Origin: a bacterium
GTDB lineage: Bacteria > UBP15 > UBA6099 > JAJRTR01
Direction: 5' to 3'
DNA: 58,995 bases
Assembly (NCBI GenBank): GCA_024278215.1
Contig: JAJRTR010000138.1
Coordinates: 67,747-126,741, forward strand
Shown here: piece by piece, positions 1 to 58,995 of the stretch
Layout: the number at the start of each line of letters is the position of its first letter
Position numbering within the stretch: position 1 is the first letter of the stretch
Program-made: the position numbers and the translations under genes
Notes under the pieces: model-generated
Told to the model about the DNA's origin: nothing
The model's database searches: none
The model's input: the letters and a program-made list of their open reading frames with translations, nothing else

Positions 1-362
1 TTGCTGTATATATCGGGTCTGTAATTACCCACATTGATTGTATTCCAAAATACAGGTAGTGAAATAAATAAATTGATGTGAATATAAGCTTAGAAACTCA
101 TATTGTATCTTTTATACTGCATGTATGACATGAACAATAATCTATGGTGGACATTGAGGAGAGATTGAGTAGAAGCCATGAATACACCATAAATATACTT
201 ATACAGTTTAACTTAGAACGGAATTGCGAAATTGTAGTTTGAAAGCGTATGGATTTTAATTTATATTTCAGATAAGGGATGAATATGTATTATTCACAAA
301 TAATTTATCAGAAGAAGAGACAATAATATTTTGAACATACAATGATTACCGGAATACAATAC

Positions 363-541
363 GAGCCAGTTGCAAAATTATGTTCGAAGCGAGGTCGAGC
401 GAAATTGGTCGGAAGCAAGGCGGTGGTGCAAAATCCCCGCAGGCGTACTTGTAGAGTACGTCGAGGATGATTTTGTGCCGACAACGCAGCTGTTGACAAT
501 TGCAGCCGACCGTAGCCGAATCAGAATTTTGCAATTGGCTC
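363..541 (+). mobile_element. ~178-bp MITE (family A), full copy
   Basis: Terminal inverted repeats GAGCCAGTTGCAAAATT / AATTTTGCAATTGGCTC; flanked by AATAC on both sides; near-identical copies elsewhere in window. Confidence 0.9.
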
Positions 542-556
542 AATACTAGAACATAC

Positions 557-860
557 TAAATACTAGGGAATGTCACCTATTTATGCTCCTTTTTTGCTTA
601 CCGACTGGCAAGGGACGAAGTCTTCGACCAATCCTCGTTTCGAGTTTACTTACGAAGTTGTCGCTGCACAGCGGCCTGCCTAAGGTATCTACTTCTGTCA
701 TCATCTGCAAAATATATATCCTGACGGTTATTTCCACGTTGTGTAACATGATGTGGGTATCACACTGCTACTATTCTCGCTGTTATCGGCATTTTTATAT
801 TATTCCCTGCCATTAGATCAATAGGTGCCTGTCCATAATTAATCTAATTACTCTAATTAC
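557..860 (-). mobile_element. Mini-RAYT element copy 1 (internally deleted REP-associated tyrosine transposase with REP-like ends)
   Basis: Reverse complement of 10345-10775 (minus the MITE insert); same deletion junction GATACCTTAGGCAGGCCGCTG; ATG at 792; ends GGACAGGCACC and GGTGACATTCCC. Confidence 0.85.
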
Positions 861-936
861 TTTATTGTTCATGATCGTCTCTGCTGTATTCTGTGGTATA
901 ATGCAGTCAGTGTGTTCACTGAAAAGGAGATACTAT

Positions 937-1209
937 ATGGGAAATCTGAAGAAATTGAAAGACCTCGTGCAGGAGACAATAGACAAAGGCGCGACATCGG
1001 TCGAGGAAGTGCACCAGGCGATCGCTGCAATGCCGCTCGACGTGCTCGAAAGTATCGAAGTGCTCGAGGAGCCTGCGAAGAACATCAAGGAAATCCGCAA
1101 GAAAACCATCGGCGGCGTTTATAACATCATCAGGACGATAAACGAAAAAGTGGCCGACATCGCCGATGATATCATCAATAGAGTCGAGAAAGAAGACGAA
1201 GAAGAGTGA
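937..1209 (+). CDS. Hypothetical small acidic helical protein (90 aa)
   Basis: AAGGAG RBS before ATG 937; coding-like composition; no recognised domain. Confidence 0.75.
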   Translation: MGNLKKLKDLVQETIDKGATSVEEVHQAIAAMPLDVLESIEVLEEPAKNIKEIRKKTIGGVYNIIRTINEKVADIADDIINRVEKEDEEE

Positions 1210-1513
1210 TAGATGTGCAGCCGGGTATTTGCGGTAGTATTCGCACGAATGCGAAATAAGTGCCTCTTCGCTATTTTGTGTGGATAGAATAATTATAGTG
1301 TGCCGCAGGTGGAGACTGACAATCTTACAACGACAACTGTAGAGTTTTTCAATAATCCACCGTCCGGCAATCCTTAAAAATTGCCGGGAAACGGTGAGTT
1401 TTGTGGTAAGCTCGGCTCGAAAACTATGAATTTCCCACATGCGCCGAAGTTATTTTATGGTAAATGCAGAGCGTTCAGTCGTTGCGTTCCGGGTCAGAGC
1501 CCCGGAACGATAA

Positions 1514-1588
1514 AAAGAGCGTTTTTGTGCATTTCCGCCGACTTTAACAACAACGGCTGAATTGAAAATGACTAATTACACACGAATC
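1514..1588. repeat. 75-bp dispersed repeat (family E), copy 1
   Basis: AAAGAGCGTTTTTGTGCATTTCC...AATTACACACGAATC recurs at 6324-6398 with few mismatches. Confidence 0.85.
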
Positions 1589-1598
1589 GAAGTTTTTG

Positions 1599-1626
1599 GC
1601 CCGCATTGGTGAAATATGCGGGGTTA
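1599..1626 (+). repeat. Solo right end/hairpin of family B element
   Basis: GCCCGCATTGGTGAAATATGCGGGGTTA (stem CCCGCAT/ATGCGGG); overlaps the GH92 stop codon. Confidence 0.85.
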
Positions 1627-3900
1627 CTCCATCGACGAGCCCCAGCCGGACGGTTCACCTGTCATATCAAATACAAGCTTGCCGCTGTTAACGAGGTCCC
1701 TGTGATAAAAATAAGGCTTTTCGAGCGATTTGCCGTTCAGAGCCGCATTCTTTATATACAGCCGCTTGCCTGAAACATTTTTTGCTTCCACGGTAAATTC
1801 TACATTCGGCGCACTGACTGTCACCTTCCTGAAAATCGGCGAACCGATATAATAGCGGTTTGTCGCGGGGACCGGCATAAATCCCATCGCGCTGAGAACG
1901 AACCACGCGGACAGTGTGCCGCCGTCGTCGTTGCCGTCGAGCCCGGCGGGGTCGTCCGCATATTTCCTGCGCATCACCCATCGCACTTCCTCCTGTGTGC
2001 GGTGCGGCAGTCCGGCCCAGAGGAAGAGATACGGCGCGTAAATGTCCGGTTCGTTGCCGTGCCAGTAATATTTATCGTACATCATCGTGTCGGGTTCTTT
2101 GTGGGATTTCCTGAACATAAAGTCGAGTTTTTCGGCGAATGCTTTCCTGCCGCCCATCAGTTTCATCAGGCCGGGCACATCGTGCGGCACAAACCACAAC
2201 CACTGCCAGGCTGTGCCTTCGGTATAGAAGTCCGCCCATACCTGGTCGTTAAAATGTTTCGGGAAAGTACCGTCGCTGTTGCGCCCGTCGAAGAACCCTG
2301 CCTCGGGATTCCACACGTTTCTGTAGTTCTTCGATCTTTCGTAGAACATTTCGGCATCATCGTATTTGCCGAGTGAGGCGGCGAGTTTCGAGAGTGCGTA
2401 GTCGTCGTAGGCGAATTCGAGCGTTTTGGAAGTCGCTCCGCCGTGTTTGTCGGCAGGCACGTAGCCGAGATCGAGATAATCTTTTATCCCGCCGCGGCCT
2501 CCGAATACCGCGCCCGGCGGTGTCGGACCCAGCGCTGTTTTCATCAGGCCCCTGTATGCAAGCTCGATGTCAAAACCGGTGATCCCTTTCAGATATGAAT
2601 CAGCGATGACAACATCCGCCGACGTACCGATCATGCAACCTGTGTAGTTCGACCCGAGCGGCCATTTGGGGATGTAGCCGCCGTCTTTATACATTGCCAG
2701 GAGCGACATGTTGAAGTCGCGCTGGTAATCCGGCGCGATCAGTGAGATCAGCGGATGCAGCGTGCGGAAAGTGTCCCACATCGAAAAATCCGTATAATAT
2801 CTGAATCCCTCGGCGCGATGCACTTCTTTGTCCATACCCCTGTACCAGCCGCCCGCCTCGGAGTTGAGCGTCGGCATAACGAACGCATGATAGAGAGAAG
2901 TATAGAAGATACGTTTCAGCTTATCCGGGCCACCCTCGACGCGTACTCTCGAAAGTGTCTTCTCCCACTGTGCGCGGGTTCGCGCGTGCAGCGCGTCGAA
3001 ATCCCAGCCCGGCACATCCGCCGCCATATTCATCTTTGCCTGATCGACACTTACAAAAGATATTGCAACCTTTATTTCAACAACCGTACCGCCCGAAAGA
3101 TCGTAAGCCACGACAGCGCCGGCTTCTTTCCCATTCGCCGATGCAGCGCCGGTCATGTATTCTCCGTCCTTCCACGCTCCGCGCAGCTCGAACGGCTTCG
3201 CCGACTGGATAAAAAAATATGTCGTCAGGCCGCCGCCCCTGCTGGAGAACGGGCCGTTGTAGACGAAATAGCCGGAGATCTCGTTTTTTTCCGTGTCAAC
3301 ATTTATTTCCGTCGATACCGGCGTGCCGTCGCCGATAAAATGGCTTGCATTTACAACGAGCAGTGCACTGTCCGTCTCGGGATATGTATATCTGTGATAA
3401 GCGACATAATCGCCCGCCGTAAGCTCGACGCGTATCCCCGTGTCCTCGAGAGTCACCGCGTAATAGCCGGGACTCGCAACTTCTGTTTTGTTTTTGAATT
3501 TCGAACTGTATGCCTGTTCCGTGAACATCCCGGAGGCTTCACCTATCGTGGGCATTACCATGATATTACCGTAGTCGGGCACCCCCGTGCCGTTCATGCG
3601 CGTGTGGCTGAAACCGCGTATCGTGTTGTCCTTATGATAGTAACCCGAACAGTGATTGAAGCCGGGTGCGCGACCGTTTTTCATCGTGTCGGGACCCGGT
3701 TTGACCATCCCGAAAACCGTAGTAGGCCCCGGATAAGTGCTTCCCACCCCGAACCCCGCACCACCTGTGCCGATAAACGGATCCACATAATCGACAAGTT
3801 CAGTGGCGGAAGCGCCGGCGTAAGGCATCACAAAAAACAAAACAAGCGACAACAGGGCCGGAAAAACCGACATGTAACTTCTATTCGTGCTCTTCAGCAT
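1624..3900 (-). CDS. GH92 family alpha-1,2-mannosidase-like glycoside hydrolase, exported
   Basis: N-terminal signal peptide; YVDPFIGTG, PGYYAVTL, FSMWDTFRT, SKTLEFAYDD, HGNEP, GNDDGGTLSAW motifs. Confidence 0.93.
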   Translation of the reverse strand: MLKSTNRSYMSVFPALLSLVLFFVMPYAGASATELVDYVDPFIGTGGAGFGVGSTYPGPTTVFGMVKPGPDTMKNGRAPGFNHCSGYYHKDNTIRGFSHTRMNGTGVPDYGNIMVMPTIGEASGMFTEQAYSSKFKNKTEVASPGYYAVTLEDTGIRVELTAGDYVAYHRYTYPETDSALLVVNASHFIGDGTPVSTEINVDTEKNEISGYFVYNGPFSSRGGGLTTYFFIQSAKPFELRGAWKDGEYMTGAASANGKEAGAVVAYDLSGGTVVEIKVAISFVSVDQAKMNMAADVPGWDFDALHARTRAQWEKTLSRVRVEGGPDKLKRIFYTSLYHAFVMPTLNSEAGGWYRGMDKEVHRAEGFRYYTDFSMWDTFRTLHPLISLIAPDYQRDFNMSLLAMYKDGGYIPKWPLGSNYTGCMIGTSADVVIADSYLKGITGFDIELAYRGLMKTALGPTPPGAVFGGRGGIKDYLDLGYVPADKHGGATSKTLEFAYDDYALSKLAASLGKYDDAEMFYERSKNYRNVWNPEAGFFDGRNSDGTFPKHFNDQVWADFYTEGTAWQWLWFVPHDVPGLMKLMGGRKAFAEKLDFMFRKSHKEPDTMMYDKYYWHGNEPDIYAPYLFLWAGLPHRTQEEVRWVMRRKYADDPAGLDGNDDGGTLSAWFVLSAMGFMPVPATNRYYIGSPIFRKVTVSAPNVEFTVEAKNVSGKRLYIKNAALNGKSLEKPYFYHRDLVNSGKLVFDMTGEPSGWGSSME

Positions 3901-3940
3901 CTTGTCTCTCCCGACACAGTGTTAATGAACATATAAAGAG

Positions 3941-4118
3941 GAGCCAACTGCAAAATTCTGATTCGGCTGCGGTCGGCTGCTATTGTCAACAGCAGCGTTG
4001 TCGGCACAAAATCTTCCTCAACGTACTCTGCAAGTACGCCTGCGGGGATTTTGCACTTCCGCCTTGCTCTGGACAATTTCGCTCGACCTCGCTACGAACA
4101 TAATCTTGCAATTGGCTC
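3941..4118 (-). mobile_element. ~178-bp MITE (family A), full copy
   Basis: TIRs GAGCCAACTGCAAAATT / ATCTTGCAATTGGCTC; flanks AGAG/GGAG. Confidence 0.9.
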
Positions 4119-4149
4119 GGAGGAAACGGCAGATAAGTTGAAGGGGCTG

Positions 4150-4977
4150 TCACCTCGGATTAACAAGTGTCATGCCGCCGGTGATATAAAGTATCTGCCC
4201 TGTGCAGTAACTTGATTGTTCCGATGCGAGGAATGCGACAAGATTGGCGATGTCTTCAGGAAGCGCAATGCGTTTAAGCGGCACATGGCTCTCTTCTTCC
4301 TTTCTTATGTCGTCAATATCCTTACCGAACGCATCCGCCTTAAGCTGCCAGCCCATGCGCTCCATCTCGGTGTCGACTTTGCCGGGACATATCGCATTCA
4401 CACGGATATTGTTGGCGGAAAGTTCGAGCGCCATGACTTCCGTCAGCGCCATGACGCCGGCCTTTGCGGCGCAATATGCGGCCATGAACGGTGCCGGATA
4501 CCTGCCGCGCCATGACGCCGTGTTGATTATACTTCCGCCCCGGTTTTGTTTTGTCATCACTTTTGCGACAGCAGCCGACACGATAAATGTGCCCGTGAGA
4601 TTGACTTCGAGCATCTTTCGCCAGTCGGACGGCGAGATCATATATGAAAGGTTCATTCCGAAAGCCGCACCCGCGTTATTGCATAAGATATGCACTCCGC
4701 CGAGCTCGGATACAACTGTATCCACCATCGTACCGACCTGTTCGGCGTCTGTTATGTCCGCGCAGACAGCAACCGCCTTCCTGCCGAGTTTTTCTATTTC
4801 ACTTTTGAGTTCCAGGAGCCCCTGCCGGTTCTTGTCGTTTTCGTCCCCTGCGCTGCAAAGGTCCGTGACGCCGACATCCGCACCCTCCCGGGCCAGTCGC
4901 AACGCCAGTGCATGACCTATCCCCTTTGAACTGGCGCAACCTGTTACTATCGCTGTTTTACCGCTCAGATCGTACAT
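4150..4977 (-). CDS. Short-chain dehydrogenase/reductase (SDR)
   Basis: TGxxxxxGIG, NNAG, YCAAK catalytic motif, VNAICPG. Confidence 0.93.
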   Translation of the reverse strand: MYDLSGKTAIVTGCASSKGIGHALALRLAREGADVGVTDLCSAGDENDKNRQGLLELKSEIEKLGRKAVAVCADITDAEQVGTMVDTVVSELGGVHILCNNAGAAFGMNLSYMISPSDWRKMLEVNLTGTFIVSAAVAKVMTKQNRGGSIINTASWRGRYPAPFMAAYCAAKAGVMALTEVMALELSANNIRVNAICPGKVDTEMERMGWQLKADAFGKDIDDIRKEEESHVPLKRIALPEDIANLVAFLASEQSSYCTGQILYITGGMTLVNPR

Positions 4978-5046
4978 TTATTTACCGTCCCTATGTATAG
5001 ATGTAGTTGACAATCCACAAAAATAAAAAATCAAAGACAGAAGTCA

Positions 5047-6192
5047 TTACAATCCCATCTGTCTGCCGATGATCTCTTTCATTACCTCTGTCGTGCCTGC
5101 ATATATTGTCTGAACGCGGGCATTCAGGAAATCCTTCGCAATATTGTATTCCATCATATATCCATAGCCGCCGTGCAGTTGGAGCGCCTCGTCGCAAGCG
5201 CGCTTGAGCATCTCCGTCGTCCACCATTTCGCCATGCACGTTTCCGTCAGGACATTTTTCCCGGCGATGTGTTCCACTATGAGCCGGTCTACGAAAGCGC
5301 GGCCGATTTCTACTTCCGTCGCCATCTCGGCAAGCTTGAATCTCGTGTTCTGAAACTTCGACAGCGGTTTGCCGAACAGCACCCTTTCCTTCGTATACTT
5401 CATCGCATCCTTCAGCACCTGTTCGGCTCCGGCCTGCGCGGCGATGGAGCACACAAGACGTTCCTGTTGCAATTTCTGCATGAGATATATAAACCCCATG
5501 CCTTCGTCTCCCAGCAGATTCGCCTTCGGCACGCGGCAGTCCTCGAAAAACAATTCGGCTGTGTCCTGCGCGTGCATACCGATCTTCTCAAGATTGCGTC
5601 CTTTTTCAAAACCCGGCGTGCCTGCTTCGACAACAATAAGGGAAACACCCGTGTGCGGCGGGTCAGCTTTCGTGTCCGTTTTTACAGCGACAACGCATAC
5701 ATCGCACAGGATTCCGTTTGAAATAAATGTTTTCTGGCCGTTGATAATGTAGTCGTCGCCATCCTTAACTGCTGTAGTTTTTATCGACGCGAGATCGGAG
5801 CCTGCGCCGGGCTCAGTCATTGCCACCGCGCTTATCAGTTCGCCTGAAGCGCAGCCGGGCAGCCACTTCTTTTTCTGCTCTTCGTTGCCGAAGCTGAATA
5901 TATAAGGAACCACTACATCGCTGTGCAGCCCCATCATAAAACCGGAGTTCCTCGCGTAGACACATTCCTCGTTGATGATGGTCGAATAAAGAAAGTCTAC
6001 TCCCGAGCCGCCGTATTCCTCAGGCAGCCACGGGCACAGGAAACCCATCTCGCCCGCTTTTTGGTAGAGTTCCCTCGGGCATATTCCATCCTTTTCCCAC
6101 TGCTCATGAAACGGCACCACTTCTTTCTCGAGAAACTTCCTCACTGCATCCCTGAAAATATTATGCTCTTCCTGAAATAGAGTTCTATCCAT
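5047..6192 (-). CDS. Acyl-CoA dehydrogenase (long-chain type)
   Basis: [39 protein letters not shown]. Confidence 0.95.
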
Positions 6193-6241
6193 CGGTCACG
6201 ATACCTCCGGTTTCGATTTTGATAGTGCAAATATTGTGTTT

Positions 6242-6270
6242 ATTATACATCAACTTTGATTTGTGTGTAA
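6242..6270 (-). promoter_or_regulatory. Putative sigma70 promoter of acyl-CoA dehydrogenase operon
   Basis: Minus strand TTACAC-17 bp-TATAAT about 50 bp upstream of ATG; palindrome ATCAACTTTGAT within the spacer. Confidence 0.45.
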
Positions 6271-6323
6271 AAAGTCACGGATGACATTTGTCAACAGACA
6301 ATAAACAACAATAGCGAACTCGC

Positions 6324-6398
6324 AAAGAGCGTTTTTGTGCATTTCCACCGACTTTAACAACAACGGCTGTATTAAAAATGACTAATTACACACGAATC
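6324..6398. repeat. 75-bp dispersed repeat (family E), copy 2
   Basis: Direct repeat of 1514-1588. Confidence 0.85.
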
Positions 6399-6632
6399 AA
6401 CTTTAGAGTCGACTTTCAGAAAAGATACCAGAAACGCACCGCCGTGTCCATCGGGCACAAGAAGTTTGTGCATTGCACATGTATTCGATTCCTTATCGTC
6501 TCCGCATTTCCTGTTTCATCGGAAATGACGGGAAATCCTGCTCCACGGATTTCATCCCGGCGCGAAAATCAAAATTATGTTTCCACTTTATATTGTCGTT
6601 CATACGACCATTGTAATATATTTAACATGTGC

Positions 6633-6810
6633 GAGCCAATTGCAAAAATCTGATTCGGCTGCGGTCGGCTGCTATTGTCCATAGCTGCGTTGTCGGTGCG
6701 AAATCATCCTCGACGTACTCTACAAGTACGCCTGCGAGGATTTTACACCTCTGCTTTGCCCTGAACAATTTCGCTCGACCTCGCTACGAACATAATTTTG
6801 CAATTGGCTC
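6633..6810 (-). mobile_element. ~178-bp MITE (family A), full copy
   Basis: TIRs; perfect 4-bp target duplication GTGC. Confidence 0.92.
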
Positions 6811-6957
6811 GTGCGTTTTACAGAATTTCGGTTATTTCTGAAAAACGCACAGGATGCTGTGTCCGGTTATACCCATCCCTATCCGTGGGGATTGTAAAGA
6901 TGTTGCTATGACTGAAGTCTTACGAATGCAAACAAACCAAAACCGCAGAAAGACAGG

Positions 6958-8547
6958 ATGGCCACCATGACAGGTAGTCGCGAAACGTCACGAACAACCT
7001 GGCTCGCCGTCTCCACCGTCAGCGCCCTCGCGTTCGCAATACGATGGTTTCGAGCGGACGAGGCTTTCGGCGGTTTCCACTCATTCAACGAGGCATGGTA
7101 TTCCACAGTAGCACGCAACTACGATTCAATCAGTTCCCTGTTCTTTCCCATCTCTCCTTACGGCAAAATCGACTTCAATGTCAGTCCGTTCTTTTCGTGG
7201 CTGTTGTTCGCCGCCGGGAGCGTTTCAGGTTTCGATGAATCCACGCTCAGATTCGTTCCGATTATTTTCAGCGTGTTGACCATTCCTGTCATTTATGTAA
7301 TCGGTCGGCGTTTTTTCGGTGTGGCAGGCGGCTTTTGCGCGGCGGCTTTTTATGCCTTCGCGCCTGTCAGCGTCATGGTCGGCCGCAACGTGCAGACCGA
7401 CGCGGTATACATTTTCTTTATGCTGCTGTCCCTGGTGTTTTACCTGCGCTACAGAGATGACGACCTCGGCATATCCAATATGGCGATATCCGGGTTCCTG
7501 TTCGGAATCGGGTTCCTCACAAAGCAGTTCGCGGCGATTATCCTGCCTGCAATCGTCGTGTGGGAAATATTTCGCGAGCGCGGCATCAAGTGGTTCGGGT
7601 GGGGACACCTCCTTTTCGGATTGTGCGCATTGTGCGCGGCGGGTCCGTATTTCATCTACCATATCGTCAACGACCTTGGTGCCATGGCCGGTTCGCAGTC
7701 TTCCCTTTCGGCAAGCCAGTTTGTTCCTTTGTCGATAGCCTCCGTGATCTACCTGCTCCCTGAATACTTCTGGGGATTATCTCCATTCCTTGCAGTCCTT
7801 TCCGCAATTGCGTTTGTCTATTATATTATCAAGAGAAATGCAGGCGGGCGGCTCGCGCTTGCTGCTACGATCTTTTTCAACTGGTTCTTTCTCCACTGGC
7901 ATGGGCACAGCTACTATCTGCTTTTTGCCGCACCCTTCCTGTGCCTTATGGCGGGCGGGATGATCGGATCAATAAAAAATAAAACAATCGTGGCGGCACT
8001 CGCATCCGTTATCTGTGCACTTTCGCTCATACAGGCTGTCGCGATGCTGTGCGAAGTCAAGTATGGATTCAGCGAGTTCCCGGCAGTTGCAGAAGTTGTC
8101 TCCGAGGGCGCGCGCGACCCGCTGTTGATCGCCGCCGACGGTGTCGCGGGCAGCTACTATCCGGTTTTGAAATATTATGCCCCTGAAATACAACTGATAA
8201 CCGAAAAAGATATAGTGAATACAGACAGGGACAGTTTCGCGCCGCAAGAGGGAGTCAGTCCTTATATTGTCGGATTCGTGCCGGACGACGTTAAGAGATT
8301 CCCGCCGCTGCAATTGATTGTAAAAAGAAAAGAATTCGGACTGTTCATATTCGGATACCGGGTGCGCACAATAATGATGGACGAACATTTTTTTATGATA
8401 GAAGATATAAAAATAAAAAAGAATGCAGACCCGCTCGCTTTCGGAGTCTATGGCACCGGATATGTACCGAGCCTCACCCTTGGCGTGATTCCGCCTGGCG
8501 GCACAGTGCCGATAAAAGACGGGCGGATCGACTTCAGAAGGCAATAA
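6958..8547 (+). CDS. GT-C fold membrane glycosyltransferase (ArnT/PMT, GT39/GT83-like)
   Basis: Many TM segments, NEAWY loop motif, xLRFVPxxF, GFLTKQ, C-terminal extracytoplasmic domain. Confidence 0.85.
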   Translation: MATMTGSRETSRTTWLAVSTVSALAFAIRWFRADEAFGGFHSFNEAWYSTVARNYDSISSLFFPISPYGKIDFNVSPFFSWLLFAAGSVSGFDESTLRFVPIIFSVLTIPVIYVIGRRFFGVAGGFCAAAFYAFAPVSVMVGRNVQTDAVYIFFMLLSLVFYLRYRDDDLGISNMAISGFLFGIGFLTKQFAAIILPAIVVWEIFRERGIKWFGWGHLLFGLCALCAAGPYFIYHIVNDLGAMAGSQSSLSASQFVPLSIASVIYLLPEYFWGLSPFLAVLSAIAFVYYIIKRNAGGRLALAATIFFNWFFLHWHGHSYYLLFAAPFLCLMAGGMIGSIKNKTIVAALASVICALSLIQAVAMLCEVKYGFSEFPAVAEVVSEGARDPLLIAADGVAGSYYPVLKYYAPEIQLITEKDIVNTDRDSFAPQEGVSPYIVGFVPDDVKRFPPLQLIVKRKEFGLFIFGYRVRTIMMDEHFFMIEDIKIKKNADPLAFGVYGTGYVPSLTLGVIPPGGTVPIKDGRIDFRRQ

Positions 8548-8572
8548 CCCGCATATTTCACCAATGCGGGCC
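8545..8572 (-). repeat. Solo right end/hairpin of family B element
   Basis: TAACCCGCATATTTCACCAATGCGGGCC beginning at the glycosyltransferase TAA stop. Confidence 0.85.
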
Positions 8573-9388
8573 GAAAATTATTCCATGAATTTTCCATATA
8601 CATCTTATTACCGCTTCATCTCTACTCTTTATATTTCTATCTCGTTTTTTCCCCTCAATAAGTCCAAATAACATCGGTGTATATCTAATATCAATTGGAT
8701 ATAAATTCTAAATAACCGGAAGATACACAATGGTTTCTATCCTCGATTATCGTGTATATTTCTTAGTGATATTCATAATAACACATTATTTTTGAATTAA
8801 CAATCATGATATATTAAGATAGATAGTTCATATCTTACATATTATATTTTATAACCTGTATTATGTCTATAATAAACGAAAATTTCATTTGAGGGCATAC
8901 TAAACCCACAATATAATCATACAATAATATTATGGGTTTTGAAGTAAATGCTAAATATAGTTGTACAGAATAGTATCGAATCCAAGTGCAAACTGCTCAT
9001 ATACGAAAATATCGCAAAATGTCCATATTTATTTATGTAATGTATATATATTATATCTTAATTATAATCATATAACATAATATTTGTGATATATTCGGCT
9101 ATGCAATTACCGCAACGCTATTGCTGTCGCTAAGAGGACAAAGATGTTTTTGAGGTCAAAAAAGAACTATCACTTATATCATATATATATAACATAATCC
9201 AATTATCAACTGATTGCAAAAGACATGTTGTTTTGTATTTACATAATCTAATTATCAAGTAGTTCACGATTATCATTTTTTGTGAACAAAGGGTGTATTG
9301 ATTGTTTTGATAAATAGGTATATTATATTCTGAATTATTCGTTTGCAATCGGCTTAATAACAAATAATCTTCAGGAGTGTAAAGTACG

Positions 9389-10111
9389 ATGAAAGAGAAG
9401 TCCGTATTAGTTATTGCAGCTCACCCTGATGACGCTGATTTCTATTGTGGTGGAACCCTGGTAAAATGGATACAAGAGGGCGCAAAGGTAAATTATGTAA
9501 TATGTACTGACGGGGCATTTGGGAGTGAAGACGGCAGCATTACTACGGAAGAGCTTGTCGAATTGCGTAGACGCGAGCAGAAAGCTGCAAATCAGATAAT
9601 AGGTGTCCGATCAACTGTATTTCTTAATTATCCCGATATGGGACTTGTTGGCGGAGAAACTCTTAGAAAAGAGTTGGCAAGAGAGATAAGAAGGTTCAAA
9701 CCACAGATCATTATGTCTTTTGATCCGTGGCTGAAATATGAATTGCATCCCGATCATACTGTATCAGGCATTGAGACAATTTACGCACGGCTTGCAGCAA
9801 AAATGCCTTTAAAATATAAGGATCTTGAGGATGAGGGATATTCGGCCTGGCAGGGTGTGGATGAATTTTACCTGTTTAAAACTGACCATCCCGATACCTG
9901 GATAGAAACCGAAGACTATCTGAGAGCAAAAATCGAAGCATTGAAATGCCACAAATCCCAATTCGGTCATATTATTCAAGATGAAAGTCAAGCTGAATAT
10001 CTGTTAAGGGAGTTGTCACACAAACACCCGGAAACGGGAAAAGTTGCGGAATGCTTCAAAGTTATTAAACTTGATGGCATTGAGGGTTTAAAGAGCTATA
10101 TAAAGTTTTAG
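9389..10111 (+). CDS. PIG-L/LmbE family deacetylase
   Basis: AHPDD, RRREQ, HPDH, HKSQ motifs; AGGAG RBS. Confidence 0.92.
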   Translation: MKEKSVLVIAAHPDDADFYCGGTLVKWIQEGAKVNYVICTDGAFGSEDGSITTEELVELRRREQKAANQIIGVRSTVFLNYPDMGLVGGETLRKELAREIRRFKPQIIMSFDPWLKYELHPDHTVSGIETIYARLAAKMPLKYKDLEDEGYSAWQGVDEFYLFKTDHPDTWIETEDYLRAKIEALKCHKSQFGHIIQDESQAEYLLRELSHKHPETGKVAECFKVIKLDGIEGLKSYIKF

Positions 10112-10203
10112 TTTCAATTTTTCCAACTTGTTTTCAGTTATTTCCACTAACACCATATTTCGTAACACTTTAGACATCTGAAGCAAAGTCATGGAATTCC
10201 GCG

Positions 10204-10324
10204 GGGTGTGTGACATAAAAGTGGGTTAAAAACAACCATATTTTTAATGTGCGAAAAACAGGGACTGATAACGCTGTGTCTTGCGGTACCTGTCCCGCTT
10301 TTCGTAATGTTGTGTCGCACACCC
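10204..10324. mobile_element. 121-bp MITE (family F)
   Basis: Imperfect TIR GGGTGTGTGACATA / TGTGTCGCACACCC; flanked by AATTCCGCG / AATTCCGGG (8/9 match, probable 9-bp TSD). Confidence 0.65.
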
Positions 10325-10415
10325 AATTCCGGGGACATGACTGATAATTAGGATAATTGATAATTAGGGACAGGCACCTATTGATCTAATGGCAGGGGTA
10401 AGGGATAATATAAAC

Positions 10416-10647
10416 ATGCCGAGAACAGCGAGAATAGTAGCAGTGGGATACCCACATCATGTTACACAACGTGGAAATAACCGTCAGGATATATTTTTAG
10501 CAGATGAAGACAGAAGCAGATACCTTAGGCAGGCCGCTGGGTAGCGACAACTTCATAAGTAAACTCGAAACGAGGATTGGGCGAAGACTTCGTCCCTTGC
10601 CAGTCGGCAGGCCCAAAAAGGAGCATAAACAGGTGACTGTCCCATAA
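10416..10647 (+). pseudogene. Internally deleted REP-associated tyrosine transposase (RAYT, Y1_Tnp)
   Basis: MPRTARIVAVGYPHHVTQRGNNRQDIFLADEDRSRYL joined out of frame to GRPLGSDNFISKLETRIGRRLRPLPVGRPKK; HUH core missing. Confidence 0.88.
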
Positions 10648-10754
10648 GCATTAACTTAAGCGCGAAATGGGGTATTATGGCGAACTATAGCGCACATTCT
10701 TTGCGCATTATCGCATAAGAATGCGACAAAAACCCCGTTAAGTTAACGCCTATG
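10643..10754 (+). mobile_element. 112-bp IS4/IS231-like MITE (family C), copy 1
   Basis: TIRs CATAAGCATTAACTTAA / TTAAGTTAACGCCTATG; perfect 11-bp TSD GGTGACTGTCC. Confidence 0.9.
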
Positions 10755-10875
10755 GGTGACTGTCCCTAGTATTTAATCCGCCCATTTTTAGGGGGGAAGT
10801 TCAGCTTAAGGGCCTAATTAAGTTTTCAAGGTGCAGCTTCACCTGGCCAAAGTGTTGCGCAGAAAGAAGTTTACA

Positions 10876-11424
10876 CTATCTTAAAAGGCGGGGGTTTGTG
10901 GTTAGAATCTCAATGCCACAATTTTGAAAATCGCCATCGTTAGTCATTAATTTCAAGCTTTTCTGTTTGCAAATATCAATAAGAATAGCATCGTTAAAAT
11001 CCACTTTTCCTGATGAAAAATCAGTTAATATCTGATTTAGACCCAGTTCGTTAGCTGGGACTGAGTGAACTTTGCAAAAGCTAACAATTTTTATTGCAAA
11101 GGTTTTAGCAGAAGCTGCGACTTTCAGAAAATCCTGCGAATTTCTGAAATCCTTAAATTCATGATGGTTTGATTTATAATTACCATCCCACTCAATTCTC
11201 ATATATCGATTTAGGTACTCACTTAGTACCATTGGATCGAGAATCGGTTGAGCATCTGTTGAAATAAGATTAGAAAAAGCTTTCGAGTATTGATCGGCAA
11301 ATCGGTGGCGCGGTTTTACTGGTGCAGGAAATAGATAAAGCCAAATGTTGGTATCAACAAGGATTTGCTCTCCCTTGCTGAAAGAATAGGAAGAAAGGTC
11401 ATAAGCTTTATTCATCATCATCAT
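10876..11424 (-). CDS. PIN-domain nuclease
   Basis: ILVDTNIWLY, VLSEY, DFNDA, TNDGDF acidic active-site pattern; start overlaps upstream stop (could be any of four tandem ATGs). Confidence 0.88.
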   Translation of the reverse strand: MMMMNKAYDLSSYSFSKGEQILVDTNIWLYLFPAPVKPRHRFADQYSKAFSNLISTDAQPILDPMVLSEYLNRYMRIEWDGNYKSNHHEFKDFRNSQDFLKVAASAKTFAIKIVSFCKVHSVPANELGLNQILTDFSSGKVDFNDAILIDICKQKSLKLMTNDGDFQNCGIEILTTNPRLLR

Positions 11425-11767
11425 CCTCCTCCTTCAGCCAGGCATCATCATAAGATTCTTTATTGGAATAATACTTTTTAGCATTGTCGACAACTCGCTT
11501 CAAAAGCTCCATATCATCCGGTGAAAGACCTTCAACCTTTAAGTGAGTACGTATAGCTTCTTCGCTAAGAGATTCGTAGAGTTGGCCAATTGCCACATTA
11601 AGAAAAAGAGAAATCAACATGGTTGCATTTTCAAACGAAATTGTGATTTTCCTTCCAGATAAAATTAATTGTTTTGTTTTTTCAAAGACTTTCTGTCCAT
11701 CCTCAGCAGATATGCACAAAGGAGTCCCTATTAAATCCGTCACTTTTATTGTTATTCTTTCATTCAT
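11408..11767 (-). CDS. STAS-like domain protein (DUF4325-type)
   Basis: ISAEDGQKVF...ITISFENATMLISLFLNVAIGQL pattern; acidic tail; AGGAG RBS. Confidence 0.82.
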   Translation of the reverse strand: MNERITIKVTDLIGTPLCISAEDGQKVFEKTKQLILSGRKITISFENATMLISLFLNVAIGQLYESLSEEAIRTHLKVEGLSPDDMELLKRVVDNAKKYYSNKESYDDAWLKEEDDDDE

Positions 11768-11782
11768 TGGTTTCTCCTAATA

Positions 11783-12652
11783 TTAAAATATATCGTTATG
11801 ATCTATTTCTGAACTTAAACGATAACTGCTTGTATCTTCTGTATTAATTTCAATATTGACGCATGTCCCCGGAAAATCATTATCCATTTTTTGGTATAAC
11901 TCATTACTGGCAGTAAACTCGTAATACCCAAACCGTGAAATAATCTGAAGTTTTCCTCTATTTAATTTGATAAAATCTTTAAGTAATTTCAGTCCAAGTC
12001 CTCCCGGCAGATTTCCTGTCTTTGTGGTATGTCCTTCCATCACAGCCCATTTTAGAGCATTTACGGAATTAATCTTTCTTCCTGTAAAGTTCCTGACATT
12101 TTCTCTTATGCCAATACCTGCATCAGAGATAGTAAAATCAAGTCGATGTTTTGTAGGATAAAACTGACCACAGACAAATATACCTGATTTTGATTTTGAA
12201 TGAAACGTCGCATTAATAAAAATTTCTAAAAGGCTTTGCCTGAAACGCTTAGTAAGTACATCAGACATGCGAGGAATTCCCTTCCCCTTCATATAATAAT
12301 CAAGATACTCGGAAAACTGTTCATCCGCATTCAATTTGAAAATCTTAAAAGGCAAGGTTGTCTGATTCGTATCAGGGATTGCATTATCACCGAAGAGTGT
12401 AAGGAAACGATTTCTTTTTAAAATTTCCCTAATTTTGCGTGGAGTATTTAATAAATTGACATCATTTAATTCATTTCGGAGCCGTGCAATGACAGAATAG
12501 AGTGGAGCTGCCATATTGGCTTCAAAAAAAGAGCAATCAGAAAAATCCAAATCAACAGAATCAAAAAGCAGATATTTTGTGTTTCTGAAAACTTCAGCAA
12601 TACTATTAAATCCTGACATATCGCTTCGTATTGTACCCATATTTAGTTTCAT
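11783..12652 (-). CDS. HATPase_c (histidine-kinase/anti-sigma-like ATPase) with N-terminal STAS-like segment
   Basis: N-box EIFINATFHS, G1 DAGIGI, G2 GGLGL, FPGT; N-terminal VDLDFSDCSFF. Confidence 0.85.
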   Translation of the reverse strand: MKLNMGTIRSDMSGFNSIAEVFRNTKYLLFDSVDLDFSDCSFFEANMAAPLYSVIARLRNELNDVNLLNTPRKIREILKRNRFLTLFGDNAIPDTNQTTLPFKIFKLNADEQFSEYLDYYMKGKGIPRMSDVLTKRFRQSLLEIFINATFHSKSKSGIFVCGQFYPTKHRLDFTISDAGIGIRENVRNFTGRKINSVNALKWAVMEGHTTKTGNLPGGLGLKLLKDFIKLNRGKLQIISRFGYYEFTASNELYQKMDNDFPGTCVNIEINTEDTSSYRLSSEIDHNDIF

Positions 12653-12659
12653 ATTTAGA

Positions 12660-12804
12660 CTACTTCCCGCGTCTCGTTACCGGTCGGTCGTACCACATGA
12701 GGAACTTGTGGGCTTCATAAAGGACCTTGTTCGGAATCTTTGCGGGCCACAGCTATGATCGTTCCGTAGTCTCGCTCCTGCCAGGTCTTCTTGAACCCGG
12801 CGCG
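12660..12804 (-). pseudogene. Frameshifted C-terminal remnant resembling a DNA methyltransferase
   Basis: Manual translation RAGFKKTWQERDYGTIIAVARK / KIPNKVLYEAHKFLMWYDRPVTRRGK*; resemblance to defence-island methylase C-termini is from memory, not searched. Confidence 0.55.
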
Positions 12805-12809
12805 ACCGG

Positions 12810-13186
12810 CTTTACAGGATTCATTTCAATGTATCTTGTTGCGCATAGGAGATGTGCCCAGTCCATTATATACGACGTAAAACGCCCCTGCCAGAAGTGT
12901 CCCCTCCAATTCTCACGGAAATTCATATACTGCTAATATCCACGATCTGTTTCCCCTATTGCCTGTCGCAGTCCATCCTCTGCCTGAGGCACAGCTACCA
13001 GATGCACATGGTTTGGCATAGATAATATGGCCAGATATCTACATCGTATTTATCACACCAATAAGTCATCAGTTCCAGATTGTGTTGTCGGCCTTAATTT
13101 CCGAAGAATGTGCTCATCCTGCGACTTACACGCTGCGTTACATGATGCGTATATTTCGGCGCAACTGCTCTCGCTAATCTTAGCAT
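12810..13186 (-). pseudogene. Decayed RAYT (Y1_Tnp HUH transposase), 3' truncated
   Basis: MLRLARAVAPKYTHHVTQR...MPNHVHLVAVP...WRGHFWQGRF...RYIEMNPVK with two in-frame stops and one frameshift. Confidence 0.88.
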
Positions 13187-13220
13187 CCTTTGATTATATC
13201 ATAACTTATCTATTTTATCC

Positions 13221-13367
13221 GAGCCAATTGAAAAATTCAGTTTTACTGTGTCCGGCTGCAATCGTTCCGAGCTGCGTTATTGGCTCAAAATCATCCTCAA
13301 CGTACGATTCAAGTACATCTGCGGGGATTTCGAGTCTCTGTCTTACTCGAGCGCGATTTAGTTCGGA
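13221..13367 (-). mobile_element. Family A MITE, degenerate and truncated
   Basis: GAGCCAATTGAAAAATTC end plus diverged core AAAATCATCCTCAACGTAC...GTAC...GCGGGGATTT. Confidence 0.75.
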
Positions 13368-13369
13368 CG

Positions 13370-13544
13370 ATAATTAGAATAATTAGGGACAGGCACCTAT
13401 AAGCGTTAACTTAAGCGCGAAATGGGGTATTATGGCGAACTATAGCGCACATTTTTTGCACAGTATCGCATAAGAATGCGACAAAATCCCCGTTAAGTTA
13501 ACGCCTATGGGACAGGCACCTATTTAACTAATGGCAGGGGTAAG
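13370..13544 (+). repeat. Third mini-RAYT left end (REP plus upstream region) interrupted by MITE
   Basis: TAATTAGAATAATTAGGGACAGGCACC...TATTTAACTAATGGCAGGGGTAAGG matches 10345-10403. Confidence 0.8.
13398..13509 (+). mobile_element. 112-bp IS4/IS231-like MITE (family C), copy 2
   Basis: Near-identical to 10643-10754; perfect 11-bp TSD GGACAGGCACC. Confidence 0.9.
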
Positions 13545-13547
13545 GTA

Positions 13548-14246
13548 TTATCGGAACTTCTTGCCCATCACTATATTGCGCACATTATCCCGACACCACT
13601 TTTCGTAGAATCTTGTTCTGCGGGAATACAATTGGCGATAACCGCGAGCGTGATAAAACCGCAAAGCTTTCTTGTTGAGGCTGGTGGTCTGAAAGTGTAC
13701 TCCGGCTGAGCCGTACGAGCGGAGATGCTTTTCCGCGGCTTGCATCAGCAGGGTGCCGGTTCCGCGGGACTGGAATTCCGGCGCGACGTTTATGTGCAGG
13801 GTTGACGGGAATTCGCGGTAGAAGGTTGGAAAAGAGAATTCACCGCGCAGGGCGGATGCGATGTATCTGTAGTAAAAGACGGCGTCGCGTTTTGTGAACT
13901 TCGCGAGCGCGGGTATTTCCCTGAGGGTCCGACTGAAAAAGTATTTTATCCTCGGCATCCGCAGTCGCTCGGACTGCGGGGCGATGAATATGTATCCCAT
14001 CGTTTGTCCGCAGGATTCCGCCACCATGAGATTCGCGAGTTCTTTGTTGAAAAAACAGCAAGTGTCCAGGTCGACGAAAAGCCGTCTGTTGTCGACGATC
14101 CCTTCGAGTGTTTTTCCGGCGAACCCTGTGCGGAAGCAGATGTCTCTCACTGCGGCTGTGTGTCGTTGGGAACAGGGAACAATCGCCGCCGTGCCGCCTG
14201 TTGTTCCGGCGCATCCCGCTCCATTGTTTTTCTTTGTTTCGCTCAC
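13548..14246 (-). CDS. GNAT family N-acetyltransferase
   Basis: LHINVAPEFQSRGTG acetyl-CoA motif, NxKALRFYxxxGY. Confidence 0.88.
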   Translation of the reverse strand: MSETKKNNGAGCAGTTGGTAAIVPCSQRHTAAVRDICFRTGFAGKTLEGIVDNRRLFVDLDTCCFFNKELANLMVAESCGQTMGYIFIAPQSERLRMPRIKYFFSRTLREIPALAKFTKRDAVFYYRYIASALRGEFSFPTFYREFPSTLHINVAPEFQSRGTGTLLMQAAEKHLRSYGSAGVHFQTTSLNKKALRFYHARGYRQLYSRRTRFYEKWCRDNVRNIVMGKKFR

Positions 14247-14293
14247 TTGTTCCTTGCCGCGCTTTCAAGTTGTAAACGGTGCCGTTCCTGTCC

Positions 14294-15247
14294 TCACTCG
14301 ATAGGCAGCCGTTCGAAAAGCTCGTTTTTGCGCACGAAGCCGCGCATGAGCCGGCCAAGTTCAGGCGTTACTATCTGGGAGCGGTAGAGTCGTATCGCGT
14401 CGTATTTTTTATCCCTCACATCATCTTCCATCGGAAACTGAAGCCAGCCGAAAATGAAGGTATGTGAAAACGGTGGGAGAAGGTATTCCTCCGGTTTCAA
14501 GCCGCTGGGCCTGGGGTAGAAACGATGGTGTGTGAGATAGGCGAGCAGCTCGGGTTTCGGGACCGCGCCGTTGCCGGTATAAAGCTCCTTCGCAGCCTGG
14601 TTTATAAACTCGAAAGTATATTTGTGATCCGGGTGTCTGTCTTCAGGATGAGGAGAAACGATAATGGTCGGTTTAAAGCTTTGTAAAATATGCTTTATAT
14701 CCCGCAGAACATTTTCTCCCGCGTATATTGTCCCCGGCTCATAGCACATTTTATAGGGAGAACTCGAGTCTTTCGTCGCATGAGAACGGAAAGGGTTATG
14801 GACCGGCCAGTTTGTTGTGTAAAGCGCTTTAATCCCTCTGTCAGGGTAGCAAAGGAATAGCACGTCATCGCGCGAAACACCTATGAAATCCATAGCTTTC
14901 AGGGATTCCTGCTGCCGGTTTTCGCCGGCTTTTATGTAATCTTTTGCCGACGGGTGAATTGCTTTAAATTCCATCTCGGTCGAAAGAAGGTTGTTGTCGC
15001 CGTTTGTCACAATGACAACTTTTACAGCTACGCCCAGTTCGACGGCCTTCATCAGCAAGCCGCCGGCGCCCAGGGTTTCGTCGTCGCAATGAGGAGCGAA
15101 CACAATTATACGGTCGTTTCCGGTAAGGGGTTTCATCTCGTCGATGACATTGATATTCAGACTGGGTGTGCGGATGTATATAATCAGGGACGACACCGCG
15201 AGGACCACAGTCAGGACTTCTACAAAATACAGCAGTTTGCGTTTCAT
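14294..15247 (-). CDS. PIG-L family deacetylase, membrane-anchored
   Basis: N-terminal TM; APHCDDE, TNGD, RQQE, HPDH, YRSQ. Confidence 0.9.
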   Translation of the reverse strand: MKRKLLYFVEVLTVVLAVSSLIIYIRTPSLNINVIDEMKPLTGNDRIIVFAPHCDDETLGAGGLLMKAVELGVAVKVVIVTNGDNNLLSTEMEFKAIHPSAKDYIKAGENRQQESLKAMDFIGVSRDDVLFLCYPDRGIKALYTTNWPVHNPFRSHATKDSSSPYKMCYEPGTIYAGENVLRDIKHILQSFKPTIIVSPHPEDRHPDHKYTFEFINQAAKELYTGNGAVPKPELLAYLTHHRFYPRPSGLKPEEYLLPPFSHTFIFGWLQFPMEDDVRDKKYDAIRLYRSQIVTPELGRLMRGFVRKNELFERLPIE

Positions 15248-15393
15248 GTGATGAATTGCCTCCGTGACTGTTCATCGTAGTTTGCAACTTCCTCATGACG
15301 ACGAATGGAATTCCCCGGTGCCACGATCAGGAATCGAAGCGGCAGCATCAACCGGAGTTTCCGCGTTTTCGTGTAGCTGCTGATATGAGAATG

Positions 15394-16041
15394 TCAGGCG
15401 TTTTTCAACTGAGAAATATTTTTTGGAGTCCCTGAAACAAGGAATGTGTCTCCACGCTCGAAGACATCGTCAGGACCCGGAGTGCCGTTTGTTTGCGCCC
15501 CTCTCTTTATCGCTATTACATTGACATTGAATTTGTTGCGAAGCTGGAGTTCGGAAAGAGATTTTCCAGCCATATTATCGGACACCTGCATTTCGGCGAT
15601 GCTCAGTCTGTCGCCGAATTCTATGAAATCGATCAGGTCGGGATTGGCTATTGCCCTGGCGACTTTGATACCGATCTCGTTTTCGGGGTAAACGATTTTG
15701 TCGGCGCCTATTTTGTCGAGTATTATGCCGTGATAGTTGGTAATCGCGCGGGAAATAACTTTTTCGACACCGATCTCTTTCAGCATGAGTGTTGTGAGAA
15801 TCGACGCTTCCACGTTCTCGCCTATTCCCACAACAGCGGTTTGAAAAGTTTTCAGGCCGGCTTGAATCAGCGCGTCTTTGTTTGTCGAATCGAGGATAAG
15901 TGCGTGGGTTACGGAATCTACCACTTCGTTTACCATCAGCTCTTTCTTGTCGATCGCGAGCACATCGTATCCAATTTGCATTAGTTCCTGGACCACACCT
16001 ATTCCAAACCTTCCGAGACCGATTACAGCGACTTTCTCCAT
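15394..16041 (-). CDS. ktrA: Ktr/Trk potassium uptake RCK subunit
   Basis: VIGLGRFG Rossmann motif, TrkA-N plus TrkA-C domains; adjacent to ktrB. Confidence 0.92.
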   Translation of the reverse strand: MEKVAVIGLGRFGIGVVQELMQIGYDVLAIDKKELMVNEVVDSVTHALILDSTNKDALIQAGLKTFQTAVVGIGENVEASILTTLMLKEIGVEKVISRAITNYHGIILDKIGADKIVYPENEIGIKVARAIANPDLIDFIEFGDRLSIAEMQVSDNMAGKSLSELQLRNKFNVNVIAIKRGAQTNGTPGPDDVFERGDTFLVSGTPKNISQLKNA

Positions 16042-16050
16042 GGCGTTTAC

Positions 16051-17400
16051 CTACCCGATCATTATTTTACCTTCAGGGAATCGTATTAAATTCTTGTTTT
16101 CGCCGACCATCAGCGCCATTGCAACGGTGAGTGGACCGAGCCTTCCGCAAAACATCGTGATAATCACGAAGAGTTTTTCCATTGTCGACAGAGATTGCGT
16201 AATCCCTGTGGAAAGCCCAACCGTGCCTGCTGCGGATATGACTTCAAAGAGTGTAGACGAAAGCCCGAAACCTTTTATACTCAGCATGAGCAAAGTCATA
16301 AAAGCGATAAGCGTCAGATAGAGCAACATTATTGTCGAGGAACGGTGCAGATCGTGTTCTACGATGCGTCTCCCGAATATATTTACTTCCCTTTTCCCTC
16401 TTATTATCGCCCAGGCGGTTGCCGCCATAAGCCCGAATGTGCTTGTTTTTATTCCGCCGCCGGTGCCCCCGGGAGATGCTCCGATAAACATCAGAATCAT
16501 AATGAGAAATAAAGAGGCGGTGGATAAGCCGCCAATATCCACTGTGGCAAAACCTGCCGTTCTTGCGCTTACCGACTGGAAGAATGCCGTCAGTAATATC
16601 CCTCCCATATTCCGGCTTTCGTGGAATTCTATATTGTGCATGTATTCGAAAATGAATATCCCCACGGTTCCCAGCAGGATAAGAGTGGCAGTGATCGACA
16701 GAACCAGTTTAGTGTGCAGGCTTATTCTTTTTGCTTTGCGCCAGTCAAGAATCTCTATAATGACAGGGAAGCCGATCCCGCCGAGAACGATCAGAATACT
16801 GACGATACTTAATACTAAAAAGTTGCTGTGATATCGCACGAGACTGTCGGAGAACACAGAAAATCCTGCATTGCAGAAAGCCGATATCGAGTGGAATATC
16901 GCGTAGTAGATCGCAGTGGGAAGTGGATAATCCCTCGTGAACGCCGGGAGCAACAAAAAAGCGCCGGCCAGTTCGATTGTGAATGTTACGGCCAGGATTA
17001 TTTTCACAATCTGTGCAAGGTCTACATAACTCAAACGGTTGAGCGATTCCTTCAGGATCAACTGGAACCGCAGGGACATCGCGCCACCCATATATAGCAC
17101 CAGCAGAGTAGAGAATGTCATGATTCCCAGCCCGCCCACCTGTATAAGCGCGAGAATCACGATCTGGCCGAACAATGAGAAATCACCGCCGGTATCCACC
17201 ACTGTAAGCCCGGTAACGCAAACAGCGGATGTCGATGTGAAAAGGGCATCTATGAAGCTGAGTCCGCCGGACTGCCTGCTGAACGGGAGCAAAAGAACCA
17301 GCGCACCGATGACTATTGCCGCCAGAAAACCGAGCACCAGGGTTTTCGGCACGTTCAGCGCCGGTTTATTTTTGCTCCCGGAAGTTTCGTTCGCGTTCAT
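16051..17400 (-). CDS. ktrB: Ktr/Trk potassium uptake membrane subunit
   Basis: SAVCVTGL, SAFCNAGF, RTAGF, GGTGGGIK, GTVGLS pore motifs. Confidence 0.93.
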   Translation of the reverse strand: MNANETSGSKNKPALNVPKTLVLGFLAAIVIGALVLLLPFSRQSGGLSFIDALFTSTSAVCVTGLTVVDTGGDFSLFGQIVILALIQVGGLGIMTFSTLLVLYMGGAMSLRFQLILKESLNRLSYVDLAQIVKIILAVTFTIELAGAFLLLPAFTRDYPLPTAIYYAIFHSISAFCNAGFSVFSDSLVRYHSNFLVLSIVSILIVLGGIGFPVIIEILDWRKAKRISLHTKLVLSITATLILLGTVGIFIFEYMHNIEFHESRNMGGILLTAFFQSVSARTAGFATVDIGGLSTASLFLIMILMFIGASPGGTGGGIKTSTFGLMAATAWAIIRGKREVNIFGRRIVEHDLHRSSTIMLLYLTLIAFMTLLMLSIKGFGLSSTLFEVISAAGTVGLSTGITQSLSTMEKLFVIITMFCGRLGPLTVAMALMVGENKNLIRFPEGKIMIG

Positions 17401-17457
17401 TATAGTTTTCTTCTTCGCCGTCTCTCCGACATAACGCTTTCAGCGATATCCAGTATA

Positions 17458-17635
17458 GAGCCAATTGCAAAATTCTGATTCTGCTGCGGTCGGCTGCTAT
17501 TGTCCATAGCTGCGTGGTCGGCACAAAATCGTCCTCGACGTACTCTACAAGTACGCCTGCGAGGATTTTACACCTCCGCCTTGCTCCGAACAATTTTGCT
17601 CGACCTCGCTACGCACATAATTTTGCAATTGGCTC
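17458..17635 (-). mobile_element. ~178-bp MITE (family A), full copy
   Basis: Perfect 17-bp TIR; flanks TATA/TATT. Confidence 0.9.
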
Positions 17636-17783
17636 TATTGTATATTCTTCCTGCGATTATGTCGATTATGCTGTAACCGGTCAGGAAAGGCTCAAGCATC
17701 CGAAGTGTCGTGTCAAGCATTCAAGGAAACGAAAGTGCGGCGTGCAACTGGCTCAATATTTTCTCGTGAGCGTTCGCAACATG

Positions 17784-18521
17784 CTATTGGGGAAGTTGAG
17801 AGATTTTGCCCGATCCGGAGACTGTCCGAGTGATTTCCGGCGAACCGGAATAAGAGACATTGCCGCTGCCCGTAATTGAAACATCAAGACTGTCCGCCGC
17901 GTAAAGAACCGCATCGCCGCTGCCTGTTATCGAGACTTTCGCCGAACTGCCCGAAAGTTCCTCCGCGCGATAGTTGCCTGAACCGTTGATCGACACGTCC
18001 TGTGTTTCAGCCGCGCCGCTCAAATAAAGATCGCCCGAGCCTCCCGCCCGGACTATCAGTTTCTTAACATCGACGCCCAGGTTCAAGTCGCCCGAACCAT
18101 TGCTTACGACATCGAGAGTATACGCCGCAAGCGCATCGCAGCGCACATCCGCGGAACCGTTTGTTTCTATCTTATCGAGCGCCGCGAAAGAAAGCGTATA
18201 CCGTACATCTATGGTCGGATCGAGTTTCTTCTTCGTTTCGATCACGAGCGTGTCGCCGCGCACTTCGGTCGTTATGTATTCCAGCAGATTATCGTCTGTG
18301 TTGATCGTGAGAGATTCCGTGGCGCCCTGTTCGAGCAGCAGCAGGCCCTGTCCATTCAATTCTATCTCCGAAAATGATTGTATATTTCTTGTTTCGGTAA
18401 CGATCTTTCCCGACCCGTCAATCCCGTTGAACACTCTCCCCCTTTTGGACACTTCGGCGCAACCTGTTGCAAGGGACAACACGGCTACAAACAGTATGGC
18501 TTTAACTATGGTTGTCTTCAT
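17784..18521 (-). CDS. DUF2807/GIN-domain beta-helix lipoprotein
   Basis: Lipobox-like LATGC; GSGKIVTETR, DDNLL, repeated xGSG units; start moved to ATG 18521 after GAGGAG. Confidence 0.85.
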   Translation of the reverse strand: MKTTIVKAILFVAVLSLATGCAEVSKRGRVFNGIDGSGKIVTETRNIQSFSEIELNGQGLLLLEQGATESLTINTDDNLLEYITTEVRGDTLVIETKKKLDPTIDVRYTLSFAALDKIETNGSADVRCDALAAYTLDVVSNGSGDLNLGVDVKKLIVRAGGSGDLYLSGAAETQDVSINGSGNYRAEELSGSSAKVSITGSGDAVLYAADSLDVSITGSGNVSYSGSPEITRTVSGSGKISQLPQ

Positions 18522-18669
18522 TACATCTCCTCTGAACAATATAATTGTATGTATCCGTTCACAGGAAACTGTTCGCAATGGAACATCTGAAATTCTGGAA
18601 TGCAACGACTGCGTCGTTGCAACTGTGAAGAAGTCGCATTTCGCAAAAACTGATGTTTTTGCAATCGGC

Positions 18670-19758
18670 TCACTTGATGTCTTTCACAGTTTCGGTTGCT
18701 GAATTGTTGCCGGTGCCCTCTTCGCCTTCAGGGAGCATCGGCGGGAAAAGTTCCTCGAAAGCCGCGCGGTCAACTTCGCCGAGATAGTTCATATTCGTAT
18801 TGAGTTTCAGGTTTGCCGTCAGTGCCGGATTCCATGGCTCCGTGCTGCCGTCGGGATGTGTGAATGTGAGCGAACCGCCACCCTTGATGTCCACTACACC
18901 TTCGGTTTTCATATCCATTATCAGTCCGTCTGCGATGACGAAGTGCATTATTCCACTGATATCCCAGTTGACGACAAGGTCCACTTTGTCGATGCTCATC
19001 TGGTCTTCACCCATCGGTATTTCGGGCAGCATCGCGAGGAAGTTGTTCAGGAATCCGGCATCGTAGTCGCCTTTTGTGCGGAACTTGATTTTTGCCACGC
19101 CGTCTTCGATGGACTCCAGTTTATATCTGAATTCGAGGACAGGAAATATCGGCATAGGCATATCTTCTTTACTGATTTTTTGCGCCCATTTGTCGCCAAT
19201 CGCAACCGGGCCGGTGGGGAACATCGGCGGGAGCAGGCCGGTGATCATGGGCATGATCGTGTCCATGCTCGTGAGGTCGAGCCCCATGTCGTCCATGCCG
19301 GGCAGCATTCCTTTGAGCATGTCGCCGCCGGGCATCGCCATGTCGGACACCTGTATATTTTCGATAGCGCCCTGTGGTGTGATGTCCATATCTACAGTCG
19401 GCGTTTTGCCGCTCATTCCGCTGTCCGGAAGCTGGAGCAGGCCGCCCAGCACAAGTTTTTTCATCATGAGGCGCATCTCATAGCTGGTGTAATCTTCCGT
19501 CGCGTCGATGGTGTCGAAATAGGCATCGGCGGATATCTCAGCCATCAGGTTTTCGCCGGTCATATTCGAGTTCGGCAGCGGTAGCGATTTCAGGTCGAAA
19601 CTCAGCGTGCCGCCCATTTCCACTTCGTAGTGGAGTATCTGGCCGGTCTTTCCTTTAATTGCGATTTTGATTGTTTCCTGGGCCGTCGCGCCGACTGCGA
19701 ATACCATTATTGCAACACAGAATGTCAGTAATACTACGATTCCTTTTCTCCGCATCAT
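18670..19758 (-). CDS. Hypothetical exported protein, Met/Pro-rich
   Basis: Signal peptide ending ATA-Q; FPxGPVAIGDKW motif; GGAGGAG RBS. Confidence 0.75.
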   Translation of the reverse strand: MMRRKGIVVLLTFCVAIMVFAVGATAQETIKIAIKGKTGQILHYEVEMGGTLSFDLKSLPLPNSNMTGENLMAEISADAYFDTIDATEDYTSYEMRLMMKKLVLGGLLQLPDSGMSGKTPTVDMDITPQGAIENIQVSDMAMPGGDMLKGMLPGMDDMGLDLTSMDTIMPMITGLLPPMFPTGPVAIGDKWAQKISKEDMPMPIFPVLEFRYKLESIEDGVAKIKFRTKGDYDAGFLNNFLAMLPEIPMGEDQMSIDKVDLVVNWDISGIMHFVIADGLIMDMKTEGVVDIKGGGSLTFTHPDGSTEPWNPALTANLKLNTNMNYLGEVDRAAFEELFPPMLPEGEEGTGNNSATETVKDIK

Positions 19759-19801
19759 AAACTTCTCCTCCGGTTCCCTTGTCGATTATACAATTGGCTC
19801 A

Positions 19802-19900
19802 CTAGTGTCGTGTCAACAAAGAAAAGACGTAAGGCGGGTAAGCGTGAAAACGATAAAGGTGCAGGCATCTTATGGATTTACAAGTGTGACACGACACCAG
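19802..19900. mobile_element. ~99-bp putative MITE (family G)
   Basis: Perfect 11-bp inverted repeat GTGTCGTGTCA (19805-19815) / TGACACGACAC (19887-19897); lone similar end at 17705-17716. Confidence 0.5.
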
Positions 19901-19953
19901 CAGGGCACAAAAACACAGAAAGCAAGAAGAATCCACATAAATAAACCCCGTTG

Positions 19954-20436
19954 TCAGGCGAGCGCTTCAGCCTTCTTTTTTACGAGTTTGCATTTCGGCT
20001 CGAAATCTTTTTTGATGCCGCTGATAACAGCTTTCGCAATGAGATTGCCGATCAGCGGCAATTTGATCTCCACAGTTCCATGTTCAGAGATGATGCAGGC
20101 GTCGTCACCGTCGGGAACGACCTCCGTTGTGCCCTGTATCTTCGACATTTTCTCCTGGCGCAGAACCCGGCAGCGCCATTTGCATGAGCGCGCCGCTCGA
20201 TCCCACTTCATCGAAACTTCTATCTTTTCCGTCTTATTGGGCGCCGGCCCGCGCGCGGGGTCTTCCCGGTCCACGATGAAAAAAACCACATCGCCTTCCT
20301 CTTTTTCCACACGCGCCTTCGCCGAGATCGCGCCCTCGATCTTCGCTTCGTCCTCGAGGTGCTCCGGCGAGGACAGTATGCCGACAACTACATCAGCAGG
20401 TGCCGGTATCTTTTTCCGCTGTTCATATTTCGCCAT
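19954..20436 (-). CDS. START/SRPBCC-like (DUF2505-type) protein
   Basis: Size and C-terminal GTVEIKLPLIGNLIAK pattern. Confidence 0.6.
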   Translation of the reverse strand: MAKYEQRKKIPAPADVVVGILSSPEHLEDEAKIEGAISAKARVEKEEGDVVFFIVDREDPARGPAPNKTEKIEVSMKWDRAARSCKWRCRVLRQEKMSKIQGTTEVVPDGDDACIISEHGTVEIKLPLIGNLIAKAVISGIKKDFEPKCKLVKKKAEALA

Positions 20437-20539
20437 CGTTGGTTTCCTTTACAGATAAAAGATTCCATATTCTATTTTATTGCAAAGAACATCGCAAGTA
20501 GTCCGGTCATATCGCGGCGGCCGTCGCCCGGGAAGTTGC

Positions 20540-22630
20540 TTATACGACAATGAACGTTGCGCTCAGAGACAGGTCGCCGGGGTTGGACGAAGGCCCTGCG
20601 AATACATTGTATGTGATCTGCTCGGTGACCCATGCGCCGTCTTCGACATTGTAGCAGGCAAGTGCCGACGGGCTGACGGTAAATGTCACGGTTTTCGTTT
20701 CGCCGGGTTCGAGGCTGATACGCTCGAACCCTTTCAACTCACGCACGGGCCGCTCGAAAGCCGAACCTTCATACCCGATATATAGCTGGACGACTTCATC
20801 GCCCGCTCTTGCGCCGGTGTTTTTTACATCCACCGATGCAGTGACAGTGCCGCCGGGCGGGACTCTTTCAGCAGACAGCACAAGGCTCGAGTATTCAAAG
20901 GTCGTATAGCTGAGTCCGAAGCCGAAATGGTACAGCGGTTCATATTTCTGTTTTTCCATGTACCTGTAGCCGTGCAGACCGCTGTAATCTATGTGTCTCA
21001 CACGGTTGTTGAAATGCACACACTGGTTTTCCGAACGCGGGAAAGCGACAGGCAGCCTGCCGGATGGGTTTGTGTCGCCGAAGAGAATTTCAGCAATTGC
21101 CGTACCGCCCGCCATGCCCGGATACCACGCCGTAAGCACCGCCTCGACCCAGTCGAGCCACGGCGACATCGTGATGGCGCTGCCGCCTTCGAGCACGACG
21201 ATAGTGTTGTCGTTGACACCCGCCACACCGGAGATCAGGTGTTCCTGGACGGGCGGCAGCGCGAGGTTCGGCCTGTCACCACCACCGGTTAAAACAGAAA
21301 TAAATTCACCTTCGTCCCTTGCTGTCAGGCCGGCGACAATAATAACCGCGTCGGCTTTCCCGGCAATGGTGCGGGCGGCGGAGATGTTGCGCCCCGGATT
21401 ATAGAGTACTTCGACATCGTCGCCCGCGAGGCGCCTGATGCCCTCCAGCGGCGTGATGCACTCCGGCGGCCTGACCCTGCTGCTGCCGTTGTCCCCGAGG
21501 TTACACATGTCGGCCAATCTGCCGATAACAGCAATAGTCTCGACTTTCTTCCTGTCGAGAGGCAGAACATCGTCACAGTTTTTCAGCAACACGATGCCCT
21601 TGCGCGCCGCCTCGAGCGCGAGTGCGACATGCTCTGGCCGTGCGACTGCATCTTCAGGGTATCCGTCGGGCCTGCCGACATGCGCGAAGCGCGCTTTCTG
21701 CCTGATTATTCGTGTTGTCGCTTCGTCTATATCCGATTCGGGCACATCGCCGTTTTTCACGAGTCCGACAAGTTTTTTCCCGTAACAAAACGTGCACGGC
21801 ATTTCGATATCCAGCCCGCCGCAAGCTCCTTTTTCGCCATCGCGCACACCCCATAAAAAATCGGACATTACCAGTCCGTCGAATCCCCAGTCTTCCTTCA
21901 GTATATCCCGCAGCAGGTGCCTGTTGTGACCGCAGTAATGGCCGTTGACCCGGTTGTACGCACTCATAACAGCCGCTGCCCCCGCGTCTATGCACTTTTT
22001 GAAATGAGGCAGATATACCTCGCGCAATGTACGTTCGTCAATTCTTACATCGACACGGAACCTTGTGTTTTCGATGCTGTTTGCGGCGAAATGTTTCACA
22101 CATGCCATGACATGATTCTGGAGTCCCCGTACGAGCCGCACACCCATTTCCCCGAGATGAAAAGGGTCTTCGCCATAAGTTTCCTGCGCACGGCCCCATC
22201 CGGGAAAACGCAGCACGTTTATGCAGACCGCACCGGAGAAATTCGCGCCCTGCGCCCTGGACTCGATTCCCATAACGTCGCCGATGCGCTCCTCGAGGCT
22301 GCGGTCCCACGACGCGCCCCGGCAGATTGTCGCCGGAAAACACGTCGAGTGGTTCAGCGCCACACCGCGCGGACCGTCTGTAAACCTGATGGGCGGTATG
22401 CTCAGCCGCTGGTTTTCGCCGGCGTCGAAAGGCTTGTGGTTGTACCTGATCATTTCGTACAGACGCGTGTTGCCGGACATCTGCCCGACTTTCTCCTCAA
22501 GCGACATGCAGCCCACGAGTTCCGCTATTTTTCCCTCGCGCTCCGCACCTTCCGGTGCTTCCACCACATCTTTCATCGTTGTTACCGCCACGCCGGTCGT
22601 GCCTTTTACGGTTTTATCGAAAATCGACAT
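20540..22630 (-). CDS. GH3 beta-glucosidase
   Basis: DGPRG, WGRAQETYGEDP, KHFAAN, VMSDF nucleophile, Fn3-like C-terminus; AGGAG RBS before ATG 22630. Confidence 0.94.
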   Translation of the reverse strand: MSIFDKTVKGTTGVAVTTMKDVVEAPEGAEREGKIAELVGCMSLEEKVGQMSGNTRLYEMIRYNHKPFDAGENQRLSIPPIRFTDGPRGVALNHSTCFPATICRGASWDRSLEERIGDVMGIESRAQGANFSGAVCINVLRFPGWGRAQETYGEDPFHLGEMGVRLVRGLQNHVMACVKHFAANSIENTRFRVDVRIDERTLREVYLPHFKKCIDAGAAAVMSAYNRVNGHYCGHNRHLLRDILKEDWGFDGLVMSDFLWGVRDGEKGACGGLDIEMPCTFCYGKKLVGLVKNGDVPESDIDEATTRIIRQKARFAHVGRPDGYPEDAVARPEHVALALEAARKGIVLLKNCDDVLPLDRKKVETIAVIGRLADMCNLGDNGSSRVRPPECITPLEGIRRLAGDDVEVLYNPGRNISAARTIAGKADAVIIVAGLTARDEGEFISVLTGGGDRPNLALPPVQEHLISGVAGVNDNTIVVLEGGSAITMSPWLDWVEAVLTAWYPGMAGGTAIAEILFGDTNPSGRLPVAFPRSENQCVHFNNRVRHIDYSGLHGYRYMEKQKYEPLYHFGFGLSYTTFEYSSLVLSAERVPPGGTVTASVDVKNTGARAGDEVVQLYIGYEGSAFERPVRELKGFERISLEPGETKTVTFTVSPSALACYNVEDGAWVTEQITYNVFAGPSSNPGDLSLSATFIVV

Positions 22631-22687
22631 CGCATTCTCCTCCTTTAAACCCAATAACGATTACTTAATATAAAACAGGCTTGTGTC

Positions 22688-22771
22688 TGGAGTGCGGTGA
22701 TTCATCACCGCTTTGTCTTCAAACGGAAATTATTTCCGGCGATGAAAACGACAATGAATTGTCGCACTCCA
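22688..22771. repeat. REPIN-like doublet of palindromic repeats
   Basis: TGGAGTGCGGTGATTCATCACCGCTTT and inverted AAAACGACAATGAATTGTCGCACTCCA; each half is itself a hairpin. Confidence 0.7.
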
Positions 22772-22895
22772 AAGCGCTTTGCCCCCTTAAGTAAACGGTA
22801 TCGCCGTCAAACCGCTCATTTGTAAATCTTACCACGTAAACAGTGAAACATGCTGGTATTTATGCGAAAATCACAATAAAATAATTCATGCTACT

Positions 22896-23073
22896 GAGCC
22901 ACTTGCAAAACTCTGTTCTACTGCGACCGGTTGCAATTATCCGGACCTGCGTTGTCGCCGCAAAATCATCCTCAACGTACTTGGCGAGTACGCCTGCGGG
23001 GATTTTGCACCTCCGCCTTGCTTCTGAAAAATTTCGTCCGGCCTCGCTACGAACATAATTTTGCAATTGGCTC
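22896..23073 (-). mobile_element. ~178-bp MITE (family A), diverged full copy
   Basis: TIRs and core conserved; no clear TSD. Confidence 0.85.
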
Positions 23074-23190
23074 AATCGAGGCACTTAAGTGACCGGTATT
23101 GGGGTTAAGATCGGGTAATACATCAAATACTAAATTCGTGCGTTTTCGTAAAAGGCATCTTTCCGTGTGATATAATTCACCTTTGAAAAC

Positions 23191-23389
23191 AACCCGGATT
23201 TCTCACAAAGAAATCCGGAAAATCAGGCGAACGCCTGTTCTACTGTGTTGCGGCGGCGATTCGGGATCGGTCACATACCAGCATTTTGCGCAAGAGGCTG
23301 GCTGACTGCTCTCTCGCCACTCACTTGCCGCGCCTTGTATTACAGGCATTCTCCTGATTTTGGCCCGCATTGGTGAAATATGCGGGATA
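23191..23389 (+). mobile_element. ~200-bp element (family B), full copy
   Basis: Left hairpin AACCCGGATTTCTCACAAAGAAATCCGG, internal IR AAAATCAGGCGAACGCCTGT / ACAGGCATTCTCCTGATTTT, right hairpin CCCGCATTGGTGAAATATGCGGG. Confidence 0.8.
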
Positions 23390-23447
23390 AACGGCCTCCG
23401 ACCCTGTCGGTGGTTTATAACTGTATCGAAAATCTGGAGGTTGCTCT

Positions 23448-24242
23448 ATGTCATCGGATCTTGTGTTGAGGAAAAAAGATAATGATGTAATGACCCTGTT
23501 GCTCAACAGGCCGGAGAAGAAAAACGCTATATCATTTGAGATGGCCTGGGAGTTGGAAGCGGCTGTCGAGGAAGCGGCGCTGGACAACGATGTACGCATT
23601 GTCGTGCTGCGCGGATCGGGCGATTGCTTCTGCTCGGGCATAGATTTCAATTCTCTGGCGGAGATCAACTCGAAGTTTCCGCAGACCCGCGAATTCAGGT
23701 TTATGCTCGAAAAGCTTCAGCATGTGGGAAACACAATCGAGAAGATGGAAAAGCCCGTGATCGCAGTGCTCCATAAATACTGCTATGGAATGGGCACGGA
23801 AATAGCTGCTGCCGCCGATTTCAGGATAGCGGCGGACGACACGAAGATAGGAATACAGGAAGTGGAACTGGGTCTCATTCCCGATGTCGGCGGCACCACG
23901 CGGATAACCCGCCTTGTGGGTATACCGATGTCGAAAGAGTTGATAATGACAGCACGGGTTCTCAGCGCGGCGGAAGCGTTCGAGATCAGGCTCGTAAACG
24001 AAGTAGCAGCGCTGGACGGGATCGACGCCGTGCTGGATAAATGGATCGAACGTCTGCGAGGTTGCGCTCCTCTGGCTGTGGGTATCGCAAAGAAGATCAT
24101 CGACCGCTGTGCACATCTCGACAAAATGACATTCATGGAGATCGAGGGCATCGCGCAGAGTACGATACTGAAAACTGAAGATGTGATGGAAGGCGTCATG
24201 GCTCGTGTGCAGAAACGGAAGCCGGTTTTTAAGGGCAAATAG
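23448..24242 (+). CDS. Enoyl-CoA hydratase/isomerase family
   Basis: LNRPEKKNA, FCSGID, GMGTE, EVELGLIPDVGG. Confidence 0.92.
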   Translation: MSSDLVLRKKDNDVMTLLLNRPEKKNAISFEMAWELEAAVEEAALDNDVRIVVLRGSGDCFCSGIDFNSLAEINSKFPQTREFRFMLEKLQHVGNTIEKMEKPVIAVLHKYCYGMGTEIAAAADFRIAADDTKIGIQEVELGLIPDVGGTTRITRLVGIPMSKELIMTARVLSAAEAFEIRLVNEVAALDGIDAVLDKWIERLRGCAPLAVGIAKKIIDRCAHLDKMTFMEIEGIAQSTILKTEDVMEGVMARVQKRKPVFKGK

Positions 24243-24331
24243 CCCATGAGCGGACACTGTTGAAAAAGGAGGCCCGGGAGTATTGCCATTAACCGGTGTC
24301 GCGGTCGATGCGAAGAATTCAAAGCGGGAAT

Positions 24332-25693
24332 TTATTTCAAACCGTACTCGTCGATCTTATAGTACAACGCGCGTTCGCTGAGCGCGAGTCTTTTCGCGGC
24401 GTTCTTCCTGCTTCCCCCTGTTTCCTCGAGCACCCTTTTGATGATGCTGCGCTCGACACGCGACATCATCTTTTTCAGAGATTCCTCTTTCATGAGGCTG
24501 TCGGCGTGAAAATCTCCGGCCGGCCCGTCGATTATCGATGTCAGGTTTTCGGAAGTAATGGTCGTCCTGTCGCAAAGAAGAACCGCCTGCTCGATCACAT
24601 TTATTAATTCGCGTACATTCCCCGGCCAATTGTGGGAAAGAAGCGTGCTGACCGCGTCCGGAGAAAAACCGTCTATATTCCGACCGTGCTCCGACCTGAG
24701 TTTTTCGAGATAATGCTCTGCAAGCAGCATGATGTCCTCGCGCCGCTCGCGTAGCGGAGGGATATGGATTTCAATGACTTTGATTCTGTGGTACAGGTCG
24801 AGCCGGAAATTGTTCCTTTCAACTTCCCGCGCGAGATTTTTGTTGGTCGAGCAAATAAGTCTTACAGCTACCGGCATCGTCTGTGTGTCGCCGACACGCC
24901 GGATCGTACCCTCGTCGAGTGTCCGCAGAAGTTTTGCCTGGAGCCCCATCTGCATATCCGCTATTTCATCAAGCAACAGTGTGCCGCCGCCGGCTTCCTC
25001 GAACAGTCCCCTTTTCGAGCTCACGGCACCGGTAAACGCACCGCGCACGTGGCCGAACAGTTCGCTCTCGAGCAGGTTTTCAGGTATCGCCGCGCAGTTT
25101 ACCGCGACAAACTTCCCGTCGCGGCATGCGCTGTTGTAGTGGATAGCTTTGGCAACAAGGTCTTTTCCCACACCCGTGTCGCCTGTGATCAGCAGTGATA
25201 CATTCGTGGACGATATACGTTTTATCATATCGAATAAGTGTTGCATCGACTTGCTTTTACCGATGATTCCCGAGAAGTTGTATCTCTCCTCGAGCTGTGC
25301 CCGCAGACGCATATTTTCACGAAACAACGAAATTTTTTCCAGCGCTTTTTTTGCTATTTCTTTTATCTCGTCGAGGTTGAACGGCTTTGTGACATAATCG
25401 TCCGCGCCCAGTTTCATGCACTCGATCGCATTTTCGATCGATCCATACGCTGTTATCATCACAACTGCCGGTGGATCATCCAATCTTTTTGCTATCTTGA
25501 GGATGTCCGTGCCGTCCATATCCGGGAGATGCACATCCGCGAGCACAAGCTCGAATGAATCCGACTTGATTTTGCGCACGGCAGTCTCTCCATCTGTAGC
25601 CGTATCTGTCTCATACCCGGCTTCGGATAGAGCAGTATCAAGTATTTCCACCAGTGATTCCTTGTCGTCAATTATCAGTATTCGTTCCGGCAT
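24332..25693 (-). CDS. Sigma-54 dependent response regulator (NtrC/AtoC family)
   Basis: Receiver domain, Walker A GDTGVGK, ESELFGHxxGAFTGA, C-terminal Fis-type HTH. Confidence 0.95.
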   Translation of the reverse strand: MPERILIIDDKESLVEILDTALSEAGYETDTATDGETAVRKIKSDSFELVLADVHLPDMDGTDILKIAKRLDDPPAVVMITAYGSIENAIECMKLGADDYVTKPFNLDEIKEIAKKALEKISLFRENMRLRAQLEERYNFSGIIGKSKSMQHLFDMIKRISSTNVSLLITGDTGVGKDLVAKAIHYNSACRDGKFVAVNCAAIPENLLESELFGHVRGAFTGAVSSKRGLFEEAGGGTLLLDEIADMQMGLQAKLLRTLDEGTIRRVGDTQTMPVAVRLICSTNKNLAREVERNNFRLDLYHRIKVIEIHIPPLRERREDIMLLAEHYLEKLRSEHGRNIDGFSPDAVSTLLSHNWPGNVRELINVIEQAVLLCDRTTITSENLTSIIDGPAGDFHADSLMKEESLKKMMSRVERSIIKRVLEETGGSRKNAAKRLALSERALYYKIDEYGLK

Positions 25694-25961
25694 TTCTCTC
25701 CAGTGTTCAGACTGTGTGCAATAAATTCGCTACTGCCGCTTTGCTGATATTTTATGCCCGGCGGCAGTTGTCTAGCTGAAAAAATGTTTAATGTCATTTT
25801 ACATTAGTGTCCCCAAAAACAGAAACAAAAACAAAAAACAATGACACTTCCGTTTTCGCGGGAATGCCCTGTTATTATGTTCAGTTGCTCCGGACACTAA
25901 CCGTTTTACTGATAAAATAACGGCCTTTAGCGTATAATACGGAAGAATGGAGGAATAGGTA

Positions 25962-26759
25962 ATGGGTGTTATTTATGAAAAAGACGGACATATTGTAAAG
26001 GTGGGACTTGATATTCCTGAATCGAAAAATGCAATGGGGCCGGACGTACTCCTGGAACTGTACAATATATGGGAAGAATGTGAAAGGGATAAGACGATAC
26101 GTGTGGTGGTCGTATATTCCGCACTCGAGGATATTTTCTGTTCGGGCCTAAACCTTAAAACAGCGATACCGTTGCTGACTGGAATGCGTGGCCCCGAGAA
26201 TGAAACGGAAGAATGGATGATGAAGAATCCTGCGGCATGGAGTAAGGCAATACTGAAGTATAAAGATTTTGATGTGCCGGTGATCGCGTCGATACACGGA
26301 TATTGTCTCACAGGCGGTTTCGAGATGGCGATGGGTTGTGAACTAAGGGTGGCATCTGAAGATGCGATATTCCAGATGCGCGAAACCACACTCGGCATCA
26401 TGCCTATCGGCGGCTCGAATGTTTTCCTTCAGCACCAGGTCGGTATGGGGCGCGCGCTCGAGATTCTTCTCACGGGCGACAATTTCAGCGCTGAAACTCT
26501 TTATGACTGGGGTTTCCTCAACAGGTTGACAACTAAAGACAAGCTTATGGATACGACGATGGAACTTGCGGAAAGAATAGCGTCCAACGGCCCGAAATCC
26601 GTAAGGGGAATGACACGTTGCGCGAGGATGATACAGGGCAAAACGCTTGGCGAGGCTTTCGATATCGAGATGAATATCGGCGCCCCCATTTTCAGCAGCG
26701 ACGATGCCCGTGAAGGGGTCAGGGCGCAAAAGGAAAAACGAAAACCTGATTTTAAATAA
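25962..26759 (+). CDS. Enoyl-CoA hydratase/isomerase family
   Basis: FCSGLNL, GGFE, ETTLGIMPIGG, EKRKPDF. Confidence 0.9.
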   Translation: MGVIYEKDGHIVKVGLDIPESKNAMGPDVLLELYNIWEECERDKTIRVVVVYSALEDIFCSGLNLKTAIPLLTGMRGPENETEEWMMKNPAAWSKAILKYKDFDVPVIASIHGYCLTGGFEMAMGCELRVASEDAIFQMRETTLGIMPIGGSNVFLQHQVGMGRALEILLTGDNFSAETLYDWGFLNRLTTKDKLMDTTMELAERIASNGPKSVRGMTRCARMIQGKTLGEAFDIEMNIGAPIFSSDDAREGVRAQKEKRKPDFK

Positions 26760-26868
26760 TCGGTCCTGTTTTTGTCGGGCTCTTAGCGCGCATATTTGTT
26801 GTCCCGCATCCGGAGTCGCACTTTCCGGTCGAGAAGGCCGTAGTCGCCTGTAAGAATAACGTATTGGG

Positions 26869-27675
26869 TCAGCTAATATTACCGGCGAAATTCTCGATAG
26901 CCGCGGCGACCTTTTCGGGTTGCTCGAGGGGCAGGTAGTGGCTGTGGTTTTCGATCACCCTGAATTCCGCGCCGTCGATGCCGTCGGCAAGCTCGCGCAC
27001 TCTGGCCGGTTTGATCAGTTCGTCTTCGCTGGAGCACAGTACGAGAGTCGGCATATCGAGTTTTGGCAGATCACGGCGGTAGTCCATGAACGCGATTGCT
27101 TTGAAGCACTGTGCGACGGCGGTATTGTCGAAGTCCAGTTCGGGACGGTCCCACTCGGGGAAAAGATCACGCGGTTTATTCTTTGTTTTATTCCTTATAA
27201 TGGCACCGATGAGCATCGGCAGGAAACAAACGATTGTCGCGAGCAGCCTGAACAGCAAGTTCAGGACACGGCCCGGAATCATACAGGCTGTAGTCGCAAC
27301 CAGCACGAGAGCATCCACCCGCTCGGGATACTTCATAGCGAACCGCTGGGCTATCATGCCGCCCATCGAGTGCCCGGCGATAATCGCGCTGTCGAGCCCC
27401 AACTCGTCCATCATACCGGCGAGGTCCTCGACATGAGTATCGAAATCATAATCCGCTCCGTCGCTTTTGTCCGACAGGCCGTGGCCGCGCAGATCGTAGC
27501 CGAAGACATGCATCGAGCGTCCGAGAATATCCGCCGCCGGTGTCCACCGCGTATAGTTTCCCGCCAGCCCGTGAAGCAGTATAATCGGTCGTCCCTGGTT
27601 TTTATGTTCATAGTAATTCATCTTTAAGCCGGTTCGCTTAATGTCTATTTTTTTCAAACCCCTGGTTTCCTCCAC
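26869..27675 (-). CDS. Alpha/beta fold hydrolase
   Basis: LLHG, DLRGHG, GHSMGG nucleophile elbow, C-terminal His; start uncertain (27675 or 27621). Confidence 0.9.
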   Translation of the reverse strand: MEETRGLKKIDIKRTGLKMNYYEHKNQGRPIILLHGLAGNYTRWTPAADILGRSMHVFGYDLRGHGLSDKSDGADYDFDTHVEDLAGMMDELGLDSAIIAGHSMGGMIAQRFAMKYPERVDALVLVATTACMIPGRVLNLLFRLLATIVCFLPMLIGAIIRNKTKNKPRDLFPEWDRPELDFDNTAVAQCFKAIAFMDYRRDLPKLDMPTLVLCSSEDELIKPARVRELADGIDGAEFRVIENHSHYLPLEQPEKVAAAIENFAGNIS

Positions 27676-27900
27676 AAATCCGAAACTAACTTAACTTGTG
27701 CGTTGTTGAAACATGCGCAGAATTTCCTGGGAACACGATTCGGAATTAAAGAACAAATTTCAGTCATGTCCCCGAAATTCTTACAAAACATCTGAACTTG
27801 CTCAAATTCAGAGCTAAGAAATTATAGTCATGTATGTCCGAATTTGAAGGTTAGCGGTCAAGATTGTTGTAATTGTTGTTCGAACGGAAGTTTTGCTCTT

Positions 27901-27941
27901 AACCCGGATTTCTCACAAAGAAATCCGGAAAATCGGGGGAA
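27901..27941 (+). repeat. Solo left end/hairpin of family B element
   Basis: AACCCGGATTTCTCACAAAGAAATCCGGAAAATC identical to 23191 onward. Confidence 0.85.
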
Positions 27942-28037
27942 TAGATGAAAATAGCTGCATACACGTATTTCGCAATACGTATGCCGCAGGGTAACTGTTA
28001 TTGGAATCGTTATGAAACAGGGAAAAGCGAGTCCGGA

Positions 28038-28238
28038 TCAAAAATGGTTTTCGAGCATTTCCTCTAATGATTCGTGAAACTCCTTGAGCCCCTCTTCCGG
28101 GATAAAAACAAAACTTCTCTTTTCACCGTTGCTCTCTGTCACCTTGAGAAACTTTCCGTTGGGATTCTCCTTCAGGTCCAGGAAAAACGCCTTGTTTCTG
28201 GTAATAATCTTTTTAGTATAAAGGGTTTTCTCCTCCAT
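28038..28238 (-). CDS. Bacterial PUR-domain (Pur-alpha/DUF3276-like) DNA/RNA-binding protein
   Basis: KxFFLDLKENxxGKFLKVTES...RSFVFIP single PUR repeat; GAGGTG RBS. Confidence 0.85.
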   Translation of the reverse strand: MEEKTLYTKKIITRNKAFFLDLKENPNGKFLKVTESNGEKRSFVFIPEEGLKEFHESLEEMLENHF

Positions 28239-28308
28239 CCAAATACACCTCTCCTAAGTAATTCTACAGGCTCGCCACGTCCCATGTATGTTGAGATAGC
28301 TTATAATC

Positions 28309-28337
28309 ATATTAGCTAACTCGGAAAACGGTGTCAA
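28309..28337 (-). promoter_or_regulatory. Putative sigma70 promoter of PUR gene
   Basis: TTGACA-17 bp-TAATAT on minus strand. Confidence 0.55.
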
Positions 28338-28370
28338 CAATACAAAATACCTGAATAATTGCGGTTATTA

Positions 28371-28397
28371 GCCCGCATTGGTGAAATATGCGGGTTA
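28371..28397 (+). repeat. Solo right end/hairpin of family B element
   Basis: GCCCGCATTGGTGAAATATGCGGGTTA. Confidence 0.85.
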
Positions 28398-28438
28398 TTC
28401 ATTATCGCCGTCTCCTGTTCGGACAACATGCGGGCATG

Positions 28439-29530
28439 TCAGCGTTTTTTAATTTTTTCGAGGATCATGTCGATTGCGAGTCCTGCTTCTCCTGTGGCGA
28501 CGCTGTCTTCCTCTTCGGGGGGGAGTTGGCCTCTTGCATCGAGTATGAAGTTGTTGTTTCTGTGGTAGAGGGGCATATTCATGAGGGGATTGCTTTTAAG
28601 TCGCGGCACGAGCGGACGGCGCATACCGAACGGGCCGTCGTCTGTTTCGACGATGATCTTAGCGGGCAGGAAAGTCTGGCGGGTGGAGCCGGTCGAGTAG
28701 CGGATATTGCCGCCGGTGCAATTGAAGAGACCGCTTTCGCGATCTGCCATTGCGAGCGCGCGGATGCTCATTGTGATGTAGACAGCCGGGCCGTCGTTGT
28801 ATTTGAAAAGCACAGCGGCGTGTTCGGGTTTGACGGCATCTTCCGAGACCGTCGCGGCATCGCCGGTGACTTCGTCCGGCGTGCCGAAGAACCACACGGC
28901 GAGGTCGAGCAGATGGCACAATACTTCCAGTACACCGCCCGGTGTGCGCGGGTCTTTCAGCCGCCAGTCGGGACTGAACTTCTCGGATGAATAGCCGAAT
29001 TTGCGCATGATGCCGACCATCGTATTCACTGCGGGCACAGTGCCGAATGTCGATAATCCGTCCCAGCGGAACTCGGCGCCGAAACAGCGTCCGTATTTTT
29101 CTTCGCGAATCATCTGGCGCACGCGGGCGATGCCGCTGTCGTATCTTTTGTGGAAGCCTGTGTGCAGCACGACACCGCTGTCGCTGCATATATCGACAAT
29201 TTTTCGCGATTCGGCGGCGGATGTTGCAAGCGGTTTTTCGCATAGCACGTGTATGCCGCGCCCGGCGGCTGCCGATGCGATGTCCGGATGTGTGAATGTC
29301 GGTGTGCATATGCTCACGGCGTCAACACCCGAGTTGTCCAGCATGTCCTCGTAATCCGTGTAAACCTGTTGCGCTCCGAATTTCTTCGATATGCCGCGCG
29401 CCTGCTCTTCGCGCACGTCGCACACTGAAGTGAAGTCGCAGGCGGGATTCAGGTAATAGGGCAGGGCGTGCCCCGGCAGAGCGAAGCGCCCGCATCCGAT
29501 GAGACCGACTTTCAGTTTGTTGTCAGACAT
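28439..29530 (-). CDS. Gfo/Idh/MocA family oxidoreductase
   Basis: GLIGCG, ICTP, HVLCEKP, GFHKRYD, HLLD. Confidence 0.92.
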   Translation of the reverse strand: MSDNKLKVGLIGCGRFALPGHALPYYLNPACDFTSVCDVREEQARGISKKFGAQQVYTDYEDMLDNSGVDAVSICTPTFTHPDIASAAAGRGIHVLCEKPLATSAAESRKIVDICSDSGVVLHTGFHKRYDSGIARVRQMIREEKYGRCFGAEFRWDGLSTFGTVPAVNTMVGIMRKFGYSSEKFSPDWRLKDPRTPGGVLEVLCHLLDLAVWFFGTPDEVTGDAATVSEDAVKPEHAAVLFKYNDGPAVYITMSIRALAMADRESGLFNCTGGNIRYSTGSTRQTFLPAKIIVETDDGPFGMRRPLVPRLKSNPLMNMPLYHRNNNFILDARGQLPPEEEDSVATGEAGLAIDMILEKIKKR

Positions 29531-29656
29531 GTGCTGCTCCGTAATGTGTGTCGTGGTTTTATGCTCTTATTCTGTCGTGAGCGACAACATGTTGTCGCCA
29601 GGCGGGTAATAAGGTGAACGCAGAGCGACCACACGTTTTATATTGCCTGTTGAATC

Positions 29657-30580
29657 TCACAGCATCCCCAGGTCGCCGAGGCAAGCGTGGATTCGCGCCC
29701 TGTCTTCATCACCGACGGGCATGAGTGGCGCACGCATTGTGTCGTTGTCGATGACGCCGAGTTCTTTGAGCGCGGTTTTCATGCGCGCCCTGTAGTTGCG
29801 TACAGGCACATCGAATATAACTTCTTCGAGCGGCCTGATCTTTTCCCACAGGTCGCGGCCTTCCTGCACACGACCTTCGAGCGCGGCGCGGTGCATGTCG
29901 ATCTGCTCCTGGACGGCGATTGTGCCGAACCCGATCAGTGCCCCGGTTGCGCCGAGCAGGAACGATTCGTATATGAAATTGTCGTTGCCCGTGAGGATCG
30001 TAATATCATTGCCCGCCTTGCGGAGCAAGGTGCAGGTTGTGACGAAAGTTACGGCGTCGAAAGAAGCCTCCTTGATAGCGACGGCCTGCTCGATGTCCGC
30101 GAGAGCGAGCAGGGTTTCTTCCTGGAAGATCGCGCCCGCGAGAGCGGCCTGAAGCTGGAAAAGAATCATCGGCAGGCCTGAAGCGGTGGCGATAGCTTTA
30201 TGGTACGCCACAGGGATTTCCGGGCCGAGCGCCGCGCCCGCGAAAACCGGCGGCGGGAATATCACCAGCGCGTCCGCGCCGCATTCTTTCGCCATCTTTG
30301 CCTGTTGCTGCGCTTCGCGTGTGGACCTGCCCGCGATACCCGCGAGAATCGGCAGCGAGCCGCCCATCTCTTTGCTGTATATTTCCAGCAATCGTGCGCG
30401 TTCTTCATCCGACAGGTGAGGTCCCTCGCCCGTGTCCATGTTCACGGCGAGTCCCTTCAGGCCCTTAAAGCTCTTCAGCCATTCGATGTATTTGTGCAGT
30501 TGCTTTTCGTCTATTTCAGACTGATCGTTCATCGGTGTCACAACCGCGGGAATTATTCCGTCAAGGTCCAGCATTTCCAT
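29657..30580 (-). CDS. Dihydrodipicolinate synthase/N-acetylneuraminate lyase family aldolase
   Basis: PAVVTPM, TGEG, IKEAS Schiff-base Lys, LTGND. Confidence 0.88.
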   Translation of the reverse strand: MEMLDLDGIIPAVVTPMNDQSEIDEKQLHKYIEWLKSFKGLKGLAVNMDTGEGPHLSDEERARLLEIYSKEMGGSLPILAGIAGRSTREAQQQAKMAKECGADALVIFPPPVFAGAALGPEIPVAYHKAIATASGLPMILFQLQAALAGAIFQEETLLALADIEQAVAIKEASFDAVTFVTTCTLLRKAGNDITILTGNDNFIYESFLLGATGALIGFGTIAVQEQIDMHRAALEGRVQEGRDLWEKIRPLEEVIFDVPVRNYRARMKTALKELGVIDNDTMRAPLMPVGDEDRARIHACLGDLGML

Positions 30581-30589
30581 GCCTCGCTT

Positions 30590-31825
30590 TCATTGCACAC
30601 TTGATCCGGCGGTCTCATCATGTGATTTCCGGGCCGCCTTGAGCCGCTTGAGAACGTCCTTATAACACTTGTCGTATATGACACAACCTGTTTTAACCTT
30701 GTTTCGCAACAGATATGAGCAATTGTTGGTTTTGCAGCCGATGCACCAGTTAACGCGGTCCGTGTCGTCGCACATGAGTTTTCGCGGTGTTTCCGGGTCG
30801 GCGAAACTCTGGCGACCGAGACCGATGGCATCGACACGGCCCGCCTTTATGTTTTCCACCGCGCGTGTGACAAAGTCCTTCTTGAGCGGAGTGTAGCCCG
30901 CCCCGATTACCGGCAGCCGGGGCGAACATTCTTTTGCCCATGCCGCAAGCCGGTGGTGCAGCGCGAGCGCTTCGTCGATCTTTTCAAATCTCGCGTGCGG
31001 TCTGACGTAGTCGGGTTCGAGATACGGGATGCCCATCGACTCGCACACGAAGGCTGCGCCCGCGTCCGTGAGTTGCCGCATAATCCGGGGCAGGTCGCCG
31101 CCCGGCTCGAAGTGCAACCCTTCCTTCATGCCGGAGCCGAGTCCGCCGGGAAAACACTCGGTGAGCGAGATGCGCGACCCGAAAAAGAAGTCGTCGCCTG
31201 CAAGTGATTGTGCCGTCCGGATAAGCCGGGAGAAGAACCTCATGCGGTTGTCGAACGCGCCGCCGAAACTGTCTGTGCGGCTGTTTGCGGGCCTGGCCAG
31301 TTCGATGTTCAGGTAGCCGTGGCAGCATTTGAGGTCGACGCCGTCCGCCCCGGCGCGTTTGGCGAGTTCGACGGCACGAGCCGAATTGTCCGCCGCCTCT
31401 TCGAGTTCCGAAGTTGTCGCCACGGGTGTGTCCGGGCCGATGTCCCAAGTGGGGTCGAGCAGTTCGTGGTGATAGGGCAGGGTGGGTGTCAGCCCATAGC
31501 GGCCCGCGTGATTGATCTGGAAGATGACGGCCGGAGGCGCAGGGTGGGAAGTTTTCATCGTTTCAATAAGTTGTTTGAAGCCGTCGAGGTTGCGGGGCGA
31601 CAGAATCATCTGGCCGGGTCGCGCTTTGCCGCGCTCGTCGGGAGCGACAGCCTCGACATAAACTATGCCCCAGCCACCGGCGGCAAGTTGTCTGTAACGC
31701 GCCAGCGTCGACGCGGTCGGTGCGCCGCCGGGAGTCGCGTCGTTGCCTTCCATCGGGAGTGTGGACAAACGGTTTTTGACCGTCATGTCGCCCAGTTTCC
31801 ATTTTTCAAATAATGGTTCCAGCAT
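30590..31825 (-). CDS. NADH:flavin oxidoreductase (Old Yellow Enzyme family)
   Basis: VKNR, QINHAGR, HGYL, RTDSFGGxFDNRMRF, GRQSFADP, C-terminal Cys cluster. Confidence 0.88.
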   Translation of the reverse strand: MLEPLFEKWKLGDMTVKNRLSTLPMEGNDATPGGAPTASTLARYRQLAAGGWGIVYVEAVAPDERGKARPGQMILSPRNLDGFKQLIETMKTSHPAPPAVIFQINHAGRYGLTPTLPYHHELLDPTWDIGPDTPVATTSELEEAADNSARAVELAKRAGADGVDLKCCHGYLNIELARPANSRTDSFGGAFDNRMRFFSRLIRTAQSLAGDDFFFGSRISLTECFPGGLGSGMKEGLHFEPGGDLPRIMRQLTDAGAAFVCESMGIPYLEPDYVRPHARFEKIDEALALHHRLAAWAKECSPRLPVIGAGYTPLKKDFVTRAVENIKAGRVDAIGLGRQSFADPETPRKLMCDDTDRVNWCIGCKTNNCSYLLRNKVKTGCVIYDKCYKDVLKRLKAARKSHDETAGSSVQ

Positions 31826-31849
31826 TATTCGTTGCGCCTCGAAGTTTTT

Positions 31850-32725
31850 TCAGACATGAGTTTTCACAAGTTCGGTCGGGAAGAAAAAACGCACGATCTC
31901 AAGGAAACCACTGCTGTAAGGTTTTCCTGAAATATATAATTGGAGGTCTTCGATTTCCTTCTCGAAGCTGCCGGTATAGTTTCTGATATTCGCAGGCGCG
32001 GCGCGGCACTCGAAACACCGGAACATCGGCACATCGTTCAACGAATCGCCGACAGCAAGCGCCTGTGAAGACTTCAGGCCTGTCGACTCGATGATTGTCA
32101 GTACGGCCTCGCCCTTGTTCATGGTTTTCGTCTTATGGTAGAAGTGCATGTGAACCGTCGAGTAGTTCATGGCCAGCGGTGCGTCGCAACCTTCATAGCG
32201 GATATTGTTTTGCCTGAGAAAACCCCTGTATTCTTTATCCAGCATATCTACCGCGCCTTTGATTCGGTCCATTGTTTTCTGTGATATGGTTTTTCCGTTC
32301 GACTCACGCGTGCAGAGAGTGAGATCGGCGCTGCGGCTGAAGTTGTCGTCGGCGGGGGCAGGGGCGGAGACACCGCAATCTGCGAGGAAGTCACCGAAAA
32401 AACTTCTGGGTTCGGTATCGTTTTCAAGCAGCAGCGGCTTGTGGACAACTACGCGCGGCCACTGCGGGTTTTCGCCCATCAACTGGAGCACACCGCCGTT
32501 CTCGCCGATTACGCCGGCAATGAGTGTTGCGGGCAGGAGATATTCCGCAAGGCCGCGCACCACCGGGAACGGTCTACCGGAAGCCAGTATGACCGGGATA
32601 TTGCGTTCGGCAAGCAGCGCGAAGGCCTCGAGCGTGTCCTTGTCGATTCTGCCGTCGCAGTTGGTAATCGTGTGGTCGACATCGGTGGCCAGCAACCTTA
32701 TTTCAGGGCATCCGTCAATGTCCAT
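31850..32725 (-). CDS. HAD-IIB (Cof-like) phosphatase
   Basis: DVDHT motif I, ASGR, ENG, KG, GDSLNDVPM; start set at ATG 32725 after GGAG (ORF extends to 32875). Confidence 0.85.
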   Translation of the reverse strand: MDIDGCPEIRLLATDVDHTITNCDGRIDKDTLEAFALLAERNIPVILASGRPFPVVRGLAEYLLPATLIAGVIGENGGVLQLMGENPQWPRVVVHKPLLLENDTEPRSFFGDFLADCGVSAPAPADDNFSRSADLTLCTRESNGKTISQKTMDRIKGAVDMLDKEYRGFLRQNNIRYEGCDAPLAMNYSTVHMHFYHKTKTMNKGEAVLTIIESTGLKSSQALAVGDSLNDVPMFRCFECRAAPANIRNYTGSFEKEIEDLQLYISGKPYSSGFLEIVRFFFPTELVKTHV

Positions 32726-32904
32726 TTCCGGTAACTCCAATAGCGGGTAAGATGTAATATCGCTTGAAGCAAAGCTTCGATTTCGTTCATAATACAGTAC
32801 ATCAAATAAATAGTCAAAACGATATGGCCTTGATTTTGGTATGTGTTGTATGTTTAAATGGTATTCCCTGAACATATCGTCTGAATGAGACCCGGGAGAA
32901 AAAA

Positions 32905-34914
32905 ATGAACCAGTTTATCGAAAGTCTCCAGTTGGGGCGGATGTACGAGCATGTGAGTCCGATCGACTGGTATATTATCGTCGCATATATGATCTTTGCG
33001 CTGGGGATTGCGTTATACCACAGCCGAAACGCGACGAGCGGACTGGACAACTACTTCGTGTCGGGCCGCAAGATGGCATGGTGGCTGCTGGGTACGTCGA
33101 TGGTCGCGACGACCTTCGCCGCCGACACGCCGCTGGCAGTCAGTGGCTGGGTCATCAGCAAGGGCATATCAATGAACTGGTGGTGGTGGGGCATGGCGAT
33201 GGCCCATCTCGCGGGCGTGTTCTTTTTCTCGCGCCTGTGGCGGCGTTCCGAGGTGCTCACAGACACCGAACTCACGGAACTTCGCTACGACGGCACGAGC
33301 GCGGCGTTCCTGCGCGGGTTCAGGGGAATCTATTTCGCCTTATTTTATAATTGCATTGTCATCGGCTGGGTGAACCTTGCGATGGTCAAGCTGATCGGAT
33401 ATACACTCGGCATCGACAAGTTCACTGCTCTCATCATCTGCTTCACGTTCAGTCTCATATATACAATGCTGGCCGGGCTCACGGGCGTTATGGTAACGGA
33501 CCTCATCCAGTTTACGCTGGCCATGTTCGGGTCGGTATACCTGGCGATAGTCGCCGTAAGCCATATAGGCGGCATGGACACGGTGCTGGCGAAGATCACC
33601 GAAAATTTCGGGGCGGAAAAAGCGGCGGAACTCACCGCAATGTTCCCGGCCTACGGCACAGAGATGTTCCTCACAGTGTGCGTGTTCGTGTTTTTTCAGT
33701 GGTGGACGGCGACGAATATCGACTGCGGCGGCTACCTCGCCCAGCGCATGTTGTCGGCGCGTGACGAGCGGCACTCATTCTTCGGACTGCTGTGGTTCAA
33801 CATCGCGCACTACTGCCTGCGGCCGTGGCCGTGGATCGTGGTCGGACTCTGCGCGGCGGCGCTGTACGGTCCTGTCGGCAGCCCCGGCGGACTTGCCGAC
33901 CCGGAGGTGGGCTATGTGAAAATAATGCTCGATTTTTTGCCGGCAGGTATGCTTGGCATCGTGCTCGCCTCGTTCTTCGGCGCGTACATGAGCACTATCG
34001 ACACACATCTCAACTGGGGCGCGTCCTACCTGGTCAACGACATCTATAAGAGGTTTCTTGAAAAGAACTATGGCAATCACACTTATAATATTATCTCATG
34101 GTCTTTTTTTGTTGTTTTCCTCATCTTTGGATATTCTCTGTACGGCAGAACACTCGGCTCGCAGCCCGAGTCGGCGAAATATGTCGTGTATTTTGTAATC
34201 GCATTTTCGTTGATTTTCATTACATACAAGCTGTTCATCAGACCTCGCGAATCGGGCAAGCACTACATTCACGTATCACTTCTGGCGACAGTATTTATCG
34301 CGCTGTGCGGCGCCGCCGGCACGATGATGATGAAAAGCATCTCGGGCGCTTGGTTCATCGTCACGGCAATTTACGCGGGGCTGGCGATTATCTATGTTCT
34401 CAGATGGTACTGGTGGGAGATAAACGCCTGGAGCGAGATAGGGGCGATGTTCGGCGCTCTCTTCGGCACGTTTCTTTTCCGCTATTATATGGGAACAGTA
34501 GCGTTTCCCGATTTCAGGTTTGGACAATGGGGGATAAAACTTTTCAACTTTCCGTTCGTGTTGCTGCTGATAGTGCCGTGTTCACTGGCGTTTTCTTTTC
34601 TCGCGACAGCCGTTACAAAGCCTGTTTCGACGGAGCAACTCGTCAGGTTTTATAAGAAAGTGCGGCCCGGCGGACCCGGCTGGAAACCCATCCAGGCACT
34701 AGTGCCCGGCGCGGAGAAGGACCCAGGCCCCGGAAGCAAGTTTATCGCTTATATCACTTCGGTGGTCGCCGTCTACTGCACACTGTTCGGGATCGGCAAA
34801 CTCATCATGGGGCCAAGGCTGCTCGGCGCGCTTCTGCTGGGCATAGCCATCGTGCTTGCCGTTGTATTGTGGAACATGCTCTCGCACCTGATATGGACAC
34901 AGGAGGAATCATAG
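32905..34914 (+). CDS. Sodium:solute symporter (SSS) family
   Basis: YFVSGR, SMVATTFAADTPL, QRMLSA, AYMSTIDT, multiple TMs. Confidence 0.92.
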   Translation: MNQFIESLQLGRMYEHVSPIDWYIIVAYMIFALGIALYHSRNATSGLDNYFVSGRKMAWWLLGTSMVATTFAADTPLAVSGWVISKGISMNWWWWGMAMAHLAGVFFFSRLWRRSEVLTDTELTELRYDGTSAAFLRGFRGIYFALFYNCIVIGWVNLAMVKLIGYTLGIDKFTALIICFTFSLIYTMLAGLTGVMVTDLIQFTLAMFGSVYLAIVAVSHIGGMDTVLAKITENFGAEKAAELTAMFPAYGTEMFLTVCVFVFFQWWTATNIDCGGYLAQRMLSARDERHSFFGLLWFNIAHYCLRPWPWIVVGLCAAALYGPVGSPGGLADPEVGYVKIMLDFLPAGMLGIVLASFFGAYMSTIDTHLNWGASYLVNDIYKRFLEKNYGNHTYNIISWSFFVVFLIFGYSLYGRTLGSQPESAKYVVYFVIAFSLIFITYKLFIRPRESGKHYIHVSLLATVFIALCGAAGTMMMKSISGAWFIVTAIYAGLAIIYVLRWYWWEINAWSEIGAMFGALFGTFLFRYYMGTVAFPDFRFGQWGIKLFNFPFVLLLIVPCSLAFSFLATAVTKPVSTEQLVRFYKKVRPGGPGWKPIQALVPGAEKDPGPGSKFIAYITSVVAVYCTLFGIGKLIMGPRLLGALLLGIAIVLAVVLWNMLSHLIWTQEES

Positions 34915-34957
34915 GTTTCAGCAGTCGTACCTCTGAACCGTCGGGACAAATATTGCA

Positions 34958-35953
34958 ATGCTTCTGAATATTTCCCTATTCATACTTGGGTTTGTCATTC
35001 TCTATTTCGGGGCGGAATGGCTTGTGAAGGGTGCGGCGACAATCGCACATTCACTGGGCATCCGGCCTGTTGTCGTGGGGCTTACAGTCATCGCCTTCGG
35101 CACATCGGCACCGGAGTTTTCCGTAAGCATACTTTCCTCCCTCAAAGGCGTGACGGACATCGCCATCGGCAATGTCGTGGGCAGCAACGTGGCGAATGTG
35201 GGCCTTGTGCTGGGGCTTGCCGCCGTGTTGAAACCCTTCGCGGTGGACAGAGGTTCCGTGTCGCGCGAGTTGTGGATGTCGCTCGCCGGCGCGCTGTTGT
35301 TCTTCGTTCTGTGTTTCGACCGGACGGCAAGCCGTCTCGACGGGTTTATTCTTCTGGCGGGCATCACGGCATTCACGACATATTGCATAGTTGACGAAAA
35401 GAAAAGAATGACCGCGGCGGCGGGGCAGCCGGTCGGAGAGCGGCAGGGCAGGGCGGAGCAGGAAGGCGGCGGAGGCGATGATGCCGACGATAGTGACGGC
35501 CTTTCCATACCTGTTTGCATACTGATGGTCGCAGCGGGATTGTGTCTGCTGGTCGGCGGCGCGAAGCTTATGACTGATTCCGCCGTGTTCATCGCACGCG
35601 CGCTCGGCGTGAGCGAACTCGCCATCGGCCTGACAGTCGTCGCGCTCGGCACATCGCTGCCCGAGGTGGCGGCTTCCGTCGTAAGCGTGTTCCGCGGCGA
35701 AGCCGAGCTGGCGGTCGGCAATGTGCTCGGTTCGAACATCTTCAACCTCTTCATGGTCATCGGCGGTGTGGCCGTCATCAACCCGATGCCGGTTGCCGCG
35801 TCCACGGTATATTACCAGATACCGATAATGATAGGTTTTACCGTTGCCATAATAGCGCCGCTGATAATATTTCAGAAAGTCAGCCGGCTATGCGGGTTTG
35901 TGCTCCTCGCCGGCTATGCGGGTTTTATCCTGCTGAGTTTCCTCGCTGCATGA
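34958..35953 (+). CDS. Calcium/sodium antiporter (CaCA, YrbG-like)
   Basis: Two alpha repeats GTSAPE/GTSLPE and GNVVGSN/GNVLGSN. Confidence 0.93.
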   Translation: MLLNISLFILGFVILYFGAEWLVKGAATIAHSLGIRPVVVGLTVIAFGTSAPEFSVSILSSLKGVTDIAIGNVVGSNVANVGLVLGLAAVLKPFAVDRGSVSRELWMSLAGALLFFVLCFDRTASRLDGFILLAGITAFTTYCIVDEKKRMTAAAGQPVGERQGRAEQEGGGGDDADDSDGLSIPVCILMVAAGLCLLVGGAKLMTDSAVFIARALGVSELAIGLTVVALGTSLPEVAASVVSVFRGEAELAVGNVLGSNIFNLFMVIGGVAVINPMPVAASTVYYQIPIMIGFTVAIIAPLIIFQKVSRLCGFVLLAGYAGFILLSFLAA

Positions 35954-36022
35954 TCGAGCGTGATTATTGTACAAGTGGATTGCGCGGATACATACGGAGA
36001 AATTGACGGGAGTTGCTTCGAA

Positions 36023-36301
36023 ATGACGAGCTGTTGCCTTATGGGATGCTTCGGGGCATTGCTGGGCCGTGTGGGAGTCGTTTTCCTGTGGATAGTCGGC
36101 TGGTTCGCGCGCGCCGGCGTACCCGGAGTATGGATATTGATAGGTTTTCTCTTTGCCCCTCTCAGTCTCATCTGCGTGGGGGGGGTAAATGCTTTTTTCG
36201 ATGGTCACTGGGGCCTGTTCCAGAAAGTCGCCCTCCTGATTTGCCTTCTCATCGATCTTGGTGGAGACGGTAGTCCCGCTGTGCATAAGAGACGCCGCTG
36301 A
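36023..36301 (+). CDS. Small hypothetical membrane protein
   Basis: Hydrophobic 92-aa ORF, Cys-rich N-terminus, GFLFAP, basic tail; GGGAG RBS. Confidence 0.65.
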   Translation: MTSCCLMGCFGALLGRVGVVFLWIVGWFARAGVPGVWILIGFLFAPLSLICVGGVNAFFDGHWGLFQKVALLICLLIDLGGDGSPAVHKRRR

Positions 36302-36309
36302 CCATTTTT

Positions 36310-36338
36310 AACCCGGATTTCATAGTGAGGAATCCGGG
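36310..36338 (+). repeat. Diverged solo left hairpin of family B element
   Basis: AACCCGGATTTCATAGTGAGGAATCCGGG between convergent genes. Confidence 0.65.
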
Positions 36339-36397
36339 CTGACACAAATTCTCCCGCAGGTGCGGATATGTTCGGGAGCGCGAATTGAATACACCAT

Positions 36398-37894
36398 CTA
36401 CCACAACTCGATCTTATCAATTCCCATTTTTTTAAATTCAGGAATGGATAAATGAAGGGTTTGCGCGTTGGCGTCACATATTTTCGCTTTGAGGATTATG
36501 TTCTGCGGCCCCAGGATGTTCAGAATATTGGAGATGCCCCTGACTGACTGGCTGAAACTGTTTTTTACACGTGTTACCCCGTCATGAATATGCGAAATAT
36601 GGCTGTGCAGCGAAACGGATGCGCGGTCGAGCCCGGCATCCGCAGCTTCTCGGCAGAAAGTCCGATATGAAAACATCCTGCCGTTTGTGACAACACTTAC
36701 CTGTTTATATCCGATTGATTTTGCGTAGCGTATGAAATGAAAGAAGTCCGGGTGTATCGCAGGCTCACCGCCCACAAGATTCAGAAAGTCCGCGCCGTTG
36801 ACTCTGCCTTCGGAAATTTCCTTTTCCACCTCCGTCCGCGCAACAAAACTTCCGTCCATTTCGCCTGCCTCCGGACAAAACACGCAACCGTTATTGCAGG
36901 TCCCGGATATGCGCACACTAACTGTCTGGCCGGTCGGCCGGGCATCATGCGCCGGTCTGCCGAGAGGAGGCTCACCCTGTGGCGTTCCGGGCACACTCGC
37001 AACATCGTTTTTTACAGGTGTGAGTTCTCCCACGCCATATATGTCCGCATAAGCTTTCCATACGCCGTAGCAGATCGGATCGTGAATACATTCGCTGCAC
37101 ACGCTGCTCTTGGTCTTATGCGCGCCGGATGTTTCGATGATGATATTGTGATCGGATTTCGAAAGTTGACCCTCTGTGCCTCTGATGAATTCGGAGCAAG
37201 CGAATTCAACACCGCCCATGAAACATGCAGGAACGCCGCAGTCGGGGTTGAATGATGTTATGCCTCTGTCGCGGCAAACTGTGTGCGCCTCGACAAGCAG
37301 CGGCGCAATTTCGGAATATCGTGGAACGATCCACGGATTCGCCCGGGCGCGTCCGTCGGGATTCGCGACGGATATAGTGACAGCTTTCACGAAAGGCAGT
37401 CGTTCCGACACGAATTCAATATAATCCGGAAGCCGCCGGAAGTTGAAAGCGTTGACAACGATATTGAGGCTGACGGGAACCCCGGCGGCATCTATCGCAT
37501 GTATACCTTCTATAGTCTGCGCCCAGGCGCCACGAGTCTGTGTAAGGAAGTCGGAAAGTGCAGCCGTATGCGCGTGCAGGGCGACCAGCACATCGGTAAA
37601 ACCGTTGTCTTTCATACGACCGGCCATTCCTTTTTTCCGGAAAGCCATTGCGTTTGTCTGGAGAGAAATAGTCTCGAAATTTCCTGACTCCGCCGCATAG
37701 GACGACAACTCGAAAAGACCTTTGTGAAGAGAAGGCTCACCACCGCTGAATGTTATCGCCGGCGTCGACTGCTCCGCAATTTCATCTATCTCTCTGCGTA
37801 CTTCCCCGACCGATCGATCAGGCATATCTAAAAGCCTCGAACAGAAAAGGCACTTCTGGTTGCAACGACCTGTCAGGAGGATAACTTTATGCAT
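36398..37894 (-). CDS. Radical SAM protein with two tandem radical SAM domains (HxsC-like)
   Basis: CNQKCLFC + SGGEP, CSECxxxxxCYG, then second CNNGCVFC + VGGEP + TNGRMF. Confidence 0.88.
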   Translation of the reverse strand: MHKVILLTGRCNQKCLFCSRLLDMPDRSVGEVRREIDEIAEQSTPAITFSGGEPSLHKGLFELSSYAAESGNFETISLQTNAMAFRKKGMAGRMKDNGFTDVLVALHAHTAALSDFLTQTRGAWAQTIEGIHAIDAAGVPVSLNIVVNAFNFRRLPDYIEFVSERLPFVKAVTISVANPDGRARANPWIVPRYSEIAPLLVEAHTVCRDRGITSFNPDCGVPACFMGGVEFACSEFIRGTEGQLSKSDHNIIIETSGAHKTKSSVCSECIHDPICYGVWKAYADIYGVGELTPVKNDVASVPGTPQGEPPLGRPAHDARPTGQTVSVRISGTCNNGCVFCPEAGEMDGSFVARTEVEKEISEGRVNGADFLNLVGGEPAIHPDFFHFIRYAKSIGYKQVSVVTNGRMFSYRTFCREAADAGLDRASVSLHSHISHIHDGVTRVKNSFSQSVRGISNILNILGPQNIILKAKICDANAQTLHLSIPEFKKMGIDKIELW

Positions 37895-37989
37895 ATTTTT
37901 CGCCGGTCAAGAATCTGTTTCCTTCCAGGTTGATTTTACACGAAAACTCCCGCCGGGGTAAATGGATTCAGTGCGCAGCTCGCTGTCCG

Positions 37990-38871
37990 TTATTGTCCGC
38001 CGTAGAAGCCGCAGATCGCCGCCGCCAGAAAGATGAGAAGCATTCCAATCCAGTTTCTTTTCAGCGGTTTCTCGCCAAGCACAACTACCGAACCAAGGAA
38101 CGCAAACGGAATAACTGTAGCGAAAACGGGCGAGAAGATGGATGCGGGCAATGCGTCGATACCTGCCATCAGTATCGTGTCGCCGATCACGAGCGTGATC
38201 GCGGATATTACGGCGAGCTGGATGCCTCGCGCGCTCGAAGGCCCTTTTACAAACGGTGAACATCCAAGATGGAACGCCGCGGCCGCTATCATTGTATAGA
38301 ACACAAATGCCGCCTCGTTTATGTTGCCTATCAGCACCTTGGTCAGCACGACCGACACAGCCCACAACAGCGACACACTCAACGCCGCCGGCAACGCCCA
38401 CTTCCACCTGCGCTCCGTCGACGCTTTCGGCGTCATCAGCGCTATGCCGACAATCAGCAATATAAGGACCACCGCGAGCGCCGGAAAGAATTTTTCTTTA
38501 AGAAAGATTATCGAGAGCACGACGGCCCACACGCTCAGGGAGTTGCTCACGGGCGCTACCCTGTGCATGCTGTCTTTTTCCATCGCGGTGAAGAACAGCA
38601 TTGCACCGATCCCCCACGCCATGATCGCTATGACCGCCGTCATCGCAAACTGCGACCATGTTATCGCCTGCGGCCACTGCCCCGATATCACCCGCGTGGC
38701 AACAAGCGCAAATGGAACGGCGGTAGCATACCTCACAGTACACATCTTCAGGGGGTGCATGTCCTTTGTGGCCATCTTGCCGGTAAGTTGAGCAATGCCA
38801 CAAATGGATGCCCCGGTAATCGTTATCAATATGCCGCTGATCGCTTCGGTCAGTCTGTTACCTCTCTTCAC
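37990..38871 (-). CDS. DMT/EamA family transporter
   Basis: About 10 TMs, duplicated halves ending FLKEK / VLGEK. Confidence 0.88.
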   Translation of the reverse strand: MKRGNRLTEAISGILITITGASICGIAQLTGKMATKDMHPLKMCTVRYATAVPFALVATRVISGQWPQAITWSQFAMTAVIAIMAWGIGAMLFFTAMEKDSMHRVAPVSNSLSVWAVVLSIIFLKEKFFPALAVVLILLIVGIALMTPKASTERRWKWALPAALSVSLLWAVSVVLTKVLIGNINEAAFVFYTMIAAAAFHLGCSPFVKGPSSARGIQLAVISAITLVIGDTILMAGIDALPASIFSPVFATVIPFAFLGSVVVLGEKPLKRNWIGMLLIFLAAAICGFYGGQ

Positions 38872-39153
38872 ATTGACATTTACATATATTAATTATTGCG
38901 ACCGTGACTTTAAAGCAAATCGGATTATATTGCCACTGTCGCGAAGATTACAGCGCGTTCGCGGCAATGTGTTGTCGTGAAAAAAGAGCAGTGCGCGCGC
39001 GGTGCGTTCAGGCTGCGCGTCCCGGCCGGAAGCGGTGAGAGCGGACAAACACACCGGGGCGAAATTCCCGGACGACCGCTATTTCAGAAAACATATCGCA
39101 ACTTTGTGGTGCGAAACCGTGAAATTTGATGCGAGGATAAGCTATAATCCATA

Positions 39154-39331
39154 GAGCCAATTACAAAATTATGTTCGTAGCGAGGTCGGGCGAAAATGTT
39201 CAGAGCAAGGCGGAGGTGTAAAATCCTCGCAGGCGTACTTGTAAAGTACGTCGAGGACGATTTTGTGCCGACAACGCAGCTATGGACAATAGCAGCCGAC
39301 CGCAGCCGAATCAGAATTTTGCAATTGGTTC
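39154..39331 (+). mobile_element. ~178-bp MITE (family A), full copy
   Basis: TIRs; perfect 4-bp TSD CATA. Confidence 0.92.
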
Positions 39332-39367
39332 CATATAAGAAATATTTCAACGGAGGGCAGACAAACC

Positions 39368-39922
39368 ATGAAGATAGTTGGCGTACTCGGAAGTCCGCGC
39401 AGGACATCGAACAGTACAGCTCTGGCGAAGAAGGTCATCGACACGGCAAAAGAGATGGGCGCGGAAGCTGAAGTATTCGTGCTGAACGAACTTATTTTCA
39501 AAGGCTGCCAGGCCTGCCGCGGATGCAAGGGAGAAAACGACCATTGCATTTTGAATGACGATCTTCCTGAAGTGCTCGATAAAATACGCGAAGCCGACGC
39601 CCTTGTCATGGCGTCGCCTGTTTATTTCGGTGACGTATCGGGCCAGCTCAAGCGATTCATTGACAGAACATACAGCTTCTTCGACGACGGCTTCATCACA
39701 AGACTCGCGCCCGGAAAGAAGTTCATCTTTATCCTCGTGCAGGGCAATCCGTCGGAGGAAGTGTTCGCCGACATAATCCCGCGCTACGAGACATTCTTCA
39801 GAATGTACGGGTTCGACACGAAAAGTCTGCGCGCCACAGGATATCAGGATGCCGGCCTGGTCGCGGAAAATGAAGAATTGATGAAACGCGCCGAAGAACT
39901 CGGCAGGGAATTGGTGCAATAA
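39368..39922 (+). CDS. Iron-sulfur flavoprotein / flavodoxin family
   Basis: GSPR, CQACRGC-x6-C, ASPVYFG, LKRFIDR. Confidence 0.92.
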   Translation: MKIVGVLGSPRRTSNSTALAKKVIDTAKEMGAEAEVFVLNELIFKGCQACRGCKGENDHCILNDDLPEVLDKIREADALVMASPVYFGDVSGQLKRFIDRTYSFFDDGFITRLAPGKKFIFILVQGNPSEEVFADIIPRYETFFRMYGFDTKSLRATGYQDAGLVAENEELMKRAEELGRELVQ

Positions 39923-39982
39923 ACCGGCGGCTTACTTGCTGGAGGAAACCGGCGGCACAGGCGAAAGCTGTTGCCCGGCGAG

Positions 39983-41446
39983 ATGAAAGTATTACTTCTC
40001 AACCCACCTTATTCGCGTTTGCGCAACACCAAGGAAAGATCGGAGATGGTGCCGCCGCTGGCATTGCCGTATATCGCTGCCTCGGTCGCCGCCGCCGGCC
40101 ACGATGTTACAATCCACGATGCGAACTACAACCCGGCAGAACGACTTGCCGCTATCGACGAAGGCGCAAGTCTGCTCGATAAATTCCACAAATATCACGG
40201 CAGCCTCGATTCGGGCACCCACCCCGTGTGGGACGAATGCAGAGCGCTGATACGCACGCTGGAGCCGGACATTGTCGGCCTCACCGTGCTCAGCCCCGTT
40301 CGCAACTCCGCGCTGAGACTCGCGGAAATATGCAGGGAAGTCAACCCGGATATTAAAGTGATACTCGGCGGCTATCACCCCACGGTATGCCCCGAAGATG
40401 TGCTGGGTAACGATGCGGTGGACGCGGCGGTGCGCGGCGAAGGCGAGATCACTTTCACTGAAATAGTCGGCAGGCTTTCAGCCGGTGGCGGCTTCGACGA
40501 CATCGACGGCGTGTCCTTCAGGCGCGGCGCGGAGATCGTCCATAACCCTGACCGCGACCTTGTGAAAGACATCGACACACTTCCCTCGGCCGCCGACTTT
40601 ATCTCCGGTTGCGAAACAGGCAAGGCGGCACTGCACTTCGCGCGCGGATGTCCCTATGCCTGCAAGTTCTGCGCCGACTCCACGATGTGGCGCAGAAAAC
40701 CCCGCTTCCATTCCGCGGAACGCATGGTCGGCGACATCGAGACTGTCGTCGACAAACTCGGCGTCCGCGAATTTACTTTTGTCGACGGCACATTCAACCT
40801 TAACCGTCGCCGCGTGATGGAACTGTGCCGGATGATAGTCGACCGAAAAATCCACATCCGCTGGGACGCGCTTGTGCGAGCCGACAGCCTGGACGAAGAA
40901 CTGGTTGCTTTATGCCGACGCGCCGGCTGCTCGCAAATGAATCTCGGCGTCGAATCCGGCAGCCAGTATGTTATCGACAAACTCAACAAGAAGACCGATC
41001 TCGACACCATCGAAGACGACATAAAGATTATCAGGAAGAACCATATAGCGAGCGTTTCCTTTTTCTGCGTGGGAATGCCGCCGGAGCGGAAGGAAGACCT
41101 TCGCGCGTCAAGGGACCTGATACTAAAGCTGAAACACGATTATGTGATTATGAATATTTTCACACCGTTCCGCGGCACAGCCTTTTACGACGAACTTGTA
41201 AGCTGCGGCTTCCTCGACGATAGCCATGATTACGATTCCTACGGATACAAAGCGCCTACGAACCATTTCGTGCCCGGCCTGACACAGGAAGAGTATGATG
41301 AATTGAGAGATGAGATCGTGCAGGCTGTCGACCTCGTCAACAAAAGAGGCAAGCTACCGCTGAAGTTGCTTTTCTACAACTTCGGCTTCTATGCCCGCTA
41401 TCCCGGCCAGTTGTGGAAACGCCTCAGGAGCCTCCTCGGGTTTTAA
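39983..41446 (+). CDS. B12-binding domain radical SAM protein
   Basis: N-terminal cobalamin-binding domain (PPLALPY, GGYHPT, RGEGE), RGCPYACKFC, GVESGS. Confidence 0.92.
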   Translation: MKVLLLNPPYSRLRNTKERSEMVPPLALPYIAASVAAAGHDVTIHDANYNPAERLAAIDEGASLLDKFHKYHGSLDSGTHPVWDECRALIRTLEPDIVGLTVLSPVRNSALRLAEICREVNPDIKVILGGYHPTVCPEDVLGNDAVDAAVRGEGEITFTEIVGRLSAGGGFDDIDGVSFRRGAEIVHNPDRDLVKDIDTLPSAADFISGCETGKAALHFARGCPYACKFCADSTMWRRKPRFHSAERMVGDIETVVDKLGVREFTFVDGTFNLNRRRVMELCRMIVDRKIHIRWDALVRADSLDEELVALCRRAGCSQMNLGVESGSQYVIDKLNKKTDLDTIEDDIKIIRKNHIASVSFFCVGMPPERKEDLRASRDLILKLKHDYVIMNIFTPFRGTAFYDELVSCGFLDDSHDYDSYGYKAPTNHFVPGLTQEEYDELRDEIVQAVDLVNKRGKLPLKLLFYNFGFYARYPGQLWKRLRSLLGF

Positions 41447-41495
41447 GCCGCGCCTATGAAATATGCGGCATACCCTCGCCGCCCCCGGCAGACAC

Positions 41496-42824
41496 TCACT
41501 TCAACTTGTAGAGATCATTGAGATATTCGACAGCAAGTTCTTTAGCGAGTGAGCGGTCTTCCATAGTCGCCATCATTCCATACATGGCGGCTTCCTGCGA
41601 AACGTTCGACGCATCTACGTCCCGGACCGCATCGACAGCCTCCGCGAGTTCAGCCAGGAACTCGTCGGCGACATTTTCGTGGAACGGCGAGACCGTCACA
41701 TGAAGACTGGGGGGCAGGTGCTGTTTTTCTATCATCCAGCCGCGTTTGTGGAGTTCGTCCGAGAGGGCGTAGACATTGATCGTATCGCTCTTCATACTGA
41801 AAACCGTCGCGTGTGGTTCGCCGATGACGTCGAGGCCGTCGATGGCGCGCACTCCGGCAATGAGTTTCTTTGTCGTGTCCATCGCTTTCCGGGCGAGTTC
41901 GAGATAGCCGTTTTCGCCGACATAGCGGAGCACAGTCCATGCGCCTGCGATGGGGCCGCCCGTGCGCGCGCCGGAAACAGTGGACGTGCCGTAGACGCCT
42001 CCGGGGAAATCGGCGAAAGCGAAATACTGGAAGTAACGGTAACCGCTGTTGCGGTAAAGCACCGTGGAAGCGCCCTTGGGCGTAAATCCGTATTTGTGGA
42101 GGTCCGCGGACATCGAAGTGACACCCGGCACACTGAAGTCGAAGTCGGGCACGGGATAGCCCAGTTTTTTTACGAACGGCAGTATCAGGCCGCCGAGACA
42201 CGAATCAACATGGAACCAGATGTCTTTCTCCGCCGCCGCCGCCGCGAGCTCCTCGATAGGGTCGACCATGCCGTGCGGATATGTCATGGCCGAGCCGACC
42301 ATCATAATCGTGTTTTCGGTAATCGCGTTTTTTATTCCCTCGACATCCGCGCGGTAGTCGTCGCCGACCGGCACATGAATGATACTCAGCCCTAGGTAAT
42401 GGGCTGATTTGTCGAAAGCGGGATGTGTTGTTGTAGACGTAATTATTTCCGGTGCACAGATGCCGGGCTTGATTTTGCGAGCCCGGTCGCGCGCGGTTTT
42501 AGTTGCCATAAAGATACTTTCCGTGCCGCCGCTTGTCATGCTGCCTACTACGTTTTCGTCGCCGCCCAGAATGCCTGCAACCATTGACACAACTTCCGTC
42601 TCCATCTTCAGCAGGCTCGGAAACGCCATCGGGCTGAGGCCGTTTTCGAGTATGAACTTCCCGTAAGCCTCGTTGCCCACCCGCATGAGCTCTTCTCCCG
42701 CATTGTATATAAGACTGAAGGAGCGGCCCCGTTTCCAGTCGAGGTCGCTTTCCTTTATCCTGTCGAGTTCGGCCATAAGTTCTTGTTCGGGCACCCCGGT
42801 TTCGGGCAGTTTTTCCTGTTTCAT
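41496..42824 (-). CDS. PLP-dependent enzyme, sphingosine-1-phosphate lyase-like
   Basis: TSGGTES, HPAFDK, HVDSCLGG, SADLHKYG. Confidence 0.88.
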   Translation of the reverse strand: MKQEKLPETGVPEQELMAELDRIKESDLDWKRGRSFSLIYNAGEELMRVGNEAYGKFILENGLSPMAFPSLLKMETEVVSMVAGILGGDENVVGSMTSGGTESIFMATKTARDRARKIKPGICAPEIITSTTTHPAFDKSAHYLGLSIIHVPVGDDYRADVEGIKNAITENTIMMVGSAMTYPHGMVDPIEELAAAAAEKDIWFHVDSCLGGLILPFVKKLGYPVPDFDFSVPGVTSMSADLHKYGFTPKGASTVLYRNSGYRYFQYFAFADFPGGVYGTSTVSGARTGGPIAGAWTVLRYVGENGYLELARKAMDTTKKLIAGVRAIDGLDVIGEPHATVFSMKSDTINVYALSDELHKRGWMIEKQHLPPSLHVTVSPFHENVADEFLAELAEAVDAVRDVDASNVSQEAAMYGMMATMEDRSLAKELAVEYLNDLYKLK

Positions 42825-42936
42825 CGTGCTCCTCCGTAAGATGTATTCTTTATACCTTAATCGGCTGAGCCTGAAATCGCAATGTTTAAGGTTTTCGTTC
42901 GGGCGCGGACGAATAATCGAAAGGAATAGTTCACAA

Positions 42937-42986
42937 TATTCAATACTTCATGAACTTTTGAATATATTGAATCACTCGGTTATAAT
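42937..42986 (+). promoter_or_regulatory. Putative operator palindrome overlapping a sigma70 promoter of the isoprenoid operon
   Basis: TATTCAATACTTCATGAACTTTTGAATA (12/14 pairs) overlapping TTGAAT-17 bp-TATAAT. Confidence 0.65.
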
Positions 42987-43010
42987 CACGTCATGGTGGA
43001 GGTGTTTCAA

Positions 43011-43640
43011 ATGGATGAGGAATTAAGCGCGCGTGCTATTGAAGAGGAAGACAGGATATTGCAGGCCGTGGAGGATGTGATAGATTTCTGGGGTTTCAAG
43101 GGGATACACGGAAGGGTGTGGGGGATGTTGTATCTCGCGACGGAACCGATGACGATGGACGAAATCGGAGAGCGGCTGGATTTGAGCGCGGGCGCGGTGA
43201 GTATGGCCTTGAAGGAACTCCGGCAGATCGGCGTGGTGGCAAGGGTGAAAAAACGCAGCGACAGAAAAACACACTATATAGCCGAGACGGATTTCATGAA
43301 GATGATCACGGGGATTCTCGAGGACAGGGAAAAGAGGATCGTGAATACCGCCACAGACAGAATTCGCGAAAGCGCCGATGGGTTGAATAAACTGTCGCGG
43401 GAAGCCGGGGGCGCAAGCAAAAAGGAGTTGAAGCAGAAGGTGGAAAAAGCGCGTAAACTCGAACTGCTCGGACTCAGCATATTTGCGCTGATAGAGTCTG
43501 TCGCGAAGCTGCGGAATGTGGATTCCGGCGCGTTGCGCGACCTGTCGAGACTTGCGGGTACGCTTGTTGAAACTCCCGAGCGGAAATTGAAACGGCTCAC
43601 TAAAAAATGGAAGAACGACTGGAACAGATTGATCTCATAG
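43011..43640 (+). CDS. GbsR/MarR family transcriptional regulator
   Basis: FWGFxxxxGRVWGMLYL, wHTH SAGAVSMALKEL, DRKTHYxAE; GGAGG RBS. Confidence 0.88.
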   Translation: MDEELSARAIEEEDRILQAVEDVIDFWGFKGIHGRVWGMLYLATEPMTMDEIGERLDLSAGAVSMALKELRQIGVVARVKKRSDRKTHYIAETDFMKMITGILEDREKRIVNTATDRIRESADGLNKLSREAGGASKKELKQKVEKARKLELLGLSIFALIESVAKLRNVDSGALRDLSRLAGTLVETPERKLKRLTKKWKNDWNRLIS

Positions 43641-43718
43641 ATGTCGGAATATTAATAGATAATTCATGCCGGGCGACAGTGATTTGTGATTTGTTCAAAA
43701 GCGGGAATCGAGGGTTCA

Positions 43719-44690
43719 ATGCATGAAAATATTGCGGCTGATATGCGGATAGCAGCAGACAAGCTCAATGATGAAGGCTGTATACGTAATGTCGAGAGTA
43801 TAAACGGCGCAGAAAGCATAATCCCGGACGGAGGCAAGCTTCTCAGGCCGCGCCTCGTTGTGACAACGGCCAGACTCTGTGGATACTGCGGGACGAAGCA
43901 TACGGATTGCGCTGTTGCTGTCGAGCTACTCCATAATTCGACGCTTTTCCATGATGATGTAATCGACTCTGCGACGGTGAGAAGGGGGAAACCCTCGATC
44001 AACGCGAGATATGGAAATGAGGTTGCGATACTCGCGGGAGATCATTTTATCGCGAGGTCGATGAACATTGCGTCTCTGACCGGCAATCCTGTAATCGTAG
44101 AGATAATATCGAAGTGTCTCGAAGAACTCGTCTTCGGACAATTGAGGGAAATGGACCTGGACTATCGGCTGGAATGCAGCGTGGATGAGTACTACGAGGT
44201 AATAGAAAACAAGACAGCCGCGCTCGTGAAGGCATGTGTGCTGGTCGGCGCACGCGTGGCGGGCGCAGGCAAAGATACCATAAAACTGCTCGTCGATATA
44301 GCGCTCGGAGCAGGCAGGCTTTTCCAGATTGCGGACGATGTCATCGACTACCTGTGCGATGAATCCGTCACGGGAAAACGCAGATTCCAGGACATTCGTG
44401 AAGGCAAGATGACTCTGCCTGCAATTATCCTGCTCGAGAAATGCGGTCTGGACGAAAGAAGACTTTTCGCGTCGAAACTGGGGAAAGAAAAACTTTCAGA
44501 CGAAGAGGGGCTGGAGATACTTGCTCTGATGGAAAAACACGAGGTGTTCGGGGACATAAGAAAAGATTATGAAGAGCAGCACGGCAGGTTGCGAGCGCAT
44601 TTAAAAGATGTTAGTGATAATGAATACAGTCACGATTTCAAAGAACTGGTCGAGTTGATAGTCGGCAGGCTGTATGGCTGTATGGAATAG
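43719..44690 (+). CDS. Polyprenyl diphosphate synthase (trans-prenyltransferase)
   Basis: GGKLLRP, FARM HDDVID + RRG, KTA, SARM FQIADDVID, EGKMTLP. Confidence 0.92.
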   Translation: MHENIAADMRIAADKLNDEGCIRNVESINGAESIIPDGGKLLRPRLVVTTARLCGYCGTKHTDCAVAVELLHNSTLFHDDVIDSATVRRGKPSINARYGNEVAILAGDHFIARSMNIASLTGNPVIVEIISKCLEELVFGQLREMDLDYRLECSVDEYYEVIENKTAALVKACVLVGARVAGAGKDTIKLLVDIALGAGRLFQIADDVIDYLCDESVTGKRRFQDIREGKMTLPAIILLEKCGLDERRLFASKLGKEKLSDEEGLEILALMEKHEVFGDIRKDYEEQHGRLRAHLKDVSDNEYSHDFKELVELIVGRLYGCME

Positions 44691-44700
44691 AAAACGGACA

Positions 44701-44727
44701 GCAGAATCAGAACTTTGTAATTGGCTC
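44701..44727 (+). repeat. Solo end of family A MITE
   Basis: GCAGAATCAGAACTTTGTAATTGGCTC, 20 bp before the uppS-dxs ATG. Confidence 0.7.
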
Positions 44728-44747
44728 GGATATAAAGGAGTTGTCAA

Positions 44748-47402
44748 ATGAAGGAGCAAGGGATCAAGGATTTGTTGGACCACAGCGACGCGCTGCCTGC
44801 TCACATTGCAATCATTATGGACGGAAACGGCAGGTGGGCACAGGAGAGGGGACTGCCGCGCTCTGCCGGTCACAAAGCCGGAGCGGAGCGAGTGAGGCCG
44901 GTCATCGAATTGTGCAGTGAGCTTGTAATAGAGACACTTACGATGTTCGCTTTCTCGACGGAAAACTGGCAGCGCCCGGAGGCGGAAGTGTCCGGGATTA
45001 TGAAACTGCTGGGAATGTTTCTAGACCGGGAAGTCGAAAGCCTGAAAAAGAACGGCATCCGCTTGCGTTTCCCGGGCAGCCCGGACAGGATGTCGCCGGT
45101 GTTGAGAGAAAAAATGAGGAAGGCTGAGGAAATCACTTCCGTGGATTATAAGACGACTCTCAATATCTGTGTTAATTACGGTGGTCGCGACGAAATACTG
45201 ATGGCGATAAAAAGAATAATGAAGAGCCGGCGGGATGAAGGTCTGGAAGCAGAGAGTTTCGAGTTGGACGATATTTCACAATACCTTTATACGGCAGGTA
45301 TGCCGGACCCCGACATCCTTATCAGGACGGGCGGCGACAATCGTATCAGCAATTTCCTTCTGTGGCAGATCGCGTACTCCGAGATATTCTTTCACCCGAA
45401 ATACTGGCCCGACTTCGGCCCCGGCGACCTTGTGGAATGTATAAATGACTACATTGCAAGAGAGCGAAGATTCGGCAGGATCGAGGAGAGCGGCGAAACA
45501 CTCCTTTCGACAATCGACAGTCCTGAGGATGTGAAGAAACTGCCTGCCGACAGGCTCGACGAACTGGCCGCGGAGGTAAGGGATACGATTATTTCCAGGG
45601 TGTCGTCGATCGGCGGGCATCTCGCGTCGAATCTCGGTATTGTCGAGTTGACTATAGCGCTGCATCGGGTTTTCGATTCGCCGCGCGACAAATTCGTCTG
45701 GGATGTCGGCCACCAGTGTTATCCGCACAAACTTCTCACAGGCCGTTACAGGGATTTCGCGACATTGCGCACACGCAATGGCATCAGCGGATTCCCTAAA
45801 AGAGGCGAGAGCGAGCACGACTGCTTCGACACGGGGCACGGCAGCACGTCGCTGTCCGCGGCGCTCGGGCTGTCGGTAGGCCGCGACCTGAAAAATGAGG
45901 ACTCGCATGTGATCGGCATCTGCGGCGACGGCGCTATGTCCGGCGGCATGATTTTCGAGGCGCTCAATCACGCGGGTGAACTGAGCAGGAATATAATCGT
46001 GATTCTTAATGACAATTCGTTCTCCATTTCACCGGTGACCGGCGCGCTCGGGCGCTCCCTGAGCAAGCTGCGGACCAGCGCCCACTATGTGCGACTCCAC
46101 CAGACGATGGAAAATCTGAAGGAAAAACCTTCGGGCATATTTAAAGCGCTCAGCCTCATTACTTCTCCGTTCAGGTCGCTCGGAAAGTATCTCGCTTTCA
46201 GGGAGAACATCATTTTCGAGGAACTTGGTTTTCAATATGTCGGCCCCATAGACGGGCATGATATACAGGCAATGTGCGCGGTGCTGGAGAATGTGAAGAA
46301 AATCAAAGGACCGGTTCTCGTGCATGTCCTCACGAAAAAAGGCAAGGGCTATGTGCCCGCCGAATGCGACCCTGCAAGTTACCACGGGATAAATAAGCTA
46401 TCCGCTGTGAAAAAAGAGAAAGTCGATATACGCCCCGCTGTCACCTATACGCACGCATTTTCCGCATGTATGAAAAAGCTGTGCAAAAAAGATGACCGTG
46501 TCATGGGCATAACCGCGGCGATGCCGGGCGGGACCGGCCTGGAGAAACTGATCGAAGAGTACCCTGAAAGATTTTTCGATGTCGGCATGGCCGAGCAACA
46601 TGCGGTGACATTCGCGGCCGGGCTCGCCGTGCAGGGTTTCAGACCCGTCGTAGCGATATATTCGACCTTCCTGCAGAGGGCATACGACCAGATATTCCAC
46701 GACGTATGCCTGCAGGACCTGCCGGTAATATTCGCTGTCGACAGGGCCGGCCTCGTAAGCAGATATGGACAGACCCACCAGGGCATCATGGATATTGCAT
46801 ATATGAGACACCTGCCGAATATCCAGTTGCTTGCCCCGAGAGATACGGTCGAACTCGAAGCCATGATGGAGTATGCGCTGACGCAGGACCATCCGTTGGC
46901 TGTCAGGTATCCTTCCGGCGCGGATGCCGGGCCGATAAAAACAGGTGCCCGCGCGCCGATAGAACATGCGACGGCGGAACTGCTCAAAAACGGCAAGGAC
47001 GCCGCTGTATGGGCTGTCGGCCCGATGGCTATGCACGCTCTGAAGGCGGCGCGCGCGTTGCAGAAGCAGGGGCTGGACGTGCGTGTTCTGAATGCAAGAT
47101 TCGTGCATCCCATGGATGAAACAACATTGCTCAAAGCCTATGAGGACGGCATAAGAAGATTCTTTACAGTTGAAGACCACCTGCTTTCATCCGGGTTCGG
47201 AAGCCTGTTCCTGGACAGGGCGAACGCGCTGGGGCTCGACCTTCTCAACGTGGTGCGCATAGGCGTGGAGCACAGCTATATTCCTGACGACAGCCGTGAC
47301 AACCTCCTTGCCGACTTCGGCCTCGACAGCGCTTCGATTGAACAAAAAATCCTGGAGACGATGACGAATGCGCAAACCGGAAAAGTTAAATCCGGAAGGT
47401 GA
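44748..47402 (+). CDS. Fusion: cis-prenyltransferase (UppS) plus 1-deoxy-D-xylulose-5-phosphate synthase-like (DXS)
   Basis: HIAIIMDGNGRWA, FSTENW, RISNFLLWQ, RERRFG then GGHLASNLG, WDVGHQ, GDG...NDN, AEQHAVT, YSTFLQRAYDQ in one uninterrupted frame. Confidence 0.92.
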   Translation: MKEQGIKDLLDHSDALPAHIAIIMDGNGRWAQERGLPRSAGHKAGAERVRPVIELCSELVIETLTMFAFSTENWQRPEAEVSGIMKLLGMFLDREVESLKKNGIRLRFPGSPDRMSPVLREKMRKAEEITSVDYKTTLNICVNYGGRDEILMAIKRIMKSRRDEGLEAESFELDDISQYLYTAGMPDPDILIRTGGDNRISNFLLWQIAYSEIFFHPKYWPDFGPGDLVECINDYIARERRFGRIEESGETLLSTIDSPEDVKKLPADRLDELAAEVRDTIISRVSSIGGHLASNLGIVELTIALHRVFDSPRDKFVWDVGHQCYPHKLLTGRYRDFATLRTRNGISGFPKRGESEHDCFDTGHGSTSLSAALGLSVGRDLKNEDSHVIGICGDGAMSGGMIFEALNHAGELSRNIIVILNDNSFSISPVTGALGRSLSKLRTSAHYVRLHQTMENLKEKPSGIFKALSLITSPFRSLGKYLAFRENIIFEELGFQYVGPIDGHDIQAMCAVLENVKKIKGPVLVHVLTKKGKGYVPAECDPASYHGINKLSAVKKEKVDIRPAVTYTHAFSACMKKLCKKDDRVMGITAAMPGGTGLEKLIEEYPERFFDVGMAEQHAVTFAAGLAVQGFRPVVAIYSTFLQRAYDQIFHDVCLQDLPVIFAVDRAGLVSRYGQTHQGIMDIAYMRHLPNIQLLAPRDTVELEAMMEYALTQDHPLAVRYPSGADAGPIKTGARAPIEHATAELLKNGKDAAVWAVGPMAMHALKAARALQKQGLDVRVLNARFVHPMDETTLLKAYEDGIRRFFTVEDHLLSSGFGSLFLDRANALGLDLLNVVRIGVEHSYIPDDSRDNLLADFGLDSASIEQKILETMTNAQTGKVKSGR

Positions 47403-47409
47403 AGGAGCC

Positions 47410-48438
47410 ATGCCTGAAGACAAAAACATATCGAAACGTAAGATCGAGCATCTGAACGCGGCGCTCGATTATTATGACAAAAGCAAAGTGAACAGTTTCG
47501 ATAATTATTATATGGTTCACAACGCGCTGCCCGGGATTGAGCTTGCGGATGTGGATTCATCGTGCGATTTTCTCGGACGCATAATATCGGCGCCGATAAT
47601 GATAGGAAGTCTGACGGGCGGACCTGAGCGCGCCGGCGAAATAAACCGCAACCTCGCCATTGCCGCGCAGAACGCCGGTATTGCGCTTGCGCTCGGTTCG
47701 GCGAAGATCGCATTTATAAAAGAAAAAGCCGCCGCGTCGTTTCAGGTGCGTGACTTGTGCCCCGATGTCCCCCTGTTGATGAACCTCGGACTCGTCGATC
47801 TTGGCGCGTGTTTCTCGACAGACGATTGCCGCTCACTGATGGAACGCACGGAGGCCGACGCGCTTATCTTCCATATGAATCCGCTTCACGAAGCCATGCA
47901 GGCCGAAGGGAACACAGATTTCAAGGGTTTAGCGAACAGGCTTCGGAAAGCAGTCGCGGAATTTGATTTCCCGGTAATCGTAAAAGAAGTCGGACACGGC
48001 ATAAGCGCGGATGCTTTCGGTCGTCTGTCGGATGTGGGAGTATACGCAGTAGATGTGGCGGGTCGGGGCGGCACGTCGTGGGGTTATATCGAAAGCAGCC
48101 GTTCGACGGACGCTGTCAGGCGTGCCGCGTGTCGCAGCTTCGTCGACTGGGGCATACCAACTGCCGATATACTGGCGCGAATCGGTGGAGCAAAGACAGC
48201 AACGCGGCTCATCGCTTCGGGCGGAGTGCGAAACGGTATAGACGCGGCAAAATGTATATGTCTCGGTGCCGATTTAGCGGCTGCGGCGGGTGCGTTCCTG
48301 GAACCTGCGCTGGAAAGCCCCGTGGCGGTCGAAAACAAGATCAGACAATTTATCCTCGAATTCAGGATGGCGATGTTCGCGACCGGCTGCCTGCGCGTAA
48401 AGGACCTCAATCCGAACTTGATCAGGAAGAAGACTTGA
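47410..48438 (+). CDS. fni: Type 2 isopentenyl-diphosphate delta-isomerase
   Basis: RKIEH, TGG, HMNPLHE, VKEVGHG, GRGGTSW, SGGVRNG. Confidence 0.9.
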   Translation: MPEDKNISKRKIEHLNAALDYYDKSKVNSFDNYYMVHNALPGIELADVDSSCDFLGRIISAPIMIGSLTGGPERAGEINRNLAIAAQNAGIALALGSAKIAFIKEKAAASFQVRDLCPDVPLLMNLGLVDLGACFSTDDCRSLMERTEADALIFHMNPLHEAMQAEGNTDFKGLANRLRKAVAEFDFPVIVKEVGHGISADAFGRLSDVGVYAVDVAGRGGTSWGYIESSRSTDAVRRAACRSFVDWGIPTADILARIGGAKTATRLIASGGVRNGIDAAKCICLGADLAAAAGAFLEPALESPVAVENKIRQFILEFRMAMFATGCLRVKDLNPNLIRKKT

Positions 48439-48555
48439 ACTGGCAGTCGGATTTATTATCGGTTTCGGGTTCTCCGTCAATAAGGTTTTTAACGACAACA
48501 CACTGTCACTTACGGCCCTGAAAGACCTATCCCGGGGAAATGAAAATAACGCCCA

Positions 48556-48715
48556 TTCTACTTCCGGTGCATCGGCGATTCGGGAGCGGTCCCATACCTG
48601 TATTTTGCGCAAGAGGCTGGCTGGCCGGCTGCTCCCTCACCACTCACTTGCCGCGCCTTGTTATTACACAGGCATTCTCCCGATTTTCGGCCCGCATTGG
48701 TGAAATATGCGGGTT
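48556..48715 (+). mobile_element. Family B element lacking left hairpin
   Basis: Matches 23238-23388, including right hairpin at 48690-48715. Confidence 0.82.
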
Positions 48716-48717
48716 GT

Positions 48718-49143
48718 CTATGTACCGCTGGCGAGTTTATTATTTTCGGCACTGAGATACTCGCACATTTTCAGATCCATTTTCATGATATGCTCGAGAA
48801 ACCACGACACGAGAGCCTTATTCAGCCTGACAACAGTATCTGTAGCTACGCCCTCGCTATCCACTTTCACCCATGTCTCCAATATCAGCGAATTGAACAT
48901 CCTGTGCTGTCTGGCATGAGAAAGATAATAAGGGTACCCCGATTCCCGCATAAGGTTTTCTTCCAGAACAAAATGTTCCGTACAGTAAGCCGACAGAAAA
49001 TCGATCATTTCCCGTGCTTCTTCTTTCCCCGCGGCATTCTTGCAGGCCAATAACAACTCACCTGTTTTCTTGATCAGCAACTTGTGCTGCATATCAACTG
49101 CCGGTATTCCCGACTCGAGGTTCTTCGTCCATTCGATAGACAT
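48718..49143 (-). CDS. Bacteriohemerythrin
   Basis: W...G...D..H, HFxxEE, YPxxxxHxxxH, WxxxHIxxxD. Confidence 0.92.
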   Translation of the reverse strand: MSIEWTKNLESGIPAVDMQHKLLIKKTGELLLACKNAAGKEEAREMIDFLSAYCTEHFVLEENLMRESGYPYYLSHARQHRMFNSLILETWVKVDSEGVATDTVVRLNKALVSWFLEHIMKMDLKMCEYLSAENNKLASGT

Positions 49144-49200
49144 TTTTTCTCCTTTGTCAAATCACCCGCTGCAGAATCCCCGGCCTTCCAAACATATATG

Positions 49201-49428
49201 TCAGCCCTTCGGACATTTGTATTTCTCGACTATTTCATCGACCGACATGCGCGAACTCGGCAAAAGTTTTTTCGGCACAAGGTAGCCTCTGATTCTTACT
49301 GCGTATCTTTTACAACTGTCGAAATCCGCCTCGCAGAATTGCGTCTTGAACGCTTTTGCGGACATCTCCTGGTCCTGTAATATCCCTGTGTAAATCGGGC
49401 ACACCTCGTAAAATCTGCATTTTCCCAT
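49201..49428 (-). CDS. Small Cys-rich hypothetical protein
   Basis: C-x5-C ... FC-x6-CKRY ... VPxxLLP; AGGAG RBS; co-oriented with hemerythrin. Confidence 0.7.
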   Translation of the reverse strand: MGKCRFYEVCPIYTGILQDQEMSAKAFKTQFCEADFDSCKRYAVRIRGYLVPKKLLPSSRMSVDEIVEKYKCPKG

Positions 49429-49471
49429 CGGACGATGTCTCCTGTATATTATTGATATATTTCAAATATCT

Positions 49472-49593
49472 GCGGCAGTTGTAAAATTCTGATTCGGCTG
49501 CAATTGTCCATAGCTGTGAGGATTTTGTACCTTCGTCTTGCTTCTGAACAATTTTGTTCGACCTCGCATCGAACAGAATATTGCAACTGGCTC
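49472..49593 (-). mobile_element. Family A MITE with internal deletions
   Basis: Both ends recognisable; central hairpin lost; flanks ATCT/ATCA. Confidence 0.75.
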
Positions 49594-49723
49594 ATCAGTA
49601 GAAATTATATTTCCCCGGCGCTTTTCCGGTATCGCTGGAGAAACGATTATTCTGTAGCTCACAAATTAAATTATTGTAGATGCACAGCCACAGACCACAG
49701 GAGGCAATGAAACTCCCGAAACA

Positions 49724-50404
49724 TTACCCCTGAGTGAATATGCTTTTGAGCCGGGACACCGCTATATTATTGGATGCAGACAGGATTTGTGCGAAAACGC
49801 GAGCGCCGTCACCGAGAAAAGAGCGTATGTCGGCAGCGCCGGTTACGATGCAGAAAATCGAGCCGAGTACAATACAATTCATTGCATAAACAAAGGTAAG
49901 CGCGGGAAAAAAACCGGATTTACGGATGTCGCTCTGCCCGAGTTTCAATGAGTAGAGTGTGAGTAGAATGTGGAATGATGTAGTGAACCCGACAGCCGCG
50001 ACGAGCCAGGGCTTGAAAACAGGTGCGGCGAGAGCCCACACTGCCAGAAACATTATCGAATAGAGCGGGAAGAAATACGGCGCGAGGGTTACAAGAAAAT
50101 TACCCCGCGTGTAGGACGAAAAACCGCCCTGTGATCGTGAGACATATATTTCCTGCACTTTGCCGCCGAAAAGAACCGACCACAACGCATGTGTAATTTC
50201 GTGTCCGAATATGTGAATTACGATCAGTCTGCGAAAAAGGATATGCACAGGAATATATGCTGAAAAACCCGCAAGCCAGTATAGTCTCGCTCCCGACAGC
50301 CATTCTGACGGAGCGACAGTGAGAAGTCTGCCCAGCGCGGCGGTGAAGCCCACGCCGGCAACTATACTTACCACACCTGTGAGTATTCCAAGCAATAATC
50401 TCAT
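49724..50404 (-). CDS. Membrane metallopeptidase-like protein (M50-like)
   Basis: HEITH zinc motif, LAPYFFP, SD, multiple TMs. Confidence 0.72.
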   Translation of the reverse strand: MRLLLGILTGVVSIVAGVGFTAALGRLLTVAPSEWLSGARLYWLAGFSAYIPVHILFRRLIVIHIFGHEITHALWSVLFGGKVQEIYVSRSQGGFSSYTRGNFLVTLAPYFFPLYSIMFLAVWALAAPVFKPWLVAAVGFTTSFHILLTLYSLKLGQSDIRKSGFFPALTFVYAMNCIVLGSIFCIVTGAADIRSFLGDGARVFAQILSASNNIAVSRLKSIFTQG

Positions 50405-50438
50405 TTCAATATAAAATCCTTTAATATCACTTTTTATT

Positions 50439-50615
50439 GAGCCAATTGCAAATTATGTTCGTCGCGAGGTCGAGCGAAATCGTTCAGAGCAAGACGGAGG
50501 TGTAAAATCCTCGCAGACGTACTTGTAGAGCACGTAAAGGACGATTTTGTGTCGACAACGCAGCTATGTACAATAGTAGCCGACCGCGGCAGAATCAGAA
50601 TTTTGCAATTGGCTC
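50439..50615 (+). mobile_element. ~178-bp MITE (family A), full copy
   Basis: TIRs; flanks TATT/CATT. Confidence 0.88.
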
Positions 50616-50760
50616 CATTGCCGGAATCCCGTTTTGGATAATTTCAGATTGTGACGTAAAACACGCATTGTCGGTGGCCCTGAACAGGCCGGCGCGGTTT
50701 TAATCGGCCCGATTCGGGGTAAATAGAATATAAAAAGGGATTGAGGAGGAGGTGAGAAAA

Positions 50761-51498
50761 ATGAAGAAAGCGGGATTTGTGACAATAATAATAATTTTTG
50801 CTGTTTTAACACCTGCCGTGGCTCGTGATTTCTGGACGATATACGGTGAAAAGATCACATCGAATTATGCGACAAAGGTCGGTATCGGACTGCAAAATGA
50901 TATTAATAAAAGGCTTTCAAACGATGAGTTGTTTTCGGTAGTCACGAAGTCGTTCTCCCAGAGCCTTGGCGCCAGACTTGCAGAGGTGGCCTATCAGAGA
51001 AGAGGTGCCGCAATACCATGTATATTCACTCCGGGTCCTGAACAATGCTTTGTCAATCTTGTGATGAATGTGACATTCGATGAAATGAGTTTTATGAACG
51101 CGCCGCATTTCTCGCAGAAATTTCTGATGAAGCTCAGGTCCTTCCACACGGCAACATTCACAGACAGGTTTTCCGACAGAGGGAAGAGGAAGAGGGCCGA
51201 TCTGGTGCCGCCATGGAAAAAATTCAATCCCAGATTCGGATTTTCGATAGGCGACATGGAACTGGTCGTCGCAACCCCGTTCTACACATTTCTCGGCATA
51301 TATGTCGAACCCCAGTGGGGCACCAGCTCCGGTCCCAGCCTCAGCCTTATGAAGCATCCCTGGTATATGGATGTTTTCAAAAACAGATTATCGGTAAAGT
51401 ATCGGTTTGCAAAAAGCATGTTGAATAATGTGGAATTCGACATAACATTCAGGCCCGGCTGGGAACTGACCCTGGAAAACACACTGATCTATTGGTGA
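50761..51498 (+). CDS. Hypothetical exported protein
   Basis: Strong RBS, signal peptide ending AVA, beta-rich C-terminus ending in aromatic W. Confidence 0.7.
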   Translation: MKKAGFVTIIIIFAVLTPAVARDFWTIYGEKITSNYATKVGIGLQNDINKRLSNDELFSVVTKSFSQSLGARLAEVAYQRRGAAIPCIFTPGPEQCFVNLVMNVTFDEMSFMNAPHFSQKFLMKLRSFHTATFTDRFSDRGKRKRADLVPPWKKFNPRFGFSIGDMELVVATPFYTFLGIYVEPQWGTSSGPSLSLMKHPWYMDVFKNRLSVKYRFAKSMLNNVEFDITFRPGWELTLENTLIYW

Positions 51499-51522
51499 TA
51501 ACCCGCATATTTCACCAATGCG
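51499..51522 (-). repeat. Solo right end/hairpin of family B element
   Basis: TAACCCGCATATTTCACCAATGCG directly after a stop codon. Confidence 0.8.
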
Positions 51523-51581
51523 TGATAAACGTAAACAGCGCGATCCGCCGCCGCCCCGCGTTTTATTACTTCCGCCGGGAA

Positions 51582-52934
51582 TCAGATTCCGAAAACGTAT
51601 TTTGCAAGGCTGAGATAGGTGATGAGAGTGAAAATGTCGCTTATGCTGGCGATCAGCGGGCCGGACATGATGGCCGGGTCGAGTTTGAGTTTCTGGAAAA
51701 ACATGGGCAATACCGCCCCCATGCTTTTAGCGATTGTAACGACGAGAATCATTGTGAAGCATACTGTGAAGGCGAGTTTCAGGCTGTTCTGAGGGCTGCC
51801 CATGCCTACGAAATAGGCTCGCGAGCCGGCGAAGAATCCCAGCAGAATCCCAACCATGAATCCCACACGCATCTCTTTCCACAAAACCTTCAGAAAAAGA
51901 CTTGTCGTCAATTCGCCTGTCGACAGTCCGCGCACGATAACCGTCGATGCCTGGGTGCCGGCATTGCCTCCTGAACTATTCAGAATCGGTATGAAGAATA
52001 TAAGCTGCACAATCGCCTGTAGTTCATCCTTAAAAATCTCCAGCACCCAGCCGGCTACGAATTCCGAGAGCACGAGAATAAAAAGCCATGTGATTCTTTT
52101 TCGTGAAATGTTGAATACACTTGAGCCTAAATAATCTATGGGTGACCCCGCCGCGCCCATCGCATAGATGTCTTCCGTCACTTCTTCTTCGATAATATCT
52201 ATGACATCGTCGACGGTGATGATGCCGCGAAGCTGACGCTGTGAGTTCACGACCGGCATAGCGAGCAGGTCATACTTTGCAATCTTCTTTGCCACGACCT
52301 CGACATCTTCCATCAACGTTACGTTTATCACATTCGGGTTCATGATCTGGCGCAGAGTCGTATCCGGTTTTGCAAGCACGAGCTCTTTGAGAGAAGCGAC
52401 GCCGACGAGTTTTTCATTCTTGTCGATGATATAAAGAGTGTATATCGTTTCAGCTTCTTCGGAGCGTTTTTTTATGTAATCGAGGGCTTCAGTTGTTGTG
52501 GTCTCGGGTTGCAGAGCGAAGAACTCGGTCGTCATGGCCGAGCCGGCGGTGCCTTCCTCGAATTTTACGAGTTGCATCAGGTCGTCGCGCTCGGAAGCTT
52601 TGAGGAGATCAAGAAAATTCTCTTTTCTTTCATCGTCAAGCGATTTCAGGAGATCGACTTGTTCGTCGGGAGAGAGCGCCTCGAAGAAATGAATCACCCG
52701 GCCGGGCTCGGCAAATTCCAGACATGCTTTCTGGGTGTCCGGTTCGAGATGGCCGAATATCTCGAAAGCCATGCTGTTGCCGACAGTCTCAATAACCTTG
52801 AGAATGTCTTCCGGGCGCAACCTCGTAATAGCCGCAGCGACATCAGCGGCATGGTGCTGTTTCGCATAGTGCCTGAGTTGCGCATCCCTGCCGGAAGCAA
52901 GGAAATGCGATATTCTTTTTGATGTCGGCTGCAT
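51582..52934 (-). CDS. mgtE: Magnesium transporter MgtE
   Basis: N-domain, TAGSAMT, CBS pair, GIITVDD, GGNAGTQ, DPAIMSGP, D in TM5. Confidence 0.95.
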   Translation of the reverse strand: MQPTSKRISHFLASGRDAQLRHYAKQHHAADVAAAITRLRPEDILKVIETVGNSMAFEIFGHLEPDTQKACLEFAEPGRVIHFFEALSPDEQVDLLKSLDDERKENFLDLLKASERDDLMQLVKFEEGTAGSAMTTEFFALQPETTTTEALDYIKKRSEEAETIYTLYIIDKNEKLVGVASLKELVLAKPDTTLRQIMNPNVINVTLMEDVEVVAKKIAKYDLLAMPVVNSQRQLRGIITVDDVIDIIEEEVTEDIYAMGAAGSPIDYLGSSVFNISRKRITWLFILVLSEFVAGWVLEIFKDELQAIVQLIFFIPILNSSGGNAGTQASTVIVRGLSTGELTTSLFLKVLWKEMRVGFMVGILLGFFAGSRAYFVGMGSPQNSLKLAFTVCFTMILVVTIAKSMGAVLPMFFQKLKLDPAIMSGPLIASISDIFTLITYLSLAKYVFGI

Positions 52935-53029
52935 GATAACGCCACGCAGAACCGTCGGCAGTGCGCCGTCCGTGCCATGAAAACATGTTGAAGGGGGAGG
53001 ATAAAGGGGTAAAAAGTCGAATCAAGCAA

Positions 53030-53152
53030 TCAGTCTCTCCGATCACCCCCCTCCGACTGTCGGCATACAACGTCTTGAATATCCACCCGCCGGCAATGCG
53101 CTGGGGGAGGACGGTCTTCGTCGTTGTTTATACTGCCCGCAGATTCTTCCAT
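53030..53152 (-). CDS. Putative leader peptide (40 aa, RPPP) upstream of mgtE
   Basis: GGAAGGA RBS then MEESAGSINNDEDRPPPAHCRRVDIQDVVCRQSEGGDRRD*; lies between the promoter and mgtE. Confidence 0.35.
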   Translation of the reverse strand: MEESAGSINNDEDRPPPAHCRRVDIQDVVCRQSEGGDRRD

Positions 53153-53195
53153 TTCGTCCTTCCAAAATAATTGTCGCCGTTTCGGCCAATTATCC

Positions 53196-53224
53196 ATTAT
53201 AGGTCTGGTTCCCAATGTGGTCAA
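53196..53224 (-). promoter_or_regulatory. Putative sigma70 promoter of mgtE
   Basis: TTGACC-17 bp-TATAAT on minus strand. Confidence 0.65.
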
Positions 53225-53229
53225 CAGTA

Positions 53230-53406
53230 GAGCCAATTGCAAAATTCTGATTCTGCTGCGGTCGGCTGCTATTGTCCATAGCTGTGTTGTCGGCCCAAAA
53301 TCGTCCTCGACGTACTCTACAAGTACGCCTGCGAGGATTTTACACCTCCGCCTTGCTCCGAACAATTTCGCTCGACCTCGCTTCGAACATAATTTACAAT
53401 TGGCTC
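53230..53406 (-). mobile_element. ~178-bp MITE (family A), full copy
   Basis: TIRs; perfect 4-bp TSD AGTA. Confidence 0.92.
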
Positions 53407-53598
53407 AGTAAGTTTTCGAAAGTATTCTGAACTTGCAAAAATTCAGCTTGACATACGATGTTGATATTACCTTGTTTTGCGACATTCTTACCCATTTGAG
53501 GTGCGAAAACGCAACTTTTCGAGGAGATTGCGAAAAAATCAGTTTGAAAATCGTCTAGTGTAATTATAACTGCATATTGCCACGAAAGTGCAAGCGGC

Positions 53599-55086
53599 TC
53601 ATATAAATACGGGCAGCGGTTTTCCGTCGGCCCGCGGCATTTCCACACCCATGAGAGCAGCGCATGTCGGCGAAAAATCGATGGTAAGCGCGTCGTCGAG
53701 CTCGTCAGTGCGTACGCCGGGCCCCGCGAAGATCATCGGCACAATCGAATCGTCGGCGTTGAGCGAGCCATGCTGGCCGGCGTGGAATTCCGCGCGCTCC
53801 TGCACATTGAAGTGGTCTGCATAATTGAGAACGAGCTTCACATCCGGCCCCTTGGGATGATCGATACCGCGGATTCTCTCCACAGGCCGGCAGTAGCCCT
53901 CGCGCCCATCGAAAAATGTCTCCGGATCGACAAGCCTGCCTTCTCCCTCGTAAGGCGGGTCGTTCGCGTAGATACTGTAAGGTTCGTCGAACTTCGTGCG
54001 AGTAAGAATGAAATCAACGTAACGTGGAAACGGCCAGTTGCCGAAAGGCGGCAACCTGTCGCCGGCTTTGAGCAGGTTGTTGAGAAAGGGCAGTACATCA
54101 TTCGCGTAATCCGGCTGGGTTTTCCAGTCGCGAGTGTCGCGGTTGCGAAGATAGAAGCTGAATGTCGCGCCGTTGCCGAGGCTGATCACGGCATCCATCT
54201 GTCCGAGATCGTGTTCGCTCATGGACAGGCCCTGCTCGGATTTATCGAAGCCCGACGCCGCCAGCACCGGCTGCATATCCTGGTAGTACATAGACCTGTC
54301 TATATCGTCCGGGTTCATGTTTGTCTGGCCGTGATCGGCGGTTATCGCCGAGTAGATGTCGTCGCCGGGATAAATCTGTTCGGCGGCTTTTTTCATGCGC
54401 ATGAACTCGCCGTCTATGAAGTCGCGCAGATATGGCAACTGGCCGGGCACACCGTGCCGGTGACTGTTGCCGTCATTGCCGCCGAAGTAGAGCGAAATCA
54501 CATCGGGACGTCCTTTTCTCGCGTTGATGATCGCGCTGCTGACCATGTGTTTCTCGTACATCTCATAAGGTTTTTCGAATTGCTCGACAAGTCCGTAGCG
54601 AAGCATGTCCATGCGCCCGGGGCGGATCCATTTCGTCGCGCCGCGCCCGATATAATGAAACATCGTATACGACTTGAGCCCCGCCCTCGTGAAGTCCTCG
54701 TATATGGTTGGTGCTTCGAGATCATTATTCGCCGCCCCGCCTTTGTTGATATTCGGCAGTAGAATGGACGGTGCGCCCCACAGTTTGCGGTCCAGAGATT
54801 CAAGCGCGTAGTGCAGACCCGCGATGTACGAACGTGCCCGCGGCGGCGTGTCGAACCGGTCGAACCACTCGTTGTCCAGTATCCCGTGGTTCCTGTACCA
54901 GCAGCCGGTATAAAGCGATGAACAGCAGGCGACGGTCGTCGATGGAAACATAGTTACTGCACTTCGCACGCGGGTTCCCGTCTTCAGTATCTCGTTAAAA
55001 AAGGGCATCTCACCTTTGTCGATAAGATCGTAGAGAGTCTTCTGGTGGCAACCGTCGATCACCGCCATAATCAGCCGTTTAGCCAT
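53599..55086 (-). CDS. Alkaline phosphatase superfamily (nucleotide pyrophosphatase/phosphodiesterase-like)
   Basis: IDG, FPSTT nucleophile, DxxSH, TADHG, HGS; GGAG RBS before ATG 55086. Confidence 0.88.
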   Translation of the reverse strand: MAKRLIMAVIDGCHQKTLYDLIDKGEMPFFNEILKTGTRVRSAVTMFPSTTVACCSSLYTGCWYRNHGILDNEWFDRFDTPPRARSYIAGLHYALESLDRKLWGAPSILLPNINKGGAANNDLEAPTIYEDFTRAGLKSYTMFHYIGRGATKWIRPGRMDMLRYGLVEQFEKPYEMYEKHMVSSAIINARKGRPDVISLYFGGNDGNSHRHGVPGQLPYLRDFIDGEFMRMKKAAEQIYPGDDIYSAITADHGQTNMNPDDIDRSMYYQDMQPVLAASGFDKSEQGLSMSEHDLGQMDAVISLGNGATFSFYLRNRDTRDWKTQPDYANDVLPFLNNLLKAGDRLPPFGNWPFPRYVDFILTRTKFDEPYSIYANDPPYEGEGRLVDPETFFDGREGYCRPVERIRGIDHPKGPDVKLVLNYADHFNVQERAEFHAGQHGSLNADDSIVPMIFAGPGVRTDELDDALTIDFSPTCAALMGVEMPRADGKPLPVFI

Positions 55087-55220
55087 GATGTTTCTCCAAT
55101 TGTACTTGTGTCGTGCAAAACGACGAGCCGCTTGCAACCGGGCACAGTATAACATGGTTTGAAATCAGCTCAGACATACATTGATTATAACGAATCATCG
55201 TTACCAAAGCGAAGCGTAAA

Positions 55221-55252
55221 TTTGGGAATTTGGGGTCAGGCCTAGAATCAGG
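55221..55252 (+). repeat. 32-bp REP-like direct repeat, copy 1
   Basis: TTTGGGAATTTGGGGTCAGGCCTAGAATCAGG; recurs at 57573-57604 with 1 mismatch. Confidence 0.8.
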
Positions 55253-55305
55253 TGTCAAGCGGCGGCGAATTTTGACCCCCAAACGGCGTTGAAAATTGAC
55301 CACCC
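55253..55305 (+). mobile_element. Isolated IS21-family-like terminal repeat
   Basis: Starts TGTCAA and has tandem internal repeats CGGCG..AATTTTGACCCCC / CGGCG...AAAATTGACCACCC typical of IS21 ends; no istA/istB follows. Confidence 0.65.
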
Positions 55306-55507
55306 TGTTGAGACGGGTAATGTCGTAGAATAAAGTATGTAATGGAGGTGGCTATCCGCGTGCGGGACGCACGCGCCCCTGCCAAATCGTATCCTTGCAA
55401 GCCTTCCTTTTCGTGTATCCTATTGCCGGCTATCGTACTGAAAGCACTGCGCTATTGTTCGGAATAGTTCTTTTTAAAAATTTATTTTCGGACTTTTTAC
55501 ACACGAA

Positions 55508-57070
55508 TCATCTTATTGCTCCCTTTATCTTCAAAGCGAAAGCGTTTTCAGAGGTTCTTTCCGGGGGAAGAGAAACTGTGAGTTTTTCGTCACCCTGAGA
55601 CCAGTCCAGTTCTCCGCCGCCTAGAACCTGCACCGATGTGATTGTCCCTTCAGCCAGCCCGCTTGCAATGCCCAGGGATTCTATCTCGACCGCGCCGTCA
55701 TCCGGCCACTCCATGACAACTGCGTAAAGAATTTTTCCTTTAGTGGTGAACCGGATGTCTTCCGACGTCAGTTGATTTCTCGATTCCAACTGATGGTAAG
55801 CTGCGCCATCTTTGTGCAAGATCGCGTCTGTGGGTCCTTCTCCATAGATTTTCCATGGGCGAGTTCCGTAGATCGCTTCCCCGTTGACATCCAGCCAATC
55901 TCCTATCTGAAGCAGGAGCATTTTTTCAGCGTCGGGAATCGTCCCGTCGGGCGCGGGACCGATGTTCATGAGAAAAACTCCATTTTTGCTTACCGTGTCG
56001 ACGAGTTCGTCTATGAGACGGTCCGCCGTTTTATGTTTGTTCATGGCCGGGTCGATGTATCCCCATGAAATGAACGAAACTGAAGTGTCCGTCTGCCATA
56101 CCTCGGGCCGGATTTCTGTTTCTCCGGTTCGCTCGTGGTCGAGCACTGCCGTGCCTTCCGGGTATATTGTACCTTTGTAATTGATAACAACTTCGCGGCC
56201 CCATTCCCGTGCGCGGTTGTAGTAATATGCGGCAAACTTCCTGTTGTACGGCTCGAATGATTTTTTACCGATACCGAAATCAAAATAGAAGATCGCCGGT
56301 TTGTAGAGATCCACGAGTTCGGCGCATCTCGCCAGCCAGTCACGCATAAAAGGCTCATCCGGCATGGAATCAGGGGGCATCGCCGGGCCGTAGAATGAGG
56401 CGTATCTCGGATCGTTGACATCCGATCTGAACTCCCGACCCCCACTCAAAAACCACCAGTGCGCTGCCCTGTGTGAAGAAAGTCCGAAAATAACATCTTG
56501 ACGCGCGGCAGCTTCTTTCAGTTCTCCGAGAATATCCCTTCGTGGCCCCATCCGGAAAGCGTTCCATTTCGAGAAGCCACCGTTGTACATCGCGAATCCA
56601 TCGTGATGCTCGGCCACGGGAATCACGTATCTCGCCCCGGCTTTCTTAAATAACCTCATCCACTCATCCGCGTCGAATTTCTCCGCCTTAAACATCGGAA
56701 TAAAATCCTTGTATCCAAACTTATCCTGGGCCCCGTATTTCTTCCTGTGGTAATACCACGTTGCCACAATACTTGTTTTATCATACATTTCCTTGGGATA
56801 CCATTCACTCATATACCCGGGAACGGAATAGACTCCCCAGTGAATAAAAATGCCAAACTTCGCATCCTTATACCATTCGGGAGGCTCGTATGCCGATAGG
56901 GATTCCCAAGTATCCGTGAAGGCTCCTTTTTTGTTGACCGCATCCACGAGGCTGACATATCCATTCCTGTCAAGACCTTTAAACTTTGAGATATGAGCAC
57001 AATTTTCTTCGGCATTGATCGAAGCGCAAAACAGCAGCATTATTAATATTATTGTAAGTATTCTTGTCAT
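55508..57070 (-). CDS. GH29 alpha-L-fucosidase, exported
   Basis: Signal peptide; DAKFGIFIHWGVYSVP, EHHDGFAMY, VSKNGxFLMNIGP, NGEAIYGTRPW. Confidence 0.94.
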   Translation of the reverse strand: MTRILTIILIMLLFCASINAEENCAHISKFKGLDRNGYVSLVDAVNKKGAFTDTWESLSAYEPPEWYKDAKFGIFIHWGVYSVPGYMSEWYPKEMYDKTSIVATWYYHRKKYGAQDKFGYKDFIPMFKAEKFDADEWMRLFKKAGARYVIPVAEHHDGFAMYNGGFSKWNAFRMGPRRDILGELKEAAARQDVIFGLSSHRAAHWWFLSGGREFRSDVNDPRYASFYGPAMPPDSMPDEPFMRDWLARCAELVDLYKPAIFYFDFGIGKKSFEPYNRKFAAYYYNRAREWGREVVINYKGTIYPEGTAVLDHERTGETEIRPEVWQTDTSVSFISWGYIDPAMNKHKTADRLIDELVDTVSKNGVFLMNIGPAPDGTIPDAEKMLLLQIGDWLDVNGEAIYGTRPWKIYGEGPTDAILHKDGAAYHQLESRNQLTSEDIRFTTKGKILYAVVMEWPDDGAVEIESLGIASGLAEGTITSVQVLGGGELDWSQGDEKLTVSLPPERTSENAFALKIKGAIR

Positions 57071-57253
57071 CGCATTGCCTTTCACTCGTAAATGATTATA
57101 ACTTATAAGCATATACTCTTTATTTTTTCGTGTTTTTTGCGATAAAGGGAATTGCTGTCAAGTATTGATTAAAATACAGTAGAATATCCTAATCTGGTAC
57201 TGCATATTTGTTATGCCTTACGTAACAAGGCGGGACTTCGAGAGAAGTTCTTT

Positions 57254-57433
57254 TTAGTTTTTAAGGTTCAAGTAATGCTCATTGTAACAGGAAAAAGAAA
57301 AAATCTCAAACTGCCACTTCCGTATTGATGTCGTCTCAATATACGGCACCTTGCCGTTCTCGAACTTTATTGTAATTGTACCATAAAGATTTTCAGAGAA
57401 CAGCCTCTTCAAAAAACGGATAAGTTTTTCCAT
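57254..57433 (-). CDS. Small hypothetical protein (DUF2292/YezD-like), possibly a phage/ICE remnant
   Basis: Manual translation MEKLIRFLKRLFSENLYGTITIKFENGKVPYIE...; coupled (TGATG) to an upstream truncated frame. Confidence 0.45.
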   Translation of the reverse strand: MEKLIRFLKRLFSENLYGTITIKFENGKVPYIETTSIRKWQFEIFSFSCYNEHYLNLKN

Positions 57434-57572
57434 CAGGTCCTTTTCCTTTTATAGTCTTCTTTGAAATGGCGCTCCAGGGCACGGATAAGTTCATTTTTCG
57501 TTTCCTCGGTTGTCTCCTTGAAAACGACGAGGTGGGTATGCACATCACTCAACCGGACTCAAGATGTTGCGG

Positions 57573-57604
57573 TTTGGAAATTTGGGGTCAGGCCTAGAAT
57601 CAGG
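57573..57604 (+). repeat. 32-bp REP-like direct repeat, copy 2
   Basis: TTTGGAAATTTGGGGTCAGGCCTAGAATCAGG. Confidence 0.8.
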
Positions 57605-57651
57605 AATAGTTCATTAAGGAGTTATCACCCTGACTCAGTCAACTACTACTT

Positions 57652-57686
57652 GAGCCAATCGCAAAATTATGTTCGTAGCGAAGGCG
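57652..57686 (+). repeat. Truncated end of family A MITE
   Basis: GAGCCAATCGCAAAATTATGTTCGTAGCGA. Confidence 0.75.
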
Positions 57687-57872
57687 AAAGTCAACAGGGT
57701 AGCAAATAGCCGACGTGAACAAAACAATTCCGAGCCAATAGACTATTCTCCAATTTCAATTCACGTCCTGCCCCTTACCCTTCCGCTCTGTGCACAATTC
57801 TATGTCTGACCCCAATGCGTACATTAACTTGTAACAGTAACAGATAATATGATAAGCTCTGTGCGAGTATTT

Positions 57873-57900
57873 AACCCGGCTTTCTCACAAAGAAATCCGG
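57873..57900 (+). repeat. Solo left end/hairpin of family B element
   Basis: AACCCGGCTTTCTCACAAAGAAATCCGG. Confidence 0.8.
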
Positions 57901-57982
57901 GCCTGGAATATTCATATCTTGCAGATTTTGTCCTGAAAAACACACAATGGCAGAAAAGAAAGATCGAATGGAGACATCCGAT

Positions 57983-58995
57983 ATGGACGGAAGCAAAAAA
58001 AACTTCGTTATTGTTGCAGCTATTGTTGCATCGCTGTTTTTTGCACACGGGGCCGCCGCGGAGAGATACTTCAATCTTACTATTGAATCCAAAGAAATAA
58101 TCTATGAACCCCGCACACAGGTCGCTCAATCGCTGCTCGGATCGGTTGTGTATGGCGACGATTTTCAGCTTATTGCAGATCGTCTCCAGGTGGATTTTAA
58201 ACGCAAACTGCTCAGGGCATCCGGCTATGTACTGCTTTATTCAAACCGTGAATCGGGATCGGCGGATTTTCCGGAAATCGACGATCAAGAAGCCCCGTTC
58301 ACAAATTTCTTCGGCGGCAGGGATATTGTCATTGACCTAGAAGCGCGTGAAGCTATGATAATTCCCGACAGAAGAGGCGCGAAACCTGTCACTGTCGATC
58401 TTGCATTCTCGCGGGTCATCCCTTCACTGAAACGAATAAATTCGCTGGTGCTCTATGAAAAACCGGCGCAAGAGAACGTATTGATCTGTTTCGAACTGCA
58501 ATACTCGTCGACAGGAAAGTTCGTGCTTCACGATGTCACCTTCGTCCCCGCGGGCGCACCGCAGTATTACACGGCGCTCGTGGTGTCCGACGCGCCCGAT
58601 CTCGAATACAATGCTTTCGCCGCAAGGAATTTTTATGCGAAGAAATCTTATGAGCTGGATAATTATGGCCGGAGCGAAGTCGTGCCGAAGTTCTGGCTGG
58701 GCACAACAACATGGCTCACATCGCACCCGAGACATCAGACCTGGATCGACATCGACGGGCATGTGTCCGAAGATGAAGGGTATCGGTATGCCGAAGGCGA
58801 ATATAACCAGACGATTTCATTCAGCAATTTCGGACTCGAGGGTGATGTGTCCGGCGGCAACCTGCGCCAGGACGCCAAAGTCGACCTCTTCACATATACA
58901 CCCGGTCGCAACAATATGTGGATCAATTATTACCGGGAAATATATGACGCCGGCAGCGAACTTGAAGAATCCCACACGTACGCTACGAATCGCAA
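57983..58995 (+). CDS. Exported protein, possible LptD/OstA-like N-terminus (partial, runs off window)
   Basis: Open frame from ATG 57983 to window end; signal peptide ending AAA; LIADRLQVDF...ASGYV beta-jellyroll-like pattern. Confidence 0.6.
   Translation, partial: MDGSKKNFVIVAAIVASLFFAHGAAAERYFNLTIESKEIIYEPRTQVAQSLLGSVVYGDDFQLIADRLQVDFKRKLLRASGYVLLYSNRESGSADFPEIDDQEAPFTNFFGGRDIVIDLEAREAMIIPDRRGAKPVTVDLAFSRVIPSLKRINSLVLYEKPAQENVLICFELQYSSTGKFVLHDVTFVPAGAPQYYTALVVSDAPDLEYNAFAARNFYAKKSYELDNYGRSEVVPKFWLGTTTWLTSHPRHQTWIDIDGHVSEDEGYRYAEGEYNQTISFSNFGLEGDVSGGNLRQDAKVDLFTYTPGRNNMWINYYREIYDAGSELEESHTYATNR

Follow-up and report, generated by a model that had tools for sequence, protein, structure and literature searches.

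A probable complete vapKSC toxin-antitoxin and anti-phage operon in a genome from an uncultured bacterial phylum

The vapKSC operon was named and characterised in Escherichia by Chambers, Rani, Min, Villa and Corbett (EMBO J 2026; PMC13373217). VapS is the antitoxin of this system: it binds the toxin VapC in a 2:2 complex, solved as a VapS2VapC2 crystal structure (PDB 9z7o) in which the catalytic Mg2+ is left in place, and VapS alone is sufficient to neutralise VapC. With the phosphomimetic VapS S48E, both VapC binding and neutralisation were lost, so that phosphorylation activates the toxin instead of silencing it. The Escherichia operon conferred about 2-log protection against phage Bas42, an effect that required VapC D28, VapS S48 and VapK F54, the latter being a conserved phenylalanine where ssDNA is predicted to bind, between the STAS and kinase domains of VapK. 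Toxicity, neutralisation by VapS and phage protection were demonstrated only with the system of Escherichia sp. E4736; that VapK phosphorylates VapS directly and responds to ssDNA is inferred even for Escherichia, whose VapK proved insoluble. The published list (Dataset EV3) comprises 289 vapKSC operons (PMC13373217).

Several elements of this design are found in other systems. Like VapKSC, CapK-CapS associates a STAS and GHKL kinase with a STAS partner that is phosphorylated on a conserved serine, and activation by ssDNA, proposed for VapK, was shown for CapK; CapK has an extra N-terminal HTH, CapS carries a wHTH DNA-binding domain, and the pair operates as a transcriptional switch for an immune operon downstream of it (PMC13373217). 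As in VapBC type II systems, the PIN toxin gene of VapKSC comes just after, and overlaps, the gene of a protein antitoxin whose C-terminus lies near the active site. VapKSC differs from VapBC by a STAS-fold antitoxin with no DNA-binding domain (AbrB, RHH, PhD or HTH in VapBC) and by a toxin release that depends on phosphorylation by a third component, not on proteolysis. In contrast to the SpoIIAB/SpoIIAA and RsbW/RsbV partner switches, the output protein of VapKSC is bound by the STAS protein, not by the kinase. In switches of the SpoIIAB/SpoIIAA type, the kinase holds a sigma factor and a PP2C phosphatase resets the STAS protein.

Here, a stretch of 58,995 nucleotides (the window) from a genome of a small uncultured phylum, represented by 13 genomes in the set examined, was found to carry a cassette with the same three-gene organisation. 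The features of this region are as follows.

10389..10544, plus strand: short ORF on the strand opposite to the broken transposase, which we take, by motif resemblance, to be the N-terminal part of a transposase of the same type
10641..10756, no strand assigned: 116-nt palindromic REP-like repeat, copy 1, downstream of vapC (family D1, inverted arms I7)
10876..11424, minus strand: vapC, 182 aa, PIN-domain toxin, VapC-like, putatively of the PIN.4 subgroup (Matelska et al. 2017)
11408..11767, minus strand: vapS, 119 aa, STAS-like (DUF4325) antitoxin with predicted phospho-acceptor Ser53 and an acidic C-terminal tail
11783..12652, minus strand: vapK, 289 aa, N-terminal STAS domain (ca. 1-90) followed by a SpoIIAB-like GHKL serine kinase domain (ca. 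96-274)
12753..13040, minus strand: disrupted central segment of a REP-associated tyrosine transposase, with an in-frame stop and a frameshift
13396..13511, no strand assigned: 116-nt palindromic REP-like repeat, copy 2, upstream of the cassette (family D1, inverted arms I8)

On a single strand, the trio runs from the kinase gene through the STAS gene to the PIN gene, as in VapKSC. The compact, co-oriented arrangement described by an earlier sequence-only reading agrees with the ORF map of the window: vapK and vapS are separated by 15 nt, and vapS overlaps vapC by 17 nt, the end of vapS (GAA TAA) being located inside the vapC start (ATG ATG ATG ATG AAT AAA). None of the three reading frames is interrupted, and the conserved catalytic and acceptor residues are all retained. 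The AT-richness noted in that reading was also borne out, with a GC content of 0.33-0.38 over the trio versus 0.47-0.55 in the coding flanks (6750-8250 and 13500-15500); the intergenic region at 8500-9500 is, with 0.25-0.31, below even the trio. Upstream of the cassette, a consensus promoter scan returned 10 sites versus 10.3 expected by chance, such scans being weak evidence either way, particularly for an uncultured phylum. Rfam searches at the gathering threshold gave zero matches in the window.

The link to the published system came via PDB sequence searches. VapS, which matches Pfam DUF4325 "STAS-like" (E 1.1e-14), retrieved Escherichia VapS (9z7o_A) by phmmer with an E-value of 1.1e-15, and the profile of VapS-like sequences (alignment A4) did so at 1.4e-27. 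VapS Ser53, in the motif LISLFLN, pairs in the alignment with residue 66 of the 9z7o_A chain, a position that would correspond to VapS S48 given an 18-residue tag read from the chain length. This residue shows at least 90% conservation and hardly varies in alignment A4; in the 67 loci having the gene, the position is occupied by a serine except for a threonine in L057 and a proline in the degenerate L064. About 20 residues extend beyond the STAS core of VapS. The alignment with 9z7o_A stops at residue 103 of 119 and leaves outside it a C-terminal tail that is strongly acidic in the clade of the window (EEDDDDE in the window copy) and cannot be aligned with the C-terminal helix of Escherichia VapS; the way in which the active site is blocked may thus differ from Escherichia. 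Pfam detected only the DUF4325/STAS-like domain in VapS, with no HTH or other DNA-binding domain. The third protein, VapC, matches Pfam PIN (E 2e-08) and Escherichia VapC (9z7o_C) by phmmer (E 2.1e-07), the latter also with the VapC family profile (alignment A5, E 7.8e-24). Its D24 is aligned to chain residue 28 of 9z7o_C, numbered as the D28 mutated in the paper, and D24, E69, D142, D145, D163 and D165 are invariant among the 35 sequences of alignment A5. The 2017 classification of the PIN superfamily that defines PIN.4 noted no kinase and offered no mechanism (PMC5499597).

The match of VapK to Pfam HATPase_c (E 6.4e-05, 23.8 bits) is under the gathering score of 26.4 bits, and its AF2 model reached a pLDDT of 93.9. 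With VIA-align, the best structural match of the C-terminal half (residues 96-274) was SpoIIAB in an entry where it is bound to sigma F (1l0o_A; Z 10.9, rmsd 2.8, 136/141 residues), and further matches of this domain included the anti-sigma kinases UsfX (Z 7.9) and RsbW (Z 7.6). A model of the N-terminal domain (pLDDT 90.2) best matched RsbV (6m36_B; Z 10.7, rmsd 1.9, 85 residues); ranks 1-28 of the fold search were almost all STAS proteins, and the STAS match spans residues 1-88. The fold search established the STAS assignment of this domain; its comparison with VapS by hhalign was weak (probability 12.8%, E 0.0022). Foldseek searches of the PDB with the whole model returned only HK and GHKL matches with poor global TM scores; VIA-align told more about VapK than Foldseek. 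The N box (E143/N147/H151), the G1 box (D177xGxG181) and the G2 box (G217GLGL) are kept in relatives. In the fused STAS domain, Ala45 is invariant and occupies what we take to be the position of an acceptor serine. Phe43, in the motif FFEANM, is at least 90% conserved among relatives and is a candidate equivalent of Escherichia VapK F54. Since the kinase profile found no solved relatives in the PDB at E <= 0.001, the homology of VapK rests on its architecture, its place in the operon and the published list of strains rather than on a direct alignment with Escherichia VapK. The sequence-only reading was right in its domain calls, including the N, G1 and G2 boxes of the ATPase, the serine of the STAS-like protein and the acidic residues of the PIN protein, and had overlooked the RsbV-like N-terminal STAS domain of the kinase.

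The window cassette thus shares with VapKSC its gene order, a kinase composed of STAS and GHKL domains, a STAS protein with a conserved serine and a C-terminal region, and a PIN protein, with ca. 35-40% identity to the Escherichia proteins over aligned parts, as estimated by eye from the alignments. In contrast to CapK-CapS, its kinase opens at residue 1 with the STAS domain and has no N-terminal HTH, the 119-aa partner has no detected HTH and is paired with a toxin, and the next gene encodes this PIN toxin instead of belonging to a separate immune operon. SpoIIAB/SpoIIAA and RsbW/RsbV resemble the window pair in the folds of both partners and in the serine at the acceptor position; the window trio differs by the STAS domain fused to its kinase, by a PIN gene in third position, and by having neither a sigma factor nor a PP2C phosphatase.

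Searches of Dataset EV3 (part 1 of 3) and of the supplement for strain names revealed that strains or species of relatives of the window cassette are already listed as vapKSC carriers. These include Nitrosomonas eutropha Nm57 (the strain of L016), whose proteins are 67/61/68% identical to window VapK/VapS/VapC, Nitrosococcus watsoni C-113 and Akkermansia muciniphila (species of P0077/P0178 and P0074/P0185; 67-72% identity), as well as Desulfamplus magnetovallimortis (L006), Deinococcus gobiensis I-0 (L078) and Elusimicrobia CG08 (L060). The system had been taken for uncharacterised when read from the sequence; having been published in 2026, it is already catalogued, and the locus is not new (PMC13373217). 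With PADLOC, which that reading had proposed as a check, no system in PADLOC-DB v2.0.0 matched the three proteins. A weak match of VapK to a DrmA-type PADLOC model (1.4e-06, profile 144-277) was rejected and read as a common HATPase-like stretch, and NCBIfam gave only histidine-kinase and VapC matches, far under cut-off, for the trio proteins. Literature searches under "DUF4325" returned nothing on the system, the EMBO J paper using the term 0 times (PMC13373217), and searches on STAS, PIN domain, phage defense and anti-sigma, or on partner-switching, toxin-antitoxin and PIN, returned nothing relevant.

To survey relatives, 71 related loci were fetched with the kinase alone and searched with the three window proteins by phmmer. 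All three genes occurred in the same order and on the same strand in 64 of these bacterial and archaeal loci, an arrangement that is therefore far beyond chance; five of the seven loci lacking the full trio are cut by contig ends. Copies do decay, as illustrated by split or truncated genes in 9/71 loci. The full trio was also present in each of six additional full-length matches (6/6), with a Streptococcus prophage and a Deinococcus plasmid among them, and a search of viral contigs with alignment A1 gave one locus. The cassette's range includes archaea, a plasmid and the lysogeny module of a prophage; in this module it adjoins the integrase and its PIN gene is unannotated. A Francisella prophage, for which a 293-aa protein is listed together with a DUF4325 protein (PMC7924643), is a candidate further carrier. 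Defence genes are frequent neighbours: genes or fragments of type 3 BREX flank the cassette in 13/71 loci, and Hma, type I and IIG R-M, AbiE and DarTG do so in several more. The conserved order and the frequent proximity to defence genes are what the sequence-only reading had proposed to look for. The more distant loci (L037-L071) have mostly housekeeping neighbours. A sigma-70 gene was encountered once, in L050, as part of an rpoD/dnaG housekeeping pair unlinked to the trio, and a Pfam scan detected no PP2C/SpoIIE phosphatase families among 225 neighbour ORFs.

The window copy stands alone, without BREX, in an intergenic region scarred by REP/RAYT elements. The two REP-like repeats on either side of the cassette are 95% identical, and the broken transposase matches NCBIfam NF047646 in two collinear segments, both far under cut-off (E 0.011 for profile 100-133; 0.18 for profile 50-76). 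No Pfam match at E <= 0.01 was obtained for the three transposase pieces, the short ORF at 10389..10544 matched neither Pfam nor NCBIfam, and the genome contains no second copy of the broken transposase. The mobile-element debris suspected around the trio is thus real. Other neighbours are housekeeping genes, namely for PIG-L deacetylases, GNAT and TrkAH. The genome has one vapKSC copy; among 40 relatives, only three have full-length matches (36-40% identity) and one a weak partial match, and 73% identical proteins occur in other phyla. Together with its low GC content, this indicates that the cassette was acquired horizontally.

In about 12 relatives or species (L002-L004, L007, L008, L018 and others), the cassette is located exactly between pglXI and brxHII of type 3 BREX, for which the published dataset gives just "brex_type_III within 10 kb", for 6/289 operons (PMC13373217). 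In these loci, the start of vapK coincides with the pglXI stop or is within a few bases of it, and 10-65 nt separate vapC from the start of brxHII, a spacing that points to read-through transcription. Among 30 PglXI loci, drawn from 401 genomes belonging to one class, the trio was found downstream of PglXI in only three (L081, L082 and L086), two of them already-known carriers. A status as core BREX gene was therefore rejected, and vapKSC is an optional BREX cargo. The pglXI-brxHII junction also carries other cargo, chiefly ATPase modules, and thus looks like an insertion hotspot. PglXI gave no match at E <= 1e-100 in the window's genome, which has no such BREX. In the closest clade, vapKSC could conceivably be co-transcribed with type 3 BREX and act as its second arm, with VapK sensing ssDNA when BREX engages or is overcome, VapC serving as an abortive back-up in the manner of PrrC and EcoprrI, and the window copy having been cut loose and moved elsewhere by REP/RAYT rearrangement; we regard this scenario as rather unlikely.

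Overall, the trio is very likely a complete and apparently functional vapKSC operon, that is, a three-component toxin-antitoxin and anti-phage system. This identification draws on what was obtained here, namely the order of the genes, the protein folds, the residues for catalysis and phospho-acceptance, the homology to the solved VapS/VapC complex and the publication's listing of strains with 61-68% identical proteins, and on the paper on the Escherichia orthologue for toxicity, neutralisation, loss of binding by S48E and the ca. 2-log Bas42 protection (PMC13373217). By analogy, VapC would be a growth-arresting nuclease, likely acting on RNA, and VapS would hold it inactive as a 2:2 complex whose interface buries Ser53, the C-terminal region of VapS lying close to the active site. 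Once activated, probably by ssDNA that forms upon DNA damage or phage infection, VapK would phosphorylate Ser53, and VapC would be released.

The same components could instead form a general DNA-damage or stress addiction module, for which phage protection is incidental and of which the window copy may be a selfish remnant maintained by post-segregational killing. This has a real but minor chance of being correct: the authors of the system call the boundary between immunity and stress response fuzzy, just 36% of the published operons are within 10 kb of an immune gene (PMC13373217), and the cassette is orphaned among housekeeping genes here as in most of L037-L071; against it stand the dependence of Bas42 protection on residues of all three proteins, the BREX genes flanking 13/71 loci and other defence systems flanking several more, and the copy beside a prophage integrase. 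An intact-looking but silent relic, having lost its transcriptional context on leaving a BREX-type operon through REP/RAYT rearrangement, is improbable. Relatives embedded in BREX suggest read-through, whereas a broken transposase and a promoter signal at chance level are found upstream here; the promoter scan, however, carries little weight in such a phylum, the three frames are open with all conserved residues kept, and a PIN toxin without antitoxin would be counter-selected, so that the intact trio argues for ongoing selection. A classical partner switch, in which the kinase holds the PIN protein inactive, the unphosphorylated STAS protein displaces the kinase and phosphorylation restores inhibition, would suit the SpoIIAB-sigma F, UsfX and RsbW matches of the kinase and the SpoIIAA-type acceptor position of the VapS serine, but is barely credible given the VapS2VapC2 crystal structure, neutralisation by VapS alone and the loss of both binding and neutralisation with S48E (PMC13373217), the absence of PP2C/SpoIIE families from neighbour ORFs, and a STAS gene that overlaps the PIN gene as in antitoxin-toxin pairs. 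Of the partner switch gating an RNase put forward in the sequence-only reading, the phosphorylation-controlled kinase/STAS pair and the three-component toxin-antitoxin or abortive-infection character hold, and the SpoIIAB wiring does not, VapS and not the kinase being the partner that binds VapC in Escherichia (PMC13373217).

As a vapKSC operon, the locus adds one more member to the family, from an uncultured phylum, and illustrates that a real three-component immune and toxin-antitoxin system was recoverable from raw sequence alone. The precise placement of vapKSC between pglXI and brxHII is a modest addition that may be of interest to specialists, as may the hotspot-like appearance of this junction and the presence of the cassette in archaea as well as on a plasmid and within a prophage lysogeny module.

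Three co-oriented genes form the cassette, named here after the published system to which it belongs:

12652-11783, minus strand, vapK, an ORF of 289 aa
11767-11408, minus strand, vapS, an ORF of 119 aa
11424-10876, minus strand, vapC, an ORF of 182 aa

The tight packing and AT-richness noted in the sequence-only reading were borne out, with 15 nt between vapK and vapS, a 17-nt overlap of vapS and vapC, and a GC content of 0.33-0.38 for the trio versus ca. 0.47-0.55 for the coding flanks. The products matched Pfam HATPase_c (6.4e-05, under the gathering score of the family), DUF4325 'STAS-like' (1.1e-14), and PIN (2e-08), respectively. PADLOC-DB v2.0.0 recognised no system in these three proteins, but the literature already names one, and the description of the trio as uncharacterised has to be withdrawn: the system is known as vapKSC, described by Chambers et al. 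(EMBO J 2026, PMC13373217; bioRxiv version of February 2026), and what had first been observed is confirmed. A PIN subgroup 'transcriptionally coupled to DUF4325' had been mentioned earlier (PMC5499597).

As judged from sequence comparisons, the trio is a member of vapKSC because of its matches to a solved Escherichia VapS/VapC complex, the architecture described in the paper, and the strains listed in its Dataset EV3. The STAS-like and PIN profiles matched PDB 9z7o chain A 'Escherichia VapS' (1.4e-27) and chain C 'Escherichia VapC' (7.8e-24), and the single window proteins did so at 1.1e-15 and 2.1e-07, with Ser53 opposite chain residue 66 and D24 opposite residue 28; the kinase profile found no solved relative in the PDB. 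The paper describes VapK as a CapK-like STAS+GHKL kinase, VapS as a STAS protein whose C-terminal region is short, and VapC as a PIN protein, and counts 289 operons, of which 36% have an immune gene within 10 kb (PMC13373217). Dataset EV3 includes strains matching our loci, namely Nitrosomonas eutropha Nm57 (L016), Desulfamplus magnetovallimortis (L006), Elusimicrobia CG08 (L060), and Deinococcus gobiensis I-0 (L078), and also names Nitrosococcus watsoni and Akkermansia muciniphila, with six 'brex_type_III' entries and six starting with 'Methano' (PMC13373217). The window kinase, STAS-like, and PIN proteins are 67, 61, and 68% identical to those of L016.

The AlphaFold2 model of the 289-aa protein (pLDDT 93.9) has two domains. 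Residues 96-274 best match the anti-sigma kinase SpoIIAB (1l0o_A: Z 10.9, rmsd 2.8 Å, 136/141 residues), versus Z ≤ 8.5 for histidine-kinase catalytic domains and 7.3-7.9 for UsfX, RsbW, and the RsbW-like domain of Rv1364c. Modelled separately (pLDDT 90.2), residues 1-100 adopt a STAS fold (RsbV: Z 10.7, rmsd 1.9 Å, 85 residues), and STAS proteins fill almost all of the top 28 match rows. In this fused domain, Ala45 ('FFEANM') is invariant and, in our own reading, would occupy the position of the acceptor Ser. The motifs first reported are indeed kept, and are also conserved among relatives: the N box (E143, N147, H151), G1 box (D177xGxG181), and G2 box (G217GLGL) of the kinase; Ser53 ('LISLFLN') of the 119-aa protein, replaced among 67 relatives only by Thr (L057) and by Pro in a degenerate copy (L064); and D24, E69, D142, D145, D163, and D165 of the PIN protein.

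According to the paper, VapC is toxic and D28A abolishes toxicity; VapS neutralises it, whereas its ΔC and S48E mutants do not; the VapS2VapC2 structure (3.4 Å) buries S48 at the interface; and protection against phage Bas42 (ca. 2-log) is lost with VapC D28A, VapS S48A, or VapK F54A, while AlphaFold 3 models and CapK underlie the inference that VapK phosphorylates VapS and is activated by ssDNA (PMC13373217). Adopting this published model, VapS would bind and silence VapC until VapK, once activated, probably by ssDNA, phosphorylates Ser53; VapC would then be released and cause growth arrest, most likely through RNA cleavage. The idea of a kinase/STAS switch gating an RNase was thus sound in concept, but its wiring was not, since in the published model it is VapS that silences VapC and phosphorylation that frees it. 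The window copy departs from the model in that its VapS tail is strongly acidic and fails to align with the C-terminal helix of the Escherichia protein, and in having no BREX context.

The cassette occurs once in this 4.5-Mb assembly (95% complete; 13 genomes in the phylum set), and a search of the genome for PglXI found none. Among 40 relatives, a full-length kinase match was found in three (36-40% identity) and a weak partial match in one, which, together with the low GC of the trio, indicates horizontal acquisition. Two copies (95% identical) of a 116-nt palindromic repeat (10641-10756 and 13396-13511) bracket the cassette, accompanied within 10340-10770 and 13369-13551 by extra copies of 'ATAATTAGGGACAGGCACCTAT', as do shorter 'GGGACAGGCACCTAT' repeats; these look like REP/REPIN-type elements. 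The mobile-element debris reported earlier is confirmed by the 116-nt repeats and by transposase pieces, whose assignment is weakly supported:

10389-10640, plus strand, putative N-terminus (by motif resemblance, no NCBIfam match) and possible C-terminal tail of a REP-associated tyrosine transposase
13100-12750, minus strand, putative middle part of this transposase type, interrupted by a stop and a frameshift (weak NF047646 matches, E 0.011 and 0.18)

Pfam found nothing in these pieces, and no intact copy of the transposase was found in the genome. Located on opposite strands, 2.2 kb apart and on either side of the cassette, they seem to be of one type and complementary, and may stem from an inversion or from two decayed copies. 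Neighbouring genes encode PIG-L deacetylases, a GNAT acetyltransferase, a PMT_2 glycosyltransferase, and TrkAH. A promoter and terminator scan around the cassette gave no signal above chance, and no Rfam families were found in the window. Just upstream of the PIG-L gene, ca. 0.9 kb (8500-9400) is very AT-rich (GC 0.25-0.31), lacks long ORFs, and contains numerous short AT-rich repeats, both direct and inverted.

Word-indexed searches returned 727 kinase homologues (64-73% identity for the best 120 once the window's own product is left out) and 337 PIN homologues (64-87% for the best 120), with named matches for one or both in Desulfobacterales, Nitrosomonas, Nitrosococcus, Akkermansia, Spirochaeta, and Acidithiobacillus. 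An exhaustive search gave 2103 cluster representatives at E ≤ 0.001, 356 of them at E ≤ 1e-30, most being ca. 290 aa long among the 150 matches listed. A kinase-only scan of one genome per species yielded 71 loci, and phmmer with the three window proteins recovered all three genes, in unchanged order and strand, at 64 of them, which bears out a conserved gene order. Five others meet a contig end before the full trio (L044, L049, L061, L069, L071) and two are degenerate (L051, L064); from ORF coordinates, we read split or truncated genes in nine of the 71 (L025, L032, L051, L053, L059, L063, L064, L068, L070). Archaeal members are found in Thermoplasmata (L024), Methanotrichaceae (L058), Methanosarcinales (L062), and Methanoregula (L065, L067). 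All six further full-length matches carry the trio: three relatives' genomes, an IMG/VR contig, Deinococcus gobiensis plasmid P5, where it is annotated 'ATP-binding / STAS-like / PIN', and Streptococcus prophage Javan172 (L077), where it adjoins the integrase, between this gene and the repressor region, and is completed by a 176-aa PIN ORF (4535-5065) left unannotated in the deposited record, which gives only a 39-aa ORF there. At L076 (relative G004, 1117-2877), a distant kinase-like gene (323 aa, E 5e-18) precedes two ORFs which, judged by eye, resemble a STAS/DUF4325 protein (107 aa) and, in place of a PIN, a protein with a minimal-nucleotidyltransferase-like motif; the third component may thus differ in what could be a variant system.

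Neighbourhoods were surveyed with Pfam over the nearest two ORFs per side at 70 loci (225 ORFs; L040 omitted as a near-duplicate of L039), and with PADLOC over 95 ORFs at 26 loci picked because Pfam hinted at defence genes. The anticipated defence-gene setting was found in part: BREX genes or fragments lie near the trio at 13 of the 71 loci, and other defence genes elsewhere, but housekeeping genes surround most of the more distant loci. The order PglXI, trio, BrxHII occurs at six loci (L002, L003, L004, L007, L008, L018), whose context is a type 3 BREX operon, with BrxC upstream and PglZ downstream in L002-L004 and L008. PglXI immediately precedes the trio in L006, L009, L010, and L032, where other cargo or a contig end follows, and BREX gene fragments lie nearby in L001, L005, and L013. 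In BREX-linked loci other than L002, which has an intervening ATPase gene, vapK starts at or a few bases from the pglXI stop; where brxHII follows directly, it starts 10-65 nt past vapC. The trio lies downstream in only three of 30 PglXI loci (401 genomes of one class; two of the three being genomes used as starting point) and is therefore optional in BREX; elsewhere, ATPase genes take its place at the junction. Other cargo, instead of or beside vapKSC, was observed at the pglXI-brxHII junction of L002, L006, L010, L011, L013, L032, L087-L089, L094, and L095, comprising AAA_15/AAA_21 ATPases (AriA/PtuA-like, HEC-01A), Ppl-like proteins, and a second PglXI. This junction looks like an insertion hotspot. 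The frame upstream of the trio in L032 (2402-6001) spans PglXI and, at residues 368-453, a match to IS200-like Y1_Tnp, suggesting that pglXI has received a transposase by insertion or fusion. In L042 (1485-8262), HmaA and HmaB of an Hma system flank the trio, which is thus again embedded in a defence operon of the helicase/methylase kind. It also adjoins type I restriction enzymes (L023, L038), a type ISP/IIG enzyme (L026), AbiE (L027), and DarTG (L070). What is added to the known vapKSC family is modest: its exact position between pglXI and brxHII in type 3 BREX, the apparent hotspot nature of this junction, and instances in a prophage, a plasmid, and archaea.
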